A DNA stretch of 59,011 nt, the filler included, from Squatina squatina (Eukaryota), in NCBI GenBank assembly GCA_031763465.1. It is 4 parts of 4 records of this genome, joined end to end, with 100 filler letters (N's around TTAATTAATTAA, not from the genome) between each part and the next. Parts side by side here need not be neighbours in the genome. Positions count along the whole stretch, not along the records: positions 12,832 to 28,566 come from JARFOE010000219.1; 3 more parts are not named here. One strand, written 5' to 3'. Of the stretch, positions 1-59,011 are shown one piece after another. Each line of letters starts with the position of its first letter. Within the stretch, counting starts at the first letter, position 1. The translations under genes were made by a program, and so were the position numbers. Below the pieces are notes generated by a model. That model worked only from the letters and a program-made list of their open reading frames with translations, was not told the origin of the DNA and searched no databases.

Positions 1-986
1 CAGGTAGTTGAAACCATTTCATGTGCAAACTAGCTGCCCAAACATACCTCAATATACTGTTCCCAAAGGTCACTAATGAGCACTAGGATGAAAATGCATT
101 ACAAATGGTTTTTTTCACTTAAATATTCTGATGTAACTGTTAAGGCAGTACCTGGTGTGGAACTGAGCCATACAGACTGAAGTTACCAGGTTTCATTCCA
201 ATTTTTGCTGAGTTAGCCCATCTCCGCTAAGATTGCAAGGGAGATGTTACAGTTAGATTCAGTGGTCGAGGGGTGTGGGATAAATAGCTTGCGCCACCTC
301 CGAATCCAGTTGCTCCTGCTGGAAACTGTGAATTTTGGATGAGGATACAAATGAGGTTGGCTGAGAGAGCCCCCAAAATCAGGAACCATAGATCTATACC
401 CCGCAGGACAGGAGAGAATTTGGGGCAGGGAAGAGATACCCTTGCTTGTACTACTACATTCTCTGGTTCGTGCATGTTTTTCGATGTTTCCTCTGATTTA
501 AGTTTAATTTCCAGTCCTNNNNNNNNNNNNNNNNNNNNNNNNNNNNNNNNNNNNNNNNNNNNNNNNNNNNNNNNNNNNNNNNNNNNNNNNNNNNNNNNNN
601 NNNNNNNNNNNNNNNNNNTGTCAGGTATTATAGAAACTGCTGAAATACTTCAATATTTTTAAAAAGTACTTCAAAATTACTTTTGAAACTCCCATGCCAT
701 CTTGTTTAAGAAAGCTAAAAGCACAAAACAACTTCCTTAATTAAAATAAATAAAACTTTAGTTATTTGATGTTTGTATCTTGTAATTAAATTTTTCCTGA
801 CTTAAACTGCTCAATCAATTACAGCAATCACAAGATAATTGCAGATAAGGAAGGCCATTCAGCCTATGATAATGCATTTATCCACACCGCCCCAATTGAC
901 TGCGTCCAGTTGTTTCTCAAACCATTTCAAGATTTTTAACCTCCACTTCTATATCTAGAATGTTGATAACTTTTTTTGTGTTGCAG

Positions 987-1122
987 GTAGCATAACACCG
1001 ACTGTGGAGCTGAATGGTCTTGCGATGAAGAGGGGAGAGCCTGCTATCTATAGACCATTAGAGCCAAAGCCAATCCCCAACTACAGAGCTAACTATAACT
1101 TTAAGGGCATGTACAATCAAAG
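987..1122 (+). CDS. STAU2: Staufen homolog 2, internal coding exon (N-terminal part of dsRBD2)
   Basis: Pyrimidine tract + ttgcag acceptor and gttagt donor. Encodes (G)SITPTVELNGLAMKRGEPAIYRPLEPKPIPNYRANYNFKGMYNQ(R), matching recalled vertebrate STAU2. Ends in phase 2, compatible with the exon at 9279. Confidence 0.95.
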
Positions 1123-1242
1123 GTTAGTTTGGCAAGCTTTTTNNNNNNNNNNNNNNNNNNNNNNNNNNNNNNNNNNNNNNNNNNNNNNNNNNNNNNNNNN
1201 NNNNNNNNNNNNNNNNNNNNNNNNNNNNNNNNNNNNNNNNNN

Positions 1243-2768
1243 AGACATAGGTGGCAGCGTCCTCTGGGAATTGAACCTGCAAAGAGTCCACACAGGGCAG
1301 GAGAAACTGCTAGCAGAGGGAGAAGGAGGAGGGGGAGAAGGGCTATCAGCAGGAGGCCATACACACCGAGACTCTTTAGGGAGCAATTCTCTTGCCTCAA
1401 CTTCAAAGAGAACCAATGCTTGAGATGTCTTTACTTCACTAAAGAGGCTATGAATAAAATCTGTCAACGACTGCTGCCAGAACTGCAACCTCAAAGCACG
1501 GCAAAGATCACATTGCCTGTGACTATCAAGGTGAACAGTCTGGCTGAATCTGGCTGCTTCAAGACTACTGCTGGAGGTATAAGCAATATCTCGCAGTTTG
1601 CAGTACAATGCTACACAAGGGATCTCACTAAGGCTCTCCAAACAAAGCGAGGCAGCTTCAGCTCATTTCTTCTCGCCAGAGACAAGTAGGCAGAGCGAGC
1701 ACAAGGGTTTGCACGGGTTGCAAGCTTCCCCCTGATGCAGGGTTCCCCATATTGCCTTGCATGTGCTTCATGCCAACTCGGCCATTTTCATAAAGCAAAA
1801 GGGATTCCACTCCCTGAATGCGCAGCTGGTACGCAACCATGGGCAGCACACCATACCTGGCAGTAGTCATGATTCCTTCATTCTACGGCAGTCACTTTGC
1901 CAGCTGTATTTTAACCCACCACAGCAACCAAAGGCTGGCTACTGGGTGACAAGGGTTATCCACTCATGACATGGCTCATGTCTCTGGTCCGGAACCCACA
2001 CACACATGCACAGCACACCTACACTGAGAGCCACGCTGCCACAACGAACATTGTAGAGCACACCATTGGCATCCTCAAGCATTGCTTCCACTGCCTGGAT
2101 CGCTCTGGAGGAGCTCTGCAGTATTCAACTGAGCAGGTAGCAAGATTTGTGGTAGAATGCTGCATGCTGAACAACCTGGTCATTATGAGGGAACAGCTAT
2201 TATCGCCACCTATCAGGTGAGAAGCTGAAGAGCAGGAACATAAAGTAGAAGAGGAGGAGGAGGAGAAAGTGGAGGAGGAGGCGGAAGTACAAGAAGAAGT
2301 GAAGGAAGATGAAGAGAAAGAGACATTACAACGTAGACAGCTCCTTTCAGCTATTCACTAACATTCTCACACTCCTTACCTTTCCACTATTACTGACCAT
2401 CACATCGTCTTCTTTCTAACAACACAAAACTAAAAACTACCACCAAATGCAAATTCAAATCCAATGTTATATGTTCACTCATTAAATAATGTATACAAAA
2501 TGAAACTAATGACCTGCTCCAGCCACAATGCACCTCCCTTTTAAGAAGTGAAGGCTAGCTTTAAGTGGTGGTAGGAGCTAATGATTTTGGGCCCCTGCTG
2601 ATGCATGCAGCCAATGAACAGCTCGGTTGGTGCTGGCTGCACATCGAATTCATTATAATAAGCAGGCAGCTCGATGATTGTGTGCTGCCTACATTTCAAT
2701 CAACGGGCACGGGTTAATCGCATATTGCGATCCCCGCATCTGTTTTCGGGGCTATCCAATTTAGCCCC
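1243..2768 (+). mobile_element. Decayed PIF/Harbinger DNA transposon (HARBI1-like DDE transposase pseudogene) in STAU2 intron
   Basis: Motifs across shifting frames: KGFHSLNAQLV, PGSSHDSFILRQS, GWLLGDKGYPL, ESHAATTNIVEHTIGILKHCFHCLDRSGGALQYS, CCMLNNL. Followed by a Glu-rich purine run (~2221-2330) and a putative terminal motif ccaatttagcccc ending at 2768. Stops and frameshifts present; 5' end lost in a gap. Confidence 0.88.
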
Positions 2769-3989
2769 TATGTTTCCCCACTTTCTCCTCTTTGGTCCCC
2801 ACTTCCCTGATCATGCCAGCTGGCCATTGCAGCACACCTCTTTTGAATACATTGTCTCATCCTGCCACATGGTTTCACCTTTCTGTGTCCACTTTAGTAT
2901 TCTCTACTGTTTATTTCTTCAGTTCTGTGCTCGGTCATTCTGTAACGTGCTGCCTCATAGGTGAGAGCTTTATAATGTTATTGCAGTGGTCTCACTTCCT
3001 CTAGCTGTAAGGTTTAGTTCATAAACTTTAATTAATAACTTTGTTTCAACATAAAGTCTAATCTGTTATAGCTCCAAAATTTGTATGACGGCTTTTCTTT
3101 TAGTGAATATTCACGTGATGTCGCTGTTGTTTCCCCATGGATTATAGCTCTTGCAACCTGTAAATTCTGCTATGCATTCCAGGAACAGTCCAAGACAAAG
3201 TGAGTCATTATGTTGAAGTAGCTTATTAAGGTAAGCATCTTCAGCATCTGTCTGTTCTGCCAGGGATGTTATGTGAAATCACATCGTACTTGCCCCTCTT
3301 TCCCCCACTCCTTTCCCAGTAAAGCACCATTGGATTTTTTTGCCACAATTAATAAACTATTTAAGTATACATCATTGTGAAAATGGGACAGGTGGATGAC
3401 TTTTTGGGCCAGAATAGAAGACTTTGCTCTAGGGATTCAAACAATTTAGTTAGCCAGACAGCAAGTATTAGAAACATGAACCTCAATTTTATCTCCACTG
3501 CCTCTGGCTCCCACCCTTGAAGTCACCTGCTGCACTGCTGAAAATTCCATTCCAAAATTGCATGCTAATAATTTTTCTTGGGCTTATGCAAAACAGAGAG
3601 CACTTGGCTACCTGCTGCTTTTAGCAGCTGCCGAAACGTACCTCTGAACCAAAGAATCTCACGGCTTTACTCTTGTTACTTTGTAGACTGAATGGGTAGA
3701 GGTGTATTTCATCCTGGACCGATACTGAATTTATTTCTTATGAAGCATGACATCAAGGTTGTAACACTAATACAGGTCAGTCCAGGCACTGCACATCAGC
3801 AGATGCGCAGCTCATGGGTGCATATATTTGTATCAGGATCGAAGAATCCAGAGGTCCAAATAGGTTGTAACCAAAATATGGTTTCATGTNNNNNNNNNNN
3901 NNNNNNNNNNNNNNNNNNNNNNNNNNNNNNNNNNNNNNNNNNNNNNNNNNNNNNNNNNNNNNNNNNNNNNNNNNNNNNNNNNNNNNNNN

Positions 3990-4421
3990 TCCCTTAAAGG
4001 GGAGGGCCGACGGCCATTCTGACAGCACCCAGCTCGACACCAGGGAGGCCGGCAACCGGGTCACGGGTTGGCGTGCCAGACGAGTGGATGGTGGCCAACA
4101 AAGCTGGCTGAAAAATAAAGATGGTGGCTGCAGGCGCACAGGCCCTCCCCTTTTAAGAGGGCTGTTGCAGCGACAGGTTTTGCTATCGCTGTGGCCGCCT
4201 CCTGTGGGTGAATTCCGCCCACGGGACGTAAACGGGCCACAAAGGGGGTTGTGGCTGCTTGGTAAAGATTGGCGCCTGTCTTGATGACGTCTCGCACCAA
4301 CCTGGCCAAGTGTGCCCCAGCTGCGAGATGGCCGCCTCCTGGTGCCATTTTTTCCTGTTACGTCCCAATAGTGCTCCTCGGAGATGCTAATGGGATGCAA
4401 CAGGAGATGAATTTTGGCCCC
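3990..4421. mobile_element. GC/CpG-rich non-autonomous element (Harbinger-type MITE end)
   Basis: CpG-rich block abutting a gap and ending in aattttggcccc, similar to termini at 2768, 11312 and 28973. Confidence 0.5.
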
Positions 4422-4740
4422 TTTATGTTTACGTAGGCTGTGTGGTTGATGTGAGGAGCTTGAATGGCGATCTATGATACTTTGCACCCTTGAGAACCCT
4501 GCCACTTGGTAAAAGCTATATGCCCAGTTGAGCTCATGACTTCTTTCCACAGCGAAATTGATGAAGTTAACTTCTTGATCCAAATTGTGCAGTGCTGTTG
4601 GGACTACCAAAGAAATTCCCATCCAGATATTCCACTTCATTTATTGTCGCAAACAAGAACGATGGCTGGCAGTAGACACGTGGAACACAGCGACTTGTCG
4701 TATCAATTTCCTTCATATCTTAATACTTGTCCAGATTACA

Positions 4741-5190
4741 GAAAGAAAGGCTTGCATTTATGTAGTGCCTTTCAAACAAACTCAGGACTTTTCAAAGTGC
4801 TTTGCAGTCAATTAAATACCATTGCAGTGTAGTCACTGTTGTAATGTGGGATATGTGGCAGCTAATTTGGGCAGAGCAAGGCCCCACAAACAACAATGTG
4901 ATAATGACTAGATTTTATTTTTAGTGGTGTTGATTGTGGGATAAATATTGGCCAGGACACCGAGGCAAACTCCCCTGCTCCTCTTTAAACTAGTGCCATG
5001 ATGGGATCTATTGCATCCACCTGAGAGGGCAGACTGGTTTAATGCCTCATCTGAAAGACAACACCTCTGACAGTGCAGCACTCCCTTAGTACTATACTAA
5101 AGTGTCAACCTAGATTCTGTGCTAAAGTCTCTGGAGCGGGACTTAAACCCACAACCTTCTGATTCAGGCAAAAGTACTACCACTGAGTCC
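4741..5190 (-). mobile_element. Near full-length tRNA-derived Deu-domain SINE (SacSINE1-like)
   Basis: Minus strand reads: A-box-like ggactcagtggtag, B-box-like gggtttaagtccc, Deu-type core gctgcactgtcagaggtgttgtctttcagatgag, and L2-like tail aggcactacataaatgcaagc. Tail fragments of the same family occur near 8530-8680, 16330-16510 and 47783-47900. Confidence 0.8.
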
Positions 5191-8100
5191 ATATTGTAAC
5201 CGCAGGTTGCTGTAAAACCTATTTCTGGATGCAGTACAGTCTAAAATACATTTGAGGAGCATGGTCTCTACTCCAAAGAGTCCACTTTTTTCAAATTTCA
5301 AGAGTCCAAATTATGGGTGTTGATTCTGTAAAGTATAACTGAACCATCAGTACAAATGTTGCATGTCCTACTTTTGGAACTCTCGTCCAGATACTATTGT
5401 CACCTGCAAATTTGTTCTTTGGATGCAAAAGTTCAATGGTGGCGTTAACAGTTACCGATTGAAGGATACACAGGCTATTGGAAATTTCTTGTCTGATAGT
5501 ACCCTTGTACAAATTCTCAAATTCTTGGCGAAAGTGAAACCTCTGAAATGCTTAATTTCTATTGATTAATTTCCTATTAATCATGGTGTATGCCAGAAAA
5601 AGAACTGGAGATTAGAGCTAGATATATACATTAATGAAAATTTATCATGAATTAAGCTGATTGTAATAACTTTTTGTCATTTTAAGTCATTTTGGGGGGT
5701 TTATTGGGTTCCATGGACGTAATTAGAAGGCTCAATTGAGATTTGATCTTTGACTACTTTCTAAGATTAAAAGCTAATTTGAGTGGGGAGCAAAACTTAT
5801 GCTTTGTGCTATTAATTAGTAAAAAATTGAAAAATCCAGGAAACAATGAAGATTTTAACAACAGTACTTAGAGTAAATGGGCTTATAAAGATATGCCACA
5901 TTATTAAAGTAATGAAAAGTTATTGAAACCATTTTGAGCAGTCACTATAGATTTTTAATCAAAGTAATGCACAGCAATTCGTGCATCATGGAACCAAGGT
6001 CAGACCATCTATTAGTACCCTTTTTGCTCTACTCTTATTACATTTTTGATATAATACCATGTTATGTTGTTTCCATTTTCCTGAGAATGTAATGGCATGT
6101 GGATAGGGATATTAATATTTGAACTTTTGATGTTGCAATAATTGTTTTAAATGTATCCTGATGTATTGGAATAGGGAAACTGGGTGGTGCATTGGGTCAA
6201 AGTGCTGTTTTTTTGTCTGAGACTTTGAGTTCAAACAGAATGAGAGAAGCTTCTCCTCCCTTCCAGCTTTAAAGACTCTAGGATAAATGAATCTTGGCAA
6301 TTTCTAACAGGTGCAGTTTCGCAGTGTAAAGCAGATTATAATTAACCACTAAATTGGCAATGTCTTTGAGAAAAAGCATGAGAGCAAAGAGACTACTTTA
6401 AGAATCTAGAAAATATTGCACTGGTGCAGAAGGGTTACTATGCTGGAAGTGTAAGGGAGTTTTATTCGATAACGTACCGGGAAATGCTTTATGTTAATCT
6501 TCAGTGTCAAAATTGGAAAGCTGTTCCTGTTGGTTCCCATTCTTCTCTGGATTCTGTTCTGACTCTCCATGCTAACAGTGTGTAACTTGTCGAGTTTACA
6601 GCTCAAAAGTTAGTTCTTAAATGAACTAAATGGCCATAAATGGGAGATGCATTCATTTCAGAAGATATGAATAAAAGGAATCAATTAATGACTCGTATAG
6701 AGAAACAAAATAAATAACAAGTAATCTGTAATTTCATTCATTCCAGCATGTGACTGACATGGGGGTTACATTAAAGGCTGTCATGGATGGTTGAGCTTGA
6801 GGACAGTATCTCTGTTGACAACAGGCTTGGTAGTGGGGGTGGTTGGCAAGTAACAACGATGACTATTATAACACAACTGCTCTGATTAAACTGCCACAGC
6901 TTGCGCTTCCTCTGTTGCATTAATGCCAGGTCTCATAGATCTTCTGAAAGGAAAATTAAATTTTGTGCCCTGAGAAAATTACAACTTGCATAAAATTTCC
7001 TTTGAGCAAAACTAGTAGAGTTTTCCATTATTAGCTTTTTAGTTTTTCATAGCTTGGGGGAATTCTGTGAATAATGATAACAGTACATTTTTTGCTGTTA
7101 ATATTTTCATTCATCTAAATGCCTCAAAAAAATGAATCCTAGGTTTAGAAATTCAGTGACTCCCCGCGCCCATTTTACAGGCATAAAATGGGCACCAAAG
7201 CTTCCAATATGGCAGACAGCATGCACATTCCATGCCGGCTGCGTTCAAGCAAATCCTGTCTACATGCGGCCTAACCAACAGTCTTTAACGGGACCACTGC
7301 AGACCTCCACCAAAGAGGTAATCGGTCATACCGGGAGGTGAGGAGTGTTGCTCCCAGCTCCATGTTAAATGCATGGACCGCTGTCGGTCACCACTTGACC
7401 TCCCCCNNNNNNNNNNNNNNNNNNNNNNNNNNNNNNNNNNNNNNNNNNNNNNNNNNNNNNNNNNNNNNNNNNNNNNNNNNNNNNNNNNNNNNNNNNNNNN
7501 NNNNNNGATAACCTCTACTAATTATGCTGCATCCACCTCGTGGCTCAACAATTGCAATATCCACCTCCTGTGTGAAAACTGCAACAAGTTATTTCGTATG
7601 CTGCTGTTTTGTCACTGCAATACAAGCTTGCCACTTTGTTGTGGGCCCACCCCTACTTTGATTATCCTTTTAATACTAATGTGCGAATCTTCATGCTTTT
7701 TCTTTTCACCTTTCTAATCTCAATTTGTGGCTTTCCTGTATTTTCTTAGCCTCCATTTTTATTGAGTGCCCTTGAAACACTAAATGCTTTTATAGTTTTA
7801 GATTTTTAAACCTTATCCTAACATCTGTCAGTTCCTTACATGCAAAATGGAGTAAAAGCTTATCTGCTCTTTGTAGTTTGATTTTTTAATTTACAAACTC
7901 CACTGGATCAGGATTATTGTAGCCATTATATAGTTCTTGCGCAGATGCTAGAGTACTGTGGCGTTTGAAAATGACATGAGACTGTTGGACACTAAATCAC
8001 CAGTCCTGTGACCTCAGTGCTGTTCTAATGCTGAACTAATGTATTTTATTTTGACTGTATGGTGTTTTCCCAGCAGACAGTCCTTTTAACACTTTTCATG

Positions 8101-9278
8101 CATGAAGGGCAACATCCTGAAATGCCAAGCCAATTCTGTTTTTTTTTATGGTTGGTTAAGTTGATTTACTTTGTGCCTGTTCCAGTTCAGCACCTGCAGT
8201 TCAGGTCAGGTTGTGTGTCAGTATAACCATGGTGTAAGTCTAGGCCTAGCATCTTACTATTATTGGAGGAAAATAACTCTAACATTTCCATTAAAATTGT
8301 TGTGGCGAGATTGCTTTTTGACTGTGGAGTATGCTGAAAAGCCTTGCGTACAACACATATTTGGAATTTTAATTTAATAGAGCAACAGTTAATGAACATA
8401 GATTCATAATGAAAAGTTAACTTGCAAGCAACAACCAATATGTTATGCTTCATTAGTTTTTGCCCAACTGTTAAAATAATTGTAAGAGACAATGATAATT
8501 GCAACATGTATAATGTCTGGCTTAAAAACAAAGGGCCAGTTGCATTCATGCCCTGTCTCAAAGCACTTCACATGTAGTCAATTACTTTGAAGTGCAACGA
8601 CTGTTGATATTATAGACAAACACTGCAACTATTTTGTGTAAAGCAAGATTCCACAAGCAGCAAAAAGATAAATAATTTAATCTGNNNNNNNNNNNNNNNN
8701 NNNNNNNNNNNNNNNNNNNNNNNNNNNNNNNNNNNNNNNNNNNNNNNNNNNNNNNNNNNNNNNNNNNNNNNNNNNNNNNNNNNNGTACCGTACTGGTGTG
8801 TGCAGGTCTGCCATATTTTTTGGTTACAAATATTTTGTAACTTCAGTTTTTCACATTTTATGAAACATTTTGAATAGAGCCATACATATAAAGAAACTGT
8901 TAAAATATCAGAACAACACTGAGACGAGGATGTTTTGCATTCCATCGAATGCTCCCTTCTAATTCTTTATGATGTGTGACAGCATCTGATTTTTAAAAAT
9001 TCACCTTCCTTCCTACGGGCGAAGTGCTCGTCTCCGCTGATATCTCCCCTGACAACTTGGCCAAGGTTGAAAACGCCCTTCCCCCTGGCACCCAAGTAAA
9101 TGTTATGTTTTATCTACAGTTACAAGTACAAGACCAGCTGGCAACAGCCAGCTATTGTTTAATTGTTCATTGTCTCAGAATTCACAAAAGCTGCATGGTG
9201 AAATAAAGTGATCATTGTTAACAAACACAAGGTGAATTCTTGTGTCTAAATATGTTTGTTGGCTTCTGCTCAACACAG

Positions 9279-9438
9279 GTACCATTATCCAGCTCCTAAA
9301 TTATTTTATGTCCAGCTGCTTGTGGGGAATACAGAATTTATTGGAGAAGGACGGACCCGTCAAGCTGCTAGACACAATGCTGCTATGAAAGCCCTTCAAG
9401 CTCTTCGTGATGAGCCTATTCCAGAAAAGGCACCTCAG
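9279..9438 (+). CDS. STAU2: Staufen homolog 2, internal coding exon (C-terminal part of dsRBD2)
   Basis: caacacag acceptor and gtaaat donor. Encodes (R)YHYPAPKLFYVQLLVGNTEFIGEGRTRQAARHNAAMKALQALRDEPIPEKAPQ; joins in frame to 987-1122 (AG+G = Arg). Confidence 0.95.
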
Positions 9439-10921
9439 GTAAATATTTTTCACTCAGTCAGAACTGAATCTGTAGATTATCTGCATTAGTTTAATAAATT
9501 AGCCTCTCTTAACTCTCTCAAAGTGTTCAAGATTTGACTGTGTGTCCTCCAACAATATGTTTCTACCACAAAATGTTTCTTCCATTTTCTCACCTTTTGT
9601 ACTGAAGGTGTTGATTCTTACTGGGATAATTTCAATGAGTGTGGGCAGCTGTCTGGTACATCGCTGAAGCAGCCATTCTTCTTGAGTAGGCTTTTTATAG
9701 TTGAACCCAGTCCTGTTTTTGATAGAGATCACGAGCAGAAAACCTGGCAGACGTTTTCTTTCTGACGTTCAGGGGTGCTGAGACCATTGCTATGCTCCAA
9801 CTGTTGCCTTACATGAGATCAGCTAATTCAACGCAAAACTGATTTCTATAGCGTAGTTCTCAACCAGGCATTGCCTTTGCCCATTACACCATAAGACCAT
9901 AAGAAGTAGGAGCAGGAGTAGGCCATTCGGCCTGTCGNNNNNNNNNNNNNNNNNNNNNNNNNNNNNNNNNNNNNNNNNNNNNNNNNNNNNNNNNNNNNNN
10001 NNNNNNNNNNNNNNNNNNNNNNNNNNNNNNNNNNNNNCTCAAGAGGCCAGATTTAGAGGAGTGCAGATAACCATTGTGGTGAGTTTCTCTGCATGTCAGG
10101 CATTCAGCTGGCCAAGAGAAAAGAGTGGAGAGCGTGGACTGAAACATATGGTGCAGAAGATTTCTTAAATAGGGAAAGGGAAAGCTAGAAATAGGGTAGT
10201 AGATTATGACGCTTGAGGTGATGAGGATGTTATTATAAAGTGAAAGTGAATATATCTACATATTCAGGAAAGCATTGTGTCTGTAGCACATTAAATGATT
10301 TACATTGAACAAAATATTTTACACCCTTGTTGCGGGGAGTGGGTTTCTGTAAAATTATTTACAGAACTTGATCCTACCAGAAATATGTTGATGTGGGATA
10401 CATGATAGTGTTTCCACTGTATGTAAACAGACTGCATGAAACTGCTTTGGTTAAAGTTTAGAGAACGAGTAACAGAATTGGTTTTTCATCATGTGGACTT
10501 CCTGTTTATTCAGTAGGGTAAATGTTAAGAATATCAGTGTTTTAAATGTAAATGTTTATATAGTGAACATGTAAAGATTGTGCAGATGTTTTTTCAAAGT
10601 CTAAATCGGTACTGGAGTTTAATGCCAAACCTAACTGAAAAGTTACAAAATCTGGACTTCACCAGCAGATCTTAACAACAGGAAAAATTTCAATATTGCT
10701 ACCTTTTAGGCAACCTTAAAGGTGAAAACAATTAAATGGAAGGAGTTCCATTCAATCATCTGAAAATATGGTCACAAATTATATATGTTGCTCGTTATAT
10801 ATTCTGTTGCTGTTCTTAGCTNNNNNNNNNNNNNNNNNNNNNNNNNNNNNNNNNNNNNNNNNNNNNNNNNNNNNNNNNNNNNNNNNNNNNNNNNNNNNNN
10901 NNNNNNNNNNNNNNNNNNNNN

Positions 10922-11312
10922 TAAAGGGGGCAATCAAACAAGAAATGCGATCGGCTGCCAGACATCGGTCAATGTTAAAAGATGGAGGACCCGTGCCTTT
11001 AATGCGCCTTGGCAATGACAGGTAAAATCTGTCATTGCCAATGCCTCGGGTGTCACGGGTGAGCTACCCTCCAATTCCGGAGGCGGCTCACCAGCAGCGC
11101 GGGGGGAGGGGGTCGCGGGCAAGAGGGGTCGGCGCGCAATCTGATGATGCACGCATCTGACCCTGGCGTCAACGGCGTTGCCGGCAACGAGGCCTTAGCG
11201 CCACCGGGTCCAATACGGGAAACCGTTCATTTTTTAATCTACGCGGCTTTCACGCCCAGGTAGCGCTGCTGATCGGTGCTACCCGGATGCGACGGCACAC
11301 CAATTGGGCCCC
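10922..11312. mobile_element. GC/CpG-rich non-autonomous element (Harbinger-type MITE end)
   Basis: CpG-rich block beside a gap, terminating in ccaattgggcccc. Confidence 0.5.
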
Positions 11313-12731
11313 ATACATGTTTGATGTAGTGTGATGTGAACTCTGTTGCCCTTCAGTGGTCAATCAAGGTTAATTATATGTATTTGATGATCAGGTGATG
11401 TAGCAAAGTGCTAGTTTCAACAAGTTATTCATACTAACTGAAAGATTTAAGTAGGAAAAAATGCAAAGAGGATTTGTGATGAAGGATTGCTTTCCGTACA
11501 ACGTAATCTTCTGTACTATAAATAACATGGAAATGAATGCATACAACGTTTGTTCTTACCCATGTCACACTAATTATTTTAACTTTTTGATTGTTCTGTA
11601 ATACCAATTGCTTAATGTTTCTGGCGAATTCAGCTTTACACCACTTCAGTGCCATGGATAGAATTAATGCAACCAGGGTTAATGGTATGTTAAATAAATC
11701 TGCACAAGCGATAGCCAAAGGTATATATGTTCAAACAGCATTTCCATCCATCAGACTCCCAAAACATTCTGATGCCTTTTGCAGAACTGAATGTTAAAAT
11801 TACAAATATTGATTCCCTGTATTTTATTCAGTTAAATAGGAATAAAAGGCAATATTATAATACTGCACATTGTGTTTACTACATCAACAACAATTTGTAT
11901 TTATATAGCGCCTTTAATGTAGATTAATTGTGGCACACCATACTTCTAACTATATAATTAATGTTTGCTGAAGGAAGGTTTTTCCCCTGTTGAGAGCATA
12001 ATCTTGAGACTCCGTAAATTGCACTATGTCTATGAGATTTATTTGAGCAGATCTACAGTACACTGGATGAGAAAGCCGAGGGATTTTTCTCAGCAAAGAA
12101 AGCGCATTCTCCAATGACCGTTTCAAACGTTTTATAAACTGCTACCTCTTGACAAATCATTTTGATCTCTGCAAAAACAACTTTCTTATCCTCCCTGCTG
12201 TCGTTTCTCAATTTCACAGCCCTTGGTGCAGTCCTTACACTCAGACTCCACAGCCTCCCTCATTCTCCCACTTGGTTTTTCCAGATTTCTTACCCTTCCT
12301 TCTTAATTCTTTAAGCCCTTCAATCTTTCAATTGCTTTTATCTTTTCAAACGCTTTTATCTTTTCAAACTTTTTCCAGCATCTCAATGACAGTTTCCGTG
12401 TGTTTTTCTTATGCTACTTCCCAGGTTTATACAAAGGACAATTTGTTCTGTATTTAACAATGCAGATTCAATGCAGGGCTTTATGATCTGAGACTTACAT
12501 AATGTTACCTGCAATGTTATTGCATTTGATTGAGCAGAGGTAACACAGTATAATTTATAAAACTGCATTTGATCTGATTATTAGCAAGCTGGAAGAGCCA
12601 TTTAGTTGAATTCTATTGACCCGTAAACATTCATTTTGCTTTTTCTAGGTGCGCCCCTATTTCCATATGGCTTTCAAGCCTTTCAAGTATTTGGCATTAT
12701 CACATGCATTTGATCATATCAGCATTCTTTT

Positions 12732-12831
12732 NNNNNNNNNNNNNNNNNNNNNNNNNNNNNNNNNNNNNNNNNNNNTTAATTAATTAANNNNNNNNNNNNN
12801 NNNNNNNNNNNNNNNNNNNNNNNNNNNNNNN
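12732..12831. other. Artificial scaffold linker
   Basis: N-run / TTAATTAATTAA (stops in all six frames) / N-run, 100 nt total. Confidence 0.97.
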
Positions 12832-13456
12832 TTCTTTGGCCTTCTGTCAATTTTTGTCTGGTTATGCTCCTGTGAAGCGCCTTGGATGTACTACTATGTT
12901 AAAGGTGGTTCATAAATGCAGAGTAGGAACCCCCCATCCCTCCGGCCCTAAAAGGTTGAAACACGTCATAAAAAGCATCTCAAAGTAACTGGGGACACAT
13001 TTAGCAGCCAGCTAGAAAATATGCCCCAGTTCAAGTGTAAAATGCTTTATGCGTTGGTCAGGATGTAATTATATTGCATAATGGCGTAAGATAAATATAT
13101 TTCTTACTGTTCCATATCCTTAAGGCGCTATTTTGGGTGTGCTAATAAAATATATTTTAATATATGCTGTGCAAAAGTCACAACGATAAAAACTGGATCA
13201 AAACGGCAAATGTTTCAAGCCAGGGAGATGAAATGAGTTGAGAGATTTCAAGCTGCAGTCCATCTTTTCTGTTCCAAGCAAAATGGACAGATGTTAATAA
13301 GTGTACCTGAGGTTTGATCCTTTCTCTCTTTTCCTTCTCTTTCTCCACAGCGCTCTNNNNNNNNNNNNNNNNNNNNNNNNNNNNNNNNNNNNNNNNNNNN
13401 NNNNNNNNNNNNNNNNNNNNNNNNNNNNNNNNNNNNNNNNNNNNNNNNNNNNNNNN

Positions 13457-14068
13457 GCTATCCATTTACAAGAGATAGTGAAAAGCTTAGAGCAGCATGG
13501 TCAACAAACTTGTGAGTTTAATAACTCCGGCTCAGGTAGTGAAGTTAACTATACCATGGAAACGTTAAGAGCAGAATTACACCCCACCCAGAGTGCCTAT
13601 GTGGGAAAAGGAAAGTATTGTGTAACTATGGACCATAAGAATTATCAATATGGAAATAGATCATGCCCATTCCGTACAACACCTTTTGCTTCATCCCAGG
13701 TTGGCCACTAAGAATAGGAATGCAGGAGTTAGTCAACATAACTATGCTTGATGTATACGATAATGTGAGGAAGGATTTAGGATGTTTTGTAGACAGATTT
13801 GAATATGATATACCACCTTTGCCAGAGCATCTGACTAAACTCAGAAAGGCAATTGACAAGTCAAGAAAACACTATTACCAGATACAACAGAAAAATAACG
13901 AACTTATGGATAAAATTGATAGCATCAAAGTAACCTCTTGGTGGGATATTGGTTCCAATATCCCACCTACACCCATGGATTTGGATTATATTTCATACAC
14001 TGGTAATCGTTTGTTTTTGTTATTTGAGTCATGTCAGAGGTGCAAAAGGGAAAAGGTTAGAAAGATGA
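13457..14068 (+). pseudogene. Frameshifted C-terminal part of an envelope-like membrane glycoprotein of an LTR retroelement/ERV
   Basis: Three overlapping frames reconstruct: ...TCEFNNSGSGSEVNYTM...YVGKGKYCVTMDHKNYQYGNRSC / PIPYNTFCFIPGWP...LTKLRKAIDKSRKHYYQIQQKNNELMDKIDSIKVTSWWDIGSNI / HPWIWIIFHTLVIVCFCYLSHVRGAKGKRLER*. It has Cys residues, 4 N-glycosylation sequons, a heptad-like helix, a Trp-rich membrane-proximal segment, a hydrophobic TM and a basic tail. Lies directly upstream of a PPT and LTR. Confidence 0.7.
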
Positions 14069-14176
14069 AGAGAATGAGAAAATACGAGGTATCGCAAAAG
14101 TCATTGTAATTGAAATGTGTTTAACTGGTAATTGTGAGGAATCAATGCTGAAGCACTTCATCTTCCAAGTGGGGAC

Positions 14177-14889
14177 TGCAGGTATTTTTACTCCCTGTTT
14201 ATTCTGTATAAACATTTAAATGTGTGCAATGCTATTAACATAGTTGCAGTAGTGTTAGCACAGTGTTAGCTATTAAATTGCCACTGTAAATGCAAGGCAT
14301 AATGGGAAGCTTGGCCAAAAAATAGGCAGATCGTCGAAACTTTTGATTCACTGACCTTCGAATTAGGGCAATAACAATGATAACAGGAAGTATCTTTGTA
14401 ATAGAAGGCCAGGATATATGGTTGGAAAAGCGCAGAAATGCTGAAACAGGGACCTTGAAACTGTTGTAAGGTCTGATTAAAGTTCCTATATGTGAGCATT
14501 AATGTGCAGGACTGTGAGCTTACCATGCATGGATAAACATGGGACCCTGAACCAATCATGTTGGGCAAATCTGTCCATTTCCTAATATGGTAAGGCACTG
14601 GACCCCAGAGGGGGATAAAAGATTGTGGGTTTGAGACATCATTGGCACACCCAGAGAGAAGTGGGGAAGAGGGAGAGGAAGACAGACTAGAGTCAACAGA
14701 ATGCGACAAGAAAGCTTAAGAGAAAACAGTGTCCCCAGAGGGACTCGGAGCAAGAAACCGGTATCGGGTCTCCCCAGAACCTCCTTGTTGTTAAGTATTA
14801 GATCATATATTTTTGTAATACTTAATAAACTCCCGGTCTTATCAATCAGTTGTCCATATGTCGTGGGTCTTTTTGGTCAGGAGCCCACA
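14177..14889 (+). mobile_element. Putative 3' LTR
   Basis: Preceded by purine tract aagtgggga(c). Starts TG (14177), has TATA-like gataaaa near 14614 and AATAAA at 14824-14829, and ends ...gagcccaCA (14889). The 5' LTR is not in the window, so the boundaries are inferred. Confidence 0.65.
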
Positions 14890-15176
14890 TAAGATAAGAG
14901 TGAGAAACCAACAAGACTCAGACACTGCTCAATGCACCACACCCTCATTGCTCAGTTACCAACAATCTCTATCAATCACAACTCATGCCTCCCATTCACA
15001 GCTTCACCTCACCTTCACACACTTTGCACTGCTGCAAGCCTCACATCCACATCTCACAGTTTGCACACACTGCCAGCTACTGAACCATGAAAGGCACATC
15101 ACCCAAACAGATTACACCACACTCACTGATGCACTTCCCTCTCCCTTTTTGGAGCATAACTGGAGGCAGCAGGAGC
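14890..15176 (+). mobile_element. Possible remnant of a Harbinger element (Myb/SANT-like second ORF region)
   Basis: CA-rich intron-like tract followed by gagcataactggaggcagcaggagc (EHNWRQQE), resembling the HNxRQQxxTGGG segment of Harbinger accessory proteins; truncated by a gap. Confidence 0.3.
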
Positions 15177-15355
15177 NNNNNNNNNNNNNNNNNNNNNNNN
15201 NNNNNNNNNNNNNNNNNNNNNNNNNNNNNNNNNNNNNNNNNNNNNNNNNNNNNNNNNNNNNNNNNNNNNNNNNNNNGCACAATGGACTGAAAGGCATGAT
15301 TCTAGGATGTGTTTTTTTTTGTCCAGTGGTTTATTCTGTGTTCTTTCACTGGCAG

Positions 15356-15455
15356 AGCACAGTGGACAAGCTCATCAAGAAGACAAATCTTGCACTCGTG
15401 GTAGGGACACATTCCTGGCGGGATCAGTTTATGGAGGCCATCACAGTCAGTGCTG
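15356..15455 (+). CDS. SLC8A3: Sodium/calcium exchanger 3, 100-bp coding exon
   Basis: ggcag acceptor and gtaag donor. Encodes STVDKLIKKTNLALVVGTHSWRDQFMEAITVSA; GTHSWRDQFME fits NCX3 better than recalled NCX1 or NCX2. Confidence 0.9.
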
Positions 15456-15967
15456 GTAAGAAATACTACCTTAAGTGCGTCTGATTTGTAGAGTGTATTT
15501 AACATGGAACATAACCTTCCTTTGATCGAGAAACAAGACTGAAAACTGTTACAAAGCACAACCTAGACACATGCAGCAACTGCTTGGCCATGACCTACAA
15601 GGACATCATTCATTTTTCTTTGCCAAGGTTTACAAAGTTTCTCACATTTTTGAATGGATTTTGACATTGGAGATTCTTGTTGCTAGGATGCAATATTTGG
15701 CCACCTAAATTTGCACGGTGGTGACTAAATAATAATTCATGCTGGAATACAAAAAAGCTCTTTAGAGAAGCCCTAACTTGTGAGCAGCCCAGTTCTGCAG
15801 ATATCCAATCCTGTGCAGTGTCAACTGATCAATATTTTTTAAGCAATTTATTTGAATAAGTTTGGCTNNNNNNNNNNNNNNNNNNNNNNNNNNNNNNNNN
15901 NNNNNNNNNNNNNNNNNNNNNNNNNNNNNNNNNNNNNNNNNNNNNNNNNNNNNNNNNNNNNNNNNNN

Positions 15968-16215
15968 AGAGGAACGGCTGCCCTCATGTTTTGACTATGT
16001 GATGCATTTTCTGACTGTCTTCTGGAAGGTTCTGTTTGCCTGTGTGCCTCCCACTGAATACTGGAATGGATGGGCCTGCTTCGTTACGTCCATTCTCATC
16101 ATTGGCATCCTGACAGCCATCATTGGTGACCTGGCCTCTCACTTTGGCTGCACAATTGGCCTGAAGGATTCAGTCACAGCTGTGGTATTTGTAGCTCTTG
16201 GCACCTCAGTACCAG
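15968..16215 (+). CDS. SLC8A3: Sodium/calcium exchanger 3, penultimate coding exon (5' end in gap; TM region and alpha-2 repeat)
   Basis: EERLPSCFDYVMHFLTVFWKVLFACVPPTEYWNGWACFVTSILIIGILTAIIGDLASHFGCTIGLKDSVTAVVFVALGTSVP, then donor gtaaat. Confidence 0.92.
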
Positions 16216-17492
16216 GTAAATAAACATGAGGACAAAAAAATATCTAACTTCTGTGCACTTCCTGTTTATATGATTTTTTTTTATTTTCATTTTTTGTAAA
16301 TTGCTCAAGGATCTTCATTTTATCTTAAAGAGCTTCAGCTCAGATGAAAGAAAAGCATTTATATGTTGCCTAATTACATATCTCAGAAATGGCTCAAAAC
16401 GCTTCAGATACAATGAATTACTTTTGAAGTGCAGTGATGCTTGTTACACAGGCAAAGGCAGCAGCCATATTGTAATCAACAAGATCCCACGAACGGCTCC
16501 AGGTGAATAGCCGGTTAATGGGGCTGATTTTCCTCTGCTTTCCACTTGGGTCAATTCCCAGGCTCAAAGCAGAGGAAAGAGCAGCAGAGTGTGGTTGCCT
16601 GAAGAACAGACATCATGGGCCTGGATTTTGCAGTGGTAATGATGGCTAAACTGTCAGCGTTCACCATCATTACCCCTCTGAAACTGACTGCAACTACTGC
16701 AGTCAATGCATGTGCAGATAAACATGGAAATCCAGCAGTAGGTGCAGGCCAGTCAGGGACATACAAGTGAGGCAGGTAGGTAGTTTCCAGTCTCCCGCCT
16801 GATTACCAGGATCACTCGTTTGCTGGGCACCCCAGGCCAAGGGCGCCCAGAAAATGTGGCACAATGGCCAGGCCCTGGCTCCCCGCTGACCGGAGGGTCC
16901 AGGGAGATCCCAGGNNNNNNNNNNNNNNNNNNNNNNNNNNNNNNNNNNNNNNNNNNNNNNNNNNNNNNNNNNNNNNNNNNNNNNNNNNNNNNNNNNNNNN
17001 NNNNNNNNNNNNNNAAAGATTATATGAGGTCAATCCGCAGCTCAGTAGAGAAATGTCTTGATTCCAGTCACATTGCGTTTTACAAATATATTTCCCTTTG
17101 GATATCATTGTTAACACTGCATATATGTTCTCATTGAGCAGACATTGCGATTGACAGTGTGTTTTTTCCACGGAGTTTTCAATACAAGAGAAAGGTTGGT
17201 TGTTAAGGTGAAGCGTGCACAACAGGAGTTGTAAAAAAGATCTGGACCAAAGTCTGGGAGGTAGGTTCCAACGTCATCTTCTTGTTCACCCAGACACCTC
17301 GGTGCTAAGTTCTTGATGGTCACTCAGTTGTCTTACCTGGCCATCACATTGTACCTCTCACTTAAGACATAATGCCATAGCGATTTTCACCTGGTACTAG
17401 GCCTGTGCTTTAAAGGCTGTCACAGAAAGTCTACAAAAAACAGATATGAAAAACTGGAAAAGGATCAGAGAAGTTACAATTCAGAGACATAA

Positions 17493-17738
17493 TTAGACTC
17501 TGGTGTGTCTGCAGGTCCTGGTGGTTCCTGAAGCGGTCCCAGAGGCTGAGGTGGAAGGTGACTCATCATCTCCTGTGTCGCTCTGATCGTCCTTATTTAG
17601 GCCCTGGCTGCTGATGTGGCTCTGGAGAGCTGCAGGCGTGAGCCATTCCTTGGGAAGGCAACTCTGGAGGAATGGAATGCAGGAACTGAAGTAAGCCAGC
17701 CGGTTCACCCAGCGAGGGATCTCCTTACCGCACAGTAT
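17493..17738 (-). CDS. DESI2: DESI2-like (PPPDE peptidase/deubiquitinase), last coding exon
   Basis: ttccag acceptor; [40 protein letters not shown]...RTCRHTRV*, with TAA at 17493-17495. Orthologue versus paralogue is unresolved. Confidence 0.9.
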
Positions 17739-17888
17739 CTGGAACACAACAAGCTCAGCTTCAGACAGTAAACCATCTTTCAATCATCNNNNNNNNNNNN
17801 NNNNNNNNNNNNNNNNNNNNNNNNNNNNNNNNNNNNNNNNNNNNNNNNNNNNNNNNNNNNNNNNNNNNNNNNNNNNNNNNNNNNNNNN

Positions 17889-18133
17889 GGTAAAAGAACC
17901 AGCAGGGACATGAGACTTTTTTTAATGCAGCGAGTTGGTATGATCTGGAATGCACTATCTGAATGGGTGGTTTAAGCAAATTCAATAGTATCTTTCAAAT
18001 ATGAATTGGATAAATAATTGAAAAGGAAAGATTTGGGCAAGAGCAGCGACAGTGAGACTAGTTGGGTAGCTCTTTCAGAGTTGGCACAGGCACGATTGGC
18101 CAAATGGCCGCCTTCTTTGCTGTATGATTCTAT
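17889..18133 (+). mobile_element. CR1 LINE 3' end
   Basis: Decayed ORF2 C-terminus (cagcgagttggtatgatctggaatgcact, the 'RVVxxWNxL' region) and tail ggccaaatggccgccttctttgctgtatgattctat. Confidence 0.75.
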
Positions 18134-18967
18134 AAGTGTGAGGCAGGCATGAACAGAGAAGGAGAAGAATGTTGGAGAGATTGACTGACACAGCCAAGGT
18201 ACCAGAACTGGAAGTAGAGAGTCAGCTGGAAAGGGAAGAGAGCCGGAGATAGTTTAGCATCAGTAAGTGAGAAAAGGGGATACATTTGTAAAGAATAGAT
18301 GGTGTTATAGTCACAAAATAACAAGAGAGTTGGGGGCAAAATGGAAAGTGGCTCAGCGAGAGAGGCTGAGAAATGGAGGGGGGAGCTCTATGTGAGTCAT
18401 GTGTTATTTCCTGAGTCTGTTAGTCAGTGCGTGTTGCCCGGACTCTGCTCAGATAAACGTGTTTTTTATGTGAACCCAGGCTCTGGATGTGAAAAGGATA
18501 ATGTGGTAACATGATCAACTGTGCTATCCAGCCACCATAAATGCTCCCTTCTAGTTTCATTTGTCTGTTGTTGTTTTATGTATCGGCCTTATCAATGAAT
18601 GTTAATAAAACTATTTGACAATAGTCAAGTCCTTTCTTCCCCTTGCCCAGTATCGTACAGGCAAACTTCTGGTCGGGGTTGTTAGGCAGAGATCAGGGCT
18701 GTAACTCTGAACAGTATATATTCCCAACCAGGGATGCTGCTAACTATTGTGGTACTTGAGCTATTGCCTTAGGATAGATTAGCCAGAGATTGAATCTAGG
18801 ACATTCCTGGTTTGTATAACTTAGTTCAAGCGTATTTACCTGCAAGAGCCATCAGGGCATTATTTTTCTATTAATAAATTAATATATATTCATTGCTGCA
18901 GGCGCTGGTTCATATTTTATTACATAGCAGTGCTAGAGTGTATTAACTGAGCCCCATGTTATCGTAC

Positions 18968-19109
18968 CTCTGCCAGGCCTGCAGAGAAGTGGTTACAGTT
19001 CTTGTGCATGAGATGATAGGCATTGCCCTTGAACTCCTTCCCAAGCTCTTCAATAATTTTGTCGACATCTTCCTCTGTGAAGTCCGTGGTACCAAGGGCG
19101 ATGGCCTCT
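18968..19109 (-). CDS. DESI2: DESI2-like, 142-bp exon with catalytic Cys (NCNHF)
   Basis: tttttattcag acceptor and gtacga donor. Encodes [47 protein letters not shown]; joins in phase 0 to the exon starting at 17738. Confidence 0.92.
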
Positions 19110-21232
19110 CTGAATAAAAACAACAGTTTTGTTTTCAGGAATATATTTTGTAAGCGCAGCGACGCAGGTCTCCTGTGGCAGTGCTCAGGATGAGTCAGAG
19201 GATGTGCTATACATGACAATAAGGATGTCCAATCATGTATTATCAGAGGTCATTGATTAACACTGATTGAATAACTTCATTTGAATATTTATTACATGGA
19301 ATTCTGAGATTTTTAATTGTGGTTTAGGGTGGATTTTCATGATTCTTTGCCGGTTTCTGTGAGAACTCTAAATCAGCAGCCTTAATTATTACTGCTCGGT
19401 CCTTTACCAGTATACCCAATCTTTATCTATTATCTTTTATAAAGTTCAGGATACACAGAAAAATAGCAAGCAAGATATACTCGTTTTGTGATAGATGGCT
19501 GGGCTCAAAATTCTGATTAGCCCCCTGCAGAGGTGTAGCCCAGAATAGGCCCAGACCCCCAATTATGGTGACGGGGTCATTTACATATTCGAAGCAACAC
19601 ATTGTCAGTCCCAGGGAAGACAGATGGCCCCATAAAAAGGTAAATTTTCACCATCTTCAGCCCCAAATGCAGCCAGCAGGGGATTGGTAGTTGGAAGAGT
19701 TCTGGGGCCTTTTGGGGCCTCAGCAGGACTGACGCCAGCTCTAAGATGGCTTGAGCATCATTTCGGCCTTTAAAGGGCAGATTTCCTGGGGTAAGCCTGG
19801 GAACTGTCCCAAGTACAGTCCTCTGATGTTGTGGGGCGGTGGGTGGACTGGGCAGATGATGCATCAATAGATTCCCACTAAAATGCCTCACTGGGAAATA
19901 TGGGACAGAATCTGGGGGAACCAGATCTGGCAGGATGGCAGAGGAACCTAAATTCTGGATACATTGGACTGGGATACTAGGTTCTGGTGGCACTGGATAC
20001 AGGTCAGTCCAGCTCTGAAAGCACTGAGGTGGTGGGTGGGGGGGGGAATGGCTTGTAGCTTCTGTGATGTGCAACTATCAGTTAAAACCTTACTTGATGT
20101 GTACTGTCTTGTACATTAAGCTTTAATTTGGAATAGTAGTAGAGAACCTTTTCATTGAAAGAATCGAGCAGTCCAATTGATTTTTATTATTTGAAGGTCA
20201 CCATGAGCTGCCACCGGTAGCACACACCACAATCCTGAGGGCGTTCCCAGAGCCACTGAAGAGGAACGATGAGGCTGTCATCACCACGAAGACTAACTCC
20301 AGGACTCTCGATGAAGTATATTGCAAGCGATTCACTTTATTTTTATACAGTGATTTTTACCCATCCCCATTTTTTGCCTGTCATGCTGTTTGCTATCTCC
20401 GTATAAAGATGGTGAGGGGCACCAACCCAGTCGCAAGGAAAGCACTGGAACGATTCTGCGTGGTTTTCCCTCCCTCCCTGCAGTGACACAGCTACTGCTA
20501 GGGCTATATCAGCACAAGATTGAATCCATGTCCTCTTGCCTTGCAACACGTTTCTGCCCGATGCACATCATTAGGCACAAATCTGTATCTCAAGTTCCCA
20601 TTCACATTNNNNNNNNNNNNNNNNNNNNNNNNNNNNNNNNNNNNNNNNNNNNNNNNNNNNNNNNNNNNNNNNNNNNNNNNNNNNNNNNNNNNNNNNNNNN
20701 NNNNNNNNCAGCCAATTGGATTTTATTTTCAATCAATCAAATGGGTGCTTTTTAAGCACTTACCATATCGTAAACATTGAGAATGACTGGTTCATTTGCC
20801 ATCGCTCGTTGCAGAGATCATACAATTCCAATAATCCTTAAATCAGTGGTTGGTCCCAGTTCGCTCTCACTGGCCCACGCTACTGTTGCATCCAAGATCA
20901 AACATACGGAACAATTTTTTTTACACAGGGATCGGAAATCTCTCCAGTCTCCAAAAATACACGGCGAGGATTGGATTCCCGCTACTTCGTGCAGCGTGAT
21001 CGAGAGAGTGCGGTGACAGTTCATCCATAGGTAGTGCCCCTCTCTACAAATCCAGCCTGCACGCTACAAAAACCATATTTATGCATTTAGACAATCAAAC
21101 AAACAGACAAAAAAAAGGCATCAGTTAGAAATCATTGCATCGGACGCCTGTGCCCCACTGGAGATTGCTTCATGTTCACTGGTCTTCCTTGTTTGAGCAG
21201 AGGCTGGAGATGGAACCTGGACGTTTCTCGGC

Positions 21233-21235
<3 letters not shown>

Positions 21236-21265
<30 letters not shown>
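21236..21265. repeat. (TG)n microsatellite
   Basis: About 15 perfect TG units. Confidence 0.95.
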
Positions 21266-21267
<2 letters not shown>

Positions 21268-21511
21268 GAGCTCAGTCCTGTAACTACTGCCCTTCGAAAG
21301 CATCGAGGGACGGGATGAACACCTCAAAACAGGGTCGGGCAGCGAGGGGGGCAGAGCGCACAGCAATTAATCTCAATGCTCGTGCAGGGGACGTGCTGGT
21401 GACGCACGGAANNNNNNNNNNNNNNNNNNNNNNNNNNNNNNNNNNNNNNNNNNNNNNNNNNNNNNNNNNNNNNNNNNNNNNNNNNNNNNNNNNNNNNNNN
21501 NNNNNNNNNNN

Positions 21512-21685
21512 CCCCAATTTGGTGTCATCCGCAAATTTAGAAATTGTGTTTTTGATTCCAAAGTCTAAATCATTAATATAAATTGTGAACAACAGTGGTC
21601 CCAGCACTGGTTCTTGTGGAACACCACTACCCACCTTCTGCCACTCTGAATAGCTACCCTTTACCCCCACTCTCTGCTTTCTATC
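21512..21685 (-). mobile_element. CR1 LINE reverse transcriptase fragment
   Basis: [44 protein letters not shown]. Confidence 0.92.
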
Positions 21686-22969
21686 TAATAGTTCAGTTAC
21701 TTATTTGGAGGGATTTTCCTTTCTCTGCTTTGCAGAGAAAAAAAGAAGAAACTCGTTAATTCTCCTCCCCCTTTGAGTTGCATGGCACTTAGAGCAGGTG
21801 AAGAATTTAAGTGTCGTGGAAATTAAGTGGGAGTAATGACACCACACATCCCACCCCATTTTTCTTATAATGAAGAGGCTTATAATGTTGCCAAAAAGAG
21901 CAGGAAGACTGAGGATTGTTTTTACACTAGTTCGTTCCTGCCATTATAAAGGCTCTAAGATACAGCATTGGGACCCCTCTTACACTGATTTAATTAATCC
22001 ATTGTTCTGTAAATTAAATGGAGGTTCTGGAACTAATTAATGCAACTACGTGTTTCATTTCATGCCATCTTTCATCCAAACTTGTCCCCTGGGTCTTTTA
22101 AAAAAACGTCTCTATTCCTTTAAAAAGTGAAACCATTTGGTTTCCCCACACATCTCTTCCTCCTAAAAGCCAGCCTTTGGTCGCAATGTGCGCCATTCCG
22201 CCCCCTTCATTTCATTGAACCCAAGATTAACTGCATTGTCCTGGTTCATGGCTTCAAGCGGCCTGGACGTTTGAATGCCTCGCCAAACTTATTCATAAGT
22301 GAGGTTTCCAGTTTTAACTTTATGATCTAGAAATTTGCAACTGAATCTTCCTAAGACATTTCTGGAAGATAGCAACCCCACATGGAAGCGTGTGTACCGC
22401 ACTAATACAGAACACGCGATCAAAACAAAAACATTTGAAGACAATAACCTCCTCCCTTCCACTTGTACCAAGCCACGTATATTCCACCCCCACCCCGCCG
22501 AGCCTCGTGGAAGGATTTCATTTGACGTAATTACGTAACGATCAGTGCGTGGATCAGAAGGGCATGTTCATGGAAGTTTTACAATCTTCACAAAAAAAAA
22601 GCAAATCGCCCAGAAAGACACATCAGGTGGTCGCACAGAAGAGAGCCAGAACTGGAAATGGGTTTAACTCATTCCATTTCGTAGAACATGCAGAAACAAA
22701 ACCCGCACTGTCAACACAATTAGACTGGGGAAATAAGAGTAACTTAGTCGACCACAGCTCCGGAAATGACCAGATTTAAAAGTGTGTTGTCCCGTGTCCA
22801 GGTTCCTGAGGCAAAACTATTAATGGGCGGCAGGAGATGAATTACCTTCTCTTGCTCCAAAATCTGTTAGCTCCTTCCTTATATTTTGTCAGGGTAAACC
22901 TCGGGCGTGTCTTTACTAAACTAACTCTGCTCTGTGAAGTGGGTTTCTGTAGAAATCTATCGATATATG

Positions 22970-23400
22970 TTTGTTCTTCCTGAAGCGCCCGATTGATGTG
23001 TCAGCAGCGCCTGGTGCAGTCAGCACGCCGGCGCTGTCCAGGGTGCTGATGCAGCGAAGCTCCCGCTCGCCTGGCTGGAGGAGGATGACATCACTTGGAG
23101 CGAGCCCGAGCAGCGGCTCCCCGGCCAGGCTTTTAAAGCAGCCACTGCAAATTGAGGTGGAGATTGCTGCGATCTGGTTACATCATAAACGTCCACATCT
23201 CCAAAAGGGTCCGGGCACGCTTAAAGCTGGACCGCAATCGGAAGGAGCGGCGCTTGTTTAAATCGTCGTCCAGAACGGTTCGAGTGCATTGGGCGCCTTT
23301 GAAATCCACCAGGTTTAAAACGTTACTTTTTGACCCAATATCAATCTCGTGCCCACAATTGAGCGAACACCGTTAAGTAGCAGCGTCCTTGGTTTCGTTT
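22970..23400. promoter_or_regulatory. CpG-rich unique region, candidate promoter/first exon
   Basis: High CpG density relative to the flanks, without the MITE terminal motif; no transcript evidence. Confidence 0.3.
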
Positions 23401-26400
23401 GAAGCTTCAAGTCAGTGGGGGAACTCTGATTTAGAGGTGTTCACTCTGAAATAAGGACTTGTCACTCAATCCACCTGGCAGCATTGTAAAGGGGCCGGAT
23501 CATGTTAAAAATGTAATAGTCACCAGTTGCCAACAGTGCCGCCAGCGTGACTTGGAACCTATGCTGACAGCGTGCTGCATTGACGATTTCCGAGACACGA
23601 CTACAGAAAGATCATTTTTATAAGCCGCTGCTCCAAGTTTGTACGAGCGCCAGCACAAAGCATTGGCACGGTTCTGCTTTAAATCCAGGCAGTTGGAATT
23701 AGTAACCGATAGCATTTCAGCAATCCANNNNNNNNNNNNNNNNNNNNNNNNNNNNNNNNNNNNNNNNNNNNNNNNNNNNNNNNNNNNNNNNNNNNNNNNN
23801 NNNNNNNNNNNNNNNNNNNNNNNNNNNAAGTAATTTTATGAATAGCATTACAGTAAGAGTTCTATTTCAGGTATCTCCTGTACACAATTATACATAAATA
23901 ACATTTTTATCTGGATATATTTGTTTTGCAGCAGTCAGAATTGTTACAAAGCACCCATTTTTGTTCCAATGCCTAGACTGCATTGGTAGTGATACAGATC
24001 CGACCTTCACAGCATGCTCATTAACATTATTGTAGTCAAAGACGATATTTTTAAACCATTATGCAATTTTCAAAGTTAATTAGCAGCACTTCAGGCCTAC
24101 ACACTTACTATATATAAAATCAAACTTTATGACCAAAATGACCATTTTGATTATAAATCTAGGCAACACATCGACAAAAAGGATGTGATTTCATTAACAC
24201 ATTGATTGCACACATCAATTAAAAGAATCAGTTCTGGCAGTTTTATTTTCATCTTAATAGAAAATAGTGAAACTATATTGAAATGGATATTAAAACCTCA
24301 TTAAAAAGAAACTCCTTCACTGTGAAAGGCAGCATTTGGCATCATTCCCACAGTAGGCACTGGCATCAGGAAAAGAACAAAACAGTTTCAGCACAGTTGG
24401 TGGACATGGATATAGCAAAGGCAGCATATAACAAAAGACTACATTTCCGAGATGAAGTTATCAAATGATCTGTTACACCAAATAAAAGGAGATTTATATA
24501 CCAATGTATAGCCCATATTGTTGAAAGTTATAGTAGTGAAACAAAAGTTGTCATATATGTGACTACTGTTAACCNNNNNNNNNNGACAGATCATTTCTGT
24601 TTTGCAAATATTTTACATAAAGTGTCATTATTGATTTGAAATATTTTTAACCACATCAGCTATAGGTTTTCTTGCAAGATTTTAGTTTAAAAACACAAAA
24701 TTATACATCACTTATTTTTTTCCCCCATTTACAGTGTCTGAGACCTAAAAACCATCATCCTTGCAAGTCATTAGACGCCAAGCAGTTTACAGTTTACAAA
24801 ACAAGATACAGGCTACAGATAAAATACTAGAATCTAAGAAAATAAAGTGTATCCAGAAGCAAACAATAAAGATAGTACCANNNNNNNNNNNNNNNNNNNN
24901 NNNNNNNNNNNNNNNNNNNNNNNNNNNNNNNNNNNNNNNNNNNNNNNNNNNNNNNNNNNNNNNNNNNNNNNNNNNNNNNNCTCATCTGTGGTGTAGATCA
25001 ATATTTCTGGAAGAACTCCAGTTGATAAACAAAATGAGACATTGGTGAGTTATCAAACATCTGCTTGGGTTTCATTATGAAAATGAATTCACTTGTTTGC
25101 TCAACCTACTTCTGACTGCAGTGGTTGAGTAATTCAGCTATTGCTCCATTAAGATAAAAACTGGTGCTAGAGCTCAGTACATAACGAGAATTATGTACTT
25201 GTTTTCTTTCAATAAAATTTGATTCTTCTAAATTTAATATACAGCTAATAGCAACTAATGTATACATTTACCTAGCAAAAACAAAAAAAATCTTCTATAC
25301 ACCAAAGCAAGGCTTGGGCACTAGTCGCTGGGTTCCCACAGTGTGGGAGAACTGGTTACTATCTTGTACACTCTAGGATACTAGTTTATCACTGAACCAA
25401 ACTATAAAGGAAGCAATCGTCCACTTAAAAGATTGCAAGCGTTTTTAATGTTTCAGCTACTCGTTTGATTTTCTGGGGAGCAGCAAGGATGAGTAAACAA
25501 GAANNNNNNNNNNNNNNNNNNNNNNNNNNNNNNNNNNNNNNNNNNNNNNNNNNNNNNNNNNNNNNNNNNNNNNNNNNNNNNNNNNNNNNNNNNNNNNNNN
25601 NNNTGAGCAGAGCTGATGGTGAATAACCAGCCCAGTCATATGCCAGATCCAATCATTTGCTCAAGTCTGCGGGTCTCAGATTTAAGAATGAGGAGGCAGG
25701 AATTGTATCACTGCAAATGGTACCAGTGAGGACTGAGGGGTTCAGATGGGATGAGTGTTGAACTTAGAAGTAAGGGAGTTAAACAGATCAGGAGCAGCAG
25801 CAATGTCTGGAGGGCCAGGGACAGAAAGTTGGAAACATGAGGGGGTTTTCATTGGGGAGCTGAGGGGGTAATTTATTTTTTGAGTGGATATGGTGATAGA
25901 GGGATTGCAGGTGGGCAGATTGATGTGAATGTTGAGGAAAATAAAGCAGGGTCATGCTAACAGGATAGAATGGGACCCCACATTTAGAACGACATTTAAT
26001 TTCACCTTTTCTGGAGAATGACACAATCATAATAGAAACTGGGGATACTTGCCTGTGAGTCATGATGTCTAATGAAGGACTACTGAGAGAGATAGAAATA
26101 GATCAACAGCACTTTCTCAATTGGATATCTAATCCTTAAATATTATAAATTTATTTTTGGCAAGTTTGGGGATTGCCTGACATTTGTTATTGATTTGCTC
26201 GATAAAGTTAATGGCTGAGGTTTGATCTGTTTGATAGATATGGGCATATCCTTCTTGGCTGGATGTCAGGGAGAGAAGCAGAGTTTATGGAAACACTCAC
26301 TGAAGAGGAACTAGCATCAAACATCACCAGGATTCTAAGGCAATTCACTGGTAAGAATTCTTAGAGTAAGTCCACTGATTCTGTGCTCCCAGTAGGAAGC

Positions 26401-26519
26401 TGTGCATGAAGATAATGCAGGTCAAAAATAACATTACAACACTGTAGCATTGATTTTCCCTCGATGTTCCCTTTGACCACATCTCCCTACCAGGAGCATT
26501 GAATCGATGAATTTCAGTA

Positions 26520-27586
26520 ATATAGGATGCATACATTGTATAATCACACATGCGGCCATCCTCCTGATCTCAATATCAAACATGGTCTTGTGACTGCCAA
26601 GGTCTCTATCACTGACAACGCTCCTTTCAACCATTTCCTTATCGCCCTTACATGCCCTGTCTCCTCCCAATCTTCCCACCCTGGACAAAATTACCCTCAA
26701 CTGCCTCTCAAGCACCCTCTCAAACTCTGACTTCCCTCTGCCAGCCATGACACCAATGACACCTCAGTTGATCTGCTCCACAATTATCTCATGTCTACTG
26801 TTAATACTCTTGTGCCCCCTCAAAAACCTCCACAACCTCTGCTCCTTGGGAATAAACTTACACGGTGATAACTGACCGGGCAGTCCACGACGAGATCAGA
26901 TGAACCACCTCAAGTTTTACCATCACTCCCCTTCCATTGCCAAGTCTTTTTACTAGTCCAGTAGAGTCCTGGAGAGCAGAACCAACCCCAAACTCCTCTT
27001 CTCACCTCATTCCTTCACACTGCCCTCATTTCAATCACAGAATACGAGCAAATCAACCTTTTTCAAGTCTACAATCGAGGCCATTCGCACAGTTGCTCTT
27101 TTCTCTCATCCTAAATTCTAGCCCTATATTCCCACCTTCTAGTAGAGCCCTCATCTGTTTCACACTCATCGGCTTCTTCCCTATCTCCTGCTCTCGCTAC
27201 TTTCATTTTGTCCATAAAGCCCGCCACCTACTTCTGTGATTCCCTTCCCTTCCCATCCCAGCTCCTGATCACCTTCATCTCCTCAGTCACATGCTCACCA
27301 ACATTATCAACTTGTGTCTAATTGGCACTATCCCTATCTTCTGCAAAACTGCCATTATCATCCCTCCTTTAAAAAAAAATTAAAAAAAAATCTTATGCCC
27401 ACCTTACTCTCTAACTATCACCCTATCTCCAACATTTCCTTCCTTAAATTACTGGAATATGTTGTTACCTTTTATTATTCTCCCATCTTTCCCACCACGT
27501 CCTGTTAGAAAGCCTCCAAACCAGCTTCCACCAATCCCACAGTCCCCCAACCTAGTTACCGTCTCAACCTTTCCATTTTTCCCTCC
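26520..27586 (+). mobile_element. Decayed L2 LINE ORF2 (endonuclease end to RT start)
   Basis: HTCGHPPDL...VSITDNAPFNHFLI (APE end, SDH-like) and SNYHPISNISFLKLLEYVV (NYRPISNLPFLSK-like); C/T-rich + strand. Confidence 0.75.
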
Positions 27587-28029
27587 NNNNNNNNNNNNNN
27601 NNNNNNNNNNNNNNNNNNNNNNNNNNNNNNNNNNNNNNNNNNNNNNNNNNNNNNNNNNNNNNNNNNNNNNNNNNNNNNNNNNNNNNCATTCAATCTAAGT
27701 TTTAACCCTTTTGTGCTGTAACTCTTAAACTGATATAGTTTTGCGTCTCTTACTGACTCCTCTTCACAAGAGCCAAAGCAGGATAGTCGACAGAAAATAA
27801 CGTCGGAAGCAACGAGAACAGCTGTTAATTTGGAAGTGGAAGAGGACTGAAGAACTGAAAGGGTTAAGCTCTCCCGAGAAACTGTACTCGTGTCATATTT
27901 GGAGTATAAAAACAAAGCACAAAGATATTCGCTTCTGTATAAAATTAAACACAAAAGTTCAGCGGCCCACAAGAACTGAGCCAGAGAGTTGGAGACTCAA
28001 CCCCAACGTGACAGACATTCATCACCTCT

Positions 28030-28160
28030 TCACTGGAGTCTCATCCGTTTCTCAGGAGGAGCCTTGGTGCTTGAACTCTGCTGCGAGTTCTTTGTAGAGT
28101 CTTTCTCCTCCTGTTTGATGGTTTCCGTTGTTGGTTCGGATTCTTTTTTTACCTGCTCCA
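28030..28160 (-). CDS. MED6: Mediator subunit 6, last coding exon
   Basis: gcttttcag acceptor; (V)[42 protein letters not shown], matching the recalled MED6 C-terminus PPEKRMRLQ. Absent from the supplied ORF track. Confidence 0.93.
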
Positions 28161-28256
28161 CTGAAAAGCAAAAATATGCACATAAAAAAGGTCACGTTCG
28201 GTATATTTGTCTAGAAGCCCACCCTATTAGCTTGATTCACAAAAAAAAAACCTCAC

Positions 28257-28284
28257 CTGGCACAGGTTTGTCTCCAGATTTGGG
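28257..28284 (-). CDS. MED6: Mediator subunit 6, 28-bp penultimate exon
   Basis: ttttcag / CCC AAA TCT GGA GAC AAA CCT GTG CCA G / gtgagg = PKSGDKPVP(V); 96-bp intron, phase-compatible with the last exon. Confidence 0.9.
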
Positions 28285-28566
28285 CTGAAAATGAAAACCA
28301 AGAGTCAATATAAAGAACAGTTGGGACATTCGTAGCACAAGATCAGAGAAAATAAAATGTCTTACATTTCACTGTTCAGCAGTTACATTAATGTGCTGAA
28401 CATTACATTAACTCCTGTTCACTGTAATGAGCCCAGTGTTTCAAATGAGAGAGGCAACTCTCAATTGTACTTGGCTTCTCCAGAGGGTGAGATCAGCCAG
28501 TTTCCAGAGTCACTTGGTGGTTAAAGAGGATGTAGACGCTAACTAAGGTAACATTCTGTTCATTTC

Positions 28567-28666
28567 NNNNNNNNNNNNNNNNNNNNNNNNNNNNNNNNNN
28601 NNNNNNNNNNTTAATTAATTAANNNNNNNNNNNNNNNNNNNNNNNNNNNNNNNNNNNNNNNNNNNN
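28567..28666. other. Artificial scaffold linker
   Basis: N-run / TTAATTAATTAA / N-run. Confidence 0.97.
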
Positions 28667-28973
28667 GCGCCAGCTTCATGGTCCATGAAGTTGGCAGTAC
28701 CATCGCCGGCTTAGCATCCCGCGAGGCAATTTCCCACGCGGGCCACAAAGGAGTCAGCTCGAGACTGGAGCGCACGGCGATGATGTCATCGCTGGTTGCG
28801 CACCGGCCCGGAGTGCTAATCAAGTACTGTGGCGCTAATGGCCCAGCGCCTCCGCAACCTCCCATGCAATTTCCTGGAAGGTGATAGCACCTCTCCCCCC
28901 ATCCCCTGCCCTGGGTGAAAATTACTTAACAAGGCAATAACCAGGGCTATAAAAAGAGGCAATTTTGGCCCCC
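28667..28973. mobile_element. GC/CpG-rich non-autonomous element (Harbinger-type MITE end)
   Basis: CpG-rich block ending gcaattttggccccc. Confidence 0.5.
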
Positions 28974-29210
28974 TAGAGTGGAGATGAGAATTTCTTTCAC
29001 TCGGACTTGTCGGGATCGGGAACATTCGGCCTGAAAGGTGGTGGAAGCTGATTCCATAAATTTCAAAAGGGAGCTGGACAGACACTTGAGGATGAGGAAC
29101 TTACAGGGTTATGGACAAAAAGCAGGGATGTGGGACGAAGCACGTCTAAGACCCAGCACATGCACAATGTGTTGAATGGCCTCCTTCTGTGTTGTAAGTT
29201 ACTATGATTC
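28974..29210 (+). mobile_element. CR1 LINE 3' end
   Basis: ttcaaaagggagctggacagacacttg (FKRELDRHL) and tail gaatggcctccttctgtgttgtaagttactatgattct. Confidence 0.75.
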
Positions 29211-29521
29211 TTTTGATCCACGATTCTGCCATCTCTTTGTAGAATGGCCACAACACCATCATGCAATAATGCATTAGCTCATCCATTTACTTTTACAGAC
29301 AATCTCAAATTGGGTCAAACATCTTGATGGGACAAGCTTTATTACAGGCAAAAGGTACACATAAGTACTTGACTAAATACTGTTTCCACTGGTTACCACA
29401 AGGAATGAATATTCTACTGGANNNNNNNNNNNNNNNNNNNNNNNNNNNNNNNNNNNNNNNNNNNNNNNNNNNNNNNNNNNNNNNNNNNNNNNNNNNNNNN
29501 NNNNNNNNNNNNNNNNNNNNN

Positions 29522-29724
29522 CTATACATGCTATCCACAATGATCTCAGTCTCGTGGATGTCCCACAGTGTCCCCAGCCGCAGCTCCAGATTCGAAACGC
29601 AGATTTCGAGTAGCTGCAGCTGGAGACACTTCCTGCCCACGTGTTCGCCCTGGACACTGGAAGTGTTCCTGAGTTCCCACATTGCACAGGAGGAACATTC
29701 CACATGGCCGAGCTGTCCTGCCAT
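29522..29724 (-). mobile_element. CR1 LINE ORF1 N-terminus (Zn-finger/leucine-zipper)
   Basis: MAGQLGHVECSSCAMWE...EHVGRKCLQLQLLEICVSNLELRLGTLWDI: CxxC, degenerate second CxxC and heptad leucines; truncated by a gap. Confidence 0.75.
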
Positions 29725-29929
29725 GAATTACCCTTAAATTACTCTGTTTACTTCCTTTAAATTAAATATTAATTACACTGGGGACCTTATTTCACTCTAA
29801 ACACGACTTACCACAAACTAGACCTTACCTTGTGTAGTATCAGTGCAAATTAATACCATTAGAATGTTTGACATTCGTACATTTTCAAATTTTGTGTGTG
29901 TAACATACTTGTGGATGAAAAATACTTAC

Positions 29930-30061
29930 TGGTGCATACGTGCTCTACTGAATGGTGCTGTATAGCAATCGGTCTCCTCCAGATCTGGCAGAGCCTCTTT
30001 ATCGAGCTTCATTGGATTTCTTGGCAACCAACTCTTCAGCTGTCGCAGATTCCTCTGAACA
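29930..30061 (-). CDS. ANO3: Anoctamin-3, internal 132-bp exon
   Basis: gcttgttag acceptor and gtaagt donor. Encodes [43 protein letters not shown], aligning to recalled ANO3 [29 protein letters not shown]. Confidence 0.92.
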
Positions 30062-32569
30062 CTAACAAGCAAATGCCAGACTACTGATATTTAAAATGAA
30101 ATGCACTTAAATAATCCTAGAAGGTTAGCTTAAAATTGGATACTTTGGAAGTGAAACGGCAATTACACTTTGTCAGAACATGCACAAGAATCAATCATAA
30201 GCTCACTGCATTTCTTCGCAAATCTACAAAATACTGCAAGCCAAGACCTATGTGACTACTAAACAACAAAATAGAGCTGATGTTTACTGTTCAAATCAAA
30301 GTAAAGCATGCTATGTATTTATTGCTTGTTTTATTAATTTTGTCTTGAATTCTTTCTAATGCACTGAGGTTTAGATTTTTTTCAGTAACTAATATTTATT
30401 CATCAAGAAATTACTGATTACAATGCTTTCCTTTGTATCGTTTACATGTCTACATTAAATCATTATTTTGTAAATGCCTGCAATATTCTTTCAGTAACAG
30501 CATTGGGAATGGTATGAATATTGGGAAGGGCCGGCTTACTTATCACGTAACCAATCTAAACTTTGTGCAAAAGTATTATGTCTTACAAATTATATAGCAT
30601 ATTGGACAATGTGATTTGAAGTGAATGTTATAAAACATTGTCATTTGAGCTTTACACCAATACTGATTGTACCATTAGTTGGAGAGACAATTAGTTTGGA
30701 GATGGGTAGAATGTACAGAGCAATTCATTGTCAAAGGTTTAAAAAGAATTAAAACCTCTGGTGTTATTGTTGTTTGTCACTACAGGATAACAAATCTGGT
30801 GATAATGTTTAAAATTCTGTCTGACTGTCACATGGTGCACTGTGGGCCACAGTCAACTCTGAGGTACATCCCAGGATAACCATTAATCGTATGGTTAGAT
30901 ATTGTATTGTGAGTGGCTTCACTCACTCAAACTAAGCATGAGCTTTAACTGCTCTCCCATTTAATGATCGGTTTTATCAACCACTGCCAAAGTAAAAGCC
31001 ATCAAGGCCATGAAAATGCATCTGACGTTCCTGCCGTGCATTCTAGAAAAGTTGTTTCCATCCCTGTGATACATTACTTCAAAAGGAAATTTATAGCGTA
31101 AAAGCAAGCAAACCAAATTACTCATGCAGTGGAGACATGCAGTTAGGGCAGTGTTTCCCAAACTAGGATGCCACTCCAAAGGTGGAGTGTGGCGAGCTGG
31201 TCAAATGTTGCTGTTTTAAGAAAGAATTGCAGGCGAGAAACGAGAAAGCATTTTGACATTCACCCTAACAGGTGACGTGGACAAGTTTGAGTTTCCAACC
31301 GGCACAGACAGAATACTTGACCAATGTGGAAATGGGAAAACAGGTATTGCAATTTTGTTCCTTTGGAAGGCATCACATTAGGTCTATTATTTGATAGTAA
31401 AAGTGTTCCAGCTAATTGTATAACTTTGACTAAACTATATGTCACATTAGATGCATTATTGAAGACCTTTAAGAATTAATTTTTCTCTGTAAGTAAACAA
31501 CTTTGAAAATTTGAAGCCCTAATTTTAACTCAGAGCACATTTGGGGCAGGTGCAAGATGGAAGGACAGCCCCCATAGACACCTCGGTGTGAGGGTGGGCC
31601 ATTTCAACTCCAGAGCCTCATTTATCTTTCTCTGCCCGGTCCCCTGCCTGAAGCTGATGGGAATGACTCAAGAAACGATGGGCGGGAGTGGGAAATCAGG
31701 CAGAAGGCTAACACAGCCAGGGGACCCAAAGGAATGGACACCAGCAACGTAAGTGGTTTGGGGGGTGGTGGGGGACAGGTGGGAGGGGGGGGAATTGGGA
31801 ATTTGCTCCAAGGTGGGGTCAGAAATAGAGTTAGCTGAATAATGCAGCTTGCCCCCGTAAGGAATCCATAAGGCAGATTGAAAGGATGCGACGGTGCGCC
31901 TGGCTGGTATAATATTGACATCGCTGCGCGCTGTGAGTGGAATACATTCCAGAGAATGATCATAATACGATTGGTTGTACGGGCTATAGAGTGCAGCTGG
32001 TTACACTTTACAAGCACAGCTCCTTATAAAACCAGTGCTTCACCAGGTTGCCCCTTTCACTATGGCTGCCAACCATGGGGCGCTAACGGGGCATNNNNNN
32101 NNNNNNNNNNNNNNNNNNNNNNNNNNNNNNNNNNNNNNNNNNNNNNNNNNNNNNNNNNNNNNNNNNNNNNNNNNNNNNNNNNNNNNNNNNNNNNTGATGA
32201 AGTTTTTGATCACCTGGCCTAATATCTCATGTGGTTCATTGTCAAATTTTGTTTGGTAACACTCCTGTGAAGCAACCTGGAACATTTTACTATGTTAAAG
32301 GTGCTATATAAATGCAAGTTGTTGTATAACAATTTATGGTCATCTCCTGGAAATGTTTGTATTGATTCCATTTTCTCTTTCTTTCTATTTGTTATTCCTT
32401 TCTTTTGTGTTTCCTCACTGAAATCCACTAAATTAGATTCTACCATCTCCAGGGCATTAGAACAGACCACACCCCCCGCCATAGCTACCCTGTAGGGTTG
32501 CAACCCTCCCAGATTGCCTGGGAGTCTCCTAGAACGGGGGACGAATCTCCCAGATACTGCTTCTAGCAG

Positions 32570-32875
32570 TAAAAACAGAAAATACTAGAAATACTCAGCA
32601 GGTCAGGCAGCATCTGTGGAGAGAGAAACAGAGTTAACATTTCAGGTCAATGACCCATCGTCAGAACTGGAAACAGTTAGAGATGTAGCAGGTTTTTAAG
32701 CAAGTGTAGGGGCAAGGAAAGTGGGGAGGGGAGGAAACAACAAAAGGAAAGATCTGTGATAGGGTGGAAGGCAGAAGAGATTAGGAGACAAAAGGGACGA
32801 TGATGCAAGGCAAATGGAGATGGTAACGGGGCAAGTTAAAAAATAAAGGATGAGTCTAGATAGGGTGCAAATGGA
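32570..32875 (-). mobile_element. Penelope-like element pseudo-LTR fragment
   Basis: Reverse complement closely parallels 58575-58865 (caccctatctaga ... tctctctccacagatgctgcctgacc.gctgagt.ttt.c.agc.tttt); contains a hammerhead core. Confidence 0.7.
32632..32668 (-). ncRNA. Minimal type I hammerhead ribozyme motif
   Basis: Minus strand: AGTT-CTGACGA-tgggtcattgacct-GAAA-TGTT-AACT. Stem I is AGTT/AACT, the core is CUGAnGA...GAAA, stem II is a ggtc/gacc hairpin, and stem III is very short with a GUU cleavage triplet. Confidence 0.7.
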
Positions 32876-32886
32876 AATGTATTTAC

Positions 32887-33117
32887 AAGCATCATCAACA
32901 ATGGAAAGTATTTTGTTGATCAGCTGACCTTTCTCATATGATACATTTGTGGAAGATGGTCCTGCGCTTAGTGTCTCCTTCTGGTTGGATGGCTGCTGTG
33001 AAGAATGTCTGTTCAGATTGATAGGTAGTGTCTGGCTCTGAGCCAAACAGGGCAAGCTTCTTCTGGATGGCTTCAATGGTTGTTCTTTGATAATGCCACT
33101 GATACTTGTGTTCATTC
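32887..33117 (-). CDS. ANO3: Anoctamin-3, coding exon 2
   Basis: tctctttttttag acceptor and gtaaat donor; phase 1-1. Encodes (G)MNTSISGIIKEQPLKPSRRSLPCLAQS...IVDDA; LKPSRRSLPCLAQS matches the recalled ANO3 N-terminus. Confidence 0.88.
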
Positions 33118-33873
33118 CTAAAAAAAGAGAATTACAAATGCTTTGATCAATTTCAAAACAGTTCCATGTCTCAGGGGGCTCATAATTTTTCTTTAATGTT
33201 TTCCACAACACTTTGTGGTGTAACTTCTTGAAAAATAAGGATTTGCATAATTCTGATGAAAAAGGACTCGGAATAATACAGGACGCTCAAATTATTGTCC
33301 CACTGCTACTTGCTACTGTCCAAACATTTCTTGACCAAACATTTGATGTCACAGCAAACATTGTTCCAATAATGGCATTTGTTATGACAAAAAAAACTAA
33401 AGATAATGGAGCTGAATTTGCAATTGGAGGCTTCCTGCGTGAGGATGCCTCCGATCGCAAATATTTCTAGGAACTTATNNNNNNNNNNNNNNNNNNNNNN
33501 NNNNNNNNNNNNNNNNNNNNNNNNNNNNNNNNNNNNNNNNNNNNNNNNNNNNNNNNNNNNNNNNNNNNNNNNNNNNNNGCTATGTTGTCATTTCATCATT
33601 CCTGGCTACTGGCCTAAATTTTGCAGCCTTGCTTAAAACTTGATCTGACATTCAGATGGACAGGGTTATGTAAAGACACAGCACAAACAATAGAATGTAA
33701 AACAATAACCTTCATCTAGACAATGTAAAATATATATGCAAATAAGGACATTAAGGTACACTGCAAAGCACATTGCAATCTGCATGCTTTCTTTTGCTAT
33801 ATGGTGCTGATGCCAAGGCTAGCGGCATAGTGATGAAGCCATAGATTTAACAACAATCCAAAGTATTACTGAC

Positions 33874-33919
33874 CCTTTTGTTGTTTGAAGGATTGAATGG
33901 ACCTCGAGTGATGCACCAT
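33874..33919 (-). CDS. ANO3: Anoctamin-3, first coding exon
   Basis: ATG GTG CAT CAC TCG AGG TCC ATT CAA TCC TTC AAA CAA CAA AAG G / gtcagt = MVHHSRSIQSFKQQK(G), versus recalled human MVHHSGSIQSFKQQKG. Confidence 0.93.
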
Positions 33920-35074
33920 CTTCCCTTTATTCAATGTTCACAAAAAAAATCCCACAGTACTCAATGGAGTATTGTACCGAGCTTCTCCTCTTTCACCGAG
34001 GGACTTTAACAGCTTGCTGCTCACAAATACACAGGAGCTTCTGAAGCACTGCGCAACCCGACACCTGCTTTATGGAGCACTTTGCTCAAAGACCTACTCT
34101 GTGCTGTTACCATAGTGACAGAATGGGAGGTCCTGCAACACACTCCCCTCCCGTGAAAACTCTTACAATATTATGGCACATCATCATGCAAATTTAAGTA
34201 ATCTATATACTAGGAGAGATAGCTGCACATTTGTATTTGCTTGCGGAACATTACACCCGAATGAAGAAGTATAAATTATGCAGCTGATTCATCAAACTTC
34301 CCCTTAGGCAGTCATCGTTTGATCAAAAATAAGGTTATAATCCAGTCATTAAAACTATACATTGGAGCTGATATACCTCTTGTATTCTCAAGTACAACTG
34401 GTAACNNNNNNNNNNNNNNNNNNNNNNNNNNNNNNNNNNNNNNNNNNNNNNNNNNNNNNNNNNNNNNNNNNNNNNNNNNNNNNNNNNNNNNNNNNNNNNN
34501 NNNNNGCCAGGGATCGCGGCGGGGCGGGCAGACCTGGCCAGGGATGGTGATCGGAGGCCTCGGGGCAGGTATGGTCAGGACCCTGGATTCAGGAGGTAGG
34601 TATAAAGCAATTTACCTCCTGGATGTAGCAGTCCCCACCTTGGTTTAACTGCAGGGTTTCACGGATTGTGTGAAACCCGTCCACAGGCAGTTAAACATAA
34701 AATGGAGGTGAAAGATAGAGGCTTGCAGCCTCATTGCAATATTTAAATTGAGGTAATGCACCCTGGGAGCGGGTTGGTCGCCCCCCCACCACTCCCCCCA
34801 ATCAAAACCGGAAGTGGGCAGGTTGGAGGCGGGATCAGGTCGAGAATCCCATGTTTAAAACTTCAACTGCCCTCACGCTCCAAACCCACCAGTTTTTTTT
34901 AAGGGGAAAATTCCGGCCTTCATTACATCATTTATTCCAAAAGGCTTTCGCCTTTATACATTTGCTGTTTGATTTCCATGTTTTCTGCATTAATATTTAC
35001 TGACTCAGGTACATATTGAAATAGTTACATCCTTAAAGATTAAGAAAAGAAACTGAAAATGAAGGAGATCTTAA

Positions 35075-35285
35075 TAAATGCAGTAATTTCTGGAAATACA
35101 CAGCAGCTCAATTATCGTCTGGAGGGAGAAAAGAAAAGTTCAGATTTTGGGTGTACACTCTCATGTTTCAGTTTTCAGTTCTGATGAAGGGTATCCCCCG
35201 AAACTAAACATATGTCTTCCTTTGACGGATGGTCACTGGCCTGCTGTGCATTTCCAGACTTTGTTTTGATTTCATATTTTTATTT
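35075..35285. mobile_element. Inverted-repeat pair of Penelope-like pseudo-LTR ends with a hammerhead core
   Basis: ctggaaatacacagcag (35090-35106) is the reverse complement, with 1 mismatch, of ctgctgtgcatttccag (35241-35257). Between them lies agttCTGATGAagggtatccccCGAAA (35177-35203). Confidence 0.65.
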
Positions 35286-38041
35286 TAAACTCTTTGCAGT
35301 AGTATTCACAATCCTAGAATGAGACCAGCTATAATGTGGCTATAATGCTGGATAATGTCAATGGTGCGGGGTTGTTGTAGGCTTGCCTCAGTGCACAGGG
35401 AAAATGTGAAATCACTCTACGTACTGCGGTCCAGTAAATGTAAAAATAGGGGCCATGGCCTCTGATCTACTTGAAAACAGATTGTCCTACAATTTAGCTT
35501 CAAACCCCTGGATATGCCACAAACTCCGCAACAGAGAAGCCTTCAAATCACTCCCCCTACTGGATATCATACACTATAAATAAGCTTTGCCCATGACTCC
35601 CATAGAGAGGATCTTGTTCAACTATATGCCCACACTAGAGGGCAGACTTCTCACTGTTGAAACATCTGTAGTTCTGCCGCAGGCAGCGTTAAGTGACAAT
35701 AATTCAAAGCCTTCACTTTCTCTGACTGTATTTTACCTCAAGTAGCATTTTGACAAAGATTAATTTAATTTTCATTATATCTTCTGATTCCTGCACTGGT
35801 CACAAGCATCTTCAACCAGCAAAAACATCAAGAAAAAGTCATAAAAGCTTTTCACAAGTTGTGTTTACTCTTAAATGCAACAGGGGCTCAAATGGTATGC
35901 TTTCGTGGCCTGGTGGCGCTTCCCGGGCGTGAAATCAGCAGAGAGTGAAAAAATGATAAAATGCAGCATTGGGCCTAGCGCCCGGGCGGCGTATAAGCCT
36001 CGTTGTTATGGACNNNNNNNNNNNNNNNNNNNNNNNNNNNNNNNNNNNNNNNNNNNNNNNNNNNNNNNNNNNNNNNNNNNNNNNNNNNNNNNNNNNNNNN
36101 NNNNNNNNNNNNNCCAAATTGGGAGGTCTGTGGCCGGCCCGTAATTGGGCCTTGGACCTCATTTACATTGTTTGGAGCCTGTCGTGCCCTCCACAGGTAG
36201 CTCACCCTTTTTACTTAAATGAATTTCAAAGCGGATTGCTTCACTGGCAACGGGTGTGGGGCCATCACAAGTACTGTAGAAGAGAACTCCTTCTCCTCAG
36301 GGACTTTTTTAAAAATCTTACCTCTTGCTGACCATTGCTGCTTAGGATGCGGCCACTGCTGAAGAATCCAATTCAGCAGAGAGGGCCTACAACAGGAGTT
36401 AAGCCCCTCATATCTGTATGTAAGGAGCCTAACACTTGTTTTGGACAGCTGCCAGGGATGCTTACAAAATGGCCTGACCCAATACTTCAGGCGTCCTTTC
36501 GATGCGAGATGTTGATCATTGAAATTGGCCTTCATTTTGCCGATGTTACACCCGTAAAATGGGCATAACAAAATGCAATTTCTACCACTATCAGGGTCAT
36601 CAAGGCTGTTTATCTACTCTTGATAGTACACCAATGGAACAATGAAGCATATTAAGGGTGGATCCTTTATCCCAATTATCATAATGGCCTGGTTTATCGC
36701 TGTCATACACTTTGTTTACTGATAAGATCAACTTTCTATTAAAAATACCCGTTGATCTATCCCTTATGCTTAATTTACTCATTATTCCCTTGAACTAATT
36801 CACTTTCGCCGGTAATTCACTTAATTTGTTCTCCTGCACTAATTTTACAAAAAAATGAAGTACACTTTTGCATTAACTTACTCTGACAGGGCAGCAAAGT
36901 AAATCCTCAAAATAGTACTGCATTTTTTCGACTCTGACAGCTAATATGGTCTTTATCAGGAACTGCTGTGTTTAAAAGTTCAAAAGTCTAGATTTATACC
37001 TTCCACGTTTTTGGCCATTTTATGTTGTTCCATTGCTGTCAAATGAACTGCGCCGTTGGGCTTCTGAGTTACGACATCGTNNNNNNNNNNNNNNNNNNNN
37101 NNNNNNNNNNNNNNNNNNNNNNNNNNNNNNNNNNNNNNNNNNNNNNNNNNNNNNNNNNNNNNNNNNNNNNNNNNNNNNNNTTGACTTCAGTGACTAATTA
37201 GCGCTGACTGTTTCCCAAGAACCAGAAATCGTGAAACTCACTGCAGCATCAGTAAAGAGCACACACTACGCACCTTATTGTCCACTGGATGACGATAGTA
37301 TGATTCAGTCTCAGTAAGAAAAATGGTTTATTGCAGCCTTCTTTCACTATTTCCATTAATTCTAATGAAAACCAAGTTCTAACTCGCCTCCTACTTTCCT
37401 TAATTTAAGTCTATTTATCTAAAAAAAAAGATTAACTTGTTTGTAGTAAAAACACATCATGCTTCAGTGTAGAATATGACACCTGTACTGTTTTGAACGA
37501 AAATGGCTGAAGTGATTGGCAAAGGGAATCATTTCAAATGCAAAACTGTTCTACTGTGTGATCTGCAGTGCTCCTGCAGCAGACAACTATGCATTTTCAT
37601 GACTAATAGCCACAGTCTCTAAATGTCCTCATTTTGCTCTGATTTTTGTGATCCGTTTCTCAATCTTGAAGAGTTGTAGGTTTACATCTGAAAAATAAAG
37701 ATGGCATGGATGAATTTAAATGTTGCTATTTTTGAAAGGGCACCATCCTCACAAAAAGTGCATGAAAAAATTTTTCTTTGCTTTGCATGCTGTAATGAAG
37801 ACAGCCAGCCATGTCACAATTACCCTTAACTCGAAGCATTATCAAACAAAATTTAATACCGAGCCATTAAAGGAGCTGTTAGGATAGCTGACCAAAAGCT
37901 TAGACAAAGAGGTAGGTTTTAAGGAGGAGAGAGAGGCCGAGNNNNNNNNNNNNNNNNNNNNNNNNNNNNNNNNNNNNNNNNNNNNNNNNNNNNNNNNNNN
38001 NNNNNNNNNNNNNNNNNNNNNNNNNNNNNNNNNNNNNNNNN

Positions 38042-38372
38042 ATCTAGGTCGCTAATAAATATGGTGAGTAGTTGAGGCCCCAACACAGATCCCTGTCCAT
38101 TATCCCTACTCTCTGTCTCCTGCCGCTCATCCAATTTCTTAACCAGGTCAAATATTTTCCCTCAATTCCATGAGCTTCAACTTTAGCTAACAGTCTCTTT
38201 TGAGGGACTTTATCGAAGGCCATCTGGAAGTCCATGTAAATTACATCCATGGACATTCTTCTGTCCACTACTTTGGTCACCTCTTCAAAAAAATCTCATC
38301 AAGCTCGTCAGGCATGACCTACCCTTTACAAATCCATGCTGGCTCTCTCTGATCAGCTGAAAATTTTCAAGA
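38042..38372 (-). mobile_element. CR1 LINE reverse transcriptase fragment
   Basis: MDVIYMDFQMAFDKVPQKRLLAKVEAHGIEG...WMSGRRQRV and QGSVLGPQLLTIFISDLD. Confidence 0.92.
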
Positions 38373-40022
38373 TCAGAAAATAAGTCACAGCCAAACATCT
38401 GATAGACCTGTTGTGTGAAATGTATACAAGTCATACTAGATTACATTGTACCTCTTATTCTGGATTACTGATGTGATTTTTTTTTTTGCCAGGAATAAAA
38501 TGTCAATGTGAAGCAGTAATTTGTTGTCCTTTGATAAATTGTAGACAAATGTCCTCGGTGAATGATCTTGTTTTATTCACTTTTGGTTACCTCTCGTACA
38601 TTCCAATGGCATTTTAAAGATTCTTGTTGATTAATGGTCTTGAGGTCATGAGAGCTGCAGCAATACTGAGCATGCTGCTAGTCTGGGAGCAGCTGATCCC
38701 CTCTGCCGCTTTCTGTCTCTACTTTGGTGCCAGTCCAATATATAATTTACACTTGAGTATAAGCTGCAGTCAAAAATGTCATCAGTATCCACCAACTGTG
38801 ACTGATCAAAACACATTCATTATAAATTATTTTGTCAAGATACGAATTGGCGAGGTTTTCTTTCTATATGATTACTGTATAGATGTCCGCAAAGATTGAA
38901 ACAATAAGGTTTGTGCTCGGAGGTGAAATCTTTGGGGTTGGATGTACCATTTTGTGGGCCAGAATGAGAGTCCATCAGCAACACCAACAGATATCTCTGC
39001 TCCTACATGATTTATCTTCCTAGCAATAACAGCTCTAGTTTTAAAGTGTTGTGACAGACAACTCTGTAGATCACCAATAATTGGAAGGAAGAGGGCAGAA
39101 AGTCAGATCAAACAATAAATGTGATCCAATCTTTATTGGCCCCCGATGAATGGTTTACTGCCCTGCACAAGACTGTCTGTGTCTGATATGGAAGTATCCA
39201 TAAAATTGAAAACATTTAGTGGNNNNNNNNNNNNNNNNNNNNNNNNNNNNNNNNNNNNNNNNNNNNNNNNNNNNNNNNNNNNNNNNNNNNNNNNNNNNNN
39301 NNNNNNNNNNNNNNNNNNNNNNNNNNNNNNNNNNNNNNNNNNNNNNNNNNNNNNNNNNNNNNNNNNNNNNNNNNNNNNNNNNNNNNNNNNNNNNNNNNNN
39401 NNNNNNNNNNNNNNNNNNNNNNNNNNNNNNNNNNNNNNNNNNNNNNNNNNNNNNNNNNNNNNNNNNNNNNNNNNNNNNNNNNNNNNNNNNNNNNNNNNNN
39501 NNNNNNNNNNNNNNNNNNNNNNNNNNNNNNNNNNNNNNNNNNNNNNNNNNNNNNNNNNNNNNNNNNNNNNNNNNNNNNNNNNNNNNNNNNNNNNNNNNNN
39601 NNNNNNNNNNNNNNNNNNNNNNNNNNNNNNNNNNNNNNNNNNNNNNNNNNNNNNNNNNNNNNNNNNNNNNNNNNNNNNNNNNNNNNNNNNNNNNNNNNNN
39701 NNNNNNNNNNNNNNNNNNNNNNNNNNNNNNNNNNNNNNNNNNNNNNNNNNNNNNNNNNNNNNNNNNNNNNNNNNNNNNNNNNNNNNNNNNNNNNNNNNNN
39801 NNNNNNNNNNNNNNNNNNNNNNNNNNNNNNNNNNNNNNNNNNNNNNNNNNNNNNNNNNNNNNNNNNNNNNNNNNNNNNNNNNNNNNNNNNNNNNNNNNNN
39901 NNNNNNNNNNNNNNNNNNNNNNNNNNNNNNNNNNNNNNNNNNNNNNNNNNNNNNNNNNNNNNNNNNAGTGATGTGATACTGAAAAGGTAATTCAGTGCCC
40001 TCATTTATAAAATTCTTGTCAC

Positions 40023-40091
40023 CTTATCACCTGCTGTCTTTTCCAATTCTTGTTTAGCTGCTAACAGTTTGCGCTCCAGATCAGTCAGTTG
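40023..40091 (-). CDS. LUZP2: Leucine zipper protein 2, internal 69-bp exon
   Basis: Pyrimidine tract + cacag acceptor and gtgaca donor. QLTDLERKLLAAKQELEKTAGDK versus recalled human QLTDLEQKLAVAKNELEKAALDR. Same-strand position upstream of ANO3 matches human synteny. Confidence 0.85.
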
Positions 40092-40957
40092 CTGTGCATG
40101 GGTAGAGAAAGATATAATAAAGTGTAATGTACAATAATAAGAACAACATAATGGTGTACTCAAGATCTGCCTCAGCACAATATGCATGCTGCATTATCTC
40201 ATCAAATGATTAATAGGTCATTGATTTATTAATAAACATTGTTAGCTAGTAACAGATTGATCATAATTTTCACACCAGGTAAGGTGCTGGCTGTATTGGT
40301 AAACCTATTATTAGAGCAGTAAAGTTCAAAAGATGGCATGATAACTTCGGATGAGGAAGGTCGTTCCACTCATTTTAGTTCATCCAACTAGAATGATCTT
40401 AAAATCCTCCCATTCAAGCATGAAGCACAGCTGCATTAAACAGCTCACCAATGCCCTCCTTGCCAGGGAGAACAATACATTTTTAAAAATATATTCATTC
40501 ACAGGATGTGGGTGTTGTTGGCAAGNNNNNNNNNNNNNNNNNNNNNNNNNNNNNNNNNNNNNNNNNNNNNNNNNNNNNNNNNNNNNNNNNNNNNNNNNNN
40601 NNNNNNNNNNNNNNNNNNNNNNNNNTTCTGTTTTTCTCTTTTATCTCTCTCCCTTAATCCCATCTGTAAGTTTTGGTCTTTATTTTCCTTCCTGTACAGT
40701 GATTTAAATGTAATTTATATTTCCTGTTTTTTATTTCCTGCTTTTCAGTCTGCATGTCTCAGTGAGGATTCTTCAATATGATTGTTTGAAGAACCTCCCT
40801 GTTGTTTCTCCTGCTCACGGACACCCCTGATCCACTGTAGAGGTTGCCACACTGGGTCAGATACGTTATTAATATAAATTTCCATTGACAAGCCCGCCAA
40901 AAGTCTCTGGGCAACTGTACATGAGGTGAACACCAACAACTTGTATTNNNNNNNNNN

Positions 40958-41120
40958 AAATTTGACACCGAGCCATATAAGAAGAAATTGGGGCAGATGA
41001 CTAAATGCTTGGAGGAGAGAGAGGTAGAGAGGTGGAGAGGTTTAGGCAGGGAATTCCAAAGCTCAGGGCTTTGGCAGCTGAAGGCACTGCCACCAATGGT
41101 TGAGCAATTATAAACAGGAA
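40958..41120 (-). mobile_element. L2 LINE 3' end
   Basis: TIGGSAFSCQSPELWNSLPKPLHLSTSLSS (L2 ORF2 C-terminus). Related L2 tails at ~12832-12920 (+), 32195-32325 (+) and 37810-37941 (-). Confidence 0.75.
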
Positions 41121-44100
41121 CAGCGAAAGCCCTTCCCTTTGCCGCTGAGAGCACATATATCCAATGCAAAGAAGTCACTTGTCTAGCCTATTGTTTCAGG
41201 AAATTTGATTGAAGACCATCTCATAGTTTCTTCTTCATTTGATATTAAAATGGCTTGTGAAATATGGAAATAAATTAAACATTAATGAACAGACATGAAT
41301 TGCCATGGAAGGCATTAATTTACTTCTGAATCCTGGTATATTTGGCAAGCTGTACAGTAATTTGTTGAAGGAAAATAATAAATTGAAGCTCCAGCTTGAC
41401 TTTAAGAGATAACAAGAAATGTGACAGTAATTGTAATTTGGCACACTCTCCATGAAAAATATACAGATTTCATTTTTTTTTTATTGCAGGGAAATTAATG
41501 TGACTAGTTTTAATACAGAAAAGTGTCATACTGATTGTAACATTCAAATCAATTCCTCAGTGAATTAATATAAATGTAGGTGAAATGCAGAAGCATTTGG
41601 CATGTCTTCAATTTGTGGAGGTCATTTTATACATGAAACTTGTAATTGCCTAGTTCCCATGTATGCTTTACAAAGTAAAAGTCAATTTAGTGTCATACTT
41701 TACAACATTGAGGGTATTTTGCAATTAGGCTCCATATTTTCATTACTCAACAGTCAATAGGGAAGTGCCACATCCCACCAAGCTTAAAATCCTCAGATCT
41801 GACANNNNNNNNNNNNNNNNNNNNNNNNNNNNNNNNNNNNNNNNNNNNNNNNNNNNNNNNNNNNNNNNNNNNNNNNNNNNNNNNNNNNNNNNNNNNNNNN
41901 NNNNCCGAAATTTGACATCAACATTTTAAAGGACTTTTATGCCGTTCACAAAGTGAGCTTATTTTATCAATTGGCACTATCAGTTGGAAGCCTGGCCTGC
42001 TTTCACACATATTGGAAATTCAGGCATCACTTCCATACATTTTCTTTAAGCGTGTAGAAAAGATGTGCACCAGAATTTCCAATATGCCCTCCCAAAGGGT
42101 CAAAATCCAGGAAATTGGAGCATTAACCCTGTGGAGTTATCAGTATGTAGTCATTCCTGCTTGTGGCTCTCACTCAAAAGCAAGGCAGTGTGTTTCATAG
42201 TCGAGAAACTATTGTTGGCATTATCAAATAAATAAATGCTTAACACATTCATATTCCTTTATCTGCTATTTTAACGCAGGCATTGGGCAGTTTATCGAAA
42301 ATGGTTTAATGATTTTACTGAATTAGCAGACTATACAATGTTATAGAAACAGGCTAAATTAATATTACTTGTATTTTTCATGAAGTGTGATGAACTAAAC
42401 ATTTCAATTTTGATTTTAAAAGTGTCATTTAGTGATTATGAATTAGATAGATAAATCGATAGACATAAACATTTTGTTGGGCTGTTCTGCACATTCAGAT
42501 ATGCGCACCCATGGCATTTATGAATTATCCATAATGAATTCAGTTGTGTGTTCAGTATACCGACCTTCCTTTATCATTGATGCAACTAAACTTCCACTTT
42601 ACCAACTTGGCATTCCAATATACAACACGACACAGTGTACTAAATCGTCACTATAACCTTCTCTTCTGTGCATTGCTCTCTTAGCTGAACCATTTTGAAC
42701 TCCAACTGAGCTGGTAATATAAGCTTTGTGAAGCCAATATTGGCGTGTACCTGTGACTGAATGGAATTCTGATTGCTGTTCGACACTGCAGCGTGTTTAC
42801 ATTTTAATTTATTTATTAAAACTGATTTATACTAACTGATAATTAGTAAATTAGTTAACAGATTTATTCATTAACTTAACACCCTCTGCTCGTTAGGCAA
42901 TTGATGAGCAATTTAATTATGCTCATTACTGTACTAATTACAGTTATTAATTTAAAAGCCACAGAACTCCAGCCCGCTATGGCTACGCAACTTAATGGAA
43001 ACATTGGTGTGTGACCCTCAACAGCTCACCAAAACTTGATAAGTAGCCCTCCAGCTCAAATAATTGCCCACCCCTGCCCTAATCTGGCTGTTCATGCACA
43101 AGCTAGTATGCNNNNNNNNNNNNNNNNNNNNNNNNNNNNNNNNNNNNNNNNNNNNNNNNNNNNNNNNNNNNNNNNNNNNNNNNNNNNNNNNNNNNNNNNN
43201 NNNNNNNNNNNAATAATCCTAAAGCCAGCACCTCAAGCCTTATGGGCTTTGCAACCGTTTTTCGCCGCGAGCCAAATTTTGCATCCGCATTTTTGTGCCT
43301 AAAGTGCCTTTACGCCAGTTTTGCGCCGATTTCGCGCTAGAAGTTTTACCTCGAATTGGCCGCCCCTGAGCTCTGCCAATTTTTTACTCAACTTGACACA
43401 CAATCAAAAGTCTTATAGTAACCTGATGAAAAATTTAAGCTTTAGTGACAGAAAATCAGTGCTGAACATTTTGTGTTCATGAGCTCATTTTTGTTTTTTG
43501 TCATTTTTGAACCAAGCCGCCAGTGTTTTGCTCAAGGTTGGATAAGGCTTCTGTAGACAAGCAAAAAAAAAATTATTAAAAGTTGCACTATGTCTTATTT
43601 TATTTTATATTGTCCTGTTGGCCACAAACACTGAGTTACAGCTCACTATAACATTCAAATTTACCTACAATTCTAAGTTGGTAGCTCTGTGGCATTCAAT
43701 TCATCCCACCAAGATACCACTATGACTGGAGCTTCATGTCTCACTCGTAAATGACAGTCAAATCCTCCAGCCATATATCTGATGGGTGTCATTCATTCTT
43801 TCATTGGGCTATTAGTTGAGGTGCCTCATAGAATGGTGAGGCTTTGGGGAAAATCAAGGACACTGTGTCATTCTTGCCTCACGGCAGCCATTCCTCTTAT
43901 GAAACTGAACATGGAATTGCATTTGTGTCAGAGGTTGTCAACGGACTACAACTGAGCCTTCCCAACTGGAGGTGAATGTGGACTATCAAACGAGGGAGGA
44001 ACCTGATAAGATTGTAAAAAATGTATCATTTCCTTAGCCTTCAGTGAAATGCTTATCTGTGTAAATATTTTTAAGAATTCTGTAGTAAAAGGACTTGGTG

Positions 44101-44371
44101 GGGATTGTGAAATACAATTCAGCCCTTGCAGTGAAGGATTATTATTAAACAGCAAAAAAAATCAATACTCTCTGGTTACTTTACATAGAAAGGAATTAAT
44201 CAAACTGTAATTGTTAGGGCGCAAGCTAGCTGATGATAACAGTGACAAAGCATCTCTGTTGATTGCTAGAGTTCATCTAACTTGTGTTAGAGTTGTACAT
44301 TTTACAAGTAATGAGAGTGGGTAATCACAGTTATACATTGTTTTGGAGTGTAAGAAGCCAGGGATCCATGT

Positions 44372-44471
44372 NNNNNNNNNNNNNNNNNNNNNNNNNNNNN
44401 NNNNNNNNNNNNNNNTTAATTAATTAANNNNNNNNNNNNNNNNNNNNNNNNNNNNNNNNNNNNNNNNNNNN
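44372..44471. other. Artificial scaffold linker
   Basis: N-run / TTAATTAATTAA / N-run. Confidence 0.97.
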
Positions 44472-47400
44472 CATTGGCCCCTCAGTGAATGCTTACCCTC
44501 CTTCAACCTGGGCTCAGTGAAGGAGCCACTCAATTTCCCACTGCCCCTGACCTGCAAGCTGCCTCCATGGTGATCTCCTTTCTAAGGATGTCATTCCAAT
44601 TCAGCCTGCTTGATTCGCTGGTGGTGCAGTGGGCCTTGCTAGTGTACGGGCTTTAGGTTTTGATGATTAATGTTGCAAACAAAGAAGGAAAGAAAATGAT
44701 TGTTAGAGCTAAATAAAATTAGAGGCTACCCAAGATACGCATCAGTTCTTTGCTGAATTTCCCACCTGTTACATGGAAACTGGACTTAAGCAAAAAGCCC
44801 ACACTGTGCTTTGATTGTGGCCGTGGTCTGGAAAAAACAAAATGCGACAGCCCGTGCAGAGTGACTTTGAAACTGGTGTAAGCGTTGGCGGTGAGAACCA
44901 CTGTCCACCAATGACCTTAAGTTGTGCCCACAAGCAATGGAGTCAGAGTTGAGTTGCTATAGTTTAAAATCAAGAGTGGGATAAAGTTTCACACGCACCC
45001 CCATTGATTCTCACTGTAAGATCTTCTAACCCACAAGGAAAATAGACACAAACAAGTAGCCACAGAGTTACTCATGAGTGGGGGCAACCTCTCCATCGCA
45101 GACAGCTTCCTGTTCTGCAGTTTGGTAGTACTTCATAATATGTATCAATTTGGTTTAAGAAAAAAGTGTACACAATGAATACTTTCCAAAAAAAACCCAA
45201 AGGTACTTTATTTGACAAATAAGCAATTGACTAATTTGATAAGTAAGGATTAATCTAAGCCTGGTTGTAAGTATCTTTTGTCAATGTCTTAATCCGTATG
45301 TGACATGGTTGTGCTGTTTATCGTTCTCTATATCTCCACATAATTATAGTTTTTGATCAAAATGGACAGGTTGGCCAAGACTAAGAAGTACATTTTTTAC
45401 AGACTTACTACGGCTGCCTGGTAACTCTGATAAGAGATATCAAGGGAAAGTGTTCACAATGCAGAGACACAAGACAGCAGGGGAATTGAAAAGAGACTTA
45501 AAAAAAAGTAAAGTGGAGAAGTAAGAAGGGAGGACTGAGGCACAGTGACTGNNNNNNNNNNNNNNNNNNNNNNNNNNNNNNNNNNNNNNNNNNNNNNNNN
45601 NNNNNNNNNNNNNNNNNNNNNNNNNNNNNNNNNNNNNNNNNNNNNNNNNNNTAAGAGAGGACTGTTCAAAAAGGGCAACAGGGCCTGTCAGCTCATTTGC
45701 ACGCCGAGGCAGAATGAGCTCCATCAGTTAATAAACTGTCAGAAGCCGTTTGTGACGAGGTTCTCCCAATAAATCTATCATGTGCTGTTACTTGATGTGA
45801 GGTACAGGTGCATGCTTGGTGACCCTCATAAATCCGAACTTAAGAGCATATCCCGCCACCTGATTCCCTGCCTGTCAGCTTTTGTCAGTCGCTCGACTGA
45901 ACAGCTGGTGTCTTTCCGCATTGTGGGAGTTCTGAAACCCAGTGACGGCTCTTTGAAGACTTTTTTTTAATAGTGTGTCATTAGGAAGACTTCATTATAT
46001 GGTGCAAAAATTTATAACTTTTACTTTATGAAATTATAATGGCTTCATTAAACAGTGTCTAGTAGCAATTTAGCCTTATGCTGCATGCAGTTAGTTTCTT
46101 CCATGTGTATGGTGTGTTCTATATAAAGTATTGCAAAATGAAGAATAAAAGAACCTTAAATAGGCTTGGCAGATCCATTGTNNNNNNNNNNNNNNNNNNN
46201 NNNNNNNNNNNNNNNNNNNNNNNNNNNNNNNNNNNNNNNNNNNNNNNNNNNNNNNNNNNNNNNNNNNNNNNNNNNNNNNNNGAACATGAGCCCATGTCTT
46301 GCCAATTGAGCAACAAATGCGTTAGAGTAGCACTGTTATGATTTGGGTTTCAAGCTCTCTTCAAAGCTCATCTATACTTGAATGAAATTGATGAATTGGG
46401 CTTGTTAGTCTGTTTCATATCATACTCATTTACTGTTGTTAAATATTCACATATGTCCAATACTGTTGGAAAATAATGTCAGATGCACTCACCCCATGAA
46501 CGAGATGTTGGGTTGTCTGTTATTTCCCCACTGCTATGGTACACATCCATCCATCACTCGGGATCAGTGTAATCATTGATTTATTTGAGAATGAAATAAA
46601 GCAAGGTTTCATTTAAGGTATTTCATCAGTTTGTGCTATTTAGGGCCAAAATCTTTTTATCGATTCTCCACAAATTTTAGGGTTATCTAGGTTAAAAAAT
46701 CTTTTCCCCATGCCTCAATTTTCTTCACTCCTCTTCCGAAGGTGGTGATTTATGTTTGGATACAATTCCACCATTAGTGACATACCTCCAGTAACATGCG
46801 TAAGTCAGCATTCTTCATGTAGGACTCTGGTGAGTATTAGCAGGCCATTTTTTCCTTGAGGGGCATCACAGCTGAACCCAATAATACCATCACCAAATAG
46901 CCACATACCAGCAGCGGGCACTGGATAGTGGGCAAGAATGGGAACCTTGAAGGATTTCCTCTTTCCCACCGAAGCCAATTCTGAAACGCTTACTGCCAAA
47001 CTGGACTGATATCAGCTAATTCAGTGCAGGACAGGAATAAAACCTAGGACATTCATGTTTGGATTATTTTACCAACTGCCACATAAAAATGTCATGTCCA
47101 GTAGCTTTACACTAGGTCAGTAAAATAATTGATACGCTAGGCTGAGGAAATCCATCTGTGAGCAAACCCCGTAGCCCCATCCTCACATCTTCAAGTGCCA
47201 AACTATCTTCACCTGAGTCAGAAGTTGGTAAATTATGACATTTACCGCACTAACATATTAACACTCTTATGTGCTGTTCTCTCCTCTTTATGCATAATTA
47301 TGAACTAATTATTCTACACTTCATTTTGTAATTCTTCGTAATTAAATTACCTGAATTCAATAATGTAGTATGCACAATGAATCAAATGTCAAAGTGGTGG

Positions 47401-50400
47401 GGGAGGGGGAATCAATCAAAATTAAAAGTTGATTGGTGAGCTCCCTGAGTAATGTGTGCATCTTACATAATGAAAGCTTTGCCTTCAAAGAAGGGCTAAT
47501 AGAGTCAAGGATGAGATGCACCCAAGTCATCAACTAGATGTGAGGTTTGAGCAATAGGTGGGGATAAATCAATTTATGTTCATGCACTATAAACCATTCA
47601 TAATTATCCATTTAATTGCAGGTTAGGGATTTCTTATCAGCTCTCAATAATTAAGTTTGCGAAGGGGAAAAATTATGTAATGAAAGTACGAAATATGTAT
47701 GTTTGAGAATTAAGCATTATATGTAATCGTAATGGGAAAAGTAACTGAATATGCGTAATATATAGAGCATATAAAGATAACAGAAAGAAAGAACTTGCAT
47801 TTTCATAGCACTTTTCATGACCTCATAAAGTCCCAAAGCCCTTCACAACCAATGAAGTACCTCTTGATGTGTAGTCACTGTTGAAATGTGGCAATCAATT
47901 AGTACACNNNNNNNNNNNNNNNNNNNNNNNNNNNNNNNNNNNNNNNNNNNNNNNNNNNNNNNNNNNNNNNNNNNNNNNNNNNNNNNNNNNNNNNNNNNNN
48001 NNNNNNNTCATAGAGTTTAATGCCAAAGTGTTGACCCGTGAAAGAATAAACTTAAGTACAATTGCCACACAGTACCTCATAGCCTTGACGGACCCTAAAT
48101 AACTCTTTGCAGAACATGCATTTGTAACTGGCCGTCCTTCTGGTTATACCGGGAGTCTACATCACTCTGCCAAAGATGGAGTACGTGCACTATGAGGTAC
48201 ATCACATCCAGGCTGAATCATTCGGAATCACTGTAGCCTGCAATGCCTCATTAGAAAGCCAGACACTGGAATGACAAATTGAATTTATTGCAGGCTTGGG
48301 TAAACAGGAGGAAAGCTTGAATAAGATGTAATGCTTGTATTTCAGCTGCAGGAGGACATTATCTAAAACTGCACAAAATCTGCATCAGCAGTAGAATGAT
48401 AAACAGCTGCCTTTGATAACCGGACGTGGTAAAACTGATGGCAGAGAAGCGGAATATTGGGATGCACCATTTCTTTTTGCTTCTGCATATTCTGAGGTTT
48501 CACTTTTTTTAGTATCTTAATACTAAACTGAGNNNNNNNNNNNNNNNNNNNNNNNNNNNNNNNNNNNNNNNNNNNNNNNNNNNNNNNNNNNNNNNNNNNN
48601 NNNNNNNNNNNNNNNNNNNNNNNNNNNNNNNNTTAGAAAGACATTCAGATCTTATTGTGATGCAACCAGTGGTCTGCTGGTGCATTGGAAAGAGAAGCCA
48701 CTGCCAAAAGTCTACCAAAGTGAGGTTTGCCACCCTCCGATCAATCCAAGCACCTGAAGTGTAACTTCAACATGCCAATGTGTGCTCAGAGACGATTCTG
48801 ATGGATGAATGGACCTTGTATAATGATGCTCCTGGGAGAACAAGGAGATGTCGTCAGTCATGGGTGGAAAATATAATCTTGATCTCCCAACAGCCATGTA
48901 GAAACTTGTCATTCTGGTCAAGCAGTACTGATATAGTAACAATGAAGGCGTTATGATAGATCCCAGAAAAATGAGGCATTCAATTATGACATGTTGCTGG
49001 TTGCAAATTAATTGTTCATTGTGTCGCTGTGCTCATTTACCAGAAGATTTACATTTCTGAAGCCTTATAATAAAAAAATTAGTTGTCCTGGGTTTATTTA
49101 CCAACCTTTCTGTTTTGAAAACCAAATTATCAAGTGCCCTTTATCCTCACATCTCACTTTAAATTATTAGTGGCTCACTGCACAATATTTTCTTTGTGGT
49201 TTTAAGAATTAATTTTTTATAGGTCTTGATTTATTCATTTTGCCCAGGTGCGCGGTGCAACCCCCATAGAAATATTGCTGGCTAGCTAGTACAGCCTTGA
49301 TCCGTTCTTGTAAAGCTGTGGATGAGCAAATTATTCACGACTTGTTTACTCATCCACCAGCTGGCATAGTCTGTTCACTGAGCTACTCTCACTACGACAT
49401 TACGTTCCGGCTGATGGAAAGTTCTCTTTGCAGCTTTTCTGTTTTATGCTGACAAGAAGTGTATTTGTATTTGATTCCTGGTCTGTGCTGAGCTACCGGA
49501 ATTCAGCCAGAACAGCCATCGCAGTGCTCCAGTTGGATTGAGAGCCTCAGGGAGGGCAATGATAGGTCAGGTGATTTGCTCCTGATCACAATCCAGTGAC
49601 CTTGCTGTAAATTGCAGGCATATGAATGTGGGCTCAGCTGTGATATTGTTCGTGAGTGAATAGTCTGCTGGCACTTGCTGTCTAGGCTTCCATGTGAAGA
49701 ATGCCCACTTGGTTAAGGTACAAAAGTGCGTCCAGAGTGAAGGGCAAAACAGGAGGGCAGAGACTATTGCTTGTCAGTGTGTGAAAACTATCCATTGGCT
49801 GCACTGGTCAGCCCATGGGGACATGCTCCTCAACAATGACCTCAGGATTAATTTTCTTCCTAAAAGGTCATATAAGTCCAGATAATTGATTTGAACAACA
49901 AAACACTACCCTTTTCAGACTAACATTACCAAGGGGCCTGTTGCACACCCTTGAAATGATTACTCAACTCAACCTCCCACCTTCTCTCCTAAATTTGCAC
50001 CTTCTGCTTTGGGTTATATGCATCTGCACAGCTATGTGGCAACTGGCAGCTGTTAGATTTTCATAGGTGAAAATTTCCTCTATGCACTAAGTGTAGTGAA
50101 ATTGTACCTATTCTTGAGATTGTGCTACAGTTGGTAGATAGAGGAACTCGTCCTCTCTCTCCCCATCACAACCATGTTCAGAGAGAGGTGGTGGGACAGT
50201 CAGCTCTCTGCCAACATTCAATGGATTGCCATGGAACTTTCTAAAGCTGCTTTTCCACTAGTGTGAAGTTACACAACATTAGATGTGAAGCCCAAGTGGT
50301 GTGAGACTACTCCACAAGAAGATCTCATTTCTTGATGTCTGCTTTACACTCAATTACACTGTACATAACTACACTGTGTGTGTAATACAACTGGTTCTTA

Positions 50401-50544
50401 AGCATGTAAGGAATGTAATAATAGTACACTCTTGCATATAATTTTAGTTGGAACGAGTTTACAATATATTGGTGTCTTTCCTGGCTTATGTGGCTCACTT
50501 GGCTTGTTGCTCTGACAAAATGCCATCAACGTAATGGTATGTAC

Positions 50545-50799
50545 TGGAGGTAAAGCATCCGCGAAGGCAACAACCACTTTGAGCTTCTCCGGCGGGAGCT
50601 CATAAAGGCCAAGCGCAGGCAGCAGAAGGAGTGCGCGGAATCCCGAGCACCCCATCCTCTTGCCCCATCAAATACCACCTGCTCCACCTGTGGTCGAGTT
50701 TGCGGATCCAGTATAGGATGATTAAGTCACCTCAGAACCCACAACACCAGAGTGGAAGCAAGTTATCCTCGATCTTGAGGAACTGCCTAAGAAGAAGAA
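50545..50799 (+). mobile_element. RTE-clade LINE 3' end
   Basis: SIREGNNHFELLRRELIKAKRRQQKE...TTCSTCGRVCGSSIGMISHLRTH (C-terminal C2H2-like finger of RTE ORFs), short 3' UTR and (AAG)n tail. Confidence 0.82.
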
Positions 50800-51128
50800 A
50801 AACAAAATACTCCATAGCCATCGTTGCTGTTTTCATTAGAAATTTCTCCAAATTCAAGGTCTTTTTTTTTGATATGTGTTAATTTTCACTCTCTAAGCAC
50901 TATTAAAGGCTTTCTATTTTCAATGAACAATGCAATTTCATTTCAAGCACGTCCCCTTGATAAAGGTCTGAAAACAAATCAAAATGCCAGGAAGCTGACG
51001 CCACAGACCATTAATCTGAGCAGAAATTAAAAGTACATTATTTGACATTTTCACAATAAACAAAGTACACAGTAAATATGGAGCATTTCATCAATACGCT
51101 CTCATGAGCATGAAAGGCTCATAACTCA

Positions 51129-51284
<156 letters not shown>

Positions 51285-51615
51285 TTAATCAGTGAAGCAA
51301 AATTCCCCGACAGTGGGGGGGATCCGAGAGCTGATATACGGAGACCGTCATAAACAACATAAATTCCACTTATTAGAAGAGTGACCGTGAACCCCAATTA
51401 ATTCAGCTGCTGCTGTCAAAAAACATTTAGTCACACCAGTGAATAAAGAATTGATAGAAATCAAATAGGACCAGAAAATCGCAAGTTACGGGCTCTAATT
51501 TCAGTGAGTTGAAAANNNNNNNNNNNNNNNNNNNNNNNNNNNNNNNNNNNNNNNNNNNNNNNNNNNNNNNNNNNNNNNNNNNNNNNNNNNNNNNNNNNNN
51601 NNNNNNNNNNNNNNN

Positions 51616-52150
51616 CCAAATCATTGATATAGATTGTGAATAGCTGGGGCCCAAGCACCGATCCTTGCGGCACCCCACTAGTAACAGCCTACCAACCTGA
51701 AAATGACTCATTTAATCCTATTCTTCTGTCCTTTAACTAACCCTCTATCCATGCTAATATATTACCCATAACCCCCAACCCCTTATCTTGTATAGCAATG
51801 TTTCATGTGGCTCCTTATTGAATGTATCTAAAATTCCATGCACACATCAATCATATTTTCTTTATCTGCACATTTGGATTTTCTGAAAAAACTTAATTAA
51901 GCACCATTTGCCCATTACAGAGCCATGCTGATTGTCCCTGATTAACCCACGTCTTTAACAAATTTTATTCTGCATTATGGGCTCTAGGAACTTATTCACA
52001 ACTGAAATAAAACTAATTGGTTTATCTTTTCCCTTTTTGAACAGGAGTATAATACTTGCCACCCTCCAATCCTTTGGCATGATCTCTGTTTTGCGGTTAG
52101 TGCCTCTTTCCTCCCCAACCACCTCCAGTAGTCTGGGATAGATATCATTT
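51616..52150 (-). mobile_element. CR1 LINE RT fragments
   Basis: [19 protein letters not shown] next to the gap; more decayed CR1 ORF2 sequence beyond it. Confidence 0.8.
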
Positions 52151-52429
52151 GGGTATTGACTTTTCTATTTTGCTGTTTACTTTTTAAATAGTGTCCTTTT
52201 GAATACCTATCCAGTAATGGCTCTACCACATCCTCCGGGTATTCCTACAGAATTGCTTTCCTCCATAATCAAATTTCACATCCACTTGTGGCATTTGACT
52301 GGATTGAGCTATATTTTAATCCAGACCTTCCTGCAACTAACCTTTCCCAGTAATGCACTGATTTTCACCTTGTCCAACGTGGGAATTGTGGGTAAGAGTC
52401 TGATACATAAATGGAGGGATCACTGAGTC

Positions 52430-52935
52430 ATACAGCACAGAAGGCATGCTTGTGCCAGTTCTTTGAAGGAGCTGTACAATTAGTCCCACTACCTTGCACT
52501 TTCCCCATGACTTTGACTTTTTTTTCCTTTTTCAAGTATTTATCCAATTCCCCTTTGAAAGTTACTATGGAATTTGCTTCCACCACCCTTTCAGGCAGTG
52601 CATTCCGGATAATAAAAAATTCTCCTTATCTCCCCTGGTTCTGTTGCCAATTGTTGTCAATCTGTGTCTTCTGGTTACCGACCCTCCTGCTGTTNNNNNN
52701 NNNNATTCGGCCCATCGTGCCTGTGCCGGCTCTTTGAAAGAGCGATCCAATTAGTCCCATTCCCCCTGCTCTTTTCCCACAGACCCGTAAATTTTTCCGC
52801 CTTCAAGTATTTTATCCAATTCCCTTTTAAAAGTTATTATTGTAAATGTGATCTCCCCTCTGGTTCTTTTGCCTATTACCTTCAATCTGTGTCTTCTGGT
52901 TACCGACCCTCCTGCTGTTGGGAACAGTTTCTCTT
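52430..52935 (-). mobile_element. Two adjacent CR1 3'-end fragments separated by a 10-N gap
   Basis: Both contain gtgcc.g.tctttgaa.gagc...caattagtccca...ttcaagtattt.atccaattccc.ttt, the reverse complement of the CR1 tail seen at 17889-18133. Confidence 0.7.
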
Positions 52936-55549
52936 TATCAACACTAGTTCTGTAGTTCTTTGGGCTTAAAATTACCCTGCTTAATCATTTTAATTTTGCC
53001 ATTCAAATTTGCACATTCAGTAATTTATCTTCCTGCAAATTCAACTTGCTCCCAATTTCAAAGAACTTAAATTTAAAAACATCGACTGCAGGACACTGAC
53101 CATGTTTGGTGATAAAATTCTAATCGTGTTCATATGTGACCGTTGACTGAAAGAGTCAATCACAAATTTGTGCATGTCATAGGAATTGGCAGTAAGTTTG
53201 TCTGGAATCAGTTATCGAAATGAATCAAATGTTAGCAAAATAAAACAGGATTATCTTTCTTGTAAAATGTAAACATTTATCCATGTGCTTGTCAAAGATT
53301 GTGTAATCCAATGACACTATTACAATTTATAACACACACTGTTATTTTATGAACTACAACATACTTGTGACATTGTTGTGAGAAGACTAGTTGTTGCCAG
53401 TATACATCATTCATTGTGTTGGGAAAAAGCTGAAAATTTATCAATGTAAGCTATCCCACTTCAACAGCAAGCTGTTAGCAGCAATTTCTTAAATACATTT
53501 AGCCTGAGGTATCTGTTGTTGGTTAGAATGACAACTTAAAATCCCAGTCCTGATAAATTCAAAATGCTCACAAGGATAATTCCAGTTTAGATGAATTTTA
53601 TTTGTTGGGAAATCCTTACACCAAAAAACTGCCACATGCATTAATAATATAATAGAACAGGGGAAACAATATTTGTACAATAGATTACCAGATGAACGTG
53701 CAGCGTAGGTCATCTTAGTATGAATAAATGGGGGCCAGAACTGCTATTTACCCTCAGATTTGTCTCAGTGATATACATAGTAAGAGTTTAGCATTGTGAT
53801 GAGCCTGTTAAAGGATCAGTTTAAGAAGCACTCTTTTTACAAGGGATTAAATGGATCCTGTGAATAAACATCCGATGAGAACACAGATTTTGGTGTCCAA
53901 TTTAAATTTTTGCAATATTTGTATTGTGTTGCATGTTTGAGATTTATTTAGAAAGCTCCTATTTATTTCAAGGAGTAGAGTTTCCGCTGTGGGCACAATC
54001 GGCAATCTGGGTGCAGATTGCGCCGGCTTTCTGAATTGATCTTATGGTTCAAGTTTACACCCAAACTCATTTGCACAATCACACATGTAAAATCTTCCAT
54101 GAACTAGCACAATCAGGTAGTATTTTAAGCACACAATTTTTAATTTTTTTTTCACCCTTGCATCAAAAAATATTCTGAGACATATTTGAGGGGGTAACCT
54201 GGTGCAGGTTTGTTAATCCAGCTGAAAGTGAGTTTATCACAAATACAAGCATTTTTAATGAATGTCTAGACCACTACCTGTGAGTAACCTGATTTTCAAT
54301 AACTGAAAAAGGCTTAAAAAAAAACTATCCAGAACCATTTACTAGTTTCATTCGTAGTCAGTTTTAGTAAATTAATTTTTTTTAATATTTAAAAACTTTA
54401 AAAAAGGGTGCCTATTAATGCCCTCGTGCTCCCAAAAAAGCTTAATTATAAGAGCCTCCTCAAACAGATGCTATTAGCTGAAACTCGCCATGCTGATTAT
54501 TTTGATCTGGGGACGTGACCAGTTTTGTGGGCGGGGTCGGCTTCCGCTTCCAGCGCAATGGTTTTTAAACTAACGCAAAAGATCATGGAATCTTGATTTG
54601 CACTGTATGCAACTTGCACTTGTCATTTTTTGTGCTGAGTTCGGCCAAACACTGGCAAAGCTCGACCTTCTTCCGTCCTTATGCTAATCCGAATAAAAAG
54701 ATTTTGGTTGTTTTGCTTCCACTGCCATTTACACCATACACATATCGGGGTCTAAATTGGCATGTTCGCACGAAGACAGTGGCATACACGAGAGCATTGT
54801 ACTAAGACTGGGGAATAAGCTATCAGATATAAATCTGTAGCACTGTCCATCAGGATTATATACTGCGTTGACTAGATTGCTGGAAATTTGAGGGAAAAGC
54901 ACAATGAAGAATTTACCCACAGAGCGCCTTCATGGTCACTGTGGTGACTTGTGACCACCATTTGCAGTAACATTGTGGTCAGTGGAAATAGTGGAGCATT
55001 GTAGGATACAGCAATCCCGCCACAGTATTCACTGCTTACACCACTGGGACACTTANNNNNNNNNNNNNNNNNNNNNNNNNNNNNNNNNNNNNNNNNNNNN
55101 NNNNNNNNNNNNNNNNNNNNNNNNNNNNNNNNNNNNNNNNNNNNNNNNNNNNNNNCCTGACAACATCCCTGCTTGTGTTCTCCTGTGTAATGTGCAGTCA
55201 GGTTGCGTTGTTCTCCTGGGGAGGTCCCTTCCACCCTCTGGAAGGGAAGAGAATCACCCTACGTGCCGTGACTTCCTCCATAAGCACATGGAGGGAGTCA
55301 TGGGAGAACCTGGGTGCAGCCGGGCACCTCTGTGCAGTGTTTGCAGCACCTTAATGCTGTAGAACACTGACAGCAGAACTGGCAAAATAAATTTGAGCAT
55401 GGTCCCTTTAAGGAAACCTGCTGATGACATGTCATCAAGTGACATCATCAGACCCACTTCCTTCAACTGGGTGGGCTTCACAAGCCCAATCACGGTAAAA
55501 TCATTCTATAGAGCGGGCTGGAGCCAGAAGCGGGGTTGGGACCCACCAC

Positions 55550-55597
55550 CGACCCCAGCCGCACCGGAGCAGACGACCCCAGCCGCACCGGAGCAGA
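55550..55597. repeat. Perfect 24-bp tandem duplication inside a GC-rich repeat
   Basis: cgaccccagccgcaccggagcaga x2. Confidence 0.9.
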
Positions 55598-58574
55598 CAA
55601 GGTAGGGGAAATCGTGGTCCTATCCCTATAAGTGGCTGTAAGCTTTTAAATCGTGTTGTAGTACATTTCCTGCCTCCAGATGGATGAGCTCCCAATCAGA
55701 TGTTGCTAATATCTAGAGCTTGTCCACAATTTTCAAATTAGGCTGACTCTGAAACCTTCAACAGGGTCAGTCACTGGAGTAGTCAGACAGGCAGAAGTTG
55801 CACTGCACCGCAGTTCCAATGGTAATCGCACTGAAAGGGAAAATCGGCTCCAGATTCATCGATTATTTACACTATAATCGTGGATCTTTTTCTTGGACTC
55901 TAACAATTTACTGTTGTAATCTAATCTTTTGTATTCTCTGATCTACCCTTTTCTCTCATCCTCCCTTCCCATCCCACTGTATACTCTGTATAGCTATTGC
56001 TCATGGAACTTCCTGCCATGCTACTTCATGGCTCAAGTTGCAAAAGGCACAGTAAAAGGTCTGAGGGATTCTCCAAGGCTGGACACTGCAGACACTTTTT
56101 TTTTTCCTTACCTTGGTCTTCAGGGCAGACAGCCTGACTGAATCCAGGAATTTAACTTTGGGGTTTCCACTGGCTGTGTGAGACCTGAATATTGGGAGCT
56201 GGAGGTCCCATGACCACTAAAGCCATTACAAACACATCTTAAGTTTCACCTTGATCAGGGCTGATCTACTCACTGGATAAACGTACTGAGCTATTGGCAG
56301 ATCTCCTTAATGAATAGTCGATGAACAGAATAGTGCCTTCAAAGAAAATCTAGTTCGTAACCTGTCATTTATAAAAAATTAATATGGGAAATTTAACTTT
56401 TTCAGGGCAGTGGGAAAACTACTTTAGCAAAGGCCATCTGCAGAGAAGCAGCAGATAAACTGGAAGCACATGTGGAAATTATTGACTGTAAAACCTTGCG
56501 AGGTAAGAATAGATAAATTACAATTATAGAAAAAATGAGCTCTCCCACTGAGTTCAAAGTACAATGAAGGAAGCTTTTTAATACATTAAGATGCAGTATA
56601 ATTTTGGAGAAAATAGAATGCATTCATTTCAAGACAAGCAAGACATGGAATATTCTGCGTCACTCTCTTTTCAAATGCTCAAATATGACAAATCTCATTA
56701 ATCTGTACCTATTTATGAATATGTGAGCAGATGTCATGCAATTAAAACTTCAGATACCATCAGGGGATAAGNNNNNNNNNNACCCTAAATAATAAGACAA
56801 TTAAGATTCAGTCTGATTAGGACAGAAAGGAACAATCAATAACTAACAAGGATATTGGGTGTTAACTTTTTTGAAGCTATATTTAGTCTTTTGCCAGCAT
56901 GAAGTGCTTCTGCACTTCTTTACTTGCATTGTTAGGCACCTGTTTAATTATCAAGCCTGATCGCTCCCATATTTTTCCAGTCGAATTAACTAGGACTGCA
57001 ACAGAAATTAAATGGATGCTTCACAGGCCCATAGCTTGCTTCAAGGAAAAATAAACGGCTCATTTTTACTCTAAACAACGTGCGAGAGAGCCATTTTCAT
57101 AACTTCTGTTTTGGGTTGAAATCTCTCTGTTGCATTACACCATAAAGTAACTGTAATGATCTATAATTTGATTAGTGTTCCTTCTGTACGTATAGTCCCT
57201 CTTTCTGTCAGATTGCTAGTCCAATTTCATAGCGGTCATAAAGGCACAGTACAAAGTATTCCCAGTCTCTCAACAGCTATTCTACAGTTGAAAAACATGC
57301 TAATTTTGGGTTCTATTATTTATGTTTTCTTGAAAGACATTCTTTAAATATTACTTGGAATGATTCTAGAATTATTACATTTCAAACTCAACAAAATATT
57401 TATGGTGAAAGTGGCCTGTTACAGTCGTTTAGAACTGAATTGATTTGATCCTCAGTTAATATGTTGGGATTGATGTAGGGAAAGGTAAATTGCTCATGGT
57501 GCAATATTTGTAAGAAACCCCTTGGCTTTACCTAATGCAAGTGCATTGTCTTGAATGAGCTCTCTGGGAAAACACCACATTTTTTGTTGAGAACAGCGAA
57601 TTTCAATTATTTTAAGGAACTTTAAATTGGACGGCTTAGCTTCTGATCAGTGGCAAATTAAGAAGCCATCTAAATATTGGACACAAACAGCTCAGGAGAA
57701 ACGGAGCCATTAGCATCTAATTAATACATGAAGTGCCTTTCTGGCCACATCACAAAATATGAAACTTGGTGCGTATATTGGTGAAGAGCGATTTGCATAT
57801 TGCACTGATTCTATATTGGGTTATCGAACNNNNNNNNNNNNNNNNNNNNNNNNNNNNNNNNNNNNNNNNNNNNNNNNNNNNNNNNNNNNNNNNNNNNNNN
57901 NNNNNNNNNNNNNNNNNNNNNNNNNNNNNATCAGGATTGGTTGAAATCAGGACGTAAACTTGGTCTTGTCAACCTTTTAGAAATTTGCTTTTTGCATGGT
58001 CTTGTCAACAAGCGAAACCTCTCTTTGCATCTAACATTTGCTTTATCTCTTTTGGAACAGTAATGCTCAGCTCAGTCTCCAACAGTAGCAACACATTTGC
58101 TGTTGTCAAGGGACTTAATTTGCCTGGACAACGTCACCTTATGGCACATTAGCGAGCACAAAGGCCCTAGTTTCCCTAGGTGCCACCTTTGTTAAAGCTT
58201 TCAGTTCAGTATGTGTGACTAGTTAAGTGAAAATGACAGTGTTGTAACTGTGATGTATGCAATGTTGTCCAGATGAGGCCTGTAGAGTTATTCACGTATT
58301 CATCCTGTTGAGTGGGTCGACATTTGTCATGCAAAGTCAACTGGAATTCCAAGGATGTGGGACATTAGATCGTCCTTGTTTAACGGTATATAGGGTTACT
58401 ATTTAGTTGGAAAGCTGTGGTATTTCTTTCCTAATGATCTATTGAAGTGCTTTAACTTAGTTTCATCTGTTCAAAATCATTGAAATTTACGGATAAGCAA
58501 TAAAATGTAACATTTTAAATGCTGACTCGTCAGGTGAAATTTAATTTTGTTTCTCTCTAATGGCTGTTGCTGTT

Positions 58575-58865
58575 TCCCCCGTTTACACCCTATCTAGATT
58601 TAATATGTTTCTTAATATGGCCATTACCACCTCTGATTGTCCTTGCATCATCTCTTAATCTCTTCTGCTTTCCACCCTGTCACTGACCTCCCTTTTGTTC
58701 TTTCCTTCCCCCCTACCTTTCCCTGCCCCTGCACTTGCTTGAAAACCTACTGCATTTCTGGCTTTTATCAGTTCTGACAACGGGTCATCGACCCAAAACG
58801 TTAACGCTGTTTCTCTCTCCACAGATGCTGCCTGACCCGCTGAGTTTTTCCAGCATTTTTTGTTT
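58575..58865 (+). mobile_element. Penelope-like pseudo-LTR fragment with mutated hammerhead core (58770-58805)
   Basis: Same family as 32570-32875; agttCTGACAAcgggtcatcgacccAAAAcgttaac has G>A changes at both core CpGs. Confidence 0.7.
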
Positions 58866-59011
58866 ACATAGCCTGTTCTCTAGTTGGTTCCTCAATGTAC
58901 TGGTCTTAAAAAAACCATCTCCTACACACGCCAGGAATTCATTCTCCACTGTATTATTGCTAATTTGTTTGGGCCAATCTATATGTAGATTAAAGTCACC
59001 CATGATTACTG
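58866..59011 (-). mobile_element. CR1 LINE endonuclease fragment
   Basis: VIMGDFNLHIDWPKQISNNTVENEFLACVGDGF (APE GDFN motif). Confidence 0.85.

Follow-up and report, generated by a model that had tools for sequence, protein, structure and literature searches.

A decayed 3' end of a probable endogenous retrovirus with a predicted F-type envelope gene in Squatina squatina

Introduction

Envelope proteins of retroviruses arose at least twice independently: one origin gave the gamma/beta type, another the F type found in foamy viruses and in lokiretroviruses. A locus of Squatina squatina, in which a damaged envelope-like reading frame is followed by an LTR-like stretch, raises the question of which type of envelope was encoded there and what kind of element carried it. 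We analyzed this locus in a window of 59,011 nt, the whole stretch of DNA under study, to which all coordinates refer; the element part falls within 12,832-28,566 (JARFOE010000219.1). We consider it likely, with good confidence, that the locus is the decayed 3' end of an endogenous retrovirus, with an env gene of predicted F type and, 67 nt on, a probable LTR.

Results

Reading frames and damage of the envelope remnant

The window is gappy (47 pieces with a median length of 967 nt, separated by 46 runs of N), and the element occupies most of the piece 13457-15176, with an N gap on either side. The 5' side of env is cut by the assembly gap at 13457, and the 5' part of the element falls in N. 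The env remnant and the stretch downstream of it are contiguous, while their placement depends on scaffolding. Four separate frame pieces across 13457-14109 match, in order, one uncharacterized protein family, the members of which are given here as P numbers. The features of the locus are as follows.

13457..13504, + strand: HRA-like stub, first heptad region of env (8/15 identical to P0009 57-71, 0/2000 shuffles; also matches four other relatives)
13511..13665, + strand: Cys-rich env part, likely beta-sheet (23/45 identical to P0001 48-92; alignment)
13669..13962, + strand: remainder of domain II, linker, second heptad and Trp-rich membrane-proximal motif, in a new frame (46/93 identical to P0001 99-196)
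13940..13967, + strand: 12-bp hairpin over the second frame change (DNA fold and self-blastn)
13967..14011, + strand: transmembrane segment, first half, in a different frame (9/15 identical to P0001 207-221, 0/2000 shuffles)
14011..14109, + strand: anchor end, CxxC, basic cytoplasmic tail and stop (7/19 identical to P0001 229-247, 0/2000 shuffles)
14167..14175, + strand: short candidate polypurine tract, AAGTGGGGA (8/9 purines)
14177..14889, + strand: probable 3' LTR of about 713 nt (promoter/poly(A) layout; both boundaries unproven)

By analogy with F proteins, 13511-13665 would correspond to the end of domain I plus domain II, and the second heptad (HRB-like) lies at about 13822-13929. The reading frame changes three times, near 13665, near 13965 and near 14011, the last at the start of the 14011-14109 piece. 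A preliminary description of this DNA had placed frameshifts near 13665 and 13965. Both are confirmed, because every piece read singly matches P0001 in order (23/45 identical residues for 13511-13651, 46/93 for 13669-13947 and 9/15 for 13967-14011, each with 0/500 shuffles as good). The second frame change lies under the hairpin (DNA fold -12.2 kcal/mol, z -3.04, 2/200 shuffles), and template switching there could have caused it.

The same description expected a continuous segment of about 200 aa after correction of two frameshifts. This did not hold, given the third frame change and about 165 codons missing in-frame near 13505. The opening 16 codons correspond to the first heptad region in 5/5 relatives having it (0, 5, 0, 0 and 16/2000 shuffles), compared to 107, 816 and 289/2000 shuffles for three control relatives lacking that region. 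Thereafter the match resumes only at P0009 residue 240, which gives the in-frame loss of about 165 codons. A mis-join at the contig end may be an alternative source of this gap.

The basic tail had also been read in the wrong frame. We rejected that frame, which scored above shuffles against 0/6 relatives, in favor of the frame of 13660, in which a tail with CxxC and basic residues scored above shuffles against 4/6 (0, 8, 16 and 19/2000), the exceptions being P0009 and P0007. Since the true tail frame is that of 13660, the env stop lies at 14107-14109, 67 nt from the TG at 14177 and not about 100 nt as previously estimated.

Other elements of the earlier reading were recovered: the four sequons (NNS 13520, NYT 13547, NRS 13655 and NIT 13735), the cysteines, SWWD and hydrophobic stretch, and the long heptad-like helix, in which 8/10 a/d positions are hydrophobic in the best register. 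In the alignment, one cysteine conserved family-wide is replaced at 13550, and the membrane anchor is shorter than in the relatives. We conclude that this env copy is dead, and that no working envelope can be made from it because of the loss of about 165 codons, the three frame changes, the lost cysteine and the shortened anchor.

Relatives in sharks and skates

A phmmer search with the 102-residue middle piece against 1.84 billion representatives returned eight proteins at E <= 0.001, seven of which belong to one family (phmmer E 2.9e-19 for the middle piece). The eighth, the repeat-rich protein P0008, we set aside as a spurious match. Follow-up searches brought the total to 16 relatives, seven of them named and nine unnamed assembly products. 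The chondrichthyan affinity suggested in the preliminary description was borne out, as all seven named relatives come from four shark or skate species (Heptranchias perlo, Pristiophorus japonicus, Rhinoraja longicauda and Heterodontus francisci); bony-fish proteins were absent from the named matches of the family searches. The nearest relative is P0001, with a best identity of 49% over 98 columns. Several diverged relatives occur per species, for example four in Pristiophorus. In a tree of 13 rows including the window piece (4/16 relatives omitted as near-duplicates or for short overlap), two well-supported sub-branches were resolved, and the window piece and P0001 fall outside both.

Some of the relatives are irregular gene models. 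P0003 (Pristiophorus) fuses the env family to a cadherin-related gene and P0007 (Heterodontus) to fbxo15, which probably reflects annotation read-through or exonised proviral pieces, and the skate gene model P0004 is internally truncated. Such host fusions and truncation are what dispersed repeats would be expected to show. P0004 breaks off (residues 381-393) in the same heptad region in which the window copy begins its deletion; in the family alignment, its sequence picks up again some 95 residues after the point at which the window copy does. The two breaks may reflect a shared hot spot for splicing or deletion, or the one in P0004 may be an artefact of the gene model.

A word-index search with the family alignment yielded no pol-env fusion, its sole longer match being the cadherin-fused gene model, and the same type of search yielded no longer proteins matching the window piece. 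No loci were returned from viral contigs searched with the family alignment or P0009, nor from metagenome contigs searched with the family alignment; with P0001, three stretches of viral contigs passed and no locus was listed. The env pieces matched no host-gene family, and a host gene reading was rejected.

Predicted envelope type

Neither CX6CC nor an ISD-like motif, both of which the preliminary description had found missing, is present in the three frames of the window or in the 16 relatives. A gamma-type Env, which would carry CX6CC and the immunosuppressive domain, was therefore rejected. In the longer relatives we found instead a furin site and, following it in this order, heptads, a block of four cysteines, a second heptad, a Trp-rich motif and a membrane anchor. 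Two heptad regions thus flank a long Cys-rich core with the anchor after it, which is the F-type layout. The furin-type site (R-x-x-R or R-x-R-R) is present in 3/3 relatives reaching that region, and the fusion-peptide-like stretch following it is short and rather polar at its start (3/3). Anchor hydropathy was 2.1-2.8 over 19 residues in 6/6 relatives tested.

An ordered motif set generalized from the published Loki Env, built post hoc and not Loki-specific among F-type proteins, was matched in full by P0009 and P0013 and by 0/100000 shuffles of each, which points to a relationship with the F proteins of Mononegavirales. The four-Cys block of this pattern occurs in 8/16 relatives, and most of the others are short or damaged there. 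The ESM Atlas neighbors of P0009 were a Baculo_F cluster (0.94, 14/30 matches) and a Fusion_gly cluster (0.93, 8/30), which is weak evidence because the recognition score of 1641 lies below the 2300 mark. An Atlas match of the window piece to Hemingway/CFA97 was rejected as a short coiled-coil look-alike.

No above-cut-off Pfam match to viral fusogen families was obtained for the window pieces or the relatives; a Baculo_F match on P0007 was weak (E 0.0011, below cut-off). Sequence searches of the PDB gave nothing relevant. AlphaFold2 models were of low confidence, with a mean pLDDT of 37.8 for P0009 and 35.9 for its Cys-rich part, and structure searches with the low-confidence model of the latter (Foldseek against PDB and viral structures, and a wider search) came back blank.

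Judged from sequence, the envelope is very probably F-type (paramyxovirus/pneumovirus F, class Ib), because the Loki motif order and the baculovirus-F and paramyxovirus-F language-model neighbors agree. The non-gamma, F-related envelope suggested earlier is backed by the same motif order and the same Baculo_F and Fusion_gly neighbors. Additionally, P0004 is extended at its N terminus by about 230 residues, with an Ig-type Cys-Trp-DxGxYxC spacing at 96-159 (21/100000 shuffles); this stretch matched no Pfam families.

Polypurine tract and LTR signals

The candidate polypurine tract was located where it had been described, with TG following at 14177, but the tract is weak on its own: the window holds 50 polypurine-like sites on both strands, and the chance of one within 150 nt of a stop is about 0.07. 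The signals further downstream were likewise found, with CCAAT at 14552, a TATA-like box at 14614, a purine-rich stretch, AATAAA at 14824, a GT-rich stretch and the terminal CA at 14888-14889. No other CCAAT/TATA-like/AATAAA/GT-rich layout exists on the two strands of the window, and such a layout arose in 2/2000 dinucleotide shuffles, the pattern being post hoc. It is these window-unique promoter and poly(A) signals after the env stop that back the env-then-LTR layout of the preliminary description. The composition shifts after about 14900.

The terminal inverted match is poor (4/10 from 14177, compared to 7/10 from 14170), and the LTR may start anywhere in 14168-14177. No second copy of the candidate LTR was found within the window, and neither a target-site duplication nor a PBS was seen. 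A CCAAT-TATA motif scan of metagenome contigs (42/64 parts) gave 119 loci, of which 0/119 resembled the element or any of its relatives. On its signals and position, 14177-14889 is predicted with high confidence to be an LTR. Directly 3' of the proposed LTR end, TAAGA occurs twice (14890-14899), which could be chance or a flank duplication.

Discussion

How the element would have worked

The ancestor of this locus would have worked like other F-bearing retroelements. Its Env precursor would have been cut by furin, the site for which is present in the relatives. From the mechanics of F proteins we infer that the freed fusion peptide and the first heptad would have inserted into the target membrane, and that the anchor-side second heptad would then have folded back on the first, so that the membranes fused. 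Attachment may have been via an N-terminal immunoglobulin-like module, at which the motif in one relative (P0004) hints. The LTR, the motifs of which are seen, would have supplied promoter and poly(A) signal. A germ-line insertion would have been followed by decay, in the course of which about 165 codons were lost in frame, the frame changed three times, a conserved cysteine disappeared and the anchor became shorter.

Affinities of the element

Since pol is absent from the fragment, the lineage is not assignable from it, as the preliminary description had rightly held. Our single best guess, offered tentatively, is an ordinary fish-type retroviral backbone (snakehead- or epsilon-like), hence orthoretroviral, with an F-type Env; in excerpts of PMC4422223, elephant-shark ERVs group with snakehead retrovirus and epsilonretroviruses. 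The probability left over by this guess and by the Loki, gypsy and foamy-like readings weighed below falls to other lineages or to something that is not an LTR element.

The element could be a true lokiretrovirus (lokiortervirus, as renamed in PMC9040795), and would then be the first of its kind in cartilaginous fish. Loki Env has been published as an F-related Env of vertebrate retroviruses (PMC7947760), and the likeness extends over the furin site, the motif order with a spacing that is close by eye, the four-Cys block, and the placement of env, in a vertebrate LTR retroelement, immediately ahead of the 3' LTR. Further, a GPxxG-hydrophobic motif stands 83 residues ahead of the furin site in P0004, and Loki Env has one near its start. 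We nevertheless regard this reading as unlikely. When compared by eye with 23 published Env entries, some partial, the shark and skate family was not of the published Loki type: it has three extra cysteines in the ectodomain, a long second heptad and a Trp-rich membrane-proximal motif that Loki Env lacks, as well as a CxxC tail, about 230 extra N-terminal residues in P0004, and a polar start of the fusion peptide where that of Loki Env is hydrophobic. Bony fish were not represented among the named family matches, and in the excerpted source lokiretroviruses were reported from 0/6 chondrichthyan genomes. The earlier lean toward a lokiretrovirus is not established by these comparisons. An env-bearing Ty3/gypsy element (errantivirus-like) carrying an F-type env in a vertebrate is improbable, even though the top Atlas cluster of P0009 is arthropod Baculo_F, the only Pfam fusogen hint among the relatives is Baculo_F (P0007), and F-type env is widespread among invertebrate gypsy elements (bioRxiv 2023.10.26.564294). 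These Atlas and Pfam matches are weak and reflect general F-type features, and the excerpts of the same preprint report no intact homologs of the invertebrate elements from vertebrates. With paramyxovirus/pneumovirus F (PF00523) and baculovirus/errantivirus F (PF12259), the nearest Atlas feature clusters, the family shares the predicted order of cleavage site, heptad, Cys-rich core, heptad and anchor; it differs from them in lacking an above-cut-off HMM match or a fold match, and in that the gene here precedes a probable LTR.

Foamy viruses would offer another retroviral source of an F-type Env, as foamy Env has an F core and is structurally linked to F (PMC11468914). Elephant shark has foamy-like RTs, with env undetected there in the excerpted text (PMC5512871), and chondrichthyan ERV RTs are mostly clade III (PMC11089739). 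A foamy-like endogenous retrovirus is quite improbable all the same: foamy genomes carry accessory genes downstream of env (PMC5512871), and here there are none between env and LTR because the spacing is only 67 nt. Nor is a large receptor-binding insertion before the furin site evident in P0004, an internally truncated gene model; passages of newt foamy-like Env are unlike the shark and skate family by eye, and searches of the PDB with the family gave no sequence match. It is also conceivable, if very improbable, that the locus is not an LTR element at all but a captured negative-strand RNA virus F gene, or a decayed host gene next to an unrelated promoter-like stretch. Neither a paired LTR nor pol is seen at the locus, the purine tract is weak, and paramyxovirus-like insertions in sharks are mentioned in the excerpted literature. 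The occurrence of several diverged relatives within a single species (four in Pristiophorus), however, is in keeping with a multi-copy element. The promoter/poly(A) layout begins right after the env stop, and no host-gene family matches the env pieces. An endogenous retrovirus remains the preferred reading.

Among described chondrichthyan ERVs, the elephant-shark CmiERVs (PMC4422223) and the catshark ERV-Spuma.0-Sca (PMC10699275) likewise have env next to the 3' LTR, in the catshark element 37 nt before an LTR of 869 nt. Going by the excerpted descriptions, their Env is not described as F-like, which sets them apart. The published sequence of ERV-Spuma.0-Sca, available as garbled text, bore no likeness to the shark and skate family by eye.

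Place in the origin of retroviral envelopes

The locus represents, in decayed and divergent form, a group that has been little described. We found no description of an F-type Env in chondrichthyan ERVs in the literature searched, and the family, likely F-type, is itself absent from that literature. It may tentatively be seen as part of an undescribed, old and diverse radiation of chondrichthyan retroviruses with an F-type Env, a full second heptad and an Ig-like attachment head, which would stand as a third line of retroviruses bearing F, alongside the foamy viruses and the lokiretroviruses, with this locus as a deeply diverged sub-branch. If this is true and the polymerases are orthoretroviral, then the F-type Env would be either ancestral to retroviruses or swapped between lineages at sea. 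A shark and skate F-type family (at least four species, three sub-branches) adds the missing vertebrate class to the question of Env origin, which becomes testable by comparing RT and Env trees. The locus is a poor specimen in itself, with neither pol nor 5' half and with an internal deletion; what it adds is breadth, and its value lies in the evidence of the age and diversity of the family.

Assembly setting and neighboring genes

The pieces neighboring the element carry exons of a sodium/calcium exchanger (Pfam Na_Ca_ex, 15969-16220, +). We take this gene to be SLC8A3-like; another of its exons presumably lies near 15358-15457, and one probably begins at 13351 (+). If the piece order is right, the element sits within an intron of the exchanger, in the same sense as the gene. 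A motif search of the window did not find the last exon of the exchanger. Either this exon falls within a gap or the scaffold may have been compressed. A PPPDE/DeSI peptidase, presumably DESI2-like, has exons (Pfam Peptidase_C97, 17496-17783 and 18962-19110, -) that end only about 1.3 kb past the second-last exon of the exchanger.

Identical artificial linkers, each of 44 N, a 12-nt all-frame stop word and 44 N, occupy 12732-12831, 28567-28666 and 44372-44471. Gene order across them is untrustworthy, because they probably join unrelated scaffolds.

Rfam and tRNA scans gave no matches, and Pfam detected no gag, integrase or LTR-type pol in 126 other stop-free stretches of the window of at least 70 aa. 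The sole RT match among these stretches was RVT_1 at 38047-38295 (-, E 2.5e-5), far from the element; a second reverse transcriptase fragment lies at 21513-21700 (-). Both are presumably CR1/LINE-like and unrelated to the env element. Further, a double-stranded RNA binding motif exon (Pfam dsrm, 9250-9486, +, E 1.6e-6), which we take to be Staufen-like, was recognized with no further exons, and a decayed DDE_Tnp_4 transposase, presumably Harbinger-like, lies at 1243-2217 (+, Pfam E 9.4e-16).
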